From positions 62,001 through 126,000 of the forward strand of contig NW_013657652.1 in NCBI RefSeq assembly GCF_000142905.1: a stretch of 64,000 nucleotides of DNA, written 5' to 3'. Under the pieces are notes generated by a model. The model searched no databases. It saw nothing but the letters and a program-made list of their open reading frames with translations, and had not been told where the DNA came from. The DNA comes from Thecamonas trahens ATCC 50062. Its lineage: Eukaryota; Protista; Apusomonadida. The translations under genes and the position numbers were made by a program. This document shows positions 1 through 64,000 of this stretch, one piece after another; within the stretch, counting starts at the first letter, position 1, and every line of letters begins with the position of its first letter.

Positions 1-3000
1 TAATGCTGATGAGGAAGCGAGGCTAGAGTCATCGCTGGGTACTCGCTCTCCCTTTCGTCGCCCTTTGGGATCAACAAGACTTCCTCCTCGAAAACAGCTC
101 GTTTCGTTTGTCGAGCCGCAAGTCGTGCAAGAGTATCCAACCTTGGAAGGCAACGAGGGGGTGTACACCTCGCGGGCTCTTGGTTTCTTCACCATCAACT
201 CCTCGCTCCGGGCTACTGCCATCCGTATCGTCGACGCCCAGTGGTTCACCTACCTTGTCCTTGCTGTTATTGTCGTCAACACTGGTTTCATCTCGGCGTC
301 TACTCCGAGCGATGACCCAAGCTCCACCAAGACCCGCGTGCTCGATGTGGCCGAGCTCACCTTTATGGCCTTCTTTACCCTGGAGATGATGCTCAAGATA
401 CTCGCTTTTGGCGCCTTTGCTCACCATCACGCCTATCTCCGCTCCGGATGGAACGTCTTTGACTTTACCATTGTTTGCCTCGGCTACCTCTCGCTCATGG
501 CGCTGCCCATTCTCGCCGGCTCCAACGTCACCGCCCTCCGCACCCTCCGCGTCTTTCGCCCGCTTCGAACTCTCCGCACCATCCGCTGGTTCCGCGGCCC
601 GCGCACCCTCGTCCGCTCGGTCATCGTCTCGCTACCGGGCCTCTTTGATGCCACTGTCCTCCTCCTCTTCTTCATCGCCATCTACGGCATCATGGGCGTG
701 CAACTCTTCGGCGGCGCCCTCCGCCAGCGATGCGTGCACGCTTCCACCGGCGAGCTCGCCCCGCTCACTGCCCGCCTCTGTGGCCTGGCTGACAATACCG
801 CCGGCCTCTCCTGCCCGCCGGACTACGTCTGCACCGCCGCCGGTCCCAATCCGGGACACGGCTTTGAGTCGTTTGACCACTTTGGCGTCGCTGTCATCGT
901 CCTCTGGAACGTTCTCAACCTCGACGGCTGGTCCGCCCTCATGTACTCGCTACAGGACGCCGTCTCGCCGTGGGTGTGGCTCTACTTTGTCACCTTTACA
1001 CTCCTGCTCTCGTTCTTTGCCGTCACTCTCTTCCTCGCCATCCTCACCGAGTCATTCACTATCACCGCCGAGGAAGAAGAGGTTGCCGCAGCTGCCGACC
1101 GCGCACGCTCCATCCGCCGCCAGGCCTCGCAAACAGGCGTCGCCGCGGGCGTCCTCGCCGCTGCCTTTGCCGCGCCGAGCATCCGCAGCCAGGCCTCGGA
1201 GCCGCAACCGACCCAACGCGCCGCCTCGCTCGAACGCGGCTGGTCCATTGTGGCCGACGCGCGCCGCGTCGCAGACAACACCACGTGGCTGGAGGGCAAG
1301 CCTGCTTGGATCGTGCAGCTCAATGCCGTTGTCCGCTCGCCCACCTTCTTCTTCACCGTCCTTGCCCTCATCCTTCTCAACACCGTCGTCCTCGCCGCCG
1401 AGCATCATGGCATGTCGCCGGCGCTCAAGGACTGGCTCGATGCCTTTAACGTCTTCTTCATCGTCCTCTTTGCCATTGAGCTTGCCATCCGCATCGTCGG
1501 TCTCGGCCCGCGCCAGTTTGGCAAGGACTACTTTAACGTCTTTGACTCGCTCGTCGTTGCCCTCTCCATCCTCGAAGTTGCTCTTGGCTGGTCGTCGGCC
1601 ATCTCGGTCTTCCGCGTCGTCCGCCTCCTCCGCGTCGTCCGCATCCTTCGCGTCATGCGATTTGTCAACCGCCTCTCCTCGCTGCGACGCCTCCTTGACA
1701 CGGTCACCTCCGGCATCGCCGCCGTCTCGTACACTGCCGTCCTCCTCTTCCTTCTCCTCTTCATTTTTGCCATTGTCGGCATGGAGTTGTTTGGCGGCTC
1801 GTACTCTGCCCAGCCTGGACGTGCCAACTTTGACACACTCTACTGGTCGTTTGTCGCCGTCTTTCAGACCTTTACCGGTGACCGCTCATCAGACTTGCTC
1901 TACGAAGGCATGCGCACGACCACTGTGGTCGGCGCCATCTACTTTGTCGCCCTCACCGCAGTCTCCATCATCCTCAAGTTTCTCTTCCTCGCCGTCATCC
2001 TCCACTACTTTACCCACCCATACTCGCCCGACGACCCACTTGCAGGCTCGCTCTCCTCACTCGTCACGCAGGACTCGGGCTCGACCGGTACCGCTGCCAA
2101 GCAACAGCCGCGCACGCCCACACCCCAGCTTCCGGACCCGCCGTCGCCGCCACAAGGCCGCATTCCGTTCCCCGCCGTCCCGGCCTCGATGACAGCCGCG
2201 CCCTCTCCGCCCACGCCGCAGACTCCCGCCGAAACCGCCGCCGTCGGCAGTGAGCGTAGCTCTGACTCGGCGTCGCCGTCACCCGGCGGCGACTCGCTCC
2301 GCACTGCCATGTTCCGCGCCTCTGCCGAGGCAAGCCGCGCGGCCCAGCAGTGGAGTGGGGCCAAGACCAGGACCCGCCCGCGGTCGTCGTCACTCCGCTG
2401 GCAGCTGCGGTCCAAGAACGCCTCCAGGTTTACCCCCGAAAAGGCCGAGGCCTTCCAGGTTGCGCCCATCCCCAGCTACAGCGACCTCGCCAAACTCCGC
2501 CAGCAGAAGATCGACCACGCCAACTCGGCCGAGCTCCATCGGCTGGCCACCGTCAAGATGTTCACGGCCGCACCACCCAAGCCCAAACCAGCTTCGGTCG
2601 TCAGCGCCATCGCTGCTAGCAAGCACCCACTCCCGCCCTCGGCCGACCCGTACGCGCAGGACGCGGCCGAGACCGAGGCTGCAGCCGCCGCATCCTCGGT
2701 CCCTGTCCACCGTAGGCTTGGTGTGGCACTCGACGACTCGGGCTATGCTATGTCCATGCGCTCGCATCAGCGGGCATGGCAGGCGCAGCAGCTCCGCGAA
2801 CAACTGGAAGCCAGCGGGACGATCGCCCACGACCACGCCGTCGAGCCGCCGCCGGACCCGTCGGTTCTTGATCCATCCGGCCCGTCGATGCGGTCACCGC
2901 TCTCGCGTGGCGCCGACGCGCCGCGCCGCAAGCGCCGCAAGCGCCGGGTCCGCCGCCTCCCCGACGCCGCATCGCGGCTAGTCCTTGTCAAGAATGAGCT

Positions 3001-5595
3001 CCTTGTCCCGCGCGGCGGGCGTGAGGCCCATGCCCGCGAGCGCGCCGCCTCGCGCGAGCGCTCCGCACATCCACGCAAGCGCGGCTCGGGTCTGCCGCTG
3101 GTTGGCTACGCATGCTTTCTCTCGCGGCGGTCGTGGATCCGAGTCTGGCTTCACTCGATTGTCTCTGCGCCATGGTTCGAGCCGTTCATCAACGTGTGCA
3201 TCGTGCTCAACTGCGTGTTCATGGCGCTCGACCACCCGGCGGTCGACTCGGCGTCGCCGCTCGGGCGAGCCATCTTTTTGCAAGACTGGGGCTTTCTCCT
3301 TCTGTTCACCGCCGAGGTTCTCGCCAAGATGGTGGTGTACGGCGTGTGGTGGGCCGAGTACGCGTACCTCCGCGACAACTGGAACCGTGTAGATGCTGCC
3401 GTCGTCGCCCTTGCCTGGCTTGGCCTTCCTTTCGGCAACGTGCTCCGGGGCTTGCGTGGCTTCCGTGCTCTCCGTCCGCTCCGGCTTGTCATCCGCTCGG
3501 CCAAGCTCCGGCTGGTGGTCACTGCGCTCTCCAACGCGGTGCCGTCGATGCTACAAATTGTGGTCATTACCCTTGTGTTTTGGCTCATGTTTGGCATCAT
3601 GGGCGTGACACTCTTCAAAGGCCTCTTCTACGCCTGCAATGATCCGTCTGTTGCTGGGCGCGCAGAGTGCGTCGGCGCCTTTGACCCGGACCCAGTGGTG
3701 ACCAACGGCACGCTGCTTGCCGGTACCGCCATTCCGCGAGTCTGGGCCAACGCGCCGTACTCATTCGACAACATTGGCGAGGCCATGCTCACTCTTTTTG
3801 AGGTCTCGATGCTCCACGGCTGGGCAGACATCATGCGCTCGGGCACCGACGCGACTTCGGTCGACCTCCAGCCATCGCCGTCGAGCAAGCCGGCTGCAGC
3901 CATCTACTTTATTGCCTTTATTGTCTTTGGCTCTCTCTTTGTCCTCAACCTCTACATCGGCGTTGTCCTCGACCACCTCAACCAGATGACTTACCGCCGG
4001 ACTGCGCTTGGCTCGGGCCGGCTGGCATCTATGGCCACACCGGGCCTATGGTCGTTGGTCACGCCTGCACAGCGCAAACTTATCCTCACCCAGCGCGTGC
4101 TTGAGGCGACCCAGCCGGAGCGGCCGCCGCCAGCGGTGCCAACCAACCCATTCCGGTTCGAAGCGTATCGCCTTGTCTCGGCACCGCTGTTTGAGGTCGG
4201 TGTCGTGGCCGCCATCTTGCTCAACGGCATCATCCTCACCATCGCACACTACCAGCAGCCGAGCGAGGTGACAGACACCCTGTTTGTCGCCAATGTCGTG
4301 TTTGTCATTCTCTTTACCCTCGAGCTGGTACTCAAGGTCGCTGCCTGGGGGCCGACCTACTACCTTGGCGACGGATGGAACCGGTTCGACGCCGCTGTTG
4401 TCGCTCTCTCTCTCCTCGGCCTCGCCTTGCGATCGGGTGTGGCCCCACCAACTGTCCGAGTCCTCCGTGTCGGGCGGCTGTTCCGGCTGGCGAAGCGGAC
4501 CCAGACGCTCAACCGCCTGTTCAAGACACTCCTCCACTCACTCCCGTCGCTCTTCAACATCGGCGCGCTCGTCGGCGTCGTCTTCTTTGTCTATGCGCTA
4601 CTGGGCGTCTCGCTCTTTGGTCGTGTCCGCGTCGCCACGGCGCCGGGCGAGCCGGGCTTCTCGCCGCGTGCCTCTTTCTCGCGGTTTGACTACGCGCTGC
4701 TCACGCTCTACCGCGTGGCGACCACGGATGGTTGGGCGGAAGTGATGCGGGCGGCGCAGCTGCAGCCGCCGCAGTGCGATCCCGCGGCCGACAACTGTGG
4801 CTCGTCGTGGGCTTCGCTCTACTTCATCTCGTTTGCGCTCACTGGCACCTTTGTCATGCTCAACCTGTTCATTGCGGTGGTGATGGAGAACTTTGCGGAC
4901 AACGCCGTCATTCCGCCGCAAAAGCTGCGGGTCATCAAACGGTTCAAGCGGTCATGGGCGGCTTCGGATCCCGAGTCGACGGAGTACGTCACGCCGCAGG
5001 ACCTCATTCTGGTCATGCAGCGGTTGCCGGTGGCCTACTCGGAGCCGTGGGACGAGGCCGACCCAAGTCGCGGGCGTCGGCGCTGGCGGCTGTCGCCGAG
5101 GCCGGCCTTCGGATCCACGGCGTCGGCGAGTCGATGAAGGTCTGTGGCGTGACGCTCCCGTGGTTTTGCTCGCAGCCGCATCCGTCGGGGGTGTACTTTA
5201 AGGATGTGCTGATGTACGTGGTGGCCATTGCCATCGCCCGCGAGGCCGAGGGCCTCACCGACGACATCGAAGCGAGCGAAGACCTGCCGCCGCCGATGGT
5301 TGTCCCTGTCTCGCCGGTCATGAGTTCAGCGTCGTCGTCGACAGCGGTGTCGTCGACCACCTCCGCCGACGATCTCCCGCCGCGCGAGCTCGACTTGGGA
5401 GCATCGAGCGACTCGGTCGCCTCGTACTACACCTCGAGCTATGCAGACAGTTTCGACGGTTCGAGTGCCATCGAGCTGGACGAGCTTGCCGCCGTGAGCT
5501 CGGACCTGCTTTCGGAGCTCTCCGAGGCGGCGCGGGGCAGCTCGTATTACTCATCGTACTCGTACGCGTATGAGAGCTCAGGGGAGACACGTTAG
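1..5595 (+). CDS. Four-domain voltage-gated cation channel alpha subunit (Nav/Cav superfamily); 5'-partial, one apparent frameshift at ~5062-5064
   Basis: Four 6-TM repeats with Arg-rich S4 segments (LRTLRVFRPLRTLR; FRVVRLLRVVRILR; LRGLRGFRALRPLR; VRVLRVGRLFRLAK) and four P-loops. The frame is open from base 2, so the start lies upstream of the window. A Nav/Cav-like C-terminal tail (...VYFKDVLMYVVAIA) continues in the 4732..5595 frame if one base is added at gacccaag. Confidence 0.93.
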
Positions 5596-8500
5596 TGCAC
5601 CTTCGAGGACGTCGCCCAGGCCGATAAACAGGGGGTCGTACGGATCGCAGGCGACGAGTTCGGCCTGTAGGCGGGCCCGCAGACTGCTTGGTGGCACCCC
5701 GAGCAGCTCGGCGGCTGGATCTGGCAACGAGTTGGCGACCAGCGACGCCGCAACATACGGTAGCGACCAGGCCATCGCGGCCGGGAGGAGGTGCAACGAG
5801 GTGGCAGCAGCCCATGGGTCGGGATGCGGTGGCGGAGAACCCAGTCGGTTGAGGACCGCGCGCAAGATCGGTGCGTTGGTCACCGCCAGCCGAGGCACTT
5901 GGGACGTCCGCAGCAGCAGTGCAATGAGTGCGTCGTCGGGCACCAGCTCTGCCGTGCTCAACCAGTCCAGCGCCACCGTCCGGACGCGGTGGTCTTCCGA
6001 AAGCAGAGCCACGCAGAGAGCGGCGCGCTGGACGGCCGGCTCGGGCACGTCGAGGCGGGTAGTGACCAAGAATGAAGTCTCGTCATGATCGAGCGCGTCG
6101 CGAAGTGAGTCAAAGCGGGCAAAGGCGTCCACAACAGCAGCATCTGGCAGCATCATGACCGTGAGGCGCCAGAGCGACGCCGGGTCTTCGGACGTTGCCG
6201 CTGCGCCATGTACCAGCGCAGTTACGGTGGTGTCAGGCACACCGGCGGAGCGTAACTCTTGGATACGGGCCAGCTGTAGCTCCAGTGCGTGCGGAGGCAG
6301 GGGCTGTGGAATGGCTGCGCCCTGGGTAGGGTGGGCGGCAGTTGGTGGTGCTGCTGTGGTGAGTGAGGGCGAGGGTGAGAGTGCAGACTCGGGTGCGACC
6401 TCGACGACAAAGTCGTCGTCAGACCCCACGTCCCAGCCCTCGCCATCATCAGACGCGACGTCGACGACAGGCGCAGGCGTGATGAACTCGGGTGCAGCCT
6501 CGGGTGCGGCCTCGGATGTGGCTTCGGCCTCGACGACAAACCCACCATCAGACCCCAAGTCCCACCCGTCGCCATCATCAGACGCGACGTCGACGACAGG
6601 CGCAGGCGTGATAGACTCGGGTGCAGCCTCGGGTGCAGTCTCGGGTGCGGCCTCGGGTGTGGCTTCGGCCTCGACGACAAAGTCGTCATCCGACCCCACG
6701 TCCCACCCGTCGCCATCATCAGACGCTACGTCGACGACAGGCGCAGCTGCGACAAACACGGCTTCAGTCTCGGGTGCGGCCTCGACGACAAAGTCGTCGT
6801 CAGACCCCATGTCCCAGCCCTCGCCATCACCCGACGTGACGTCGACGGCAGGCGCAGGCGTGATGAGCTCGGGTGCAGCCTCGGGTGCGGCCTCGGGTGC
6901 GGCCTCGGGTGTGGCTTCGGCCTCGACGACAAAGTCGTCATCCGACCCCACGTCCCACCCGTCGCCATCATCAGACGCGACGTCGACGACAGGCGCAGCT
7001 GCCACAAACACGGCTTCAGTCTCGGGTGCGGCCTCGACGACAAAGTCGTCGTCAGACCCCATGTCCCAGCCCTCGCCATCATCAGACGCGACGTCGACGA
7101 CAGGCGCAGGCGTGATAAACTTGGGTGCGGCCTCGGGTGCGGCCTCGGATGCAGCCTCAGGCGTGACAAGCTCGGGTGCCGCCTCCACCTCGACGACAAA
7201 GTCATCATCAGACCCCACGTCCCAGCCCTCGCCATCATCAGACGCGACGTCGACGACAGGCGCAGCTGCCACAAACACGGCTTCAGTCTCGGGTGCGGCC
7301 TCGACGACAAAGTCGTCGTCAGACCCCATGTCCCAGCCCTCGCCATCACCCGACGTGACGTCGACGGCAGGCGCAGGCGTGATGAGCTCGGGTGCAGCCT
7401 CGGGTGCGGCCTCGGGTGCGGCCTCGGGTGTGGCTTCGGCCTCGACGACAAAGTCGTCATCCGACCCCACGTCCCACCCGTCGCCATCATCAGACGCGAC
7501 GTCGACGACAGGCGCAGCTGCCACAAACACGGCTTCAGTCTCGGGTGCGGCCTCGACGACAAAGTCGTCGTCAGACCCCATGTCCCAGCCCTCGCCATCA
7601 TCAGACGCGACGTCGACGACAGGCGCAGGCGTGATAAACTTGGGTGCGGCCTCGGGTGCGGCCTCGGATGCAGCCTCAGGCGTGACAAGCTCGGGTGCCG
7701 CCTCCACCTCGACGACAAAGTCATCATCAGACCCCACGTCCCAGCCCTCGCCATCATCAGACGCGACGTCGACGACAGGCGCAGCTGCCACAAACACGGC
7801 TTCAGTCTCGGGTGCGGCCTCGACGACAAAGTCATCATCAGACCCCACGTCCCAGCCCTCGCCATCATCAGACGCGACGTCGACAACATGCGCTGCTGCG
7901 GCAAACACGGCTGCAGCCTCGGGTGTGGCCTCGGGTGCGGCCTCGGTCTCGACGACAAACCCACCATCAGACCCCAAGTCCCAGCCCTCGCCATCATCAG
8001 ACGCGACGTCGACAACAGGCGCTGCTGCGACAAACTGGGGTGCAGCCTCAACAACACATCCATCATCAGATCCCATGTCCCAGCCGTCGCCATCACCCGA
8101 CACAGACCCCAGGTCCCAGCCACCTCCACCCGCCAACCCGGCGGGGGACGTCGGAACAGAGACAAAGGCATCACCTTCGCCGTCCTCGCCACTCGCCCAT
8201 GCGTCGCTGCCGTCGGACGCAGAGCCGCCGCCCCAGTCGTCGAGCCCAAACACCACACTTTCGTCGACATCGCCACCGCTCCACTCGCTATCGACACTTG
8301 CGCTCTCCCATGCCCCGCCATCCCACGCTGCAGCATCGGCCTCAGCCACTGCCTGCTCAAGCTCCGCCACAATGCTTGCCGCCACAGCTCGCCGCTCATC
8401 GGAAACCTCGGCGTCACTCACGCACTCGCGCGCGGCCTCCACAACACCGGCGAGCACATTACGCGGTGCGTCGTCAGCAACAGTTGCAAGCGCGAGCAGC

Positions 8501-11500
8501 AACTCGCTCACATCCACCGCTGTGCTTCGGATTCCAGACTTGAACGCACTCGCAAACAGCATGCCGGCCTCCATACCGAGCCCAAACGCTGCTGCCACCC
8601 GCATCACAGCTCCATACGCCACTCCGCCCACAATCATTGTCATCAGTGCCGCGTAGAGCGCCTCGCTGCTCCCGGCACTGGCGTCTAGCGCGCTCAGGTG
8701 CGCTCGCACGCACTGCAAACTCGCGGCTCGCTCGATCCGCAAAATTGTCTGTACATGGAGCGCCAGCTCTCGTGCAACAAAGCCGCGCTCGTTACCCAGC
8801 CCGGCGCCCAGCGCATGCAGCACCCGGACCCGCTCTTCGCGGCTTGCTCTGCCCATGTACGGCGCCCCTCGCGCCACTCCCTGCGCCACAAGTCCAGCGT
8901 GCTCGTCTGACACCCACTCCAGCGGTACAGCTCGCCCGAGCGCGCCCACGTGCTGCGCCATCGCCGCCCCGTTGCTGCCACACAGCACGCGGTCGAGCGC
9001 CGCAAACACCACAAGCGATCGGCTCACCGCTCCGCGTCCCAGCGCGCCCACAACAAGACTCGGCCCGCCGCGAGCAATCGCGCCCACATTCCGCACATTG
9101 AGCCACCGAAGAAGCACCGAAGCCACTGCGCCTTCGCCAGACTCCGCCTCAACAAGCAGCCCGTAGTCGGCCCGTGGCATCTCGAGTGCAAGCAGTCTCA
9201 GACCCTCCACGTGATCCGCCCATTGGCTGGCCGCAATCCCGAGGAGCCGCCCGCCATACGTAGCAGCATCCTCGCCGGCAGCCTCGATTCCAAGCACAAA
9301 CAGCAGCAGCCACATCGGGCACAGCACAGCGCCCTCCTCTCCTCGCGCAGCTGCGCTCGCCTCACCGCACGACACCACAGCGTCGAGAACAGCTCCTCGC
9401 TCGGCTACTTGCGCCAGCGCGCCACGGTAAGCCTCAACGCATGCGGCGGCCCGTGCCCGGAGTTCCTCCACGCGACCTCCCCGAGCCAGCGCTAGACACT
9501 CAGCAAGCCGCGCCGCCAGCACATCGTGCGCAAAGCCGGCCACATCAGCTACGCCATGCTCTGCCGCAAGCTCCAGTGCCGCCACCACGCTGTCGTCGTC
9601 ACGGGCGAGCGCAAGCAGTGCCTCGCGCATACTACCAGCTGTGGCTCTCACCCCATGAGCCTCGAGTACCCTTCTCAGCTTATCGGCTGTGCAGGCCTCT
9701 TCAAGCTCGCGTCCCAGCGCAGCGGTCTCGGTCGTCGCCGCCAGTGCCGAAATCACCTCATCCACTGAGCTCTGCAGTGCCTTGCGCCCCAGACCACACA
9801 CGCTCGCTGCCGTCAGGTAGCCCCGCAGCACTGCAAGCGATCCTGCAGGTGCGTCAGCAGCCGTGGCCAGCTCCACAACGCCGGCCACCGCAGCATCCTG
9901 AACAGCACGCGGCACGCACGCCAGCATCGCCGTCAGAAGCACCACGTCAGAGCATGCCAGTGCAGGCGCGGCACGGACAACAGCCTGTTCAAACGCCTCA
10001 CCGCCACACAGTGCCGCCGCATGCAGGTACATCTCCATCAGCCGCGGCACAACTCCCTGGCCAGGCCCGCCACCATACGCCAGAAGCGGCGTCTGTGGCC
10101 GCCGCGCAAAGCCCTCGTACAATGCGTACACCCACGGCTGGTGCGGCAGCTCGCCCATCCACGACTTGAGCCGTCGCTCCAGTGCGCCGTGCCACTGCGG
10201 CCGGTCGAGCGCTCGCCACAACGACTGCACAGCATCTGCCACGCCGTCAGGCACGACCACAGCCGGCTCGCCGCTGCCAGCTTCCTCGCTGCTGCTCGCA
10301 ACAACCCGCGATCGCAGAAACGACGCCGCGTGTGCCGCAGAACTCGACAATCGCTTCAGCGAGAGCCCGCTTGCCTCGCCGCCGATCTCTCGCTCACGTC
10401 CCGCAGCTTTCTCACCCAACGCCTCCACCACCGCAGCCTGGACCTCCAGGCTCCCAATCGTCTCCAGAAGCCCCACCAGCGAATTGCCGTCGGCTCCGGC
10501 CAGCGCTGCCCGACCAAGCTCTAGCCGCTCGCGATACAGAGTCCACTCGCCATCGCAGATCAAGGGGAGCGCCAGCTCGATAAACTCGCGTTCGTGACCG
10601 CCGTCGCGCAGCTCGCGCGCAAGTCGAAGAGCCACCCCGTACGAGCCCTGTGCGTGCGCTGACTGGCCAATCACAACCTTAACCCGTGCCTGGTCTTCGT
10701 TGTCGTCGAGCCCCAGCCGCTTTGCCAGCCGCAGCACCGCCGTTGGGTCGCGATGCGCCGTCGGCTTGGACGCCAGCACCTGCCCAATGAGCTCAACCGG
10801 CTGTGCAAGTCGCACTTGCAGCGGCACTACCGGCACACCATACGAGTCCACAAGCTCTACAGCCTCGATCAGCTTCAGCTCAGCTTCCACCGCAGAGCAG
10901 CCCGCCTGACGCGCATCGCCGCTCGGCCCTGGGAGGAGCTGCAGCGCCCGTCGCGCATGCTGCACCGCCACATCGTCCAGAGCTGCCGCCGAGTTGAACC
11001 ACTCGCGCGCCACTTCGAGCACGAGGCCCTCCAGAACATGTCCCGGAATCTTGCTCGCCAGCGCAGACACGCTGTCAAACTGTGCCTCTCCGAGAAGCGT
11101 CGCCACCGCCAGCCGGTACACCTCCTCCCGACCCAGGAGATCTCCAAACAGCACCCCGCACACATCCGCCACAGTCTCTACCGCAGCGAGCTGCTCACGG
11201 CTCCGTCCGCCGCTTCGTCGCACCGCACTCGCCACTGCCTTTTTCGCCACCGCCTTACCGTCGGCCCCGTCGCGGGCTGTCCGCCCAAATGCAGACGGCG
11301 AGAGCACGACATCAAGTCCGCGCAGCAACGCCAGTGCTTCAAGCTGTTCGACGAGTCTCGCAACATCGCCTCCAAGCAGCGTCTCCTCGCCGCGAGGTGC
11401 TGCGCCCAGTGCCGCCGCCGCCTCGCTCAGCCGCGCATCGTGGATCGCCGCCGCAGACTGAGGCACCTCCACGTATGCCACGCCCAGCAGGACCGCGGCC

Positions 11501-14500
11501 CGATCGTCCCAGCTCGCCAGGTACGCTGGTGATGCCACGACGGCGTGCACTTGTGCCAACACCTGACACACGCACTCCCCAAGCTGCTCGGAGCTCATCT
11601 CCGCCTCGCCGAGATTCTCCACTGCACCAGCAAGCCCGCTCGCCAGCCATCGCGGGAGCTCGGCACTGAGCGACGCCTCGTAGTGACTCGGCCACACTCC
11701 CAGCAGCGGCACCACCCACCGTGCCAGCGCTGCCTCTAGCGACACCGCCGGCCCGTCTCCGCCATCAAACACGAGCGATGGGCTAAGAATTGCGTCAAAC
11801 ACTTCAGGTGCAGACAGGCTCCGCAGCGCGGCGATACTCCACATACCCGTGCGCGGTGGCGGAGGCGCCTGAAGATCGTACACAAGGATCGAGAGCGTGT
11901 CAAGCTCGGTCGCCACAAGCTCCAGACCTGGCGTGTTGTGCGGCGGCACCATCGCCAGCGAGATCCACGCCTCGGCCACGTCGACAAGTCCTGTTTCGGC
12001 CTCGACAGCCAGCGCCCGTTGGCACCACCAGTTGATGACCTCGTCGACCGACGGCGGCCTGCTCCGCGCTGCAAGCTCGGCTTCGCTTGTTGCAGGCGGC
12101 CAGACCGCTGGTAGCCATCCGGTATCGGTACTGGCCAGGGTATGGGCGTACTCGGCCTTCAGCACCTCGGGGCTCGGCACCAGCCCAGTCGCAGCGCTTG
12201 TCCGCTGAGGCGGCGCGTACCACGCCACGACATACAGCTTGTCATCGTCGCTGCCGCTGATGCACGGGAGAAGGAGCGAAAACGTCTCCGGAGGCTCAGT
12301 CAGCGGGAGCTCGGCAATAATCGCCAGGTACGACGGCAGCGTCTCGGTGGGGAAAAAGGTAAACAGCACCTCCAGCGCAGTTACCGCGCCACTGCGCGCT
12401 GCGTCCAGCGCCACCTCAGCGAGGTTGGCATCGCGGAACTGCAAAAAGGCCATTGGATCAAAGCCGGCACCGTGAATCCGCACAAACGCCTCCAGTCGGT
12501 CTGCGTACTGCGCCAGCCGCAGCGCACATCGCACACCCTCCACCGATGCCCCAGTGCCAGGCAGCGCCGGCTCGAGCTCCGCGAGCAGCTCCGCGCCGTA
12601 TCTATACAGAGCTCGCGCCTGGTGCACATCGTCCGGCACGTACTCGACCACTTGCGCCAGCACCCACTCTTTGTCGACCACAGGATCAAGCATGGCGTGC
12701 AGGGCGTCGGCGTCAAAGCTGCCTCGCGTCGCGTGCCACTGCGCCTGATACACAGGGTCGGTCGAGAGCCCGCGTGCTAGTGCCACCTCGAGCGCCGCGC
12801 CATAGTCACCCGCAGCAATTCGCCGCCGACACAGCTGTAGCGGCGTCGTTTGCACCAGCGACGCCAGCCCGCTCGTCCGTGCTGGCACGTCCACCTGGAG
12901 CCACGCCGGGTGCGCCCATTGGACCTCGTTGCCGGTCAGCCGCATCAGCAGCGTCCGCGTCATCGCCGAACACCACGACAGCTGCTCACCGGTCTCGGCC
13001 ACCTCGCTAGCCTCGCTTCCGTCGTCATCGCTGCACTCGTCGTCGGCGTCGTCGCCTCCAAAAGCCGCCCGCGAGTGCCGCCCGCCGGCAACCGTTCCGG
13101 TCGGCGACGACAACGGCGTGGCGTCAAAATTGCTCAACGCCAGCAGCGGCTCGCCCCAGGCTGCAGGCACCGCAATGGTACTCGTCCGCGAGCCATAAAT
13201 CCACGTCGTAGCCGTAAGCGGCGACGAAACAAGCACCGGCGCTGCCCCATACGCCTTGAACGCCACCTCCTCGCCCACCGGCGTCTCTGCCCACGGCTGC
13301 CGCACAAGCGCCACCGCGCCCGACACAAAACCGGCCGCGAGTACCTCGTCCGAAAACCATGCGAGACTCACAACACGGCTCGACTCGCCGGTAAGCTCGG
13401 CAAACTGTGTCGGTGAGAAGAGTGCCGTCACCGTAGTCGGCGCCTCGCTCGCCAGATCATACAGCGCCACTCCGCCGTCGCCAGTGTGGCTCGCCAGGTA
13501 GCACGAGGACGCACCGCCTTCGCCACGCTGTGGTGGCGCGAGCTGGAGCCCGACGAGGCCGCACGCCAGGGCCGCACGCGACACGCCATCAGCGGCCCAT
13601 GGCAGCCACGACCGCGGTACGGGCTCGGCCATCGACGTCGACGCTGCCGCCAACTCGAAACTGCCCGTTCCCGGTCCCTGGAAGGTGTGGAGCGAGAGCG
13701 ACGGCGCCCACTCTAGCGCCGCGCCCGCCCGCCGCCGCGCTCCGCCCACAACCAGCGTCTTTCGGGATGCATCCCACGCCAGCGCCCGCACCAGTGTGTG
13801 ATGCTGGTCGAGATCCGCGACTTGGCCGAGAATATCGACCTCTGTCACATTGTGCTCGGCGAGCTCGCCTTCAGCGGCCCGGACGCCGGCGACAACAATT
13901 CTGCCGTTGCCGGTCCGCAGCGCCAGCTCGATGCGCGTTACACCTGCGCGAGCACTCCCATCCGCCGCCGCCGCCCACACCACCACAGCCTCGGCCACGC
14001 TGAACGGAACGCTGACGTCGGCGACTACGATCAGATCGGCGGTGGCTGAGCCTGCCGGCGGCACATACCGCAGCACAACCAGCCTTGATTGCGGCTCGCT
14101 CCGATCCGGCACAACAAGAACAAGGACAGGAGTCTCCGGAAGCCAAGCAATCGAAGCCTCCAGCAGCGAGCCGCCCGGAGTGTAGAGCGCAAACGGAGCC
14201 GGCGGTGCTGCAGTGTGTTCGGCTGAGAAGATCAGCACATGCTCGGCCGATGTGAGGCCGAGCAGCGGAAGCGAGTCATGCGCAACAGCAGACGGACGGC
14301 GAATGACTTTGCCAGCCAAAGTCACATTGCCGGATCCCAGAATTGAATCTGAGTCGCCATCACCATCACCATCACCATCACCATCGCCATCGTCATCGTC
14401 ATGGCCTCCATGAGAGTGGCGGCGGAGTGTGGCGGCCAGTGGAGGCACTCGACACGTGGCTGTCTCGGACAAGGGACGGAAGGGGAAAGCCTTGGTAGCG

Positions 14501-14595
14501 AGTTCGGGAAGCAGTTCTCGGACAAACGGTCCATGTTGCGTCACGTCGTAGAGGTACTCTTCCTCCTCTCCTACTCTGGACTCACTGCTCGCCAT
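5578..14595 (-). CDS. NBAS: Neuroblastoma-amplified sequence / Sec39 / MIP2 homologue (Dsl1-NRZ ER tethering complex), 3005 aa
   Basis: N-terminal beta-propeller-like region, then TTPLQLCRRRIAAGDYGAALEVALARGLSTDPVYQAQW and FRDANLAEVALDAARSGAVTALEVLFTFF...LAIIAELPLTEPPETFSLLLP, matching remembered NBAS/Sec39-domain motifs; single long ORF. Confidence 0.88.
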   Translation of the reverse strand: MASSESRVGEEEEYLYDVTQHGPFVRELLPELATKAFPFRPLSETATCRVPPLAATLRRHSHGGHDDDDGDGDGDGDGDGDSDSILGSGNVTLAGKVIRRPSAVAHDSLPLLGLTSAEHVLIFSAEHTAAPPAPFALYTPGGSLLEASIAWLPETPVLVLVVPDRSEPQSRLVVLRYVPPAGSATADLIVVADVSVPFSVAEAVVVWAAAADGSARAGVTRIELALRTGNGRIVVAGVRAAEGELAEHNVTEVDILGQVADLDQHHTLVRALAWDASRKTLVVGGARRRAGAALEWAPSLSLHTFQGPGTGSFELAAASTSMAEPVPRSWLPWAADGVSRAALACGLVGLQLAPPQRGEGGASSCYLASHTGDGGVALYDLASEAPTTVTALFSPTQFAELTGESSRVVSLAWFSDEVLAAGFVSGAVALVRQPWAETPVGEEVAFKAYGAAPVLVSSPLTATTWIYGSRTSTIAVPAAWGEPLLALSNFDATPLSSPTGTVAGGRHSRAAFGGDDADDECSDDDGSEASEVAETGEQLSWCSAMTRTLLMRLTGNEVQWAHPAWLQVDVPARTSGLASLVQTTPLQLCRRRIAAGDYGAALEVALARGLSTDPVYQAQWHATRGSFDADALHAMLDPVVDKEWVLAQVVEYVPDDVHQARALYRYGAELLAELEPALPGTGASVEGVRCALRLAQYADRLEAFVRIHGAGFDPMAFLQFRDANLAEVALDAARSGAVTALEVLFTFFPTETLPSYLAIIAELPLTEPPETFSLLLPCISGSDDDKLYVVAWYAPPQRTSAATGLVPSPEVLKAEYAHTLASTDTGWLPAVWPPATSEAELAARSRPPSVDEVINWWCQRALAVEAETGLVDVAEAWISLAMVPPHNTPGLELVATELDTLSILVYDLQAPPPPRTGMWSIAALRSLSAPEVFDAILSPSLVFDGGDGPAVSLEAALARWVVPLLGVWPSHYEASLSAELPRWLASGLAGAVENLGEAEMSSEQLGECVCQVLAQVHAVVASPAYLASWDDRAAVLLGVAYVEVPQSAAAIHDARLSEAAAALGAAPRGEETLLGGDVARLVEQLEALALLRGLDVVLSPSAFGRTARDGADGKAVAKKAVASAVRRSGGRSREQLAAVETVADVCGVLFGDLLGREEVYRLAVATLLGEAQFDSVSALASKIPGHVLEGLVLEVAREWFNSAAALDDVAVQHARRALQLLPGPSGDARQAGCSAVEAELKLIEAVELVDSYGVPVVPLQVRLAQPVELIGQVLASKPTAHRDPTAVLRLAKRLGLDDNEDQARVKVVIGQSAHAQGSYGVALRLARELRDGGHEREFIELALPLICDGEWTLYRERLELGRAALAGADGNSLVGLLETIGSLEVQAAVVEALGEKAAGREREIGGEASGLSLKRLSSSAAHAASFLRSRVVASSSEEAGSGEPAVVVPDGVADAVQSLWRALDRPQWHGALERRLKSWMGELPHQPWVYALYEGFARRPQTPLLAYGGGPGQGVVPRLMEMYLHAAALCGGEAFEQAVVRAAPALACSDVVLLTAMLACVPRAVQDAAVAGVVELATAADAPAGSLAVLRGYLTAASVCGLGRKALQSSVDEVISALAATTETAALGRELEEACTADKLRRVLEAHGVRATAGSMREALLALARDDDSVVAALELAAEHGVADVAGFAHDVLAARLAECLALARGGRVEELRARAAACVEAYRGALAQVAERGAVLDAVVSCGEASAAARGEEGAVLCPMWLLLFVLGIEAAGEDAATYGGRLLGIAASQWADHVEGLRLLALEMPRADYGLLVEAESGEGAVASVLLRWLNVRNVGAIARGGPSLVVGALGRGAVSRSLVVFAALDRVLCGSNGAAMAQHVGALGRAVPLEWVSDEHAGLVAQGVARGAPYMGRASREERVRVLHALGAGLGNERGFVARELALHVQTILRIERAASLQCVRAHLSALDASAGSSEALYAALMTMIVGGVAYGAVMRVAAAFGLGMEAGMLFASAFKSGIRSTAVDVSELLLALATVADDAPRNVLAGVVEAARECVSDAEVSDERRAVAASIVAELEQAVAEADAAAWDGGAWESASVDSEWSGGDVDESVVFGLDDWGGGSASDGSDAWASGEDGEGDAFVSVPTSPAGLAGGGGWDLGSVSGDGDGWDMGSDDGCVVEAAPQFVAAAPVVDVASDDGEGWDLGSDGGFVVETEAAPEATPEAAAVFAAAAHVVDVASDDGEGWDVGSDDDFVVEAAPETEAVFVAAAPVVDVASDDGEGWDVGSDDDFVVEVEAAPELVTPEAASEAAPEAAPKFITPAPVVDVASDDGEGWDMGSDDDFVVEAAPETEAVFVAAAPVVDVASDDGDGWDVGSDDDFVVEAEATPEAAPEAAPEAAPELITPAPAVDVTSGDGEGWDMGSDDDFVVEAAPETEAVFVAAAPVVDVASDDGEGWDVGSDDDFVVEVEAAPELVTPEAASEAAPEAAPKFITPAPVVDVASDDGEGWDMGSDDDFVVEAAPETEAVFVAAAPVVDVASDDGDGWDVGSDDDFVVEAEATPEAAPEAAPEAAPELITPAPAVDVTSGDGEGWDMGSDDDFVVEAAPETEAVFVAAAPVVDVASDDGDGWDVGSDDDFVVEAEATPEAAPETAPEAAPESITPAPVVDVASDDGDGWDLGSDGGFVVEAEATSEAAPEAAPEFITPAPVVDVASDDGEGWDVGSDDDFVVEVAPESALSPSPSLTTAAPPTAAHPTQGAAIPQPLPPHALELQLARIQELRSAGVPDTTVTALVHGAAATSEDPASLWRLTVMMLPDAAVVDAFARFDSLRDALDHDETSFLVTTRLDVPEPAVQRAALCVALLSEDHRVRTVALDWLSTAELVPDDALIALLLRTSQVPRLAVTNAPILRAVLNRLGSPPPHPDPWAAATSLHLLPAAMAWSLPYVAASLVANSLPDPAAELLGVPPSSLRARLQAELVACDPYDPLFIGLGDVLEGALTCLP
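6390..8130 (-). repeat. Coding tandem repeat in NBAS: 15 x GWD[VML]GS acidic motif, with a 519-bp higher-order unit
   Basis: 15 GWD(V/M/L)GS cores counted in the translation. Identical shadow ORF starts at 6873/7392 and 7176/7695 show a 519-nt period. Confidence 0.95.
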
Positions 14596-14708
14596 GGCTC
14601 GCGTAAACGAGTCGAGTGGCCGAGGGGGTGGCCAGGGGGGGGGGGGGAGGGGGGGGGCTGACCGACTGGTGACCGACTAGAGACCGACGAGCGACCAACC
14701 GATCGGGC

Positions 14709-14772
14709 GACAAGCGATGACAAGCGATGACAAGCGATGACACGCGACGATACGTGACGACAAGCGACACGC
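14709..14772. repeat. Short 10-bp tandem repeat (GACAAGCGAT)n upstream of NBAS, near a poly-G tract (~14635-14657)
   Basis: gacaagcgat x3 followed by degenerate copies. Confidence 0.8.
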
Positions 14773-14881
14773 GAGATACAAACCGACAAACCGCCTGCCC
14801 GCCAAGTCGCCAACCCCGTATATCCAAACAGATGACTCGCAAATGGACGATCGGCCGCTCGACCGACTCGCCTGAAGGGCT

Positions 14882-16858
14882 TTATTGGGCATCCGGGGTG
14901 GAGACCGACTCGACTTGGGCCTGGAGTCCCTCCAGGTTGGTGATCTGGGCCTGGATATCGTTGTGGGCGTTGTCAAGGCCGGCGTGCTCAGAGCGGAGAA
15001 CGTCCTTGGTGTTGATAATAGCCTCGCGAAGCGGGAGGAGCGCCGACGTGACCTTGGACTCGAGGCTGGCGGCGAGGGCAGGCTCGAGCGAGGCATGGAA
15101 GTCGGTGGCGGCGGCGGTGAGATCGGCCTTGATCCGCGACCAGCCGACATTGAGAATGCCGACACCGGCGAGGGCGGCGATGCCCGCGGCACCGACCGCC
15201 ATTAGCGACTCTGACGTCGCGAGGCCGAGCGCCGGGCCAAAGGCGTAGGCACCGGCGCCCGAACCGAGTGCAACGATCTCGTAAGCCAGGACCGTGGTGC
15301 GGAGCGAGTTGAGCCGCGCCCCGACATCGATGGCCTTGAGCTGGCGGCCGTCGTCGGAGAGTGCAGCGTCGGCGAGCGAGTCGAGCTCGTCGGCGAGCAC
15401 CCGCCGCGGGATGGCGTTGCCCACCGGCCCGCTGCGGTCGAGGCTGCGGCGGACGGTGCGGAGCTCCGAGGCGCCGGCGCCCGAGGCCCGGATGGCTTCG
15501 GGCGCGTCGCCGCCCACAAACGCTTCAGCGTCGTCGATGGCGGAGCTGAGGACCTCTGACGCCGAGTTGAGCTCGATCTGTACGTCGCGGGTGAGTGCGT
15601 TGAGAGTCTCGCGGACCGGCGGCAGCGCCTCGCTCAGCGCCTTGCCCGGTGCAAAGTCGGCCGGCACGCCGGTGAAGAACGCCGACGAGGCCGACGGCAG
15701 CTTCGCGGCCAGCTTGGGGCCAAGCGCCTTGAAGCTCGGAGCCGCCTGCTTGAGCTCGGTCTTGAGGCCACGCTTGAAGAGGTCGAGCGCCACATCGTAG
15801 CTCTCGGTCGCCTCGGTGAGCGGGACGGCGAGCGCGTCGAGCTTGCCGCGCGCGTCGTTGACCCGGGTGTCGAGATGGATGAGCGCGTCGAGGCCGAGCT
15901 GCAGCGGCGCACGGAGCTTGATGAACTTGCGCACGTCAGACGAGAGGACTTGCGAGAGGTGGTCACGAAGCGCGCCGAGCCGCGAGTCGGCCCACTCCTG
16001 CGTCGCTTCGGGCGCCTCGGGCTTTGCCGCTCGTGCGTCCTTGGCCTTTTTGGCCGAGACAGGCAGGTAGAGGGTGCCCGGCTCGAGGTACTTGGATGCG
16101 TTCTTGCTCGCCTGAGCGAGGAGGCCTTCCAGCTCGACTTCAGAGTTGGTCTGGTCGATGCGGTTGAGAACGACAATCACCGACCGATGGTTGCCGACCG
16201 CCTTGAGCAGAGTGTGCTCGGCGACGCCCGAGAGCGCGTTGGTGGTGTTGGTCACCAACAGCAGCAAGTCCGAGTGCGGCAGCGAGTCGAGCGAGAGGAA
16301 CTCGTGGCCCTCGGCAGCAGCGCCAACGCCTGGGGTGTCGATCACCTCGATGGCGTGATCGCGGAGCCAGGCGACGTCGGCCGAGACATGGATGGGAGCG
16401 CCCGGCTCATCACCCTCGGCAACAGCCGATGCCTTTGAACCGTAGTTGATGCGATGGACAGCAGAAGTGGTAACCTCTGCGCCTTCGGGCGTCAGATCAG
16501 CACCCAACAGAGCATTGACCAGAGTCGACTTGCCGGTGTTGAAGTTGCCGACGACGGCCAGACGAAAGGGAGCCGCCAGATCATCACGAGCTGCCCGCAG
16601 AGCATCTGCCACATCGACGCCATCAGTCGATGACTTTGATCCAGCACTTGCAGAGGTAAGCGACGGAGAAGTCGTGGTGGCCGTCGTAGGCATGGCCACC
16701 TTGAACGAGCTGGCTGTCTCGGTAGCTGATGCCAGAGCTGACCGGACTCGGTCGTACACGTCGCGCTTACCATGGGCCACTGGCGCGTCAGCCACCGTGC
16801 TCATGGCCCCAGCACGCAGTGCGTGAACAGGTCGCAGAAAGATAGCAGTCCGCAGCAT
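14882..16858 (-). CDS. Dynamin-like GTPase of the FZL/bacterial dynamin-like/mitofusin class, with probable mitochondrial presequence
   Basis: G1 GNFNTGKS, G2 Thr (EVTT), G3 DTPG, G4 NRID; helical stalk; two hydrophobic segments near the C-terminus; N-terminus MLRTAIFLRPVHALRAGAMST is Arg-rich with no acidic residues. Confidence 0.82.
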   Translation of the reverse strand: MLRTAIFLRPVHALRAGAMSTVADAPVAHGKRDVYDRVRSALASATETASSFKVAMPTTATTTSPSLTSASAGSKSSTDGVDVADALRAARDDLAAPFRLAVVGNFNTGKSTLVNALLGADLTPEGAEVTTSAVHRINYGSKASAVAEGDEPGAPIHVSADVAWLRDHAIEVIDTPGVGAAAEGHEFLSLDSLPHSDLLLLVTNTTNALSGVAEHTLLKAVGNHRSVIVVLNRIDQTNSEVELEGLLAQASKNASKYLEPGTLYLPVSAKKAKDARAAKPEAPEATQEWADSRLGALRDHLSQVLSSDVRKFIKLRAPLQLGLDALIHLDTRVNDARGKLDALAVPLTEATESYDVALDLFKRGLKTELKQAAPSFKALGPKLAAKLPSASSAFFTGVPADFAPGKALSEALPPVRETLNALTRDVQIELNSASEVLSSAIDDAEAFVGGDAPEAIRASGAGASELRTVRRSLDRSGPVGNAIPRRVLADELDSLADAALSDDGRQLKAIDVGARLNSLRTTVLAYEIVALGSGAGAYAFGPALGLATSESLMAVGAAGIAALAGVGILNVGWSRIKADLTAAATDFHASLEPALAASLESKVTSALLPLREAIINTKDVLRSEHAGLDNAHNDIQAQITNLEGLQAQVESVSTPDAQ

Positions 16859-17174
16859 TGGCTATGTGGTGGTGGACACAGTGAGGTGTACTTGCTTGTC
16901 CCTTGCCTCTGTCTGCACCTGGGAAGCTCTCTCTCTCCCCCCCCCCCCCCCCCCCCCCCGGCAGTCCGGCTGGCCGGCAGCGGAGGGATCGGCTCGGTCG
17001 CTTTACTGGCAGCGGCGGGCGGGTGGCCGGCGGATGGCTTTTTTGCGAGATCGGCGCGGCCGCTGTTGGTCCCGTGCCGATGGCTGGTGCCAGTCGACCG
17101 GCCGATCCAGGTCGGCTGGCTAGAGGCAGTACTTGGTGTGGGGGTTTTGAAACTGCCCATAGCGTGGAGGTCGG

Positions 17175-19553
17175 CTACTCTGGATTGCGGTCGACGCTCG
17201 CTTGCAGTCGGTCGGGAGGTGGGAGATCGGCTGACGCATTGAGGTGCTCAACAAAGAGCGAAATCTCGCGGAGCTCGACGGCGTCGGGGACGCGGAAGAA
17301 TACATTGCGAAGCCAGCGCTCCGGGAGTGAGCGCAGCTCGGGCACCGTCGAGTGCGAGTCGGCGTCGCCAGCAGCAGGCACCCGGCGGGTCTCGCGGATG
17401 ACGCCGCGAACAAGGAGCGCAATCCGCCGGAAGAGCGTGAGGCCCATGACCGCAGCGCCGCCGGTGGCGGCCACAAGGCGCGGCGGGAAGACATACAAAA
17501 GCGCCGAGGCCACCACAGCGACGATGCCGAGCCCGATGTAGAGCCACGCTGAGAGCAAGGCGTCAGCCCAGCCAAAGAACGCGCGGATCCGCTCCGATGC
17601 GCTCGTCGCCCGCTCAAGAGCAGACGAGACCTTGACCAGCAGTTTGCGGGCCTTGGCCATCACCTGCAGCGACTTGCCCGACACCGCCCCCATTGCTCCA
17701 AGAACGCTCCCGCCCACGCCCGATGTGTTGTTCTTGCCATTATCCGCATCCTCGTCGTCGCTCTCCGACTCATCGTCAGAGTCCGGGCCCGACGGCGCAT
17801 GCCGAGACGCAAAGATCGACTCGGGCCCGCCTGCCCTCGCACCGCTCCGCGCCTCCCACAGTGAGTGGAGCGAGAGGAAGAGCAAGACGCCAAAACCGAG
17901 CAGCGGAAGCGCAAAGGCGGGTGCAAAGCCCGCCGCATAGACATACACCGCGAGCCCGGCAAGAGACGCAAATGGCGCCTCCCATAGCAACGCCCTGCAC
18001 ACCAGCCGCATCCACGCCGGCGGGTGGATCATAGCCTCGAATCGCCGCGCGTTCGACCGGATGTAGCCAAAGTCTTCCAGCGGCCGCGGCGGGTGCGCCC
18101 ATCGATCCGAGACCATGGCCACCGCTGGTGCTGGCACAGTGTACCGCCAGTCGAGCCGAAGCGTGACCACCACCGCAAATGCGTCGGCGTTGGCTGCTAG
18201 TGGCGGATTGGTCAGCAGCGAGGAGAGCGGCTGGCGTGGCGGGACCGCGCCGACACCCACTGGCGGAAAGAGGGCAAGCTCAAACTCGACAGACCGCCGC
18301 GAGACGGGCCGGACATGCGGCAGCCGCCGCGCCAGCACTGCCCGCAGCGGGATCGACGCGTGACCCAAAAGCACCGCGTCGTCCTCCTTCTCGCCCGCCG
18401 CAATCCGCAGCTCAAGAAGGACAACCGCCGAAATGTCGGTGAGCGCAAGCGGGAGCGTCCCGATCTCGCTCAGACTCTGAACGAGTGAGCTGTGCGCCCG
18501 CGTGCCCTCGGCGTGAGCTGCCGCAAAGTACAGCCGCCGCCGCGGCAACCGCACACCCTGTGGCTCCCGGAGCACACGCCCACCCATGACCGTCAAGCCG
18601 AGCTCAACCGCTGTCCGATGGGTAGCAGCCACGGCCGCCACCTCGCGCCGGTGCGTCCGCCACGACTCCATCGACTTCTCGCCCAGCATCTGCGTAGTGA
18701 ACGAGGTAAAGGTCGAGACCTTGTCGCCGAGCGACGCACCGCTGGCGCCGGCAGTCAGCGCCGCGCCAAGCACGCCCTTAGCCTTGGCCTTGTTCCCATC
18801 CTTGCCGCTCTCGCCGGCAGCTTGGGCCATCATGCCCGAGACGGCCTCACGCGGAAAGTCAAAGCCAAGCGCTTCTGCCGCGTTCCCGGCCATCGCCAGC
18901 AGTTTCTCGGTCCCTGATTTGCGCCGCCGCGGACTCGGCGACCGCGACAGCCGCGGTGATCGCGAGTTCGACCGCGACCGCGCATGCGTAAACTGATCGT
19001 CCACCGCGAGCCTGTCCGGATACAAAGACGACTTGGCGCCCTTGTTTTCCCCGGTCTTGGGTGACGGCTCCTCACTGCCGGGGCCCGACGACCGTGCCAC
19101 CAGCGCGTCCTTCACCCCGGACACCAGGTTCTTGAAGAGGATTTTCCCGCGCGACGGCCTCCGCTCTCGCCTCCGCTTCTCCACTACCTCCAACAGCTCG
19201 CGCTCTTTCTTGGTATGGACGTGACCATCATGCAGGCCGCTTGTCACCAGTTTTGCTTCCTCCTGCACTTTCTCCGGGCTCGCCGATCTGCGCGTCGTCC
19301 TCCTGCGCCTTGATCCCGATCCTGGAGTCCTCCTCCTCTTCTTCCTCCTCGTCGCCGACTCTGGCGTCTGAGAGCCACTCGTTCTTGAAGGACTAGCCTC
19401 CACCACCCGACCTGAGCCTCTACTCTGCCTCTCCCGGGTATCGCCTCCATCCCTGGTACTCCTCCGTCTGCGATGCTTCTTCCTCGACGACTTATTGCCG
19501 TGCGATCCCTGCAGCGGCGATGACACCAGATGCTCCTGCAATGACGAACCCAT
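17175..19553 (-). CDS. MCTP-like ER membrane protein (degenerate C2 domain + PRT_C-like TM hairpins)
   Basis: LLGHASIPLRAV (C2-like), ALLWEAPFASL plus TM segment, ERIRAFFGWADALLS plus TM segments, NVFFRVPD. Start placed at ATG 19553 because the upstream part of the ORF is repeat/microsatellite. Confidence 0.62.
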   Translation of the reverse strand: MGSSLQEHLVSSPLQGSHGNKSSRKKHRRRRSTRDGGDTRERQSRGSGRVVEASPSRTSGSQTPESATRRKKRRRTPGSGSRRRRTTRRSASPEKVQEEAKLVTSGLHDGHVHTKKERELLEVVEKRRRERRPSRGKILFKNLVSGVKDALVARSSGPGSEEPSPKTGENKGAKSSLYPDRLAVDDQFTHARSRSNSRSPRLSRSPSPRRRKSGTEKLLAMAGNAAEALGFDFPREAVSGMMAQAAGESGKDGNKAKAKGVLGAALTAGASGASLGDKVSTFTSFTTQMLGEKSMESWRTHRREVAAVAATHRTAVELGLTVMGGRVLREPQGVRLPRRRLYFAAAHAEGTRAHSSLVQSLSEIGTLPLALTDISAVVLLELRIAAGEKEDDAVLLGHASIPLRAVLARRLPHVRPVSRRSVEFELALFPPVGVGAVPPRQPLSSLLTNPPLAANADAFAVVVTLRLDWRYTVPAPAVAMVSDRWAHPPRPLEDFGYIRSNARRFEAMIHPPAWMRLVCRALLWEAPFASLAGLAVYVYAAGFAPAFALPLLGFGVLLFLSLHSLWEARSGARAGGPESIFASRHAPSGPDSDDESESDDEDADNGKNNTSGVGGSVLGAMGAVSGKSLQVMAKARKLLVKVSSALERATSASERIRAFFGWADALLSAWLYIGLGIVAVVASALLYVFPPRLVAATGGAAVMGLTLFRRIALLVRGVIRETRRVPAAGDADSHSTVPELRSLPERWLRNVFFRVPDAVELREISLFVEHLNASADLPPPDRLQASVDRNPE

Positions 19554-19660
19554 TCCTTGTGATGCCCCCAGATGCCCATGTGACCGTGATCCCTTCAGCC
19601 CCTGCCTTTGATCGCCACCACCTCCCACTTCCTTCCGCTGTCCTCCGCGTTGTCCGTCCC

Positions 19661-19714
19661 CACCACCACCACCACCACCACCACCACCACCACCCCCACC
19701 ACCACCACCACCAC
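19661..19714. repeat. (CAC)n microsatellite
   Basis: Direct reading of the sequence. Confidence 0.9.
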
Positions 19715-20174
19715 CTGCAAGACGGAGGCACTCATCGGTGTGGCTGATTGGCATTGGCTTGACGTGGGAATGCCGATAGAGAGAGGTAGAGGGTGGGGGG
19801 AGAGAGCAGCAGAGACGCTGTGGAGCACACAGCAACGTTTGAATCCAAGTCGTGGCAGTCTCCTCCTGCTGCAAGACGGAGGCACTCATCGGTGTGGCTG
19901 ATTGGCATTGGCTTGACGTGGGAATGCCTATCCCCGCAGTCTTCTCCTGCTGCAAGACGGAGGCACTCATCGGTGTGGCTGAATGGCATTGGCTTGACGT
20001 GGGAGTGCCTATCCCCGCAGTCTCCTCCTGCTGCAAGACGGAGGCACTCATCGGTGGCTGATTGGCGTTGGCTTGACGTGGGAGTGCCGATCCCCGCAGT
20101 CTCCTCCTGCTGCAAGACGGAGGCACTCATCGGTGGCTGATTGGCGTTGGCTTGACGTGGGAATGCCGATCCCC
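19715..20174. repeat. 79-81-bp tandem repeat: four copies at 19855-20174 plus a detached partial copy at ~19715-19777
   Basis: Unit starts (gcagtc) at 19855, 19936, 20017 and 20096; core ctgcaagacggaggcactcatcggtg(tg)gctgattggcattggcttgacgtggga. Confidence 0.95.
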
Positions 20175-20242
20175 ACACGATTGTTGTGGTACTCGCCCGT
20201 CTGCATTATGCTCGTGGTGTCGTTGTGGCGGTGGGCGTTGGT

Positions 20243-21513
20243 TCAATCGCTGGCCGCTTTGGTGGCATGGCTCATGGGCTCATCATCATCAAACTCATCG
20301 TTGGTTGTTCCATGCGCATGCGTTGTCAAGCGCTGGACCGATCGCGTGGCAGTGACTTGTACCGCCCGCGCAACAGCAGTGCTCGCTACGCTCGCCGCGG
20401 TGTCAAGAACAAGGAAGAGCCGAGTGGTTAGATAGGCGTCGACAAGGGCGTTGTGGAGGATGCAACCGTCTAGCTGGATGCCAACGGCGTCGCAGGCCGC
20501 TGCAAGACAAGCAGATCCGGACATCAGCGCCCGGTACCTGGTCATGGTGCAGACGACCTCGCCGACAGGGAGCGGCGGCAGCCCGAGGCGATCGAGGCAG
20601 CGCAGGAGGACGTCGCCATCAAACGCCGCGTTGTGTGCCACCAGCGCGCCCGTCGACCGCGAGATCCACTCGCAGAACGCACCTAAAACAGCTCCATTGG
20701 CTTGGCTTCTGCCACCATCTCATCGGTGATGCCATGGATGCATGCTGCGCCGTGCGAGATTCTCGACGGCGGCCGGCAGAGCGCATGAAAGTACGCCCCG
20801 CTCACTGCCCCATCCAGTAGCTCAACCGCCCCAATCTCCACCACGTTCGCCCCGGCGCCAAGCCCTGTCGTTTCCAAATCATACACCACCACCCGCCGCC
20901 GATGCGCAACGCCGTCCACTCTCCGCTCCATTCCGAGCCCCACCCGCACATCCTCGCGCCGCGCCCGCCACAGCCACGCCTCGACCTCGCCCACAAAGCC
21001 ATCATCATCAAGGTATGCCGCATAATTGCTATCCAATCCCTCCAGCCACTCCGCCACCCTCCCCCGATCAGATCCCAGCATGCCCATCCCGCCCGTCTCC
21101 TCCCATCGGGTCGCTTCGCCCGTCCCGCCTGCAACCCTGCGAGCTGTCTCGCCCCGGCCGTTCAGCTTCCGCTGGCGCTTCTGCCTCTGCTCCAAGGCCA
21201 CCGCGTCTTCGTCCACCTCAACCACTTTGACTGCTTCGATGTTCTCCTCAAACTCGGCAAAAGCCCCGCCTTCCCCGTCCCTAGCCCGCTTGCGCATCTT
21301 GTGCTGCCGTTTAGCCAGCCGTTTCTACTCGCGCGAGTCGAGTGCGCGCAACCGCGCCAGTCCGGAGCCACACAGCTTTCTTGCCCGTGAGCTCCAAGAT
21401 CAGAACAGACGAAACAAAGGGCAAAGGCAGCAAATGCAGTACGCTACCTTGCACCTCGTGCGCTTGCTCTGCTCGACGTGCGTGATCTGCTCTCTCGCCA
21501 TCTCGCCTTCCAT
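20243..21513 (-). CDS. DnaQ/DNA polymerase III epsilon-like DEDDh 3'-5' exonuclease; exon 1 21448-21513, intron 21325-21447, apparent frameshift at ~20695
   Basis: ExoI YDLETTG and IHGITDEMV lie in ORF 20683..21297; ExoII AHNAAFD and ExoIII HNALVDA lie in ORF 20243..20641. One added base joins them (…GAVLGAFCEWISRSTGALVAHN). A phase-0 GTAGCG…TAG intron is inferred. Confidence 0.8.
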
Positions 21514-21598
21514 CACCAGTGGAACATGAAAAGTCACTCCCTTTCACTGATCAACAATTCTGCGTCAACACACGCGCGCTTCACGTGCGCACCCACAC

Positions 21599-24500
21599 TC
21601 ATCGTGATCTTGGACAGCAGCAGCCCGTGACGCCTCGCAGCCTACCCGGCCACGGCAGAGACTTTGCGTTTACGATCCCGAGTACGACGACGCGCGCGAG
21701 CGGCTTGCTCTGCCTCGACATGCCGACCTGGGCAGGCGTGCCCATCTCGATCCGGTTCCGCGAGACTCGTTGAGAGCGCGAGCTGCCAGCATGGGTCTTG
21801 CGCCTCCGCCGCTTAACATTCGACATTGTTGGAACGTTGAGCGAGAGATCGCTGCTCTTCTTTCTGCCGCCATACGCCATCGGCGCCATCGACGCCGATC
21901 GCGCAAAGTCCTCTGCGGCAACGACAAGGTCCAAGTCGACGGGAGGGAGGTTTGTCCGCGCCGGCATCGATGCGTCGCGCGGATCGATAGCCGGCAGTAC
22001 GTCGTCAAGCTCGGCTAGCGAGCCAAAGACCGAGAACGATGCAAGTGACGAACCCATGTTCGACAACACTTGCGCCGTGGCATCCGTCCCGACATCGCTC
22101 GAGTTCTCCGAGATGGTCGGCAGAACCACGCTGTTGTTGGTGGTCTCTGTGAACGATGCTGTCTGACTTGATGTCGAGAGCGTGCTGGACGGCACCACCT
22201 TGCGGCTCTTGCGCCGCCGCCGCCTCCGCCCTCCATTTCGGCGCCCGCCAGTACCCCGAAGCGACGAGAGTGACTCGCTGTGCTTAGCCTGCGACATCGA
22301 GCTCGCCGCCGCCACCGATTCCGATCCATTGGCGATGGTCGCCCGGCGTGACGACTTGATGGCCGCACTCGGCTGGATCCGGAACTTGAAACTCTCTACC
22401 TCGCCCCCATTGCAGCTTGACAGCTCCGACGACGACGTTGAGAGCGTGGCGACCGCAGCTGCACCCGGGGCCATCACCTCGGGCTTGGGCCGGTGACCGT
22501 CAAAGCGGGAGAGCGAGGCCGCCAGCGAGTACAGCGTCAGCTTGGGATCTGATTCCAGCTCCTTCCGCGTAGCGCCGTCTGTCCAGCTCTCGACCAGATC
22601 TAGAGCCTCGGTTCGCACCGACCGCAGTCGACCCGAGTCGATGCGCACGAGGCCGCGCAGTTCCGGCGGATGATCGCGGAGCGCCAGCACGCCCTCGCGC
22701 AGCTCATACAGTTCGTATCGATGCGCAAGCGGCGTGGCAAAGACACCGAGCCGGACCACAATGTCCGATGCCACGCTCGCCGCCGCCAGCTTGTCAAGCA
22801 CCACTTGGCCACCTGATCCACAGTCGCCAATCGTCTGTGCGTACGTCATGGCATTGCCCGAGTACGTAAACCTCAGCGTTCGCCGCTCAAACTCGCGCGT
22901 TGGCGAGCACACCGCCACGCCCATCCGCACGCGCAGTCCGCGCCAAACCGTATCGGGGGCATCATCCGGATCCGATGCTACAATATCGCTCCCAAGAATG
23001 GCCCGCGGCCAAGAAATCTCCAGTAGTGCATGCTGGATCGCCGCCGCCGCGCATACCGCATCGACCGGAGCTTGAAAGGCAACCACAAACGAGTCGCCTT
23101 CGGTCCGCACCACGTATCCGCCATGGTCGGCAATCTTGGCGCGGAACACGGCGTTGTGCGCGTCGATAGCGTCGACCATCTCGATGGGGTACGCCTCCCA
23201 CAGCGCTGTTGATGACATGACGTCCGAGATGAGTATCGCGATTTCGCCCTTTGGCGCATGCGCATCTTCGCGCGCTGCGCGGTCGCGGAGGTAGTTGCGT
23301 TGTAGCCGCCGCCGCCGGCATGAGAGGCCAACGAAGAGGAAAATGAGGCCAGCGGCGCAGACCAAGGAGAAAACCGTCACCGATGTGGTCCCTGTCAACG
23401 TTGCCATCATGTCTGCGCCTTGGGGCACAATGCACGACACACCATCTCCGCCGCACACACCGCAGTCATCAAACGTCAAGCCCGAGTTCGGAACGCCGTC
23501 GCAGCCGGCGCAGCGAGTCCGATTGCCGTAGCAAACCCCGCATGCGTCCTGCAGCGCGTTACCGCCAAAGCAGACGCCGCACGCATCCTTGGCAGCGTTG
23601 TCGCCAAAGCAGACGCCACAGTCGTCTCGATCGGCGTCGCCGCCAAAGCAGATGCCGCAGCCATCGCGAGCGACATTGCCGCCAAAGCACACCCCGCACG
23701 AGTCGAGAAAGATGTTGGGAACCTTTCCGGTGGTTCCGCCGGTGCACATCCCACAGTCGTCGATGATCGCTGTGCCACCACATACTCCAGCGCAGTCGAC
23801 AGCTGCATCACGCCCAAGAGCGGGATCACATGATACCACACACGCATTTGTGCCATTGCACACACCACAGGCATCAACAACCGAGCCGGCGCCATCGCAT
23901 CCGCGGCACGAGAGACCGTCGCCACCACACAGACCACATGAATCGACAGACTGGGTGGCATTGGCGCACCCCTCGCATCGGGTAAAGCACGAGCCGCAGC
24001 TGTCGCGATGGCCATTGGGCGTCCGCCCTGTTGTCCCGCCCACGCATACGCCACAGTCGTCGATGAAAGCCGTTCCATTGCATGCACCGTTGCAATCAAA
24101 GGAGACCATCGTCGCCGATGAGTTGTCGCATGACTGCAAGCAGACACCGGTAGCCGGGCCGCCACACACGCCGCAGGCATCAAAGTGCGCTCCGCCGGCT
24201 GGGATCGGCACTCCATCACAGCCAAGGCACGAACTCGAATCGCCGCCGCACTCGCCGCACACGTCCACGATTATGCCCGAGTACGGAATGCCATCGCAGC
24301 CTGCGCACGTCGAGTTGTCACCCCACGGCACTCCGCAGCCATCGACGCACGCATTGGAGCCAAAGCACACACCGCATGCATCGACATCGCTGCCGCCGCC
24401 AAAGCACACGCCGCACACGTCCTTGTCGGTGTTGGGGAACCGACCGGATCCCGAGCCCGAGCACACACCGCAGTCGTCGAGGGCAGCCGGCGGCGCGCAC

Positions 24501-26494
24501 GGCGGCGGAGGCGGCGAAGGCGGAAGCGGAGGCGGCGGAGGTGACGGAGGCGACGGTGAAGGCGGCGGTGACGGCGGTGGTGATGGCGGCGGCGGGAAAG
24601 GCGGCGGCGGCGAGGGAGACGGCGGTGGCGGTGACGGCGGAGGCGGAGGCGGCAGCGCGCAGCTCCAGCTGGTCGAGTTGCCGCCATCAGACACAAGCAT
24701 CAACGGCGGCGCGCATGACGTGCAGTTGGTGCTCGTTCCCGTACACGACGCGCACGATCCAGAGCACACACCACAAGGCACATTTTCGGCCACAAAGTAC
24801 CGGAAAGGTGGACAGTGCCAGCAGCCGTCACCATCGTCGGTCCGTGCGGCGCCAGAGACGCATGCCTCACACCCCATCGCCGGGGAGCTGCACGTCCCGT
24901 TGTCGGCCGCCAAGTTGGCGCAAAGCGGGCGCTCGTTGCACGATGCACCGAACCATCCGTCATGACACGGGCCTGTGCACGTGTCGGCGAGAACCGAGAG
25001 TGAGCATACATGCTCGCCATGGCTGCAACCACCACCGAGTCCGCATCCGTAGCCAAGGCCGGGCGCGCCGCTGCTGCCGTCGCACACGACGTTGATTTCG
25101 CAGCCCGGCCCATTGTTGAGGCAGACGGAGGAGTTGGTAAAGCTGAGCACGTGATCCACAAGGTGGATGGCGGCCGACGACGTATACGTTACTTGGTTGC
25201 CCGTGACAAGCGTGTCGATCAAGCTCGAGGCCGGGCTTGCGCCGGCGGCGTATATCGCCGAGCCATTGACCGCTGTGTTGGCTGCCACCCGCCAGCTGTC
25301 GAGCGAGATCGAGCTCGACGCCGGGAGAAAGAGCCCGCCACCAATCTCTGCCGAGTTGCCCTCAACGCAGGAATCGGTGCCCGAGAGATCCACACCAGGA
25401 CCGACCGCCACGCCGCCACCAAAGCTGGCGCTGCAGTTGGCCACAATCGTGGCATCGAGGCTGGTGGACGCGGCCTCTGAGTAAACGCCACCACCGAAGC
25501 CCGGGGCATGACAGTCAAGCAGGTGCGTGTTGGCAAGCGTGAGCGTCCGCGATCCACCGCCAGGTGCCAGCGATGCTAAGCACCCGCCGCTGGCCGACGC
25601 ATACACGCGGGTTGTGACCAGCTCGTCAAAGCTCGCATCACACCCGACAACGCGGACGGCGCCTCCGACGGCTCCGCCGATGGCATCTGCGATACTCGCG
25701 CGCAAGACGGCGAGCGAGCAGGTCGCGGACGGGCCGGCTGACTCGACTGAGATGAGCGAGACGCCAGTGGTTGCGTGCGTGATGGCGAGGTCGGTGATGG
25801 CGGTGGTAGTGGCTGTGAAGCTTGATGCCGCCGAGACCGCCACAATGGATGAGGTTGTCGTCATGTTGTGAACCCAATCAGCAATGGTGACGCGATTGAG
25901 GGCAACGGTCATGCCGTCCCCCGAGCTTGTCGGGGCGTGAGCGTGGACGAGGGATGCAGCTCCAAAGGCTGCAGTCGATACGTCGGCCAGCACAAGCTCT
26001 GCGTTCTCATCGCGAGCATCGAGTTCGAAGACGTATGACTCGAACGAGGCATTGACAAACACCATGTGTTCGAGTGTGAACCGCTGGTTCGCGCGGCCGG
26101 TGCGGAGGTCAAAGAGCGGCCCAGCCGAAGTAGGACGCGTCCCGGACGGGCTGGCGCAAGTGAAGATCGGCGGCTCCGCCGGGTTCGACGCGGTGAACTT
26201 GATGTGCGGCGAGAGCGACGAGACGACAAGCGATGGGACCGAACAAGTTCCGCTCTGGCCATAGTTGCCGCCTGCAAAGCAAACGGTATGGGAGAAGGTC
26301 TTGAGCGTCACTCCCACCGATGACAGATGAGACCGAAGCGATGAGAGCGAGTTGGTCGTCGGCGAGACCGTGTAGTCGCACGCGAGCGCCAAATGCGAGA
26401 ACGCGACCAGGCTGAGTGCCAGAGCACACAAAACCAACATGGCCAAGTGGTCAAACATCTTGGCATGCCCCTGCCTGTCAAGTGGCGTAGACAA
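21599..26494 (-). CDS. Single-pass receptor-type class III nucleotidyl (adenylate-like) cyclase with beta-helix-like, furin-like, Pro-rich and DxCGVCxG-repeat ectodomain
   Basis: Signal peptide, GGGV/GGAV repeats, Cys-rich region, poly-Pro, about 19 DxCGxCxG repeats, TM (VFSLVCAAGLIFLFVGLSC), cyclase motifs SDVMSSTALW, GGYVVRTEGDSFVVAF, GLRVRMG and GGQVV. Confidence 0.88.
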   Translation of the reverse strand: MSTPLDRQGHAKMFDHLAMLVLCALALSLVAFSHLALACDYTVSPTTNSLSSLRSHLSSVGVTLKTFSHTVCFAGGNYGQSGTCSVPSLVVSSLSPHIKFTASNPAEPPIFTCASPSGTRPTSAGPLFDLRTGRANQRFTLEHMVFVNASFESYVFELDARDENAELVLADVSTAAFGAASLVHAHAPTSSGDGMTVALNRVTIADWVHNMTTTSSIVAVSAASSFTATTTAITDLAITHATTGVSLISVESAGPSATCSLAVLRASIADAIGGAVGGAVRVVGCDASFDELVTTRVYASASGGCLASLAPGGGSRTLTLANTHLLDCHAPGFGGGVYSEAASTSLDATIVANCSASFGGGVAVGPGVDLSGTDSCVEGNSAEIGGGLFLPASSSISLDSWRVAANTAVNGSAIYAAGASPASSLIDTLVTGNQVTYTSSAAIHLVDHVLSFTNSSVCLNNGPGCEINVVCDGSSGAPGLGYGCGLGGGCSHGEHVCSLSVLADTCTGPCHDGWFGASCNERPLCANLAADNGTCSSPAMGCEACVSGAARTDDGDGCWHCPPFRYFVAENVPCGVCSGSCASCTGTSTNCTSCAPPLMLVSDGGNSTSWSCALPPPPPPSPPPPSPSPPPPFPPPPSPPPSPPPSPSPPSPPPPPLPPSPPPPPCAPPAALDDCGVCSGSGSGRFPNTDKDVCGVCFGGGSDVDACGVCFGSNACVDGCGVPWGDNSTCAGCDGIPYSGIIVDVCGECGGDSSSCLGCDGVPIPAGGAHFDACGVCGGPATGVCLQSCDNSSATMVSFDCNGACNGTAFIDDCGVCVGGTTGRTPNGHRDSCGSCFTRCEGCANATQSVDSCGLCGGDGLSCRGCDGAGSVVDACGVCNGTNACVVSCDPALGRDAAVDCAGVCGGTAIIDDCGMCTGGTTGKVPNIFLDSCGVCFGGNVARDGCGICFGGDADRDDCGVCFGDNAAKDACGVCFGGNALQDACGVCYGNRTRCAGCDGVPNSGLTFDDCGVCGGDGVSCIVPQGADMMATLTGTTSVTVFSLVCAAGLIFLFVGLSCRRRRLQRNYLRDRAAREDAHAPKGEIAILISDVMSSTALWEAYPIEMVDAIDAHNAVFRAKIADHGGYVVRTEGDSFVVAFQAPVDAVCAAAAIQHALLEISWPRAILGSDIVASDPDDAPDTVWRGLRVRMGVAVCSPTREFERRTLRFTYSGNAMTYAQTIGDCGSGGQVVLDKLAAASVASDIVVRLGVFATPLAHRYELYELREGVLALRDHPPELRGLVRIDSGRLRSVRTEALDLVESWTDGATRKELESDPKLTLYSLAASLSRFDGHRPKPEVMAPGAAAVATLSTSSSELSSCNGGEVESFKFRIQPSAAIKSSRRATIANGSESVAAASSMSQAKHSESLSSLRGTGGRRNGGRRRRRRKSRKVVPSSTLSTSSQTASFTETTNNSVVLPTISENSSDVGTDATAQVLSNMGSSLASFSVFGSLAELDDVLPAIDPRDASMPARTNLPPVDLDLVVAAEDFARSASMAPMAYGGRKKSSDLSLNVPTMSNVKRRRRKTHAGSSRSQRVSRNRIEMGTPAQVGMSRQSKPLARVVVLGIVNAKSLPWPGRLRGVTGCCCPRSR

Positions 26495-26978
26495 CGAAGA
26501 GAGCCGTTACTTTCACGCACGTGATAGATGTGACGGCCTGCGTTGGTTTGCTCTTGTTAAGTTATGGGGTGTGTTGAGTTTGGGGAGGTCAAGTGCTGTT
26601 ATCCGCGGTGGTCGAGGCCTGGCGAGTGCCGCCTGCGGGATAGCAACGTGGTGACAGAACAAATAATTAAGCGATTTGGCTATGATTAGGTCGCCTACAA
26701 GCTGCAAGCCGCACGGCAGTGGTCACCAGCGATACACCTTTCAGAACACCCAGCGCAGAGGTATGCTCATATGTGCGTGGTACTCAGACTGTTTCCCAGA
26801 CTTGTGAGTGCTATGGTGGCTTGGTCGGTGCAGAAGGACCGAGTGTGACCGCAGACCGAACAGCTCGCTTGTATGCACGGGGTTTACCCGCACAGAATAT
26901 TTTTGACAAGGTCAAAAGCAAGCTGTCAAACCCCGTCCGAGCCACAAAGTCCCGAGGCAACACTTGACGAGGTTGCGG

Positions 26979-27051
26979 CTCGGCCTCGGGCTCGACCTCG
27001 TCAGACTCCATCTCGTCTGGCAGCAGCGCGAGCAGCAGCCTTACTGGCGGC
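26979..27051 (+). repeat. 73-bp intergenic copy of coding sequence at 29378-29450
   Basis: ctcggcctcgggctcgacctcgtcagactccatctcgtctggcagcagcgcga(g/c)cagcagccttactggcggc occurs twice with one mismatch. Confidence 0.95.
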
Positions 27052-27440
27052 CATCCCCTCCCCCCCCCTTCCCCCCACCCCCTCCACCCCCCTCCCCCCT
27101 CTCTCTCCCTCCCGCTCCCCGATTGCGACAGGCACGCCTTTTCCTCGTTGACCATGCTCAAAATCACACAGAGATATCGGTGACCATGTGGAGCTGCCAT
27201 ATGTGGAGCTGCCATTCGGCACAGCCGTAGACTTCAAAGGCACCTCAGCCGCACATAAACCATCCCGACTTCTTTCTCCTTGCAAGTTCGATTTGCAATT
27301 TGCTTTTCTATCATATTAGTTGCTTGTGTACCTGCTGTGTTGCTTAAGCGACGTGCGCAGCATATATTATGTTCCCCAACGGTTGACCCGCAACTCACTT
27401 GTTTTTTTTTTTTTTCGGCCACTCAGAACAACAAGTTTCG

Positions 27441-29519
27441 ATGAAGATTCTTCTTTCTCTGGTGATGGCCCTCGGCCTCCTCGCCTATGCTATGGGCGTT
27501 GACGCATTTGTATGCGATGAGTATGGACCTATTGTGGCCATCAATGGGCTACGCTTGGACGGAGCAAACTCTGTCCTGACGAGTGGGGGCATGAAAGTGA
27601 CTGTCGTCGGCGCCAACGTCGACAACGACAACAAGCCGCATGCGGTGACTTGCCCGCTCGACATGGCTTCGTCGTGTGAGTCGCGTGATTTGTCTGGCGG
27701 CCAAGGCGCCAACTCGGGCAAGGACTCGCATGTCGTTGCTGACGACGCTGGATCCCGGTTTGTGGTGGCGGCGACCAACGGGGCGGCGGCGAACAGACCT
27801 TGGCTTTTCTTGTGCAACGAAGGGGCGTCGCCGTGCACCAGCCACGATGTGTCGGGAGCGCAGGGAGCCAACTCGGGCTTGTCGCCCAAGGTTGTGCTTG
27901 ACAACGCCAACAACAAGCTCATCACCGTTGCAATCAACGGCGGTCTGTTTGATGCTCTCTATGCGTATGTGTGTAACGCGGCGGATGCAAGCGGATGCAC
28001 GGCGCACGACATTTCATGCGGCAGCGTCATGGCCTCCGGCACGAGCATTGCTGCCGGGCTGACTCCGTCTTCGAACCGACTGGTGGCTGTCGGCAAGACT
28101 GCGCTGCCGAGCCGCAACATGCAGGTCATCCAGTGCGAGTCGGACATGTCCGGCTGCTACAGGCGCGTAATTGATCCAGTGTTTAACACAGGCACCGAGC
28201 CGGTCCTGGCGTTTAGCGGCACCGATCGCGCGATTATTGCCGCCACCGACGGCAGCAACAAGCTCAAGATCTACGTTTGCTCCATTATCTTTGACTCATG
28301 CACGACATACGTGGTGGGTAACTCTGTTCTCCGCGCCACGTCGATTGTGGTCGACGACGCGGTCAACAAGCTCGCTGTCTTTGCGGTGACAACCAGCAAC
28401 AACGCCATCCAGCTTGTCTGTAGCCTCGGTAGCAGTCTCGCCTGCACTATCTTGCCGGTGGCGCCATCGACCATTCCTCTTGCTACAGCGCGCCCTTTGC
28501 TCGATGCTGTCATTATCGGCGTCGACACCGCCAGCTCGGCCTTGGGCATCGTGCCGTGTCTGAGCCCGCCGCCATGCCCAGCGGACGCGACGAGCCTCTC
28601 GAGCTCTTGCCGGCTTAATGAGCTCTCGATCGACAGCCAGCTTGCGCTCGCACCGCTGACGCGTGTGGTTATCAGCGGCGAACTTCGTGTGCTGTCGGGT
28701 GGCTCGCTCGTCCTCGCCGACGCTGCCGTGGAGACAGACGTGCTCACCCTTGATCCGACTTCCACCATCACTGTCGACCTCCGCAACTTGACGTTGTGGA
28801 CGAGTGATCTAATGGGCAATACCACGGTCCCAATAGTGGTCAACCAGACCGCATCGCTTGCAGGGGATCTCATTGTCCGCCTCAATGACTCCGCGGCTGA
28901 CGCGTTCAACATGGGTACCCCCATTCCCATTATTGTCTTTGGCGACTCAACATCGTCGTTCACATCAGTCATCATCGAGATGAATGGCGAGCGCATGCCG
29001 CGCGCCGCGCTGATGTGCGCCTCCAATGGGTGCGTGGCGGTGAGTGAGGCGAGCGCGTCGTCGACGTCGTCACCGTCGACAACCAGGACGACCATGTCGT
29101 GGATGTGGTGGCTTCTCCCGCTCGTCTGTGCCTTCCTCATCATCATTGTCATCATCAACATCACGCTGTGGTATCGGCGACGAGGTGCGTCGAGGGCCGC
29201 AGATGCGGGCGAGGCTGATGCCGAGCAGGCCCAGAGCACGAAGGCGTCCGCCAGCTCCGACTCGTCACGCCTCGATGACGACTCCAGTAAGGGCTCCGAG
29301 TTTCGGTGGGAGTCTGGCGACTCTGGCTCGATGCCGGTCCTCGCGCGAACGACCGCGTCGGCTGTCCCGGACATCTCCTCGGCCTCGGGCTCGACCTCGT
29401 CAGACTCCATCTCGTCTGGCAGCAGCGCGACCAGCAGCCTTACTGGCGGCGCGGCGGTTCACTCGGGAGGCGCAATCCAGCCTGTCGCTGTGCATGTCAC
29501 CTCTTACTACGCCGTTTGA
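27441..29519 (+). CDS. Type I membrane protein with ~50-aa Cys-pair repeats (probable beta-propeller)
   Basis: Signal peptide MKILLSLVMALGLLAYAMG; repeats of form C-x6-7-C…(H/R)D(L/V/I)S.(G/A)QGANSG; TM WWLLPLVCAFLIIIVIINITLWY; Ser-rich tail. Confidence 0.8.
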   Translation: MKILLSLVMALGLLAYAMGVDAFVCDEYGPIVAINGLRLDGANSVLTSGGMKVTVVGANVDNDNKPHAVTCPLDMASSCESRDLSGGQGANSGKDSHVVADDAGSRFVVAATNGAAANRPWLFLCNEGASPCTSHDVSGAQGANSGLSPKVVLDNANNKLITVAINGGLFDALYAYVCNAADASGCTAHDISCGSVMASGTSIAAGLTPSSNRLVAVGKTALPSRNMQVIQCESDMSGCYRRVIDPVFNTGTEPVLAFSGTDRAIIAATDGSNKLKIYVCSIIFDSCTTYVVGNSVLRATSIVVDDAVNKLAVFAVTTSNNAIQLVCSLGSSLACTILPVAPSTIPLATARPLLDAVIIGVDTASSALGIVPCLSPPPCPADATSLSSSCRLNELSIDSQLALAPLTRVVISGELRVLSGGSLVLADAAVETDVLTLDPTSTITVDLRNLTLWTSDLMGNTTVPIVVNQTASLAGDLIVRLNDSAADAFNMGTPIPIIVFGDSTSSFTSVIIEMNGERMPRAALMCASNGCVAVSEASASSTSSPSTTRTTMSWMWWLLPLVCAFLIIIVIINITLWYRRRGASRAADAGEADAEQAQSTKASASSDSSRLDDDSSKGSEFRWESGDSGSMPVLARTTASAVPDISSASGSTSSDSISSGSSATSSLTGGAAVHSGGAIQPVAVHVTSYYAV

Positions 29520-29594
29520 CTGCCTTTGTCCTCCACTTCTCCTTCAATCTTTCTCCAGCTCGCCATTGCGGCCCTATTGCCTACCACATCGTCC

Positions 29595-32500
29595 TCACTC
29601 GAGCGTGTCGAGTGCAGGCGGCGGCGGCGGCGGCACGGCAAAGCTAGACACAACATCGTCACCGACTGTGCCGTTGAGCGATGTCTGCGCAGTACGCGAG
29701 TCAAACGAGACAAGTTCAGGCCCCGAGTCGACCATCGAGTCAGGAGGCGAGTTGCCTGACGAGACGTGGACCAACTGCGGATGAGCAGATGAGAACTCGT
29801 CCATCTGCACTTCGTTGCGGAGTGAGCAGTCGCCGACAGTGCCAAACTGCGACTCGCCGATGTCGAATGACTCGTCGGCCGACTCGCCAACTGCCGCAAA
29901 CTGGTCGTCCACCTCCTTGGCCATAGCCAGCCAGCGGTAGGTGTCGTAGATCGAGCCGCCAATAATGGCCAGAAGATTGGATCCGAGCGAGAACACGATG
30001 CCGACGTTGCGGACTCGCGGCGAGACCGTGAGTGACGAGCCAAAGTAGAGGACAAGCGTCGACGAGGCGATGCAAAAGACAGCAAGGGCGTTGTGGAAGA
30101 CGTCAAAGTACGGCTTGACAAACGCAACGTGTGCTCCAGACGCCGCGAGGACGGCAACCGCGTAGAACGCCTTGTTGTACGGATTTGACACTGCGTACGA
30201 CGAAGTCATCGCGAAAACGACTCCAAGCTTGCGCGCCATCACCGCAACCTCAAAGTAGTACGCTTGCTCACGGAAGCGCGCGACGAGGAACCCGTACCGC
30301 AGCGCAAACTCAATCGGACCGAGCACCTTGCGCCGGTTGACGAGGAGGAAAATGATCGCTGAGGGCAAGACAACGCAGTATGCAGTGGTGAAGAAGACTG
30401 CAAACGGTATCCATGCCGCGTGGCCGCCCGAAAAGCACTCGTCGCTCGGCGACGGCACGTGGCTTAGCCGCCCGTCACGGTCGCGCGCGCAGTCAAAGTA
30501 CGACAGCGCCACAGATGCGAGCGGAAGAAAGAGAATGGTGACGAGCTGAAAGTACGCTCGCACCATCACCGCTAGCATCCCGCGCCCACGGACCAATATC
30601 TCGGTCCGGAAACGCGCCTTGCGCCGCGTCCACCGCGCCCGGCGTGACGCCGCAGCAGGCAGCACATCCATAGCTCCCGGGTGGTTGCGGAGATAAGCCT
30701 CGCCGTGCGCATCGACCCAGCGTCCATACGCCCAGTTGATGCCGTAGATGACACAGAACGGAATGAGGAGCAGGACAGGGCCGAGCATGGTGAGCACGTA
30801 CTTGAACCGGTAAACGTGTGAAGCGCCGAGCCCGCACTCGGGCGACGTGAGCTCGATGTTGAGATTGGCAAACGAGAGCACGTCAAAAACCGCCCGCGCG
30901 TACTCGGGCCACGCCAGTGGCAGCTCACCGTACATGGCAGAGATTTGCAGCGAGGTGAGCCCGATGATGAGCGCCGCGTACTTGTACAGCGATCGAGACT
31001 GTGTGTTGAACCAGACCAGGAAGCTGACGCCCCCAAAGGCGACCGCCACAAACACCACAACAAGGAGCGAGCCCAGCGGTGAGCACTTATGACACTTGGA
31101 TCCGAGCTGGTAGTAACCCGAGACGCATGACGCACACAACCGCCCACCGTACCCGACCGCGCACCGCCCGGATCCGGTGCATGCCTGGCTGTTGGGACAC
31201 GAAATGAAAACGCTTGGATCCGAGCCTGGGAAGAAGCCCGGTCCGGCCTCGGGCGGTGCGTTGCCTCCAGAACACACACCGCCCGGCGGGCACGCCACGC
31301 ATGACGGCACGCTACTCTTGACTGCCGTGTTGAAGTATGACGGCACGCAGTGGCAGTCCGATACGTTCGTCGCCTGCGAGACAGACGTAGTAAAGATCGG
31401 GCAGACATTGCACCCGTCGCCGGTCGGCGAGTACGAGCCCGGCGTACACGGCGTGCATGCGCCCTCGGCATCGCCGGCATACCCGGGCTCACACTGCATC
31501 AGCGTCGCCATGATCTGTGCCGGCGTAACTCCACCAGCGCCGGCAAGTCCGACCGCCTGGACCGCCACCGCAAAGCGGGTCGTGGGCGTGAGGCCTCGCA
31601 ATGTGTGCTCGGTGCCGGCAACAACAACCGCGTCACCGGTCTCTGGATCTGTCGCCGGCACCCCGTCGAGCAGGATGCGGTATGAGAGCAGGCCCTCGTC
31701 AGGATGGATATATGGCGGCGCAAGCCACGAGAGAAGCAGCGTCGTCTTGGTCGCACGAATGAGGCCGAGTGCGTCCGGTGCGCCAGGCGGCGTGAGCGTG
31801 CAATCGGGTGGAATCGCGCGCCCCGGTGCGCAACTCGCGCACTCGGTGTGGTTGTTGACGCAGGTGACGCACGGAAAGACGCAGAGTGGCAGCTCGCACA
31901 CCACATGTCGCGGGGAGCTTGTCTCGCGGTCCTGCCATTGCCAGGCCTCGGACGGAAAGTACGACGGCTCGGTGTTGAACTCGAGGCCATTCTGCCTAAT
32001 CGGCTCGTTCGGCTGGGTGCTGCCCGGCCGCCACAATGTAAACTGGTCTTGCAGCGTAATGCCACGGTCCACCGTCACAAACTTGGCGTAGTACGCCGGT
32101 CGCAAAATGCCCAACCATGTGTTCTTGGTCGCTATGCCCAGGTGGACAACCTCATTCTGGATGTGGGCAAACTCTTCGGCGCTGTTGGGCACCACGGGGT
32201 AGCCCGGTGTCGGTAGGCCCAGGCAAAACTCGGTAGCCTCTGCATACGTGTAGAGATTGTCTAGATCGGCAGCGTAACACGAGGTACCGAACCGCTGTCC
32301 AGTGCTGCAATCACCCTCGCTGCTAAAGGCGACGCACGTCGGCTGAACGCCAGACCATGCCAGCGGGTAGCCATCGCGAAAAACGGTGATCGATGAGTAC
32401 ACTTGATTAACGTTGTCGGTGTGCGGGTCGCCGAGGCCGACGATGATGAACACAACTTTGTGGTCCATCTGCGGCGGATCAGTGAGCGTGTAGAGGTGGT

Positions 32501-34597
32501 GGAGGAGCGGCATAAGCTCAGGCGTGTACGCGGTGCCCTCGGCCGACTCTGTCGGCATGGTCCATGGGATAAACAGCGAGGTTCGCGGTCGTGATGAGAT
32601 GTCAAACGGGTCCGACGTTGAGAGCCGCGGCGTCCGGTTGTTCGATGCGTGGGCGTAGATACGAACGTTCACCGGTGCTACCGGCGACGGGCTCCGCCAG
32701 CGGAACCGCAGCTTGAGGCTCGAGTACCGAGCGATGGGATCGATGTCAACCTCGACGGCGGACATGTTGGCCCCAAGCCAGAGCGAGTTGACATTGAGGA
32801 CGGTGCCGTCGCCCAGCTCGTGCGTGTCTTCGCTATCACCAGTGAAGACTTCGCCGAGCTCGGCAAACTCGGTGCACGTCCGTCGCGCCGAGCCGGCTAG
32901 GTAGTACCCCGCGTTGCAAGCCACAACAGCATCGCCGCCGAGCTCGTTCGAATACGAGACGATGCGCCCATTTGCCGGCGCCTCGACCGCATCACACACG
33001 TCCAGGAGGCGAACGTTGCAATCAGGCACCAAGCCCCAGCCGGCCATACACTCGGTGCAGACCGGCGCTGCCGCTGGACCGGTACACCGACGGCAGTTGC
33101 CTGGACACTTGGGCCCCTCGCAGATATAAAACCGCGTTCCGCCCGATTCGTCCTCGAGCTCAAGATCGTTGTACTCGCCGGTGGTATCGTCGAGCGTGAC
33201 AAACGGCTCGTTGAGAACCTTGGTGTGCCGGAGAACCTGTGACGTGACGTTGCCGAGCCAGAAGAACCGGAACTCATCCTCGTGGTCGTAGAGAAGGGTG
33301 GCGTCGTACGCCGGATCCTTGGTCATGCCCACCCAGCAATCGCCATCGAGCAGCTGCGAGACAAAGACAGCCTCGTCGTAGCTCTCGAGCGAGACGAGAC
33401 GGAGGCCCTCGCCCTCGCAGTTTGCCTGGGCATCCGACCATGTGCGCGAGGTGTGAACGTGACTGTAGACGCGGCCGCCAAAGAGGTTGGTGTAGATGTT
33501 GATGCGGTCGTCCGACACGTCGATCGGAGAGAGGCACGCGGCCTCGACGCCGGACCAGTACGGCGTCCCGCCGTCCCATCGCGGGTGCGCCATGCACGTC
33601 CGCGTAGGCGAGCCCTGGAACTCGTATCCAGCGTCGCAGCTGAGGGTGCATACCGATCCAATGGCACCGCTGTTGGTGCACGAGATCGATCCCGAGGTCG
33701 GCGACGCGAGCGCGGGGCAAAAGCTGGTGTCGACGGTGCACGCTGGTGGGCCCACTCGCCCGATCATGCATTCGGTGCAATCACTGCTGTTTGCCCCGCA
33801 CGTCCAGCATGAAGGGTCACACATTGGCCCGCTACAAACGTACGCGAGCTTCGTGCCTGGATCGCGCTCGACAAAGACATCGGCGGAATCGCGCGAGTTG
33901 ACCGATGTCGCAAAGGCTGCCGAGTCTGACGGCTCGCCGGGCGGCCAATCGCTGAAATCGGCCGGCGTCCCATCAGTGTTGGCAAAAGTGGAGTCAGTTC
34001 CCGAGGCCTGTAGCGAGACGAGTGGACCGATGACGACATGAAGGACACATCAAGTCAAGAGGTGCAAGAGGTGCAGCGAGCAGCGGTGAACATGGTGAGT
34101 GGGACAAAGGCGGGAGGGCGTGTGCTGCCCAAAAAAAAGGTGCCAACATCAGGCCAAAAGGAGACAGGGCACGAGGAGTAGGGAGGGGAGGGAGTAGGGG
34201 AGGGGGGATTAGGCGCGGGGGGGGGTGTCGAAGGGGGCGGAGCAGAGGATGAGAAATACGAGAGGGGCAACAACAACGTCAAGGACACAAAGGGTTTCTC
34301 CTAGCAGACACGTACATCATAGTATGCGATGAGGTAGTCCCCTTCGGGGCTCTCGGGTGGTGTGAGGATGGTCAGGAGATTGGTGAGGTCGAGCGGGGAA
34401 TGAAGTGACGCCAGGTGGCCTCCCCACTCATTGCACGCGTGCTCGGCGAGCCAAATCGAGGTACGCCCACTCAGGCTGGATTCGACCATGTAACACCGAC
34501 CCCCAATAGTGTAGGGACAGTTTAGTGTGGCTTCGCTGCTGGTGACAAGCGCAAGCACAAGTGCTAGTGCATACGCAATGCCCGTAGCCCTGGCCAT
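29595..34597 (-). CDS. Large multidomain surface receptor: signal peptide, 3 C-type lectin, sushi/CCP, furin-like, FN3, ephrin-receptor-like Cys repeats and a multi-TM C-terminus; exon 1 34316-34597, exon 2 29595-34007
   Basis: A phase-0 intron GTACGT…CTACAG (34008-34315) joins YLIAYYD|ASGTDS…WPPGEP into one lectin domain. Sushi motif CDAGYEFQGSPTRTC…WSG; FN3 LSWLAPP…LRGLTPTTRFAVAV; YGFLVARFREQAYYFE in the TM region. Confidence 0.85.
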
Positions 34598-34810
34598 GAG
34601 TAAAACTGCGCCCTTCCGTCCCGAGACAAGCGATGCACTCGCTTCGGCTGAAAACTCCACGTCAAAGATTCCGCGTCCGATGCCGTGCAACACAACCGAG
34701 CGCTGCCAGCATGAGCGAATGACGTCATGATGTGGTTGGCTGGCTGTCGTGGATCGATGGGTGGACTCTGATGTGTGCATGGGTGGTAAACCGGTGGTGA
34801 GTGTTTTCGA

Positions 34811-35404
34811 TCACCGGAGGGCGTAGTAGTCCTCGGAGAGGGCACCCGAGGAGCGCCGCGATGGTGAGGCCGAGCCAAACTGCAGCGAGAGCAGCGGCGA
34901 GTAGTTCCCGGTGCGAACACCGCGGATGGCGGAGGAGAGGGCGACAAAGGCGACAAACTGGATGATGGAGGCACCGATGACGAGCCACGGACCAGCAGCC
35001 CAATCGTACGAGATGTCGTTGACGGCGACAAGCATCCACACCAGCGCCGAGCCGAGCGAGAAGAGCATGGCTAGAAGCGAGACGACCACGCCCGCACGGG
35101 TGGCCTTGGACACGGTATCTTTCCCGGCCTGGTTTCCGACGACGAGGACAAAGACGGCGCCAACAATGGCGAGGCCCGAAAACAACGCCGATGCAATCAG
35201 GCCCGCAAAAGCCAGGCCGCCGTAGTCCACCAGTGGCTGCAGCGAGGGCTGGTTGGTATCGAGCGAGTCGCGGGCTGACTGGAAGAACTCGACGTAGTCT
35301 CTCAGCGTCACCCTGTCACACCATCCATAGCCCGCAACCATGTATCGCCCGCGACAATGCATCGCCCACACACACACATCGCCCACACACACGCATCCCC
35401 CCCC

Positions 35405-35435
<31 letters not shown>

Positions 35436-36623
35436 TCGCCCATACACACACACACACACATCGCCCAGGCCGGTGCTCGGATCACATACCGACCCCCAAT
35501 AGTGTAGGGACAGTTTAGTGTGGCTTCGCTGCTGGTGACAAGCGCAAGCACAAGTGCTAGTGCATACGCAATGCCCGTAGCCCTGGCCATGAGTAAAACT
35601 GCGCCCTTCCGTCCCGAGACAAGCGATGCACTCGCTTCGGCTGAAAACTCCACGTCAAAGATTTCTGCGTCCGATGCCGTGCAACACAACCGAGCGCTGC
35701 CAGCATGAGCGAATGACGTCATGATGTGGTTGGCTGGCTGTCGTGGATCGATGGGTGGACTCTGATGTGTGCATGGGTGGTAAACCGGTGGTGAGTGTTT
35801 TCGATCACCGGAGGGCGTAGTAGTCCTCGGAGAGGGCACCCGAGGAGCGCCGCGATGGTGAGGCCGAGCCAAACTGCAGCGAGAGCAGCGGCGAGTAGTT
35901 CCCGGTGCGAACACCGCGGATGGCGGAGGAGAGGGCGACAAAGGCGACAAACTGGATGATGGAGGCACCGATGACGAGCCACGGACCAGCAGCCCAATCG
36001 TACGAGATGTCGTTGACGGCGACAAGCATCCACACCAGCGCCGAGCCGAGCGAGAAGAGCATGGCTAGAAGCGAGACGACCACGCCCGCACGGGTGGCCT
36101 TGGACACGGTATCTTTCCCGGCCTGGTTTCCGACGACGAGGACAAAGACGGCGCCAACAATGGCGAGGCCCGAAAACAACGCCGATGCAATCAGGCCCGC
36201 AAAAGCCAGGCCGCCGTAGTCCACCAGTGGCTGCAGCGAGGGCTGGTTGGTATCGAGCGAGTCGCGGGCTGACTACATCGCCCACCACCACACGTCGCCC
36301 GCAACCCACCGCACGCCGCATGAGTCCCCCCGCCCCGGCCTTCCCACATCCTCCCCTGCCCCACCCTACCCCACCCTCTCACACCCTCCGCACACGCCTC
36401 ATCCCAGCACTCTCTCCCAGAGACACGAGACATACTGGACCTGGAACGGAAAGAGGGCGTTGTGTGGGACAGTGACCGAGAGCAGCCCCACGTGCGAGCG
36501 TGACGACTCGGTGGCTCCAAACACCAAGGTCATGTGGATCCAGGGAATAAAGCCAAGAGCAGCAACGAGGAGGACAATAGCTGCAAATGACGACACAATA
36601 GAGACAAAGCCCGAGGCGCCCAT
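34811..36623 (-). CDS. Four-TM claudin/PMP22/SUR7-like protein, 229 aa; exon 1 36436-36623, exon 2 34811-35312
   Basis: TM1 followed by W…VGL; the phase-2 GTATGT donor (36435) and GACAG acceptor (35313) give FQVQ-VTLRDYVEFFQ; three more TM segments and a YDWAAGPWL motif. The intron contains the duplicated segment. Confidence 0.7.
35488..36274. repeat. 787-bp duplicate of 34495-35280 inserted in an intron, flanked by ACAT direct repeats
   Basis: Near-identical copy (only difference seen: gattccgcg vs gatttctgcg); ACAT at 35484-35487 and 36275-36278. Confidence 0.93.
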
Positions 36624-36731
36624 CGCTACGCTAATGTGAGTGCAGTGTGGCCATGTCCAGATCCCCCCCACCCTCTCCCCCTCTCCCCCTCTCCCACCCA
36701 GCCTCTTCATCCGAACACACAGTTCATTTCA

Positions 36732-39700
36732 TCAATAGAAGCTAACCTTGGGCGGCTCGGCCGGTCCGGCGCCGTACGAGGCAAGGAGCTCGACGGTCAC
36801 AATGTTGGCCTTGGTCACGGGCTTTTCAAAGTCAAAGGCGAGGACGGTGTCGACCTGGGCCATGGGCACCACAAAGATGCCGACTCGGATCTGGGAGCAA
36901 ATGCGCTTCTTGGCGTCAACGCCGCAGGCCACGATGCGAACCTGCCGGACCTGCGACGCAGGACCGTCGTCCGAGTGCCGGACCGTCAAGACCACGCCCG
37001 AGAGCGTGAACGGCTCCACCCCAAAGTCGAGCGTCCGCCGTGCGTTGCGCGTCTTGGTCCAAAGGATCTTGCAGAGCGCGGGCGAAGGTGCCGGCGCCGG
37101 CGCGTACGGCAACGGCGACGGCGAGACCACGGGCGTCGGGACCGGGAGTCCCTCGACCACCACCCGTCCGGCACTGAGATAGTTTCCGACCGCTTCGCCG
37201 TCCGCCAGCGAGAGGGTGAGCGTGAGAATCCGAACCGGCGCCGTCGGGGCGTCCAGTTCGTACCGATGCGACGCCCGTGGCGCGAGCTCAGTCACGTCAA
37301 ACGCTCCACAGATGGCTCGGTCGACAATGGTAGCGCCTGCCGCGAGCTCGACGTGGATGCCGGGCCGGCCAGACTCGCCGCCATACCCGGCGCCATCGGC
37401 GACAATCGTTACCGAGTGCACCATGGCCGCGGACGAGAGGACAATCATGAGATCCAGCGCCTTCGCGCCGTCCGGGCCCCGCCACGCGAGCCCGTCGAGC
37501 GACGGATGCGGCGAGAAGAGGAGCACTTCGGCCGGGTGGCTCTCGGCCGCGGTCGGGACCGAGGCCAGGAGCGCCGCCGCTGGATACTGGGCCAGTGACG
37601 AGAGCGTGCCTTGCTCGTGGTACGGCGCGAGGTTCGGCGTTGACGCCCGAGCTGCGGTGAGGAGGAGCGAGCGGTGCGCCCGCGCGGCCTCCGAGTGCGC
37701 CAGCGCCTGTGCCCGCGCCAGCTCGTCGACCTGTGCCAGCACCCCAAGCTGGTCGCGGAGAACCGAGCCGCACCGCATGCACACAACCTCCTTGACCGAC
37801 GTCACATGCTTGACAATGACGTGACGCTCCGGGTCGAGGCAGTCCTGGCAGAACCGCCGGAGGCAGTGCCCGCACGACTTGCCAGATGCCGAGAGCATGT
37901 TGGTGCACTCCGAGTTGGAGCAGATGACGCTCGCGTACTTGGAGCTCTTAGCGAGCTGCTTGACCAAGTCGACGTCAACCTTGTTGACAAACCGGTTCGG
38001 GTCAAAGAACTCGAGTCGGAGACCAAGCGCAAGCAGCGCAACGTCGCGCTGGCTCGGGCTCAGGCCGAGCTGCAGCCGCAGCAAGTCGAGCTGCAGCGCC
38101 GCCAGCAGCGTCATCTTGGTCTTGGACGCCACAAGCTGTGCCGCCGCCTGGCGGTACTGCTCGACATCGGCCGCACTCCCGGTTCCGGGCGCGGCTTCCG
38201 CTGCCTCGCTCGCGCCAGGTTCGTCGGCATCGGCTTCGATGGCGTCAGAATTGGTGCCGGCATCCGGGCTGCCTGTGCTCGCTTTGGCCGCATCTGTGTC
38301 CGCGTCCGCCGGCGGCGGTGACTTGGTCGCTCGCCGTCGCCGCCGCCGCGACTTGCTGCCGCCAAGCTCGCGGGTAAGCTCGAGGACGCGCGAGGCGAGG
38401 CCGACCGACGCGAGCTCGGCTGACGCCGCCAGCGCGTCGGTCGACTCGAGCGAGGTGCCAAAGACGGCAACGGCGCCGAGGGACATCGGCTTGTGGCCCG
38501 GCGGCGCCCGGAACGAGACGTGCACAAACCGCTCCGGCGCCCGGACGCCCGGCTCGGCGCCCTTGTAGTCGTACAGCAGGCCGGCCCGCTCTTCGACCGA
38601 CGCCGCGCCGATGCGGAACGTCAGCCGCGTCCCAGACTTGACTGCAGGAAGCGCCAGCGCCTGGTAAAGGATGCGACATGAGTCGACGTGCTCGCCGGCC
38701 CAGACGTCCACAAGGACCGGCGCCACCGTCCCAGCGGTCTGGACCAACGTCACCGAGAGCTCAGATACGTAGCACGGCCGACGAAGGAAGATGTACAGCT
38801 CGGCAACCTCGGAGCCCTCTATGCACTCCCATACCGCGTCCGAGTGCTGCAGCAGATCGTCGGCCGATGCCGCACCAATGCCGGTGGTGAGCGAGAAGAG
38901 CGGCTTGACCAAAAACGACGCTGGCGGGCCCGACATCCACACCGCCCGCGGCAGCTGCCCGGCCCGGGCCACCAGCGACGGAAAGTGCCGCGCCTTGTCA
39001 AGCCCAAGCCACATGGTGAAGAGCGTGTGTCGTTGCGAGTCGTGGACCACGTTTTGGAACCGCCGCTGGATGGAAATGAGCGTGTTGTTGGGCGCCGCGT
39101 TGACGTTAGGTGAGTAGTTGCGGATCATTGACGAGTGTGCCGCCGGCGAGTTGGTGTACAACGTCGAGCACACATCGCCGTGCGCCACAAACATCTCAGC
39201 CAGCGCCGCCAGCACGCTCGGCTCCATCCAGCTTGTCAGGTCGGCCAGGCTTGCCCGTAGCAGCGGCCACTTGTTGTCGCGCCCATCGCTCGCCAGCGCC
39301 GCCGCTGCTTGAGCGGGCACCGCCAACCCGAGCCCTAGACGCCGCAGCATCTCGCCCACAATCTGGAACGAGGCAAAGAACGAGGCCACATTCGTCCGGT
39401 CAAGCGAGTCGGCGCAGTTCCATCGCAGCAGCGCGCCCTGCTCAGACTCGAGACGGTAGGTAAACGACGAGAACGGCGAGCGCGGGTTGTCGACAAGCTC
39501 AATGGCGCCGGTGGCCACCTCCATGCTACCCAGCGGAACCGAGAGTTGCTGCCACAGTGCGCCGATGGTCTCGTCCGGGCCGAGCATCTTGAAAATGCCA
39601 TGCCAGTCAAAGTTGATGAGCGAGAGCTCCATGGCCATCGACTCGCGCAGCGACCGGACCGCCGTCTGGAAGTGTTCCGAGAGGAGAGTCTCGGACGAGT

Positions 39701-41474
39701 CTGGTGAGACTCGGAGGAGGTTGATGCACGAAATCGGCACCTCGCCGTAGCGCGAGAGTAGCCGAGTAAAGTACTTGTCAACGGACTTGTACGGCTCGTC
39801 GCCGATGATCATCGCCGCCTGCCCAATCGCCACCGACGACTTGAGCTCGTTGGAAAACCGAACAGGCACCGTGCCGCGCCGCCAGCAAAACGAATAGAAC
39901 TCAAAGTCGGGTGCAGCAACAGTCGAGCCGCTCGCCCCGTCTTCGGCACCCTCCTTCTCCTTTCCCCCGCCCTCGCCCTCACCCTCGCTGATGTCAGCCC
40001 GCCACCACATGATCAGCTCGCACTCCATCTCGTTGCCCGGCTCGCCGAGGTCGTTCAGCCCACGCGCGTTGTAGCGGGTACCCGGATTGAGGCACGACTT
40101 TTTGGTGATGAGGCCGAGCGAGACGCGCCGGCCCTGAGGAGCAGCCTCGCCGCGCAGGACCAGGGTCTTGGACTTGGCCGCGCCCTGGATGAGCGAGACG
40201 CAAAAGCCGCGGAGGCCGAGCGTGGCAAACGGCTCGGCTAGCCACGAGTTGTAGGTGAACGCTGGATGTGGCGAATCAACCGGTTCCACCGACGGAAACG
40301 GGCGCGTCAGGTCGAGCGACTCGCAGAAGCAGTGAAGCGAGTCGAGCGGATAGCCCATGAGCGCCGCCATGGCCTTGGCCTCGGCCTTGGAACACGGCGC
40401 GGGGTGCTCCAGTGGGATCTCGATCCACCGCGACGCCGCAATGGTGTACACCGTGTGATTGTCGAACAAAAGCATCGACGGCGTCGCCTCGGTCACCACC
40501 AGCAGATACCCGGTCGAGCCGAGGACAATGTACCCGACAATGGCCACTGCGTCGACCTGCGCACTTTCCACGAGCTCATACCCACGCCCGGTCAGCATCG
40601 CCAGTGCTTCTGCCGACGACGTAAACGTGTCCACGCCTCGCCTGCCCTCAAACGACAGCCTCCCGGTGTGCTTGTCGATGGCGATCACGTGCGTGTCCTT
40701 GCGCGACGCCAGCGACGACACGATGAACTGCTCCCAGACCAGCGACCAGCCGCGGACAGAGGGAAGACCAGCGACCGTACCACGCCCATCCCAGCAGCAT
40801 GCAGAGCCCCCCACGCGCCGCCACCGCCCCGCGCGCGCGCCCGTCAGCCCATGCGATGAGTGCAGTCTGTGTGAGTCAAACTGTCGTCCTTCCTCTTCCC
40901 CCCCCCCAGTTTCAGAAANNNNNNNNNNNNNNNNNNNNNNNNNNNNNNNNNNNNNNNNNNNNNNNNNNNNNNNNNNNNNNNNNNNNNNNNNNNNNNNNNN
41001 NNNNNNNNNNNNNNNNNNNNNNNNNNNNNNNNNNNNNNNNNNNNNNNNNNNNNNNNNNNNNNNNNNNNNNNNNNNNNNNNNNNNNNNNNNNNNNNNNNNN
41101 NNNNNNNNNNNNNNNNNNNNNNNNNNNNNNNNNNNNNNNNNNNNNNNNNNNNNNNNNNNNNNNNNNNNNNNNNNNNNNNNNNNNNNNNNNNNNNNNNNNN
41201 NNNNNNNNNNNNNNNNNNNNNNNNNNNNNNNNNNNNNNNNNNNNNNNNNNNNNNNNNNNNNNNNNNNNNNNNNNNNNNNNNNNNNNNNNNNNNNNNNNNN
41301 NNNNNNNNNNNNNNNNNNGCCCACACACACACACACTCCACCACACACCCTCCACCACACCCTCCCCCCCCCCACCCACACACACAACACTGACCAACGA
41401 ACCCTTTCTCCGGTGGTAGCCGTCACCACATGGTGGCTCGACTGCCGGTGCTGTGGCTCCCCCGGAGCAGACAT
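36732..41474 (-). CDS. SAC9: SAC9-like phosphoinositide phosphatase (SAC domain + Cys-rich FYVE-like finger); one intron (~40730-41402) containing the assembly gap
   Basis: Catalytic RWNCADSLDRTN (plant SAC9-type R(F/W)NCADSLDRTN), NPGTRYNARGLN…GNEMECE, WRRGTVP, SIQRRFQN; C-x4-C…CGHC…FCQDC…CMRC finger; short first exon ending at a GTTCGT donor. Confidence 0.85.
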   Translation of the reverse strand: MSAPGEPQHRQSSHHVVTATTGERVRWSVLCVWVGGGRVWWRVCGGVCVCVGXXXXXXXXXXXXXXXXXXXXXXXXXXXXXXXXXXXXXXXXXXXXXXXXXXXXXXXXXXXXXXXXXXXXXXXXXXXXXXXXXXXXXXXXXXXXXXXXXXXXXXXXXXXXXXXXXXXXXXXXXXXXXXXXXXXXXXSETGGGEEEGRQFDSHRLHSSHGLTGARAGRWRRVGGSACCWDGRGTVAGLPSVRGWSLVWEQFIVSSLASRKDTHVIAIDKHTGRLSFEGRRGVDTFTSSAEALAMLTGRGYELVESAQVDAVAIVGYIVLGSTGYLLVVTEATPSMLLFDNHTVYTIAASRWIEIPLEHPAPCSKAEAKAMAALMGYPLDSLHCFCESLDLTRPFPSVEPVDSPHPAFTYNSWLAEPFATLGLRGFCVSLIQGAAKSKTLVLRGEAAPQGRRVSLGLITKKSCLNPGTRYNARGLNDLGEPGNEMECELIMWWRADISEGEGEGGGKEKEGAEDGASGSTVAAPDFEFYSFCWRRGTVPVRFSNELKSSVAIGQAAMIIGDEPYKSVDKYFTRLLSRYGEVPISCINLLRVSPDSSETLLSEHFQTAVRSLRESMAMELSLINFDWHGIFKMLGPDETIGALWQQLSVPLGSMEVATGAIELVDNPRSPFSSFTYRLESEQGALLRWNCADSLDRTNVASFFASFQIVGEMLRRLGLGLAVPAQAAAALASDGRDNKWPLLRASLADLTSWMEPSVLAALAEMFVAHGDVCSTLYTNSPAAHSSMIRNYSPNVNAAPNNTLISIQRRFQNVVHDSQRHTLFTMWLGLDKARHFPSLVARAGQLPRAVWMSGPPASFLVKPLFSLTTGIGAASADDLLQHSDAVWECIEGSEVAELYIFLRRPCYVSELSVTLVQTAGTVAPVLVDVWAGEHVDSCRILYQALALPAVKSGTRLTFRIGAASVEERAGLLYDYKGAEPGVRAPERFVHVSFRAPPGHKPMSLGAVAVFGTSLESTDALAASAELASVGLASRVLELTRELGGSKSRRRRRRATKSPPPADADTDAAKASTGSPDAGTNSDAIEADADEPGASEAAEAAPGTGSAADVEQYRQAAAQLVASKTKMTLLAALQLDLLRLQLGLSPSQRDVALLALGLRLEFFDPNRFVNKVDVDLVKQLAKSSKYASVICSNSECTNMLSASGKSCGHCLRRFCQDCLDPERHVIVKHVTSVKEVVCMRCGSVLRDQLGVLAQVDELARAQALAHSEAARAHRSLLLTAARASTPNLAPYHEQGTLSSLAQYPAAALLASVPTAAESHPAEVLLFSPHPSLDGLAWRGPDGAKALDLMIVLSSAAMVHSVTIVADGAGYGGESGRPGIHVELAAGATIVDRAICGAFDVTELAPRASHRYELDAPTAPVRILTLTLSLADGEAVGNYLSAGRVVVEGLPVPTPVVSPSPLPYAPAPAPSPALCKILWTKTRNARRTLDFGVEPFTLSGVVLTVRHSDDGPASQVRQVRIVACGVDAKKRICSQIRVGIFVVPMAQVDTVLAFDFEKPVTKANIVTVELLASYGAGPAEPPKVSFY
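40919..41318. other. Assembly gap (400 N)
   Basis: Run of N. Confidence 1.
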
Positions 41475-41630
41475 GCTTCTCCCCCTTCCGCCCCGCGTTG
41501 CGTGTTGCCTCGTGAGTCGGCTCGCTCTGCCAAGATTGGTTCCACCAACAATAACCCATATCGTTCATTTTATGGTTCCTGGCAAAACGCTGCCGCAGCT
41601 GTCCACACTTGTCATTCGCTGGTGCAAAAC

Positions 41631-43276
41631 ATGGGCAACCTACACTCTGCGCAGTACGCAGCGACGGGTATCGATCCTCGCGCTATCCGTGGTGATTCTG
41701 CTGATGACTCTTCCTCTACTTCCTCTTCCTCTTCCTCCTCCTCCTCTTCCTCCTCTTCTCGGCGCTCCTCGGTCTCGGACTCTTCGGCTTCGGACTCCTC
41801 CGACGACCACCCGGTGATCAACACCCCAACACCCACCGACCACCGCCTCAACAAGTCAGAGTCACTTGCTGTCGGTCGCTCAAACTCCCCGGGCAACAAG
41901 CGCCTTCAGGTTGTACGTACCTCTATGCCCCCCCTCCCCCCCTCCCCCCTCTCCCTCTCCCTCCCTCCCTCCTCCCCCTCTCCCCCCCAACCCCCTCCCC
42001 CCCTTCTTCCCATTTTGATCACACTCCGCCTGCTGCTGCCTTCTCCCCCTCCCCCCAACCCCATGCCCACCCTCGCGCAGCTGCTCTGTCGGGATGGGAG
42101 ATTGGGGAAAGGGGAAGAGACTGTTCATGGCTGTGGTACGGATGAAGGTGTGGGTGGGTGACTCACGGCGGTTGGGCGGTTGCGGGCGAAAACGGTATGG
42201 TGCGGGCATTGGTCGACTTGGCTGTTATCGGCGGCGGTGTGGACGGCTGCTGTGGCTGGTGATGGTGGGCGTGATGTGGTTTGCGGGGGGGCGTGTGGGG
42301 GGGGACGTTGTGTATGTGGTTTGGTGAGCAGATGAAGAACGGATATCATGGCGGACGCAGGACGTCGGTCTCCGCGGAATCGATGACGCCGTCGACGGTG
42401 CCGCAGAAAAAGATTTTCCATCCCAAGTCTGCGCAGGCGCGGCGGCGGATTGCTGTGGCTGTGGCGGACAACCTCCTGTTCCGCAACCTCGATGAGGAGC
42501 AGAAGGAGGAGGTCTTTGACGCCATGTTTGAGAAGTTTGTGGAGCCGGGAGTCTCGATCATCACCCAGGGCGACGACGGCGACTACTTTTACGTGGTTGA
42601 CTCTGGCGAGTTTGACATCTTTGTTCAAAAGGGAAGTGCACCGCCGGCCAAGGTGGTGACTGTCGGTGCCGGCGGCTCATTTGGTGAGCTTGCCCTGATG
42701 TACAACGCGCCGCGGGCGGCGACGTGCACGGCGACGCAGCGGTCGTCGGTCTGGGCCCTCGATCGGGTCACCTTCCGTCGCATGATCATGGACAACACCT
42801 CATCCAAGCGCAAGATGTACGAACGCTTCCTCCGGGAGGTCCCGGTCCTTGCAGACCTCTCCGACTCGGAAATTGCCAAGATCGCCGACGTGGTCGACCC
42901 GCTGCCGTTCAAGGACGGCGAGGTCATCATTCGCCAGGGTGATGCTGGTGACAAGTTTTACATTCTTGCCGAGGGCGCCGCATCGGTCAAGCAGAAGAAG
43001 GGCGACGCTGCCGAGCTCGAGCTCTGCCGTCTGCACAAGGGCAACTACTTTGGCGAGATCGCCCTGCTCACCGACCGCCCGCGCGCCGCCACCGTCGCCG
43101 CCTTTGGTGATTGCAAGGTCGTCTGCATCGACCGCCCGGCCTTTACCCGCCTCTTTGGTCCTGTTCAGGACATTCTTCGCCGCAACATCGGCAACTACAA
43201 GACCTACGAGTATATCCTCGCTTACGGCTCGTCCGACGACGCCGCCGCCTCTTCAGACGCCGCGCCCTCGTCCTGA
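41631..43276 (+). CDS. PKAR: cAMP-dependent protein kinase regulatory subunit, 408 aa; exon 1 41631-41912, exon 2 42332-43276
   Basis: Inhibitory site RRTSVSAES; two CNB domains with phosphate-binding cassettes FGELALMYNAPRAAT and FGEIALLTDRPRAAT; phase-0 intron GTACGT…GAGCAG. Confidence 0.93.
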
Positions 43277-43848
43277 CCTGCGGCCTCCCATGGTTGTCAC
43301 GTACTGCCCATGTTCCCCCTCGTCGTCGCCGTCTGCCTCTGCGCCTCTCAACTTGGGTAAACCCTCTGCTACCACACTCCCGCCCACCGAGACCAATCTC
43401 GCCAAGTGCCGCGTGGCGCAGGTCTCTGCGCCAGCCGGCAACACCCCTCTCCACACCCTTTCCCCGTTGGCCCCACAATCACCTGCGGCATGTCTTCTGC
43501 GCCCTCACCCATCATCCCGGCCAATGTCGACCTCTCTGAGCGACTCTCGACTGAAAACAAGACCCACACCAAGCAGTAGGTTGCTGCCTTGACCGTTTTG
43601 CCAGGCGTCGAGAGCGGGAGGTGCGGTCGAGCCGGGCGGCCATCAGGAGTTGTGGGAGTGCCACGTGGAGAGCGGGATGACAGACCACGTTTTTTTTTCC
43701 TTTGAACACTTTTTGAGACACTTTTGACCTGCAGGAGACTCACACCCGCAACAACCACGGCACTTTGCCCTGAACAAACGCTGGATAGAAACGCGCGGCC
43801 GACACTGCTTTCGGCGTTTCCGTTCCCAGTGCGGATGGTGATGAAGTC

Positions 43849-44808
43849 ATGCGAGCGTTTACTGGCTCGGGCGCCGCGCCCGGCCAGGTCCGACTCACCT
43901 CGATCGGCTTCTCACACTATGTGGAAAAGGTGAGGTGGGCTCTCGACGTGGCCGGCATCGACTATGTGGAGGATCCACACGCGCCGGGCATGCACGTCCC
44001 GTTCGCCGACGCGGTGACGTCAGGGCGGTCGTCAATGACCCCGATCGTTTCCTGGCCGGACGGCCACTACACTCACGACTCGACGGCGGTCCTGCTCGAG
44101 CTCGACGACGTGTACGGGCTTGGGTGGTACGATCCGGACCAGACCGGCGATGCCGCTGTCACTGACGCCATTGTGCAGCTGGAGGACTACTTTGACGACA
44201 TGCTCGGCGGGCCGTCGCGATCGTTTGTCTACGCCTACCTCCTCGCCGAGACAGAGCTCATGCGCGAGGTCTGCAACAACGTATCGACCGCCGCCGAGCG
44301 CGCCGTCCTTCCGGTCGCCTATAACGGCATCCTTTCCGGCATTCGCCGTAGCTTGCGCATCCATGACGAGGGTGCCCGGCTTGCGCAAGAGCAGATCGGC
44401 CGCGTCTTTGACAACGTTGAGGCTCTTCTTGCCGACGGTCGCTCGTACCTTGCAGGGACGACCAAGCCCTCGGCCGCAGACTTTACCTTTGCTGCCCTCG
44501 CCTACCCGATCCTCTTCCCGTCAGAGCACGAGTCACTGCTCTTTGCGCGCGAGCGCATGCCTGCCGCCGCCAAGCCGATCTTGGACGCCTTTGTTGCCCG
44601 GCCGGCCGGCCAGTTTGCGCTCCGCATGTACGCCGAGCATCGCTTCCCCGACTCGTACCACACCAAGCGCTTCAACGCCGCAGGCGTCCAGCAGATCATC
44701 CACAAGCGCGGCACTTATCCCAACTTTGCCGGCTGGGTGTACGCCACCATTGCGGCCTCGGTCGTTGTTGCCGGCGGCTGGGCCCTCAAGACCTGGCTCA
44801 ACTGGTGA
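43849..44808 (+). CDS. Glutathione S-transferase family protein with C-terminal hydrophobic anchor
   Basis: SHYVEKVRWALD, TPIV…DSTAVL, YLAGTTKPSAADFTFAAL; C-terminal TM WVYATIAASVVVAGGWAL. Confidence 0.85.
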   Translation: MRAFTGSGAAPGQVRLTSIGFSHYVEKVRWALDVAGIDYVEDPHAPGMHVPFADAVTSGRSSMTPIVSWPDGHYTHDSTAVLLELDDVYGLGWYDPDQTGDAAVTDAIVQLEDYFDDMLGGPSRSFVYAYLLAETELMREVCNNVSTAAERAVLPVAYNGILSGIRRSLRIHDEGARLAQEQIGRVFDNVEALLADGRSYLAGTTKPSAADFTFAALAYPILFPSEHESLLFARERMPAAAKPILDAFVARPAGQFALRMYAEHRFPDSYHTKRFNAAGVQQIIHKRGTYPNFAGWVYATIAASVVVAGGWALKTWLNW

Positions 44809-44820
44809 CCCCGATCCGGC

Positions 44821-46194
44821 CTACCCAGTGGCCTCGTCTCCTTGGACGCCCGGAAGAGTAGTCACTCCAGCCTGGCCATCCTCGATCAACACCGTTGCAT
44901 CTTCAGCCCAGTGCTCAACCTCGAGGGCTGCCGGTAAAACTGCCATTGGAATGTGGCCATGGTCGACGACATCGACGCAGCGCTCAGGACGCGGCGCGTC
45001 GCGCGCCACATCCACCACATACCAGCCGCCGCAGGCGCCACTATCGGCCCGCGGTGCATCAGTTCGCCTATTGTAAGCCAGGATTGTCGGCGACCAGAGC
45101 AGCGGTGGCGGATGCGGCGCCGAGGCATTGAATCCAGCAAACGATGCAAGAACCTCGCGGTCCGGAGAAGAGCTCAGCACGGCGGACAGTGCGACCGCCA
45201 GGGAGTTTTTCCCACTGGCAAGCGCGTGAGCAAGGCTAGCGTTGACCGGCACAACCGTGACGCTCTCCGAGAGTTGTGTCGCTGCATCGGGCGGGCACTC
45301 GGCGGCCCGCGGATAAACCGAGAGAACGGCGTCTGGGTGACCGGCAACCAGGCTTCCGAGCGCAGCGCCGAGCACCACATCCGGCGCCATCCAGCCCCAG
45401 TGGCTCACCCCGTGCTCGACAAGCCAACTCTCGAGTGCCGCCCCAATCCACGGCCCCGCCTTGGGCACATCGTCGCTTGCGGTAGTGCCGGTCGAGCCCA
45501 GCAGCGCTGCATACTCGGCCGGGGTGTGCCGCATGATGTGCAGCGATTGTGGGAGCTCGCGAACCTCGGCGTCTGCCGACGGACACGGCGGCAGGTCCGA
45601 AGACGGGCCAGCGAGAAGTACAAACTGAATGTCTGCAACCGGCGCCGCACCGCCCCACGCCGCGTCGAGCGCTGCGCACCACAGCGTCGTCCACCGCGGC
45701 CAGCCGGCAGAGGTTGGATGCGTGACGAAGAGCCGCACCACCACACCGTCTGCACCACCGTTGCCGCTATCAGTAGACGACGATGGCACCTTGCCTGATC
45801 CTCCCACATCCCCACCATTCTCTGGTGGGCGAGCATGGCCCTGATCGCCCGACAGGCCGTCGCCACGATGACCGCCGTCGCCGCCGCCGCCACCGCCACC
45901 GCCACCCGAGCTGATCCCAGTCACAGGACCGCCACCGCCGCCACCACCATCACCAGATCCCGAACTAAAATCCTCGCCCGTACCTCCCACCATGTCTCCC
46001 TCATCTGTTGTGGTTGCGGTGGTTGTCAGCGGTCCCGAGGTGTACCTCATCATCGGCCGTGTGTGCGGCGGCGGGTTGCCCGAGTGGACGACATACAACA
46101 TGAGCAGAGTGAGGCAGAAGAGACCGAACCACATCAGCAGCCGCACCACAAAGCCATGTAGTGCATGGCGACTCACCCGAATATCTCGAAGCAT
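44821..46194 (-). CDS. Type II membrane protein, possible glycosyltransferase-like (DUF6625-like); start uncertain
   Basis: N-terminal TM (LLMWFGLFCLTLLMLYVV), Gly-rich stem, SHWGWMAPDVVLG resembling the WG(Y/W)xDxDxxxG motif. Confidence 0.5.
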   Translation of the reverse strand: MLRDIRVSRHALHGFVVRLLMWFGLFCLTLLMLYVVHSGNPPPHTRPMMRYTSGPLTTTATTTDEGDMVGGTGEDFSSGSGDGGGGGGGPVTGISSGGGGGGGGGDGGHRGDGLSGDQGHARPPENGGDVGGSGKVPSSSTDSGNGGADGVVVRLFVTHPTSAGWPRWTTLWCAALDAAWGGAAPVADIQFVLLAGPSSDLPPCPSADAEVRELPQSLHIMRHTPAEYAALLGSTGTTASDDVPKAGPWIGAALESWLVEHGVSHWGWMAPDVVLGAALGSLVAGHPDAVLSVYPRAAECPPDAATQLSESVTVVPVNASLAHALASGKNSLAVALSAVLSSSPDREVLASFAGFNASAPHPPPLLWSPTILAYNRRTDAPRADSGACGGWYVVDVARDAPRPERCVDVVDHGHIPMAVLPAALEVEHWAEDATVLIEDGQAGVTTLPGVQGDEATG

Positions 46195-46725
46195 TGATGT
46201 TGGTTGGCTCAAGTCAAGTCTTGCCCGTGGCCAGCCGCTTCGCCACCTCCTCCTGCTCCTGCCCGTGCCTGCTGCCAGGTAGAGGCACTGGATGTGGGCG
46301 CGGACCCTGATCGGACAAGGCCCCTTCCACACACACACACACACACACGCACGCATATGTATATATACATATATACACACACACACACACATGCACATGC
46401 GGGTGCGCAGAGTCACACCGATCGCCATGGTCATAATTACTGGGTGTGATCGCCTTGATCGTGGTCGAGCAAGCAGGGGCCCTGCACTGATCAGCCTCAT
46501 CACCTCGAAACTGAACCCCATCACACTCCAAATACCACCACATGGACGTACAGTCGGCGGTAGTGTGTAGCCGCATGATCAGCCGAGATGCACACACAGG
46601 GTATGCCGCCCACGGTCGAGCGACCAAAGTTGGGCAATGATACGGTGCAACCACCTCACAACCTCCCTGTCCCCACACACACACAGACACACGACACAGC
46701 CCACACACACACACACACAAAGGAC

Positions 46726-48292
46726 ATGGTCAGATGCCGAAGAACCTCGCCGTATGTTCTTCTTGTCGTGGCGGCGTTTGTGGCGGGGGCGGTCTTCCAA
46801 ATGACCTTGTTTCGTCTGTGGGACAGGCCACACACCACCACGTTGAGCACTCTTGCACGCCAGCCTGCTGTCAACCCGGCTCGCCCGCCTCCTCCTCTCC
46901 ATGTGCCGACCACATCTCCGCATGTCACACACACTCCGGCCCCGTCTACCAGAGATCAGCTACCGCCGCCGCCGCCGCCGCTGCCGTCTTCGACTCCATC
47001 GCCGTCTTCGACTCCATCGCCGTCTGTCGACAACGCCCCGAGCGGACCATCAAGGTACTGGTCGGCCCGTACGACGAGCCGCCGTTCAGCGCCAGGACGC
47101 AGGAGCGGTACAAAGTCAAAGCCAAGACAGCCAAGGTCGGTGATGTCGTCGAGATTGTGGTCGAGAGCCCGCCGTTCTCGCGTGATCCGAACGAGGCCAT
47201 GAACGCCGACAACAAAAAGTACACCTCTGGCGACTGCTACTGGATGGACGGCCGCATCCACGGCCTCAATCTCGAGCCGCTCTGCACCCAGGCGCCGCGG
47301 CCTCTGGTCGTGCCCAAGGTCGAGGCATGGAGCAAAGACCACGCTCCGAGGTGGTTTCCCAGCGACGACGTCTTTGCCACGGGTGGCGGCGTCAATGCAA
47401 AGTCCATCGACGCCGACGACTATGCCGAGTCGATGCGGATCATGCGCAAGCTACGCGACGCCGGGCCGGCCGAGGCGCTGGCGCTGTTTGAGCGCGCCTC
47501 GATCCGCGATCTCGGCCGCGCGCTCGGCCGCCGCGCCATGGTCCGGCACGGCGACTCGATTGCCTCGTTCCTCTCATCGTTTATGACGTGCCAGGGCGCC
47601 ACCAGCGGCGACTTGTTGCCGTTCAACGCCAAGCTGCCACCGCGGCTGCAGTCCGACGACCCGGACGTCACCAACTTTGGTTACTTCCTGGTCTTTCCCG
47701 AGTTTGGCGGATTCAGCTTGCACCGCTCGTTCAACAAGGTCAACATGCGCGATCTGCGCGACACCATGGCTCGTGCCCACGTCATCGACTTTAACTTTGG
47801 CCTCCACTACCACGACATGGACGAGTATCGCCGCGACATGCGCGAGCTCCTCACCGAGATGCTGCCTTGGGCGCGCCAACAAGGCCACGTTGCCATCTTC
47901 CGCGAGACTTCGGCCCAGCACTTTTTCACCGCCTCGGGCATCGGTGAGTTTGAGGCCCAGGGCCACGACAAGTCGACCTCGTGCTTCCCGCTGGATCCTG
48001 CCGTAGTCAACGGCAGGCGCAACGCGGTCGTCCACGAGCTGCTCGACGAGCTCGATCCGGACCGCTCGGCCATCTTTGTCCTTCCTACTTCAATCTCACA
48101 CGCTACTTCTACAACGAGCACATCGGCATGAAGGATGGCACACCGGGGCCTGACTGCACCCACATGTGCTACTCGTCTCTCCACGTCGACCAATACGTCG
48201 CCGCCCTCACTTCCATCATCTCGCGCAAGAACGCCATCGACGCCGCTGCCGACCCCTCCTTTGATCCCTCTGACATCGATCCTCTGGCATAG
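46726..48292 (+). CDS. Type II membrane SGNH/PC-esterase (TBL/Cas1p-like) acyltransferase or esterase; two apparent frameshifts (~47036-47039, ~48084-48085)
   Basis: TM YVLLVVAAFVAGAVF in the 46588 frame; GDS, NFGLH and FRETSAQHF in the 46734 frame; DCTHMC in the 47981 frame. One added C at each site joins the three frames. Confidence 0.78.
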
Positions 48293-48400
48293 CAGACCAA
48301 GTGAATATCATGTCAAGCGGGCCAACCGTGTGTGTCAGCCGACCAATTGAAGCAAAACGGAGAGTGGTCAGGGCAAGCGACTCAACTTGCGGCGCCGACC

Positions 48401-48637
48401 ATGGAGGTCTACGACGAGATCGAGGTGGAGGACATGGAGTACGACGAGGAGAAGGAGACGTACTACTACCCCTGCCCATGTGGCGACAAGTTCCAGATCA
48501 CACGCACACAGCTGATGGAGGGCGAGGAGATTGCCACCTGCCCGTCATGCTCGCTGGTCATCATGGTGGTGTACGACCCGGACGACTTTGACGACGACGA
48601 CGACGACTCTAGCTCTTCCGGCTCGTCCTCCGAGTAG
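48401..48637 (+). CDS. DPH3: Diphthamide biosynthesis protein 3 / KTI11 (CSL zinc finger)
   Basis: YDEIEVEDM…[11 protein letters not shown]…[15 protein letters not shown]. Confidence 0.96.
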
Positions 48638-48840
48638 CTTACCCCCTTCCTTACTTGCCTAGGTAGCTTTCTGTCGCCTGCTCTGCCCCCGCGCCCGCCG
48701 CCTTGCCCTTTGCTTGGCCTTGGAACATGCCGCCGCAAGCCCTTTTCCGGATCGTGGCGATGATCGCCGGCGTCGGCAGTTGCACGCTCTTGGGGGTAGG
48801 TCTCCGAGGCTCAGCCGGGCAACCTCTCTTCTGAGCTTCA

Positions 48841-49293
48841 ATGGACGACGTTGCAGGGATGGGCTTTGCGCTTGCCGAGGCGCAGGCCTCGTACGATGCC
48901 GGAGGCGTGCCTGTGGGTGCCGCGCTTGTCGGCCACGACGGCTCTGTCGTCGGCGTCGGTCACAACCGGCGAGTGCAGGACGCCAATCCGCTATCGCACG
49001 GTGAGACGCAGTGCATGATGAACGTGGGTCGCCGGGCGAGCTATGCTGACCTCGTCATGTACACCACTCTTGCACCGTGCATGATGTGTGCCGGCACCAT
49101 TGTCCAGTTTGGCATTCCACGCGTCGTCGTCGGTGAGGCCGCCAACTTTCCCGGCGAGCTTGACTTTCTCCGCGCCCGTGGCGTCAACGTTGTCGTCCTC
49201 GACCACAAGCCATGCATCGAGCTCATGGCCAAGTTTATCGCCGAAAAGCCCGAGCTGTGGAACGAGGACATTGGCGTGGCTCCCGATGCCTAG
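48841..49293 (+). CDS. FCY1: Cytosine deaminase (yeast FCY1-like, zinc-dependent CDA fold)
   Basis: GGVPVGAAL, GHNRRVQ, HGE, TTLAPCMMCAG, C-terminal PELWNEDIG. Confidence 0.88.
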   Translation: MDDVAGMGFALAEAQASYDAGGVPVGAALVGHDGSVVGVGHNRRVQDANPLSHGETQCMMNVGRRASYADLVMYTTLAPCMMCAGTIVQFGIPRVVVGEAANFPGELDFLRARGVNVVVLDHKPCIELMAKFIAEKPELWNEDIGVAPDA

Positions 49294-49528
49294 CCCGTCC
49301 TGCCCGGTCTGTCTGTGCCCATGCATGGCACAGTCGCGCCCATCGATCCGTCGCACCCATCGACTCCCCCATCCCCACCCCCTTCTTGGTGTGGCTCTGT
49401 GTATTGAACACTCTCCACCCCCCCTCCCCCTTCCCCATCCCCCCACCCCCACCCCCCCCAAAAGCAACTCGCCGCCGAATCGAATGGAAGCTCCGACCAC
49501 ACACTTCACACACACACTTCACCCACGA

Positions 49529-49564
<36 letters not shown>

Positions 49565-49599
49565 ACACGCACACACACCACCACCTCTTGCACACACAA

Positions 49600-50829
49600 A
49601 TGGCAGTCAACGTGCTTGGGCTACCGCTGGTGAGCACGCTGCCGTACGTGTACCAGACGCCCGCGCTTGGAACAGGCGCGTACTCGGCGGTCTACCGCGG
49701 CAGCCTGGCCGAAACCACAGGGCACACGCCGCGGGTGGCTGGAGTCGGGCGCGATCTGCTCGCCGACGTGGCGCTCAAGGTGATCAAAAAGTCCGAGCTG
49801 GACGCCAAAGCGAGAGCCCGGCTGCGACACGAGGTCGAGCTGCACGGCTCGGTGGCCCACAGCTCTATCGTCCGCTTGCTGGACATGGTGGAGACGGCCG
49901 ACGAGGTCGTCCTCGTCCTGGAGCGGATGGACGGCGGCGAGCTGTTTGACCGCATCGTGGCCATGCGCTCTTTCTGTGAGGCCGATGCCGCAGCTATCAT
50001 GAAAAAGATCGTGGTGGGCGTGGCGCATTTGCACGCTGTGGGCATTGCGCACCGCGACCTCAAGCCTGAGAACATCCTCCTCGCTACCGACGACTTGGCC
50101 TCTGTCCGCATCGCCGACTTTGGCCTGGCCAAGCGCATCGGCGACGACGGCAACCTGCTGACCCCGTGCGGAACGCCGGGCTATCTCGCGCCAGAAGTCG
50201 CCTCGCTCTCGGCCTACGACCTCTCCGTCGACATGTGGTCGCTCGGCGTCGTCCTCTACACCATGCTCGCCGGCTTTCCGCCCTTCTACTCCACCTCGAC
50301 CCGCAAACTGCTCAAGAAGATCAAGCGCGGCCGCTTTAACTTTCCTTCGCCCTACTGGGACGGCATCTCGGACGCCGCAAAGAACCTCGTCTGCGGCTTG
50401 CTCAACGTCGACGTCACGGCCCGCCTCTCCGCCGCAGAAGCCCTGGCCCACCCCTGGCTCGCGCCCAAGCTCCCGTCGCCCATCGCCCAGCCGCTGGCCG
50501 CCGACGCCGACGCGGAAAGTCAGCTTCCTTCGCCCCAGAACATGCGCGTCTGGTCCGCCCGCTCCGCCCGCGAAGGTGTCCAGGAGGTCAACGTCGCCCT
50601 CGCCATCGCCATCGACGCCCAGCGCGACGACTCAGCCGGCGGCGGCCTCGCCCTCTCAAACTCCTCGCTCTACAACCGCCGCAAGCGCGGGCTGCCGCAG
50701 CTCGCCCTCCCGTCGGCCACTGCCGCCGCTGCCGCCGCTGCCGCCGCCGTCACCAACTCAGCCGCCGCCTCCTCCTCCTCGCCGTCCGGAAACGACAGCC
50801 TCGACATCGACGGTGATGGCAATGACGAC

Positions 50830-50867
<38 letters not shown>

Positions 50868-50895
50868 GATCTCCTCCCTCATCCAACCTCTGTAG
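49600..50895 (+). CDS. CaMK-group Ser/Thr protein kinase (CaMKI-like)
   Basis: GTGAYS, VALK, GGELFDRIV, HRDLKPEN, DFG, TPCGTPGYLAPE, DMWSLG, GFPPFY; poly-Asp tail encoded by (GAT)n. Confidence 0.93.
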
Positions 50896-51011
50896 CTAAT
50901 CCTAAACCTGAATCTCCTCGCCCGGCTGCGCACTGTGCACAACCTGCATTCGTGTCCGCGAGCACAAACACCCCTCCCTTCCCCTGGTCCGGACTCTCCC
51001 CCTCTCCATCC

Positions 51012-52548
51012 ATGGAAGCGCCCAAGTCAGAAGAATGGGCTACAAAACCACAAATCCGTGACCATGTCATGGCCACCTTTGCCGCCACCCCGTCATTCAT
51101 GTTCTACATCGCAAAGGTACCTAAGCAAGCCCCCTTCCCCTCCCCCCCCCCCCCCGCCACACGTCCCCGCACACGCCCCGTGATCGATCACAAGCGCGAG
51201 TTGTCCTCTGCGGACCCCCCATCCGCACACGCCCGCACACACATGCAAAAGTCCCCACCCAAGGCCACCTTCTCCCCTCCCCGACGCACGACTTTTCCCT
51301 CTGTTGATAGCCGTGTGCTACAGCTCTGCGCCCAGGGTGTGTTGCGGAACGACCCCCCCCTCCCCCCCCCAACATGCGCGTCGCATTTGACGACCTTGTT
51401 CTCACCCTCCTCCTCACCCGTATGCCCTGCCGTTCCAGTCGACAAACGACAACATTGTGTGCTACCAGGCAGACATAGAGCCTCAGCTGGGGCCTGATAG
51501 GCGGGCCGTGTGGCGGAACGACGATGCGCCGGTGGCGGTCTTTTGGCAGCTCATCGACGAGGCGACCATGGTGGAGCGGTCGGCTAAGGGCAAGGACGAT
51601 GTGACGTCCGAGCTGACGTATGTGCAGCGCAAGATGGCATATGGGTGCACAACTTTGCGGATTACGGAGGAGGACGTGTTGACCCAGCTGCGACGGATTG
51701 TGGCGTGCAACGCAGAGCTCATCGAAGTCCACCAGCTCCAGCTGGTCGCGCTTCCGGACAAGATGCTGCTGATGGTGGTGTACGAGGATCCTGCCATCGA
51801 CTCGGTCGCGGCCGCCGCCGTGACGGTCATTGACGGCGAACTTGCGCTTCTCTCGCGGGTCTTTGTCAAGGTGGTGCCAGGCAAGTGGATCTCGGCCTGG
51901 CCAAAGGTGACGTACGCGCTTGTCGACGGCGTATCGTTTGTCTCGGGCGCACGAGTCCACGAGATGCTCCCTGCTGACGGCAGCGGCTCCAAAAAAGACA
52001 AAAAGGCTGCCGCCAAGGCCGCCAAGGCTTCCCGCGGCGCATCTGCAGTCCTCGCTGTCCTGCAGGCAGCTCTGCCGCCGGTCGAGCTGCATCACGGTGC
52101 GCTCCTCGGCGCATCGCTGGACACCCCGCCCATCGTGGTCCCGGACGCCTCACTGCGGCAGATGGTGGAACCCAAGGCCTCGCCGCTGGTCAAGGCTCTT
52201 GCGTCCATTCCAACCGAGTCGGGCTCGGCGCCTTCGCCGCTCGGCCGCATCCGCAGGCGCAAGCGGCGCTCCAAGTCGCGCGCAGCCAACAAGTCGAGCG
52301 CCACAACCAGCCCGCGCACCGCCGCCCCTGCCCGCCGCAAAATTGTGCTCTCCGAATCGCTCGAATGGTCCGACGACGATGACGGTGCCGATGCCGCGTC
52401 CGGCCCTGCCTTTCCCTCGCTCGAGCCCGAGACTCGCCGTAGCCATTCCGCCGCCACCGCCGATCCGGATAGTGACCCCGACCCCGACTCGGAGGTCTTT
52501 GTCACCGCCGACGACGGCTGCGGCGGCTGGCCGGACCTGGAGCTTTGA
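51012..52548 (+). CDS. Hypothetical protein; exon 1 51012-51116, exon 2 51469-52548
   Basis: Phase-0 intron AAG|GTACCT…TACCAG|GCA; gene-like codon usage; no recognised domain. Confidence 0.6.
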
Positions 52549-53265
52549 TGCCTCCAGTTTTGGCACTAGGCGACTCGACAGCCGCTCCACTGAGTGTGTG
52601 ACTGACGCTTGCCTGCATTGCGAGTGCGACGGCTCTGCACTGACCCACACTCTTCTCCGCTGGAGGTACGTAGTCAGTGTGGACATCCGCGACGGGCGCA
52701 GAAGAGCGCGTAAGCGCACGCAGCTATCAAGCATGATTGAAGGCGCATTGCGCGCAAGTTGGCGGATGCGCCGCGCATGACGCCCGTCTGGTGCAGCGCG
52801 GGCTGGAGCAGGTAGAGTATTGTGGAACACGGCCTCGTTTGGGCACGCGCGTTCCAAGCCGAGCTGCGCTGGAGACACGACACGATGCGGGCGTGTGCAG
52901 TGAAGAGGGAGAGCGGAGAGTGACGCGGGGGGTGTTACATGCAGTGCTACATCGCCCTGGCTGGGTGGCGGCCCTGCAGGGGCTCTGCTTCGCCTCCGCG
53001 ACCTGGCTATGGGTGCCTTCTAGGAACACATCCGCTTGTCGTCAGCAGAGCATGCCAATATGGGGGCACCGAACTATTTTGCGGGTTTTTTTGCCCGCAC
53101 GGAACAAGGGCATGCATCAATGTTCTTGTTCTGTTCTGTTCTGTTCTATTCTGCCGTGACATGCGCTTCCTCCCCACGTGGTCAACTCACCCCTACCTGT
53201 CAAGCTCGCAGAAGGCACAAGCAAAGACGGATACGAAGTCCGCTTCACAAACAACCGCGACCGCC

Positions 53266-54894
53266 ATGGCGAGTCTCTCTGCAGAACGGCATGAGCATGG
53301 AAGCTCTGTCATCGACTACGAGTTTCTTGCGCCGGCCAACACCAATCTCTCCAAGTTTAACCTCGATGAGCTGCTCGCAGGCATGAACGAGGCCACTGCC
53401 AAGTTTGCCATTCCGCTCGACAATGACGGCAAGCTCCGCTGCGTCTACAATCACTGCCAGAGGCGGTTCGACGTCACGTCCGATGCGGTCAAGGAGGCCG
53501 CCGGCATCGTCGTCCTCGCCCCGCACATTCTCGCCCACTTTCGCGACCACGCCGCCGCCGGCGGCTCGCTCCTGTACTGGAACATCAAGCGGCTGAAGAC
53601 CAAGCGGGTGTACGTTATGCCCAAGTTGCTCAAACGCAAACGTGAGCCGGTTATGCCGCCGCCGCCGCGCCTGGTCTCCGCGCCGTCGCCGGCGCTCTCG
53701 ACCGCCGCCATCAAGTCGTCGGCCTCGCGCCCGGCGTCATCGCGGAGCAAGGCGTACCGCTCGCCGTCGCGGACTTTGGCCGAGAGCGCAAGCTCGGCCG
53801 GCGGGCACCGCCGGTCCACCACCCTGCCCAAGTACGTCGACGTGCCGGCGAGCAAGGTGCCGGAAGCATTGGCCGTTATCGCCGCCCACCAGGACACTCT
53901 CACCTCGACCGTCCGCCAGATCCCATTCACCAGCGCTGACGGTTCCATCGCGTACTACGCGGCTATCAAGACCCGCGCCGGCAAGTACTACTGCCTCCAC
54001 CCCTCGTGCTCGGCTTCGATCTCACCCAACAACCTCAAAAAGCATATGGGCGTCCACCGGCGCAACGACTGCGGCGGCGCGGTCCCGGTGCCAGACTCGT
54101 CGTTTGACGTTGTCGGCCCGCCGCTGCCCAAGCTCCGCTCCGGCGCTGACCTCCCGCCGTCAAAGCGCCACCACGGCCTCTCCGCAGACGCGCGTCGCCC
54201 GCCGCTGCGCGCCCTCTCGCCAGCGGCCCGCGCCACCCTGGACAGCTCCGCCGCAGCCGGCAAGTACGCCTGCCCGCTTTCTGCGTGCTCCGTCATCTCG
54301 CCCACCCGCTCGTCTTTTGTGGCCCACATCGGGACCCACCACGACATCGAGGTGGCAAAGCCGTCTGCGCGCCGCCGCCTAGCTCACGCCACGGTTGGCG
54401 GTGCCCAGGCTGGACCAGAGGCTGAGGCTGAGGCCAGCGCATCCGCGCCCGTGCCCATGAACGTCGCCGCCCCTCCTCCGCCGTCGCACACGGCCGTCTG
54501 GGGCACCGCCGCCTCGTCATCGCCGCCATCGGCCTCGACTCTCCCGGCCGTCGCGCGCTCGTCGAAATCGCCGACGCCCGAACTGCGCGCAGCCACAGCT
54601 ACCTCGCCGCCGCATCCCCCCGCCAAGCCCTCTCCCTCGGTTCTGGTTGCGGCTCCGCCGGCCCATGCCCGCGCCCGCTCCAAGGCCCGCCACTCGCCCG
54701 TTGGCAGCGCCCACATCCTGCCCATGCCGACCCCGTCGTCGCCGCTCCCGCTCTCGCGCACTTCCTCGCCCACCATCGAGGAGGCACGCAGGCGCATTCC
54801 GCACTCCGACTCGATTGCCTCGCCAATGCAGGGCAAGCCGGCGTCGGACTCTCCCTCGGGCTCGATGCCGCGGCTTGCACCCCGCATCGGATGA
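53266..54894 (+). CDS. C2H2 zinc-finger protein
   Basis: YYCLHPSC…LKKHMGVH and YACPLSAC…FVAHIGTHH; Pro/Ser-rich tail; ATG in ccgccATGg context. Confidence 0.75.
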   Translation: MASLSAERHEHGSSVIDYEFLAPANTNLSKFNLDELLAGMNEATAKFAIPLDNDGKLRCVYNHCQRRFDVTSDAVKEAAGIVVLAPHILAHFRDHAAAGGSLLYWNIKRLKTKRVYVMPKLLKRKREPVMPPPPRLVSAPSPALSTAAIKSSASRPASSRSKAYRSPSRTLAESASSAGGHRRSTTLPKYVDVPASKVPEALAVIAAHQDTLTSTVRQIPFTSADGSIAYYAAIKTRAGKYYCLHPSCSASISPNNLKKHMGVHRRNDCGGAVPVPDSSFDVVGPPLPKLRSGADLPPSKRHHGLSADARRPPLRALSPAARATLDSSAAAGKYACPLSACSVISPTRSSFVAHIGTHHDIEVAKPSARRRLAHATVGGAQAGPEAEAEASASAPVPMNVAAPPPPSHTAVWGTAASSSPPSASTLPAVARSSKSPTPELRAATATSPPHPPAKPSPSVLVAAPPAHARARSKARHSPVGSAHILPMPTPSSPLPLSRTSSPTIEEARRRIPHSDSIASPMQGKPASDSPSGSMPRLAPRIG

Positions 54895-54971
54895 CCCGTT
54901 TCTGTGTCCCCTCCCCTCCCCACTCGCACATATACTCTTTCATGTTTGATTCGTCATCCGCCTCCGCTCCC

Positions 54972-55793
54972 TCACTTGGCCGCGCTCCCCACCTCTTGCA
55001 GCATCTGCTGGATGCTCGCGATGTTCTCCTGCATCTCGTCGACCGTGTTCGACGTCAGGGTCTCCTTGCGGACGTTCGGATACAGCTCGTACGCGTCCTG
55101 CAGGACGACCTGGAAGATTTCGGCCTGCATGTTCTCCGTCACCTTCTTCTTGCTGTAGCCACGAGCCTCCAGCCGCGGGAACAGCGAGTTGGTCTCGGCC
55201 ACCAGAACCACCACAAGATCGAACCACCGCTCCGGAAAGTAGTCGCACGACGCATAGTCCAGAATGACCCCACCCTCGCCCATCGCAGCCTCGATCGAGT
55301 CGCATGCATCCGCCAGGTTCTCCTCAGTAACGTCATGGGTATCAAACTCGGCATTGTACCCGGCGTTGAAGCCTCTGCAACCGCACACAGCACCAGCACC
55401 GAGCACAGCACCAAACACCAGTCCGAGCACAGCCACACGAACAGTACAGCACCAAGCAAACAGCCCCGAGTACACCGCACCAACCCCATCGCAGCCCATG
55501 TGAGCAAAAGCCTTTTCCAGCATCAACCATCGCACCTTCATACCATCCATGCCACCCTCATCACCATTGCCTTCCCCTCTCCCGCCCCTCCCCTCCGGTT
55601 CGACCTCCATCCTTCCCATCCCGCCCCATCACCGGTCCTTCCCCACCCAGCCGACAACGTACCCCTCGAGAAGGATTGAGCCAAAGTTGATGTGCTTCAT
55701 GCCGGCCTCCTCGGCAAGCAGCTCACACATGGTGGTCTTGCCCACTCCGGGCGTTCCCGTCACAAGCACGTTCGGTCGGCTGCGCTGGCTCAT
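54972..55793 (-). CDS. AK6: Adenylate kinase 6 / Fap7 / CINAP, 177 aa; exon 1 55663-55793, exon 2 54972-55374
   Basis: PNVLVTGTPGVGKTT; FPERWFDLVVVL; RLEARGYSKKKVTENMQAEIFQV; phase-2 intron GTACGT…TTGCAG. Confidence 0.93.
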
Positions 55794-55948
55794 GTCCCTT
55801 CGACGGTGTCAAGTGGCGCCGCCGCACGGCCTTTTCCTCAAAACGGCCATTCGAGCCACTTTGATCACCATCGCGATCGCCGCCATCTCCCCCACACACC
55901 CTCACCTCGGCGACAGCCACACCCCACACCGTGACCCACACAGAGACA

Positions 55949-57277
55949 ATGAGTCTCGTGGCTGCGGAGAAGATTCCGCAGGGAGCGGTGGGAGCGCCAG
56001 AAGGTGTGGTCGACGCCCGTGGGCCCGAGGCTACACCGGGAGAAGCCGACGTCCTCGCCCGCGACATGGCCATTCTCCCTGCCAACTACAACTTTGAGGT
56101 CGGCAAGACCATCGCCCGGATCCGCGAACTGGGCGCAGGCAGGGTGGCGCTACAGATGCCCGAGGGGCTGCTGATGTACGCCTGCCTCATTGGCGATATT
56201 CTGGAGAAGCACACCGGAGCCGACGTGGTGGTCATGGGCGACGTGACCTACGGCGCGTGCTGCGTCGACGACTACACCGCCCGCGCCCTCGGCGCAGAGC
56301 TCCTGGTCCACTACGGCCACTCGTGCCTCGTCCCCATCTCGTCGACCTCGATTCCGGTCCTCTACGTCTTTGTCTCCATCGGCATTAACGTCGACCACTT
56401 TGTGGCCACCGTCGTCGCCAACTTTGCCCCGTCGGCCAAGCTCGCGCTCGTTGCCACCATCCAGTTTGTTTCCTCGCTCAAGGCCGCCGTCGTGGCCCTT
56501 CAGGACATCCACGGCTTTAGTCAGCTCTTTGTCCCGCAGGCCAAGCCGCTCTCCCCCGGCGAGATTCTCGGCTGCACCTCGCCCAAGCTTGCTACCGACG
56601 TCGAGGGCATCGTCTACCTCGCCGATGGGCGCTTCCACCTCGAGTCGATCATGATTGCCAACCCGACGCTTCCGGCCTACCAGTACGACCCGTTCACCAA
56701 GCGCATCACCGCCGAGTCGTATGCCCACGGCGACATGATGGCCGTCCGGCAGTCGGCCATCGCCGCCGCCGCCAACGCTCAGGTCTACGGCCTCATTCTC
56801 GGCACCCTCGGCCGCCAGGGCTCGCCGGCCATTCTCGACTACCTCAAGGGCCTTCTCACCGGAGCAGGCAAGACCTTTGTTGTCCTTCTCCTCTCAGAGA
56901 TCTTCCCCGACAAGCTTGCGTCCATGTCTGCCGTCGGCGCCTGGATCCAGGTTGCCTGCCCGCGCCTCTCCATCGACTGGGGCGAGGCCTTTACTGCCGC
57001 CCCGCTGCTCAACCCGTACGAGGCCGCCGTCGCCCTTGGCGCCACGGCGTGGAAGCCCAACTACCCCATGGACTACTACGCAGAGCTGCCATCGGGGCCG
57101 TGGGCAAACTACTACGACGCCGACGCCGCAAAGGCCTCGGCACTCTCGCCCGAGGCTGCTGCTGCCAAGGCCGCCCGCCGCGCAAAGCGCAAGGCCGCCA
57201 TGGCCGCCCGTCGCGCAAAGCTACTTGCTCGCAAGCAGAAGCAGAAGCAGAAGGAGGAGAAACAGGCGTCGACGTAA
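55949..57277 (+). CDS. DPH1: Diphthamide biosynthesis protein 1 (2-(3-amino-3-carboxypropyl)histidine synthase subunit 1)
   Basis: [82 protein letters not shown]. Confidence 0.97.
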
Positions 57278-57345
57278 CGCACATGTAAATCAAGGCGGCT
57301 TTGCTCTCTCGCCCTTGCTGCCTTTGCTCATTGGCTGCAGCGCTC

Positions 57346-60300
57346 CTACATCACCACACACTCTTCCTTCTTGCCGCGCTCAAACAGGTCCTTGTCCTGC
57401 TTCCTGCCACCGCCGCGCTTCAGCGCCTCGGCGTGCTCGCGCTCGATCCGGTCGCGCTCCTCAAACGACCGCGCCACGCGCTTCTTGCGCTCCTGCGCCG
57501 GGTGACGGTACGTCCGCACCTGCGTCTTGCGGTGGTAGAAGAAGACGCGGCCCTTGACGTCGTGGCCCATCCGCCAGTACCGCGGCAAGTCCTTGCCGTG
57601 TGCGTCGAACTTGGACAGCTTCTCCACCCTTGCCTCAGCCAGCTCGGGCGGCACGGCTCGCAGCTTTTCGATCTCGCCTTGTCGAACCTGCTCGTCCGAC
57701 GAGATCGTACCGCTCGAGACCGACGAAGACGACGACGAAGACGACGACGAAGACGACGACGAAGACGACGACGAAGACGACGACGACGATGAAGAAGACG
57801 ACAACACGACCGACGACGATGACGACGACGAGGAGGAAGCGTCCGGCGGCGGCGGTGGGGCATCCGCCACACCGCCTGCCTTGCTCTCGCTCAGCCCACC
57901 CCTCTTGTCCACCACTTTGCGCTTCCGCCGTTTCTTGCCCTTCCCCTTGCCCTTGCCCGACTCGACCACAGGCGGCGGCGGCGGCCCATCATCCGAGTCC
58001 AAGACGCCGCTCGCCTTTGACTTGCCCTTGCTCTTGCCCTTGCCCTTTCCTTTGCCCTTGTGCGCTGGTGCCTCGGGCGCCGCAGCTTCATCGCTCTCGG
58101 AGCTCTCCATCACAGCCTTGGCCTTGGCCTTGGTCCGGGTCTTCTCCTTGGCCTCGGCCTTGGCCCTGGCCTTGGCTTCCGCCGTGGCCTTGGCCTTGGC
58201 TTCCGCCTTGGCCTTGGCCTTCTTTTGGTCTTGGCCTTGGCCACCTTAGCGGCGGCGGCTCGGCGGGTAAACGAGTCATTGGATGCCTCGTCATCCGACT
58301 CGCTGTCGGCAGGCGGCAACGGTGGTGACGGCCCGTCGTCCGATTCAGATGAGAACGCAGGCTTGTCAGTGACGCCACCTGACTTGCGCGCTGGCTTCGC
58401 CACATCCTTGGTTTGGGCCTTGGCTTTGACCTTGGCCTTGGCCTTGGCCACAGGCTTGCGCTTACCGGTCCGCACCCGCTTCTTCACCATCCGGTGCTTC
58501 TTCTTGCGGACTTTGACGGTCTTGGGTCCGCTCGAGGGCGTCGCCTTGGCCGAGAACGGGTCCCACTCGTCGTCCGACTGCGCAAACAGGTCATCATCGC
58601 CGCCGTCAGCAAAGACCGAGCCTCCAAACGCGCTCGCGCCAAACGGATCAAACAGCGATGAGTTGCCGTCCGGCACCGCTCCACCCACAGTCTCCTCCAC
58701 TTCAGAGTAGAACGACTCCTGAGTGTACTCGCTGGCGTATTCGTACGAGCCCAGCTCGTCGGATCCCGCCGCGCCCACATACGTCCCGTCCGCCCCCGAG
58801 TCCAAGGTCGGCCCCGGCCCCGAGCCCGAGTCCGAGCCCGAGAGTGGATGCGGCGACTTGGGCGGCGGCGGTGGTGGCGAAGACGACGACGATGACAACG
58901 CCACCGGCGCAGCGCCCGGTGACAGCGAGTCCGAGCCGGGATCCTCACGGAGCCCAGCTTTCTCCTTGCCCTTGCCCTTACCCTTACCCTTGCCCTTGCC
59001 CTTGCCCTTGCCCATTTTCGACCGCGCCTTCTTCGACCGCGCCTTCTTGGACTTGGACCGCGCCCTGTCCGAGCTGCTGACACTCGAGCTCGAGCTCGAG
59101 CTGGAGCCACTGCTCGAGCTGCTCGAGTCGGTCGAGCTTGAGCTTCCATGCCGCCCGCGCCGCCGGCCCTTGCGTCTGCGCCTGCGCCCACGCCCGCGGT
59201 TCCGCTCGCTGTGTCCGCGCCGACGTCGTCGCCCGACATCGACGTCAACGTCGACTGGCGAGAGCGTGCCGTCGGCCCGGGCCTTGGCCCGCGCAGCCTC
59301 GACCCGCGCCCGCAGCGCCTCGCGCTTCTTTTTCCGCTCGAGCTCGATGCGCTCAGCCTGGTCCGACATCCGCTTCAGCACCCCGCCCGAGCCAACCGCC
59401 ATGTTCCGCTCGCCACCAAACCGCAGCGCAATGGGTGCGGTGACACCGTCATTGTAGAAGCCATCGCCCTCGGCCTCGTCGTCCATGACGGAAAAGGCCT
59501 TGCTCCGTCGGGCCCGCCGCGACCGCCGCGACGACCGGCCCCCGTCTTCCAGCTCGGCCTCGAGCTCGCGTCGCAGCGAACGCTCAGCCTCGAGCTCGGC
59601 CTCAATGGCCTCAAGCTCGAGCTCCTTGGCAGACTTGGCAGACTGGACTACCTCGGCAGCGGTGCTGAGGTCGTGCACCAGGTCGTGCACCAGGCCTTCC
59701 AGCTGCTTGACCCGTGCAGAGTCCTCCGGCATGGTTGGCAGGTGCGCGAGCACCTCGGGCGGCGGCGGCGGCGGCCCGTCGTCGTCATCCACGACAAGCA
59801 TCTCCGGTGGCGGCGGATGCAGATCGTCCGACAACGGCGGCAACCCGCTCACCACCGGCATAGGAATGACTGGCCGCACAGGCGGGAGCGACCCACCGAC
59901 CACAGCCATTGCGTCCGGGCGCACAACCACCGCGGGCAGGATCAAAGGCATCATGCCTCCACCACCGCCCGCCACATACCGCCGCGAGCTTCCCCGCCGT
60001 CCGCGCGGCGAGCCCGAGTCAGAGTACGAGTACGACGCTCGCCGAGACCGGCGCGACCGACGCCCAGAACGCGAGGAACGGCCCGACCGCCCAGAACGGC
60101 TCGACCGCCCAAAACGCCCAGAACGCCCAGAACGCCCAGAGCGCCTGCTCCGGCTGCTACGCCCGCTTCGGCTGCTGCGCTCGCGCCGCTCGCTCGGGCG
60201 CACATCGTCACGCTGGCCGCTTCGCGAGCTCCGCGAGGTGGCATGGTCGCGGCCACGCTCTTGCGAAGCCGAAATTGGCTCCTGAGCCGGCATCCGGCCC

Positions 60301-60563
60301 GAGCCCGAGCCCGAGCCCGACCCGCTCCGCGAGTCGGACACGTCTGCCCGTGCCGGGACCGACTTGACGTCAACCTCATCGTTGAACCGCACCGACCGCG
60401 CGCCGGCATCAACCGAGGTGTCGCCGTCAGTGGTGAACAGGTCGTCGCCGCCGTCGGACTTGTCCGAGCCGGTCTCGACAGCGCCGTCAGTTGCTCCGCC
60501 GCGCTGCAGCTCAGATCTTGGCTCAGGCTCGGGCTCAGGCTCGGGTTCAGACTCGGGCTCGGG

Positions 60564-60595
<32 letters not shown>

Positions 60596-62011
60596 TGGCG
60601 GCCTTGGTCACCGGCGCGCCAAAGACCGATGAGCCGCCCCACGGATCGTCGCCTCCGGCACCAAAGATGTCGTCGTCGTCGTCGTCAGCAAAGCCAGCAA
60701 AGTTGGAAAACGCCGGCGCCGCCGGCTTGGGCTTGGACTTGGCCGCCCCAGGTGCGCCGAACATCGAGCTGGCGTCGGCGCCGCCGCCGAGTGAGGCAAA
60801 CGCCGCAAATGGATCGCCACCCAGATCGTCATCGTTATCCATAAAGCCGGAAAACGCACCCGGCGGCGGCGTCGCTCCATGAGCTGGCGTCCGCGTCGCA
60901 GGCTTCTTCTTGGTACTCTTCTTGACAGACTTTTTCTTCTTGACAGACTTTTTGCCGCTCTTCTTGGTCGACTTTTTGCCGCCCTTCTTCTTGGTCGACT
61001 TCTTTTTGCTCGCCTTGGCTTCGGGCTGAGGTTCAGCCTTGGCCTCGGCCGGTGCACTAGCAAACAGCGACGTATCGTCGTCGTCACCGTCGCCGAACAG
61101 CGTCGACTTGCCAGTCGAGCCAAACATGTCCTCATCGTCGGCTGCAGACTTGCCTGTCTTGGTCTTGGTCTTGGTCTTGGTCTTGGTCTTGGTCTTGGTC
61201 TTAGCCTTGGCTGACGCCTTGCCGCCGCCAAACAGGTCATCGTCGTCTTCTTCGTCCCCGCCAAACATTGACGCAGCCGCGGTTGGAGTCGCTGAACTCT
61301 TGCTCGTCTTGGCCTTGCCGCCACCAAACAGCACGTCGTCGTCATCGTCGTCATCTCCGCCAAACATCGATGCAGCCGCACTCGCGGTACTTCTGCTCGT
61401 CTTGGTCTTGGTCTTGGCCTCGGTCTTGGTCTTGGTCTTTGCGCTCGACGCACCATCTGAGGCGTTTGCCGACTTTGCAGCTGCACCCTTCTTGGTCGAC
61501 GTTTTGCCCTTGCCGCCCTTCTTGGTCGACTTCTTCCCGCCCTTGCCACCCTTCTTCTTGGTCGACTTCTTGCCCTTCTTCTTTCCGCCTCCGCCTCCGC
61601 CTCCGCCTCCGCCACTGAGCGGATCATTGAGCGGATCGCTGAGCGGATCATTGAGCGGATCATCATCAACCTTGACCTTGCTCACCTTTGCACTCTTCCC
61701 ACCTCCTCCCGCCTTGCCAGTGGAAGCAGCGCCCGAGGAGCCCATCGAAGCCGCCGCACCGCCCGTCTTGGCCTTGGTCTTGGCACCACCTGAGCTCGCC
61801 GTTTTGCTCTTACTTCCACCGGAGAACAGCGCTACCCCCACCACCACACACACACACGCACATACCCCACCAGCCCTTTCATGAGTACCTCCTCTTCTCA
61901 CGCCCCCCGGCATGCGCGTGACACAGGCTCACACCCGTCCACCAGCCGTCGGCCCTCGGAGCGAATTTTCCCTCAAGTCACGCAGCCGACACAGGGCACC
62001 CGGCACACACA

Positions 62012-62061
<50 letters not shown>

Positions 62062-62181
62062 CACACACACACGCGACAAGGATGTAGTGGAAGAGAAGGT
62101 CATGGGGTACATACACATGTCGTCATCGTCGTCGTCTCCAAACAAACTAGACTTGGGCTCGTCAAACAGCGACGCCGCCAT
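57346..62181 (-). CDS. Large low-complexity protein with acidic LF/DPF motifs, coiled coil and C-terminal WW domain; exon 1 62115-62181, exon 2 from 61831; apparent frameshift at ~58225
   Basis: A phase-1 intron GTATGT…GGGTAG gives DDDDM-SLFSGG. The AK-repeat continues into the 57346 frame after one added base. WW-like LPRYWRMGHDVKGRVFFYHRKTQVRTYRHP. Confidence 0.72.
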
Positions 62182-62587
62182 CTCACCCTCTCTCTCTCCC
62201 TCCCCTAGACTCGGGCAGGAGAGACAGTGGCGTGTGAGCGGGTTGCGCTGGCGGTGTGGCTGGCTCAAAGGCTGCGCTGCTGGCTCGTTGGCCCGCCACA
62301 AAAAAATTGTGTGCTGCTTGTCGAATTACGATTGTTGATTGGTGCTGGTTTGTTGGTGGGCAGCACGAGACGAAAATTGCTGTGAGCAGCAAAGGAGAGG
62401 CACGGACAGACATTTTGCGGCAAGAGCACTCTGAACAAGGGCTTCGCCGCGAGTATTCGCTTCTCTCACATTGTGACATAGAGTATGTGTATGGAGGGGG
62501 TGCCACGTCTGAAGGGCATGGGTCATTGCGTGGGGAGGGAGAGGAAGTGCGCTGACTCACGTGTGTGGTTGACCCGTTGCAGAGACC

Positions 62588-64000
62588 ATGCTCCGTCCCA
62601 CGCTTTTCGCGGCCTTGGCTTGTCTGCTTATGCTGACGCTAGCCGCGCGTGCTGCCATGGCAGCAACTATTTCCGTTTCGACCACTTCGCAACTGACCAA
62701 CGCCATCAACTCGGTCTCCCCCGGAGACACTATCGAGTTGGCGGCTGGTGCCTCGTTCAACTACGCTGGAGTGACTCGGCTGACATGTGACGTCGATGGT
62801 ACGGCCTCCAACCCTATCACCGTCCGTGGCCTGCCTGGCTCGACCATGACCTGGACCCACTCCTCCAACTACGTCGAGGGTTTTGTGGTTACTGGCAAGC
62901 ATTGGATTTTCGAGGACCTCGACATCACCGGCACCTGCTCCAACCACAACTACTGCGAGCACGCGTTCCACGTCCAGGGCGACGCTGACTTTTTCGTCAT
63001 GCGCCGCTGCGTCATCCGCGACTTTAACGCCCAGATCAAGTCGAACATCGGGGGTGGCCAGTTCCCTGACGATTGTCTCCTCGAGCACAACGAGTTCTAC
63101 AACACCGGCGGGCGCCGGACCTCAGCGCCGGTCACCCCGGCCAACATCGATGGTGGCGAGCGGTGGATTGTCCGCAACAACTACTTCCACGATGCGTGGA
63201 AGGACGGCGGCAACACCATCTCGTACCAGACGTTCATGAAGTCCAACGGCGCCGACGGCATCTACGAGGGCAACCTCATCGCCTGCTCGGTCCTCCACTC
63301 GGGCGGCGTGCGCATCGGTATTTCGTTTGGCGGCGGCGGCACGTCGCCAGACTCGGTGTGCGGGCAGGGGACATGCAACCCGGAGCACCGCCGCGGCATC
63401 ATGCGCAACAACGTGATCATCAACTGCGCCGCCATCGGCATCTACCTCAACGAGGCGCGCGACACCAAGATCTACAACAACATCCTGTACAACACCGACG
63501 GCATCGACGTGCGGTTCGCAACCTCGACCGCCGACATCCGCAACAACATCATCGCCGGCGGCGACATCTCTGACCGCGACGGCGGCTCGTCGACCAGTGG
63601 CTCCAACTGGCTCACCAGCACTGCCGTGGCTGCCTCTGCCTTTGTCGATGCCGCAGGCGGCGACTTCCGTCTCTCCGGCGACTCGTCGCAGCGGTCGAAC
63701 TTTATCAACGCTGGCGTTTCGCTGTCGCAGGTCACCAACGACTTTTGCCGGCGCTCCCGGAGCTCGCCGCACGACATCGGCGCGGTCGACTACTCGCAGG
63801 GCTCGTGTGACACTTCGGATCCGCTGGCAGTCGGCGGCGGGACGCCATCTCCGACCCCCGCCCCGACCCCGACCCCGGCCCCGACCCCGACCCCGGCCCC
63901 GACCCCGGGACCAGTCATGTGCTCCGGTACCTCCGTCATCAACTCGGGCACATCGGGCACCATCTCGATGCCGACGCCGTTCTCGACCACCTACTACTAC
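62588..64000 (+). CDS. Secreted right-handed beta-helix (pectate lyase/chondroitinase-B-like) protein with PT-rich linker and probable start of a CUB domain; 3'-partial and absent from the ORF track
   Basis: Own translation: signal peptide MLRPTLFAALACLLMLTLA, AINSVSPGDTIEL, GTASNPITVRG, CEHAFHVQGDAD, DFNAQIK, WIVRNNYFHD, GIMRNNVIINC, then TPAPTP repeats and CSGTSVINSGTSGTIS; I found no stop before the window end. Confidence 0.85.
   Translation, partial: MLRPTLFAALACLLMLTLAARAAMAATISVSTTSQLTNAINSVSPGDTIELAAGASFNYAGVTRLTCDVDGTASNPITVRGLPGSTMTWTHSSNYVEGFVVTGKHWIFEDLDITGTCSNHNYCEHAFHVQGDADFFVMRRCVIRDFNAQIKSNIGGGQFPDDCLLEHNEFYNTGGRRTSAPVTPANIDGGERWIVRNNYFHDAWKDGGNTISYQTFMKSNGADGIYEGNLIACSVLHSGGVRIGISFGGGGTSPDSVCGQGTCNPEHRRGIMRNNVIINCAAIGIYLNEARDTKIYNNILYNTDGIDVRFATSTADIRNNIIAGGDISDRDGGSSTSGSNWLTSTAVAASAFVDAAGGDFRLSGDSSQRSNFINAGVSLSQVTNDFCRRSRSSPHDIGAVDYSQGSCDTSDPLAVGGGTPSPTPAPTPTPAPTPTPAPTPGPVMCSGTSVINSGTSGTISMPTPFSTTYYY

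What the first reader, a model, noticed from the sequence alone, without database searches (positions are those of the whole stretch)
923..4729. Four-domain channel with a non-canonical D/D/H/D selectivity ring
Seen: the filter positions read NLDGW (D, 923-925), TGDRS (D, 1880-1882), MLHGW (H, 3815-3817) and TTDGW (D, 4727-4729). The usual Trp after the domain II filter is missing (GDRSSD vs GEDW/GEW). Known: Nav1 is DEKA, Nav2 DEEA, Cav1/2 EEEE, Cav3 EEDD, NALCN EEKE. Inference: a titratable His at the position of the Nav domain III Lys could give pH-dependent switching between Ca2+ and Na+ selectivity, or Zn/Ni block. All four S4 sensors are intact, so the gene does not look like it is decaying.
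Basis: partly seen in the sequence, partly recalled or inferred. Interest (0 to 1): 0.85.

Follow-up and report, generated by a model that had tools for sequence, protein, structure and literature searches.

The report
Thecamonas channel with histidine pore ring
This is a real, intact and selectively maintained gene of the marine flagellate Thecamonas trahens for a four-domain voltage-gated cation channel whose pore ring reads Asp/Asp/His/Asp; the histidine was already flagged in a 2018 survey, but what it does is still untested.

Summary
The window is Thecamonas trahens ATCC 50062. The gene is AMSG_06300, "Thecat5" of Pozdnyakov et al. 2018, which NCBI names a T-type calcium channel.

- **Filter ring.** Codons 923-925 GAC, 1880-1882 GAC, 3815-3817 CAC and 4727-4729 GAT align without gaps to the EEEE/EEDD filter residues of solved and reference Cav channels.
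- **His codon is not an error.** It is unchanged in two culture read sets and in a 2025 estuary metagenome.
- **Selection.** That environmental strain differs by 15 synonymous and 4 non-synonymous changes (pN/pS about 0.1), so the gene is under purifying selection.
- **Phylogeny.** It is not a Cav3, Cav1/2 or Nav member. It belongs to a 100%-supported trio of T. trahens paralogues with D/D/x/D rings. The other two carry Val (GTC) in domain III, so His is a derived, two-step replacement of Val, not of a Nav-type Lys.
- **Domain II oddities.** It lacks the near-universal pore Trp (257 of 261 relatives have it). It also has a unique Arg just above the ring.
- **Relatives.** No orthologue beyond near-identical strains was found.
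- **Prior literature.** The 2018 paper already noted a His-bearing filter in Thecamonas and called its selectivity unpredictable.
- **Function.** The pH-switch idea is plausible but untested.

The parts
1..5029 (+). Main coding frame of the channel gene. It continues upstream of the window to an in-frame ATG at window -280, which is G000:C28:61720.
   Evidence: L002, 1805-aa open frame; 100% identity to the NCBI T. trahens protein P0001; 4x Ion_trans.
38..121 (+). In-frame 84-nt GT..AG stretch that the NCBI model removes as an intron (N-terminal cytoplasmic part). Whether it is spliced is unknown.
   Evidence: no RNA evidence was obtained.
167..1069 (+). Domain I (S1-S6). S4 lies at 533-604 (8 R/K). 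The S6 Asn is replaced by Thr (1013-1045).
923..925 (+). Domain I filter residue Asp402 (GAC), in the motif NLDGW.
   Evidence: the X3 contig 505-1101 is identical.
1307..2029 (+). Domain II (S1-S6). S4 lies at 1607-1672 (7 R/K). The S6 Asn is not conserved (1967-2002).
1880..1888 (+). Domain II filter Asp721 (GAC), then Arg722 (CGC) at the HFS+1 'beacon' position, then Ser723 (TCA) in place of the conserved pore Trp.
   Evidence: R unique; W in 257 of 261.
3122..3979 (+). Domain III (S1-S6). S4 lies at 3443-3511 (8 R/K). The S6 Asn is kept.
3815..3817 (+). Domain III filter residue His1366 (CAC), in the motif MLHGW. It aligns with the Cav3.1 domain III Asp, the Cav1 Glu and the Nav1 Lys.
   Evidence: The codon is unchanged in X1, X3 and the estuary metagenome X7.
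4052..4063 (+). III-IV linker motif SLVT, aligned with FMT/FLT of the paralogues and with IFMT of Nav1 (a putative fast-inactivation latch).
   Evidence: This is the hydrophobic-triplet-T(S) motif class of Pozdnyakov 2018.
4142..4894 (+). Domain IV (S1-S6). S4 lies at 4454-4498 (6 R/K). The S6 Asn is kept.
4727..4729 (+). Domain IV filter residue Asp1670 (GAT), in the motif TTDGW.
5030..5067 (+). A 38-nt GT..AG stretch that NCBI treats as an intron to reach the C-terminal frame. It contains the ccc run (5059-5061) where the estuary strain has one extra C.
5068..5595 (+). C-terminal cytoplasmic tail in the +1-shifted frame. Its last 18 nt overlap the 3' end of the convergent 3005-aa gene.
   Evidence: GC3 is 0.82 in this frame against 0.60 and 0.53 in the others. 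The X7 variant at 5145 is synonymous in this frame. There is a weak match to the post-IVS6 region of another channel, E 0.42. ORF list.

Best explanation
This is an intact, expressed-type gene (AMSG_06300 / Thecat5) for a four-domain voltage-gated cation channel. It belongs to a Thecamonas-specific trio of D/D/x/D channels.

**Shown.**
- It has four charged S4 sensors and a Nav-like III-IV linker latch (SLVT).
- The pore ring is Asp/Asp/His/Asp.
- Domain II has an Arg directly above the ring and no pore Trp.
- The gene is under purifying selection.
- The His is derived from Val.

**Inferred.**
- It opens on depolarisation and inactivates.
- Three short Asp carboxylates, one non-acidic domain III residue and the Arg722 positive charge should bind Ca2+ more weakly than EEEE or EEDD pores. 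It should therefore pass monovalent cations (Na+) as well as Ca2+.
- His1366 faces the permeation path. It most likely adds graded sensitivity of conductance or block to external protons and transition metals (Zn2+, Ni2+, Cu2+). A clean all-or-none Ca/Na switch is less likely.
For: - **Identity and architecture:**
- **Filter alignment:**
- **Codon confirmed:** three read sets, including an independent estuary metagenome, show it unchanged.
- **Selection:** 15 synonymous against 4 non-synonymous differences. None lies in a pore loop or S4. pN/pS is about 0.10.
- **Phylogeny:** the trio with C11_269k and C32_8k (both D/D/V/D) has SH-aLRT 100 in the LG+C20 tree and 100/100 in the careful LG+G4 tree.
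- **Derived His:** Val is GTC in both paralogues against CAC here.
- **Domain II:** the Arg at HFS+1 is unique and the Trp is lost.
- **Role of HFS+1:** it sits at the pore entry just above the ring and governs Ca versus Na phenotype, per the abstract of Spafford 2023, PMC10120453.
- **Transcription hint:** a marine metatranscriptome holds a 182-nt contig of the gene that carries the same two variants as the estuary strain.
Against: - No electrophysiology exists for this or any D/D/x/D four-domain channel.
- No structural model of the complete pore could be made. The pKa of His1366, its orientation and the effect of the missing domain II Trp are therefore all inferred.
- The S6 Asn is lost in domains I and II. 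This could alter or abolish normal gating.
- At seawater pH of about 8, an unperturbed His would be neutral.
- The transcription evidence is weak: one short metatranscriptome contig, and DNA carry-over is not excluded.
Confidence: 0.5

Rival explanations
1. True pH switch. Protonated His1366 mimics the domain III Lys of DEKA, EEKE or D/D/K/D filters and makes the pore Na+-selective. The neutral His leaves a Ca2+-preferring D/D/x/D pore. Physiological pH changes would then flip the carried ion.
For: - The His sits exactly at the domain III position of the Nav1 and NALCN Lys.
- Three neighbouring carboxylates should raise its pKa towards seawater pH (inference).
- Lys-bearing D/D/K/D filters exist in oomycete and cryptophyte channels (PMC5824947).
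Against: - His is shorter and differently shaped than Lys. Pozdnyakov et al. state that selectivity of His or Arg filters cannot be predicted.
- Arg722 and the 10 mM Ca2+ / 50 mM Mg2+ of seawater would lower the His pKa (inference).
- The paralogues manage with a non-titratable Val.
- There are no experimental data.
Confidence: 0.15
2. The His is a functionally near-neutral filler. In this clade the domain III ring position only has to be non-acidic (S, N, A and V occur in relatives). His at pH 8 behaves like those, and selectivity is set by the three Asp.
For: - Paralogues have Val.
- Related protist clades have Ser, Asn or Ala at this column: D/D/S/D and D/D/N/D in diplonemids, S/D/S/D in a Symbiodinium-like dinoflagellate, A/D/S/D in Cafeteria, and D/D/A/D in a metagenome.
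Against: - Going from GTC to CAC takes two nucleotide changes, through Asp or Leu.
- The His is retained in an independent natural strain, within a gene at pN/pS 0.1.
- His is unique among 261 aligned channels.
- An imidazole in a 3-carboxylate ring is unlikely to be chemically silent (inference).
Confidence: 0.25
3. A non-conducting or poorly conducting voltage sensor. Loss of the domain II pore Trp and of the S6 Asn in domains I and II has crippled the pore. The protein is kept for voltage-dependent signalling to partners.
For: - The domain II Trp is present in 257 of 261 relatives but absent here.
- The S6 Asn is replaced in domains I and II.
- Purifying selection cannot tell conduction from sensing.
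Against: - The paralogue C32_8k also lacks the domain II Trp, and several relatives have Ser at the IIS6 Asn column. These changes are therefore tolerated in the clade.
- The other three pore loops, and the ring itself, are canonical in spacing.
- None of the 4 non-synonymous differences falls in the pore.
Confidence: 0.08
4. Sequencing or assembly artefact, or a decaying pseudogene.
For: - The reference is an older draft.
- A probable 1-nt homopolymer problem lies at 5059-5061.
- Gene models in this genome are unreliable.
Against: - CAC is covered without any difference by contigs from a 2010 run, a 2020 run and a 2025 estuary metagenome.
- There is a 1805-codon open frame.
- The differences split 15 synonymous to 4 non-synonymous.
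Confidence: 0.01

Closest known systems
T. trahens paralogues at G000:C11:268.9-273.1k and G000:C32:8.1-12.4k (D/D/V/D), probably the other members of clade WSC II of Pozdnyakov et al. 2018
   Same: - They form a 100%-supported clade with this gene and share up to 44% identity over 1007 transmembrane columns.
- The D/D/x/D ring has the same flanks: (L/M)xGW in domain III and DGWS in domain I.
- They carry an FMT/FLT-type III-IV latch.
- C32_8k also lacks the domain II Trp.
   Different: - They have Val (GTC) where this gene has His (CAC).
- They have Ser, not Arg, at domain II HFS+1.
- C11_269k keeps the domain II Trp and all S6 Asn residues.
Animal Cav3 (T-type) channels, EEDD; this is the NCBI product name of the gene
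   Same: - Four-domain voltage-gated architecture.
- The domain III-IV half scores best against Cav3.1-3.3 structures: 495 bits against about 440 for Cav1/2 and Nav.
- Asp rather than Glu in part of the ring.
   Different: - The ring is D/D/H/D, not E/E/D/D.
- The domain III Lys before the filter (SKDGW) is absent.
- The Cav3 clade (4 rows, 100/100) excludes this gene. A forced sister grouping costs 63.9 lnL, p-AU 0.0525.
- The domain I-II half scores best against Cav1.1.
Nav1 (DEKA) and Nav2 (DEEA/DEES), including the T. trahens Nav2 (P0002, DEES)
   Same: - Asp in domain I and a non-acidic residue breaking the ring symmetry.
- The basic or titratable residue is at the same domain III position as the Nav1 Lys.
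- A hydrophobic-T latch in the III-IV linker.
   Different: - It lies outside the Nav clade (100/100).
- Domain II has no one-residue deletion (GE-W) as in Nav.
- Domain IV is Asp, not Ala, Ser or Gly.
- It has His, not Lys.
Protist D/D/S/D, D/D/N/D, S/D/S/D, A/D/S/D and D/D/A/D four-domain channels (diplonemids Flectonema and Rhynchopus, a Symbiodinium-like dinoflagellate, Cafeteria), and the D/D/K/D channels of oomycetes and cryptophytes described in PMC5824947
   Same: - Asp-based ring with a non-acidic domain III residue.
- They group with the trio on the same side of a 92/92 (95* in the larger tree) split, away from Cav1/2, Cav3 and Nav.
   Different: - None has His.
- All keep the domain II Trp.
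- Identity is only about 35%.
- The grouping of these clades with each other is not well supported (83/66 to 92/92).
- None has been characterised functionally, as far as the library shows.
NALCN (EEKE/EKEE)
   Same: Four-domain channel with one basic residue in an acidic ring.
   Different: - Much weaker similarity: 275 bits against 560 for Cav1.1.
- NALCN has charge-poor S4s (PMC5824947), whereas here all four S4s are fully charged.

Membership tests
[quoted passage not shown] | Four tandem 6-TM Ion_trans units in one polypeptide | tested here: met
   Pfam PF00520 gives 4 stretches, E 3.9e-206. There are full-length matches to solved Cav and Nav chains, E 1e-167.
[quoted passage not shown] | Arg/Lys-rich S4 in each domain | tested here: met
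   There are 8, 7, 8 and 6 R/K in S4 of domains I-IV. The strings match the Thecat5 S4s in Table S2 of PMC5824947.
[quoted passage not shown] | Pore-loop signature T/S-x-[filter]-x-W in every domain | tested here: not met
   The signature is met in domains I, III and IV. Domain II has Ser in the Trp column (W in 257 of 261 relatives). This departs from the consensus signature, but the family assignment is not in doubt.
Cav3 / T-type (NCBI product name) | E/E/D/D selectivity ring | tested here: not met
   The ring is D/D/H/D.
Cav3 / T-type (NCBI product name) | Falls inside the Cav3 clade in a phylogeny | tested here: not met
   The Cav3 clade of 4 EEDD rows has 100/100 support and excludes the gene. 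A sister relationship is not formally rejected (p-AU 0.0525).
Cav3 / T-type (NCBI product name) | Helix-loop-helix gating brake in the proximal I-II linker | not tested
   The I-II linker is about 90 aa and of low complexity. No dedicated comparison was made.
Cav1/Cav2 (HVA) | E/E/E/E ring, AID in the I-II linker, pre-IQ/IQ in the C-terminus | tested here: not met
   The ring is not EEEE. The GPHH hit is below its cut-off (17.1 against 26.8 bits). The gene lies outside the Cav1/2 clade. AID and IQ were not searched for specifically.
Nav1/Nav2 | D/E/K/A or D/E/E/A ring, with the one-residue shorter domain II loop (GE-W) | tested here: not met
   The ring is D/D/H/D, and the domain II loop has Cav length. 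The gene lies outside the Nav clade, 100/100.
Nav1/Nav2 | Hydrophobic-triplet-T inactivation latch in the III-IV linker | tested here: inconclusive
   SLVT aligns with FMT/FLT of the paralogues and IFMT of Nav1, but it sits behind a lineage-specific insertion. Its function was not tested.
NALCN/Cch1 | E/E/K/E-type ring with charge-poor S4s | tested here: not met
   All four S4s are fully charged. Similarity to NALCN structures is far weaker than to Cav or Nav.
Apusomonad D/D/x/D trio (WSC II of PMC5824947) | Monophyly with the other T. trahens D/D/V/D channels | tested here: met
   SH-aLRT is 100 and UFboot/SH-aLRT are 100/100.

The most novel reading that the evidence does not exclude
His1366 would be a natural titratable stand-in for the Nav domain III lysine. 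With its pKa raised by three neighbouring Asp to near seawater pH, small external pH or metal changes would convert the pore between a Ca2+-permeable D/D/x/D state and a Na+-selective D/D/K/D-like state. A free-living flagellate would then have an ion channel whose carried ion is set by the environment.
Probability: 0.15. Interest if true: 0.8.

Novelty: already known. Interest (0 to 1): 0.42.

Why it matters
Thecamonas is the sister lineage of animals plus fungi. It is used to date the origin of Nav and NALCN channels.

This gene shows that the lineage also expanded a third kind of four-domain channel, with an Asp ring and a variable, non-acidic domain III residue. That is a natural experiment at exactly the position that makes animal sodium channels sodium-selective.

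The three paralogues form a ready-made V/V/H series, with W or no W and S or R in domain II. They could be expressed side by side to ask how much of Na/Ca selectivity and of proton or metal block is set by this one residue.

The practical points are more modest:
- The NCBI name (T-type alpha-1I) is misleading.
- The gene model is probably wrong at both ends.
- The His filter is a published but uncharacterised curiosity rather than a discovery.

Tried and rejected
1. **Sequencing error at CAC.** Rejected; three read sets agree.
2. **Pseudogene.** Rejected by the open frame and 15 synonymous: 4 non-synonymous differences.
3. **Cav3 orthology (NCBI name).** Not supported by ring or tree. The AU test of a Cav3 sister grouping is borderline (p 0.0525). 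The same test under the LG+C20 mixture on 83 rows did not finish in three 300-s runs and was dropped.
4. **Search for orthologues that would show whether His is conserved.** All of these found only T. trahens itself:
   - the word-indexed search of 5.8e9 proteins with the full length;
   - the same with the domain III-IV piece, to catch fragments;
   - the exhaustive phmmer search of 1.84e9 representatives;
   - a JGI metagenome scan.

   Everything else is 39% identical or less.
5. **Literature search for His substitutions in DEKA/EEEE rings, or for any recording from Thecamonas channels.** Nothing found.
6. **The C16 four-repeat locus (L008) as another R/H-bearing channel.** It is a different, K-channel-like 4x6TM protein with GE(F/Y/W) pores.
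7. **No 3D model was made.** The four domains span about 1576 residues, over the 1200 limit, and a construct with linkers removed is not an unaltered sequence. Complex prediction was not used because no protein-protein binding is claimed.
8. **Handling of spliced and joined sequences.** The spliced or frame-joined C-terminal model was not sent to any search tool; all searches used uninterrupted references. ORF pieces of the paralogues were concatenated only inside local scripts, for alignment and trees.

Full report
**What the locus is**

The window is G000:C28:62001-126000 of a 28.7-Mb, 131-contig, roughly 63-65% G+C genome. The 1690-aa ORF listed from window 65 actually has no stop before the window start. 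An in-frame ATG 280 nt upstream opens an uninterrupted 1805-codon frame, L002 = C28:61720-67137.

The protein is 100% identical to an NCBI entry of Thecamonas trahens ATCC 50062. That entry is named 'voltage-dependent T-type calcium channel subunit alpha-1I' (P0001, 1773 aa). Pfam finds four Ion_trans units, E 3.9e-206. The best solved relatives are Cav1.1, Cav3.x and Nav1.x, all at E 1e-140 to 1e-167. NALCN is far weaker, at 1e-80.

The four codons are GAC (923-925), GAC (1880-1882), CAC (3815-3817) and GAT (4727-4729), all in frame. Several alignments place them at the filter:
- In a MAFFT alignment with 119 homologues, these columns are E/E/E/E in 102 sequences.
- In an HMM alignment of 261 channels they are E/E/E/E in 177, and D/D/H/D occurs once.
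- phmmer against Cav3.1 aligns the motif mlHGW with skDGW, with no gap for tens of residues either side.

Domain II aligns ungapped to the Cav consensus, so Asp721 is the filter residue. Arg722 sits at the following 'HFS+1' position, and Ser723 replaces the pore Trp. Across the 261 channels:

| Column | Distribution | This protein |
|---|---|---|
| Domain II Trp column | W in 257 | one of only two with no aromatic |
| Domain II HFS+1 | D 150, N 70 | the only Arg |
| Domain III ring | E 210, D 28, S 17 | the only His |

All four S4 segments carry 6-8 Arg/Lys.

**The His codon is not an error, and the gene is under selection**

Contigs of four public runs were laid on window 1-5650. The CAC codon is covered without any difference by three of them:
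- a 2020 run of the same organism (contig 3164-4385);
- a 2010 run (contig 3603-4029);
- a 2025 estuary metagenome (contig 3731-3924).

The metagenome covers the whole gene at about 99.6% identity, so it represents a natural, slightly different strain. Of its 19 substitutions, 15 are synonymous and 4 are not. The four are W878S and R884K in the II-III linker, and T1475A and L1500V at the III-IV linker / IVS1. This gives pN/pS of about 0.10.

A marine metatranscriptome holds a 182-nt contig (4058-4239) with the same two variants as the estuary strain. That is a hint of transcription, not proof.

**Where it sits in the family**

The T. trahens genome has six Nav/Cav-type four-domain loci, plus one unrelated 4x6TM locus. 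The rings, read from ORF pieces aligned to the family HMM, are:

| Locus | Ring | Note |
|---|---|---|
| C12:280k | D/E/E/S | the published TtrNav2, P0002 |
| C24:25k | E/D/E/E | |
| C12:50k | D/K/T/D | |
| C11:269k | D/D/V/D | |
| C32:8k | D/D/V/D | |
| this gene | D/D/H/D | |

Two trees were built. One was an IQ-TREE LG+C20 tree of 83 rows by 1010 transmembrane columns. The other was a careful LG+G4 tree of 44 rows. In both:
- This gene forms a clade with the two D/D/V/D paralogues (SH-aLRT 100; UFboot/SH-aLRT 100/100).
- It is sister to C32:8k (84; 98/73).
- The Cav1/2, Cav3 (four EEDD rows) and Nav clades are each 100/100 and exclude it.

The trio falls on the side of a 92/92 split (95* in the larger tree) that also holds these protist clades:
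- D/D/S/D and D/D/N/D: diplonemids Flectonema and Rhynchopus;
- S/D/S/D: a Symbiodinium-like dinoflagellate;
- A/D/S/D: Cafeteria;
- D/E/E/E and D/E/D/E: including Sulcionema.

Deep nodes are weak, as Pozdnyakov et al. also found. Forcing the trio to join Cav3 costs 63.9 lnL, with p-AU 0.0525. A sister relationship is therefore disfavoured but not formally rejected. The NCBI product name should not be read as orthology.

**The His is derived**

Both paralogues encode the domain III Val as GTC; this gene has CAC. On the tree (C11,(C32, this gene)), parsimony makes Val ancestral. His is then a two-step change, through GAC (Asp) or CTC (Leu).

The domain II Trp is kept in C11:269k (TGG) but replaced in C32:8k (GTG, Val) and here (TCA, Ser). 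The S6 Asn is lost here in domains I (Thr) and II, but kept in III and IV.

The III-IV linker carries SLVT, aligned with FMT/FLT of the paralogues and IFMT of Nav1. This is the hydrophobic-triplet-T(S) class that PMC5824947 finds widely among protist channels.

**Prior knowledge**

Pozdnyakov, Matantseva and Skarlato (Sci Rep 2018, PMC5824947) analysed 277 four-domain channels, including seven Thecamonas entries.

The S4 strings of their 'Thecat5' (AMSG_06300.2) match this gene. Their text says that Thecamonas (clade WSC II) has a filter with Arg or His in place of Lys. It adds that the selectivity of such filters cannot currently be predicted.

This gene is the only T. trahens channel with His or Arg in the ring. 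The remark therefore refers to it, although their Figure 3, which lists the motifs, could not be read.

No recording from any Thecamonas channel was found in the library, and no His substitution at the domain III locus. Other reviews mention only the Nav2 and NALCN homologues of this species.

**How it most likely works (inference)**

The charged S4s, the latch-like III-IV linker and purifying selection argue for a working, depolarisation-activated, inactivating channel.

The ring offers three short Asp side chains and one imidazole. An Arg at the domain II HFS+1 position lies directly above it. Spafford (2023, PMC10120453) places this site at the pore entry just above the ring and treats it as a main governor of Ca versus Na phenotype.

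The net charge near the constriction is therefore about -2 with neutral His and -1 with protonated His. That compares with -4 in EEEE and -1 in DEKA. I expect:
- weaker Ca2+ binding than in Cav channels;
- appreciable monovalent permeability;
- proton and transition-metal sensitivity conferred by His1366.

Whether protonation produces a true selectivity switch depends on a pKa that cannot be derived from sequence.

**Gene-model notes**

The NCBI model differs from the open frame in four ways:
- It starts at M92 of the open frame.
- It removes an in-frame 84-nt GT..AG stretch (38-121).
- It removes a 38-nt GT..AG stretch (5030-5067) to reach a C-terminal tail in another frame (5068-5595).
- It has a further 3' exon.

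The tail frame is coding-like. GC3 is 0.82 against 0.60 and 0.53 in the other frames. The one strain difference there is synonymous.

The estuary strain has an extra C in the ccc run at 5059-5061, which makes one continuous frame. There are two readings:
- The reference has a homopolymer error or a strain-specific frameshift.
- The tiny intron is real and carries a neutral indel.

The 2010 run does not cover this spot.

The NCBI model of the Nav2 paralogue removes a 158-nt 'intron' that deletes IIIS6 in the alignment. Models in this genome should be treated with caution.

**Limits**

- No full-pore 3D model was possible.
- No orthologue at intermediate distance exists in the searched collections.
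- The joined C-terminal model was not sent to any search tool.
- ORF pieces of paralogues were joined only in local scripts, for alignment and trees.

Noticed in passing
window 5030-5067 and 5059-5061: The only indel between the reference and the estuary-metagenome strain is an extra C in a ccc run inside the 38-nt 'intron' of the NCBI model. With it the channel ORF runs straight into the C-terminal tail frame. Either the reference has a homopolymer error or frameshift, or this is a real tiny intron carrying a neutral indel.
   Followed up: partly
window 38-121 and upstream L001:1220-1500: The open frame extends 91 codons upstream of the annotated start, and the annotated in-frame 84-nt intron keeps the frame either way. 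The true N-terminus is undetermined.
   Followed up: partly
L003 (G000:C12:279000-286000), nt 4521-4678: The NCBI model of the T. trahens Nav2 homologue (P0002) removes a 158-nt 'intron' that corresponds to domain III S6 and the start of the III-IV linker in the family alignment. It is probably a mis-annotation of a much-cited protein.
   Followed up: partly
L004 (G000:C11:267500-274500) and L006 (G000:C32:6500-14000): Two paralogous four-domain channels have D/D/V/D rings. C32_8k also lacks the domain II pore Trp (FTGDSVT). Together with this gene they form a natural V/V/H series.
   Followed up: yes
L007 (G000:C12:48500-56000): A very divergent four-domain channel with a D/K/T/D ring: Lys in domain II, and Phe for the Trp in the domain II loop. 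It has the longest branch in the tree (2.6 changes per column).
   Followed up: partly
L008 (G000:C16:97500-104000): Four tandem 6-TM units with pore motifs LGEFP / TGEYP / TGDYP / GGEWA and short S4s. This is not a Nav/Cav-type channel; it looks like a concatenated K-channel-like or prokaryote-like cation channel.
   Followed up: no
window 5578-5595: The 3' end of the channel's tail frame and the 3' end of the convergent 3005-aa gene (5578-14595, minus strand, acidic Trp-repeat protein) overlap by 18 nt.
   Followed up: partly
L001:900-1215 (upstream of the window): The 5' flank holds a 20-nt tandem repeat (gatcgaacgagtgaatgatc), a long CA/CACATA microsatellite and a poly-C tract, directly before the upstream in-frame ATG (L001:1220).
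   Followed up: no
window 4058-4239: A marine metatranscriptome contig and the estuary metagenome share the same two non-synonymous variants (T1475A, L1500V). This suggests a widespread environmental Thecamonas genotype distinct from ATCC 50062.
   Followed up: partly

Follow-up and report, generated by a model that had tools for sequence, protein, structure and literature searches.

A 787-nt direct copy of neighbouring two-gene DNA inside an intron of Thecamonas trahens, probably inserted during the repair of a staggered break

Thecamonas trahens is a member of the Apusomonadida, a group whose genome dynamics are, to our knowledge, almost unstudied. In the assembly of strain ATCC 50062, the first intron of a minus-strand gene, AMSG_11966, harbours a 787-nt segment that is a near-perfect duplicate of DNA lying only 207 bp away, and the duplicated DNA belongs to two different genes. 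The question that this locus raises is therefore by what process a segment spanning parts of two genes came to be placed within the intron of one of them, and what, if anything, it does there. The window analysed here is the 64,000-nt stretch at positions 62001–126000 of contig C28 (NW_013657652.1) of the 28.7-Mb assembly; positions are those of the window unless they are preceded by a contig name (C28 or C33). The structure described rests on one draft scaffold assembly, which has gaps elsewhere.

The host gene is known from a single protein. The translation of exon 2 (34814–35311, minus strand) matches one sequence among the 5.8 billion proteins searched, namely the 229-aa AMSG_11966 of T. 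trahens ATCC 50062, and no homologue besides the protein itself was found at E<=0.001 in this word-indexed set. The public protein corresponds to exon 1 joined to exon 2 at the source copy (hereafter A), with one 1123-nt intron (36435–35313) removed and the whole of the inserted copy (hereafter B) contained within that intron. No Pfam family was found above threshold for this four-TM protein. The ESM Atlas model of AMSG_11966 gave TM values of 0.64–0.70, with feature scores of up to 0.91, against claudin, clarin, GSG1 and PMP22 clusters; on the basis of this model, the gene may be described as encoding an orphan four-TM protein that is claudin/PMP22-like, where ‘claudin-like’ is to be read as a fold-level lead only and not as family membership.

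The second gene involved, also on the minus strand, is found 3′ of AMSG_11966 across a 213-nt spacer and encodes a C-type-lectin-like receptor, with its ATG at 34597 and a GTACGT donor at 34315. Exon 1 provides a signal-peptide-like N-terminus followed by the first half of a C-type-lectin-like domain (CTLD), and the gene runs on into a 1409-aa ORF (29595–33824) that carries Sushi, Lectin_C and fn3 domains (Pfam). Exon 1 alone gave no Pfam hit, and when it was compared with the big receptor ORF by BLASTP there was no significant match; exons 1 and 2 taken together contain the motifs GHLASLHS and WPPGEP, which, as read by eye, are typical of a CTLD. A further minus-strand ORF in the same part of the window (36732–41474) has SacI homology together with both SAC9 GBDL domains (Pfam E=5e-46, 3e-43 and 6e-15), a plant-type SAC9 architecture in an apusomonad, and is broken by a 400-N gap at 40919–41318.

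A repeat search, the alignment of the two segments and a BLAST of the window against itself all showed that 34495–35280 (A, 786 nt) and 35488–36274 (B, 787 nt) are direct copies with 99.75% identity, offset by 993/994 nt from start to start. The three results agree with one another, and they bear out both the coordinates and the content that a preliminary description of this DNA had assigned to a 787-bp copy. Chance may be excluded as the origin of a match of 787 nt. Divergence between A and B is only ~0.1–0.25%, and the mismatches are confined to one spot, ~75 nt upstream of the lectin ATG, where B reads TTTCT (35662–35666) and A reads TTCC (34669–34672). Two changes are present at this site: a T-run is longer by one T in B (TTT at 35662–35664, against TT at 34669–34670 in A), and C34672 of A corresponds to T35666 of B, which is a CpG-to-TpG change. 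The copied segment A is itself without an intron. A search of the whole 28.7-Mb assembly found neither a third copy nor an allelic or empty-site contig. The features of the locus are collected in Table 1.

Table 1. Features of the AMSG_11966 locus, in window coordinates (TSD, target-site duplication).
Feature	Position	Strand	Details
AMSG_11966 exon 1	36436–36623	−	ATG at 36623; 62 codons + 2 nt, phase 2
AMSG_11966 intron 1, as annotated	35313–36435	−	GTATGT donor (G at 36435); acceptor ..GTGACAG before 35312
AMSG_11966 exon 2	34811–35312	−	1 nt + 166 codons + stop
Source copy A	34495–35280	−	786 nt; from alignment, exon 2 and protein, lectin exon 1
A, first part in gene order	35280–34811	−	last 470 nt of AMSG_11966 exon 2, stop included
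A, middle part in gene order	34810–34598	−	213-nt intergenic spacer, whole
A, last part in gene order	34597–34495	−	first 103 nt of CTLD-receptor CDS (ATG + 34 codons)
Spacer between copies	35281–35487	−	207 nt: first 32 nt of exon 2 (35312–35281) + 3′ 175 nt of original intron (35487–35313)
Left TSD copy, ACAT	35484–35487		minus strand ATGT; with last GT of B gives GTATGT at 35489–35484
Inserted copy B	35488–36274	−	787 nt, same orientation as A, inside AMSG_11966 intron 1
Copied receptor start in B	35490–35590	−	ATG at 35590; 33 codons + 2 nt, phase 2
A/B difference	35662–35666		one extra T in B + CpG to TpG
Right TSD copy, ACAT	36275–36278		start of intact ACATCGCCC; minus-strand T + first AG of B gives TAG at 36275–36273

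The direction of copying can be read from what surrounds each copy. A is contiguous with coding sequence at both ends, in that the annotated protein depends on the 32 nt that directly precede A and the lectin frame continues downstream past 34495; B is flanked on either side by intron satellite. The reverse assignment, with B as the original exon 2 and A as the copy, was considered and rejected, both on account of the 32 nt that the annotated protein requires upstream of A and because the TSD is found at B only. A is the functional source copy, and B is a derived insertion into a pre-existing intron. That B is a derived insertion with a true TSD follows from three observations together: A joins coding sequence on both sides, only B has the ACAT repeat, and excision of B restores a motif of the host intron.

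The preliminary description had B flanked exactly by ACAT, which was confirmed at both ends, and the source has different flanks (gtaac immediately before A and ggaag immediately after it), so that ACAT is foreign to the copied segment. By our own arithmetic, an identity of 4 nt between the two flanks would arise by chance in ~0.5% of cases at the local base composition, this being a single observation. The satellite motif, which reads ACATCGCCC on the plus strand and GGGCGATGT on the minus strand, is found at 35376, 35433, 35458 and 36275; its presence on either side of B means that the two flanks are parts of one satellite-like intron, and the earlier view of a single interrupted intron with a common motif on both sides was thereby corroborated. 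When B and one ACAT are deleted, the sequence becomes ..GGATCACATCGCCCACC.., in which ACATCGCCC is intact, and the same motif occurs three more times in this intron. The motif that would be restored in this way argues further against a coincidental match between the flanks. In its composition ACAT is three-quarters A/T, in a region of ~60–65% GC and a genome of ~63% GC.

The intron that received the insertion would have been short and repetitive. It measures 1123 nt now, compared with 332 nt without B and one ACAT, and on the sense strand this pre-insertion intron contains 21 runs of at least three G and four (TG)n tracts. The host intron (35313–36435, minus strand) is a satellite in decay, built from GGGCGATGT(GT)n units, and these units, together with the 21 G-runs, would make it prone to the formation of G-quadruplex (G4) structures and Z-DNA. 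A related tandem array of the (CA)n/ACATCGCCC type is located at C33:395092–395374, with 82–86% identity, and provides the sole other hits in the genome.

It has to be asked whether the second copy exists at all, as the reads of a single real copy, or those of a second allele, might have been placed twice. The assembly is indeed a draft of scaffolds with N gaps (the 400 N mentioned above plus four more in 256 kb), and one of the two differences between the copies is a difference in homopolymer length, which is typical of sequencing error. False duplications normally adjoin gaps and repeat the spacer as well (X-Y-gap-X-Y), but at this locus there is no N gap within 4.6 kb and a second spacer is absent. 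Nor is there a reason for an artefactual extra copy to be lodged between two ACATs whose removal restores the satellite motif. The other difference is a CpG transition, the commonest natural substitution, and because the copies differ in this way A and B were assembled from different reads; in addition, the 207-nt spacer would be short enough for single reads to span the end of A and the start of B. The argument originally made against misassembly, from the flanking repeat and the small sequence difference, is a reasonable one (the copies differ, the TSD restores the motif and there is no nearby N gap), although it does not amount to proof. An artefact of assembly is considered quite improbable.

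The junctions themselves are informative about the joining step. Microhomology is 0 nt at both ends of B, with target T against source C on the left and A against G on the right; with no shared nucleotide at either junction, the joins would be blunt and without microhomology, as fits blunt NHEJ. A repeat search found no inverted repeat at the ends of B, and no A-run or poly-A was found at either end. As the copy also spans two genes and the spacer between them, the initial description of an insert without TIR or poly-A tail that is not a simple retrocopy is sustained.

On balance, we take B to be a recent, DNA-level local insertion, in which a blunt copy was joined by NHEJ at a break whose 4-nt 5′ overhangs had been filled in. 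The sequence of events would have begun in intron 1 of AMSG_11966, with its many G-runs and (TG)n tracts, where a double-strand break left 4-nt 5′ overhangs (ACAT); after fill-in of both ACAT overhangs, NHEJ would have ligated into the gap a blunt duplex of 786 nt copied from the DNA 207 bp away. The expected outcome is a 4-bp TSD, junctions without microhomology and an intron extended from 332 to 1123 nt. As for the origin of the break, topoisomerase II (Top2) is favoured, judging only by the geometry of the cut: the TSD is exactly 4 bp long and has an A/T-rich core, which is the pattern of a Top2-type break, and a Top2-type stagger in an intron rich in (TG)n and G-runs is plausible. Top2 reportedly prefers alternating purine–pyrimidine repeats, a preference said to have been described by Spitzner et al. 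in 1990. In yeast, it has been shown that the 4-nt 5′ overhangs left by Top2 can, through complete fill-in and NHEJ, give rise to 4-bp duplications with A/T-rich centres (10.1101/2020.05.03.075358), and the capture of DNA fragments at breaks by NHEJ, often without microhomology, has also been documented (10.1101/2024.03.07.583931). Random capture alone, however, leaves the adjacency (207 bp) and shared orientation of the source unaccounted for. A proximity-dependent origin is likely, the fragment having perhaps been released from the sister chromatid or made by repair synthesis nearby, and a proximity-dependent, possibly synthesis-based process is hinted at by two other near-identical copies that are also direct and lie within 2.4 kb of their sources.

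The same adjacency is what brings template switching (FoSTeS/MMBIR or SDSA-like) into consideration, in which a nascent strand, having stalled in the structure-prone intron, would jump to a nearby template, copy 786 nt and return 4 nt behind its point of departure, leaving an apparent TSD and an identical a-X-Y-X-c order of segments. A source that is only 207 bp off and co-oriented is what such a process would be expected to use; the other local copies (73 and 78 bp) are likewise direct and within 2.4 kb, the intron would be G4- and Z-DNA-prone, and both A/B differences fall within 3 nt and could be one error of a low-fidelity polymerase. FoSTeS/MMBIR-type switches normally use 2–5 nt of microhomology, whereas here both switches would have taken place at 0 nt, and the re-copying of exactly 4 nt is more simply understood as the fill-in of a 4-nt overhang. 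Template switching is held to be unlikely, weakened as it is by the missing microhomology, but it is the main rival. A further route would be the tandem duplication of a 993-nt unit (34495–35487), after which the second spacer was lost almost completely. That tandem duplication takes place in this genome is shown by a perfect 641-bp head-to-tail duplication on the same contig (C28:43140–44422), but two events would be needed at the AMSG_11966 locus, the second of which would have to remove exactly 203 nt so as to leave ACAT; moreover, there is no trace of a second spacer after B, and the copies stand 207 nt apart instead of head-to-tail. We consider this route very unlikely.

Two further alternatives to fill-in and blunt NHEJ were also weighed. 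If the insertion were RNA-mediated, a cDNA of a read-through transcript from AMSG_11966 into the lectin gene would have been captured at the break; the copy is co-linear with such a possible minus-strand transcript, and the capture of cDNA at breaks is known (10.1101/2024.03.07.583931). The copy has no poly-A, however; its start falls within an exon, at 32 nt from the acceptor, its end falls within an exon of another gene, and it takes in promoter/intergenic DNA on the way. The segment is without an intron whose loss could reveal an origin from RNA, and no retroelement copies were found in the sampled 256 kb, which leaves the RNA route a slim prospect. The second alternative would be a transposable element or an introner with ends that fall by chance in two genes. 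A 4-bp TSD is present, and some introners have 4-bp TSDs that supply a splice site (10.1101/2022.06.06.494994), but only the source and the copy exist in 28.7 Mb, there is no TIR, the segment is made up of ordinary coding and intergenic DNA of two genes, and the junction motifs bound an exon-like segment and not an intron. An element of this kind is scarcely credible here.

The wider setting was surveyed by self-alignment and self-BLAST of C28:1–256000 only. In self-BLAST this stretch proved extremely repeat-poor, with 21 repeat pairs (22 hit rows) of which all but one are local and direct, and no dispersed transposon copies were detected in it. Its near-identical repeats, older arrays included, are all local and all direct. 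The preliminary description had proposed a search for similar local copies flanked by direct repeats; two shorter direct copies (73 and 78 bp) do occur in C28:1–256000, but neither has a clean flanking direct repeat. The short-range copies are direct in 3/3 cases (p=0.125), and three co-oriented copies in 256 kb, a small sample, are a hint of a recurrent local copying process.

The two shorter copies differ in their content. The 73-bp copy (window 26979–27051, from 29378–29450, 1 mismatch) stems from the 3′ end of the coding sequence of a plus-strand ORF of 710 aa (~27387–29516) and is located ~400 bp upstream of the start of that ORF; GCGGC is found both on the left flank of the copy and at its end, but this pentamer is native to the source, so that the repeat is ambiguous and no clean TSD can be assigned. 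The 78/77-bp pair (1 indel) is found at C28:145076–145153 and 147347–147423, 2.27 kb apart, and consists of the 5′ UTR and first 15 codons of a minus-strand gene, copied to a place ~65 nt upstream of where the next minus-strand gene probably begins; no flanking duplication was found at this copy. An RNA-derived pattern in which all three local copies would be the 5′ ends of genes was rejected, as the 73-bp source is a 3′ coding end, and a minus-strand ATG at that source was set aside as lying in a probably spurious antisense frame. N gaps are present at C28:102919, 156270, 184600, 189268 and 209927, and none of them adjoins the local copies.

Other duplications on the contig are of a different kind. 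At C28:43140–44422, outside the window, a long coding frame on the plus strand contains a perfect 641/643-bp head-to-tail tandem duplication, of which copy 1 is read by the ORF at C28:41500–43803 and copy 2, in a frame that is relatively unchanged, by the ORF at C28:43730–46000+. As the length of the unit is not divisible by 3, the gene can be intact only if splicing removes exactly one unit, and a single AG/GT is found at C28:43250–43253. All five substitutions between the units are CpG in copy 2 against CpA in copy 1, a pattern that resembles CpG deamination in one copy and on one strand; the pair is a candidate for intron birth by tandem duplication or for repeat-directed CpG mutation. An older local duplication occupies window positions 62798–64000 and beyond (C28:124798–128327), with 1034 bp at 94.8% identity, 2.5 kb apart, and a 465-bp pair at 91% lies between its two copies; duplication of parts of genes is the probable explanation.

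Whatever its origin, the insertion has placed potential splice signals at both of its ends. On the minus strand the junctions read ..GATGT/AG TCAGCC and ..GGTCG GT/ATGT GATCC, and the motifs that had been pointed out there at the outset (ATGT+AG as a TAG acceptor, GT+ATGT as a GTATGT donor) are both present. The G of the junction acceptor is at 36273, and the junction donor (G at 35489) is identical to the host intron's own donor hexamer. The earlier reading had combined a DNA-level insertion into an existing intron with the conversion of one intron into two: the first part holds (the TSD is at B only, and excision restores the motif), but the second is at odds with the public model, in which 36435 is spliced to 35313 as one intron. 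By default, the insert is taken to be spliced out within one long intron, as in that gene model. Were both junction sites used, B would become a 783-nt exon with a stop after 26 codons in the exon-1 frame, and the two-intron form would therefore inactivate the product.

A different outcome would be possible from the copied lectin start. Its ATG (35590) is in frame with exon 2 whether the transcript is spliced at 35489/35313 or left unspliced: splicing would join the two in frame because the copied piece ends in phase 2, like exon 1, and the would-be second intron (35489–35313) is 177 nt long, which is divisible by 3, and contains no stop in the frame of the chimera, so that the frame stays open even without splicing. 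The predicted product of the lectin-start/exon-2 chimera is ~200 aa long, an open frame extends over 34811–36025 (404 aa), and B carries the complete 213-nt spacer, which is predicted to hold the promoter of the receptor gene. These chimera and exon frames are based on coordinates and on the translation of each exon by itself. No annotated chimera of this type was found, and a protein search whose length range covers it returned AMSG_11966 only. A random fragment would end in AG and GT and match in phase in roughly 1 in 770 cases (our own arithmetic, post hoc), and the AG/GT ends and the phase match are recorded as unexplained and not as a sign of function; the junction donor and acceptor and the in-frame chimera would be latent possibilities. 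It is distinctly doubtful that the insertion is not silent, that is, that it provides a second promoter-plus-signal-peptide exon for the four-TM gene through GTATGT at 35489 and the old acceptor, acts as a cassette exon splitting the old intron, and possibly attests an active short-range copy-paste process in a repeat-poor genome. If this were true, one mutation would have given birth to a chimeric secreted/membrane protein together with new splice sites.

If the structure is real, the locus is a natural outcome of break repair that can be read with unusual ease, since source and target, the 4-bp fill-in and the two blunt junctions have all stayed intact. It would mean that a single repair event can make an intron three times as long, and that another gene can receive from the same event two splice motifs and a polyadenylation region, along with a promoter and a start codon followed by a signal peptide (all predicted). 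The locus bears on the growth of introns, on the origin of exons and chimeric genes, and on which breaks (possibly Top2 breaks in purine–pyrimidine repeats) seed such events. As one clean instance of a process already known, in one draft assembly, it illustrates current knowledge rather than changing it.

Several known systems share part of this structure. The Top2/NHEJ duplications of yeast and of TOP2A-mutant cancers (10.1101/2020.05.03.075358; PMC8795545) are likewise exactly 4 bp in length with an A/T-rich core, but they are bare, with nothing inserted, whereas 787 nt lie between the repeats here. The Break-Ins insertions of yeast (10.1101/2024.03.07.583931) are genomic inserts of 0.1–1.5 kb with NHEJ-type junctions, many of them without microhomology; their sources are mostly distant fragile or repetitive loci, or very short inverted local foldbacks, in contrast to the adjacent and direct source of B. 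In the tandem model of intron birth (Hellsten et al. 2011; PMC3265369), a local genic duplication also brings ready splice signals in one step, but that model requires the head-to-tail duplication of an exon segment with AGGT, splicing of which restores the original mRNA, and the copy described here is dispersed, intronic and spans two genes; the 641-bp tandem at C28:43140–44422 fits the model better than the 787-nt insertion does. Introners (Huff et al. 2016; 10.1101/2022.06.06.494994) resemble the locus in that the TSD gives part of the splice site at the junction, but they are multi-copy, often have TIRs and themselves become the intron, unlike a two-copy segment of host genes without the features of an element. 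The closest match is the staggered-break insertion class of Daphnia neo-introns, in which insertions flanked by 4–12-bp repeats create and enlarge introns (PMC4202315; model PMC3020277). In Daphnia pulex (Li et al. 2009; PMC4202315), as here, non-TE DNA is inserted at a double-strand break and is flanked by a short direct repeat (4–12 bp there, 4 bp in T. trahens). Most of the Daphnia inserts lie in exons, where they form new introns, and no source can be identified for them, whereas B entered an old intron from a source 207 bp away and has junction motifs that bound an exon rather than an intron; secondary insertions within existing introns, which lengthen them, have also been described in Daphnia (PMC4202315), and it is these that B resembles.
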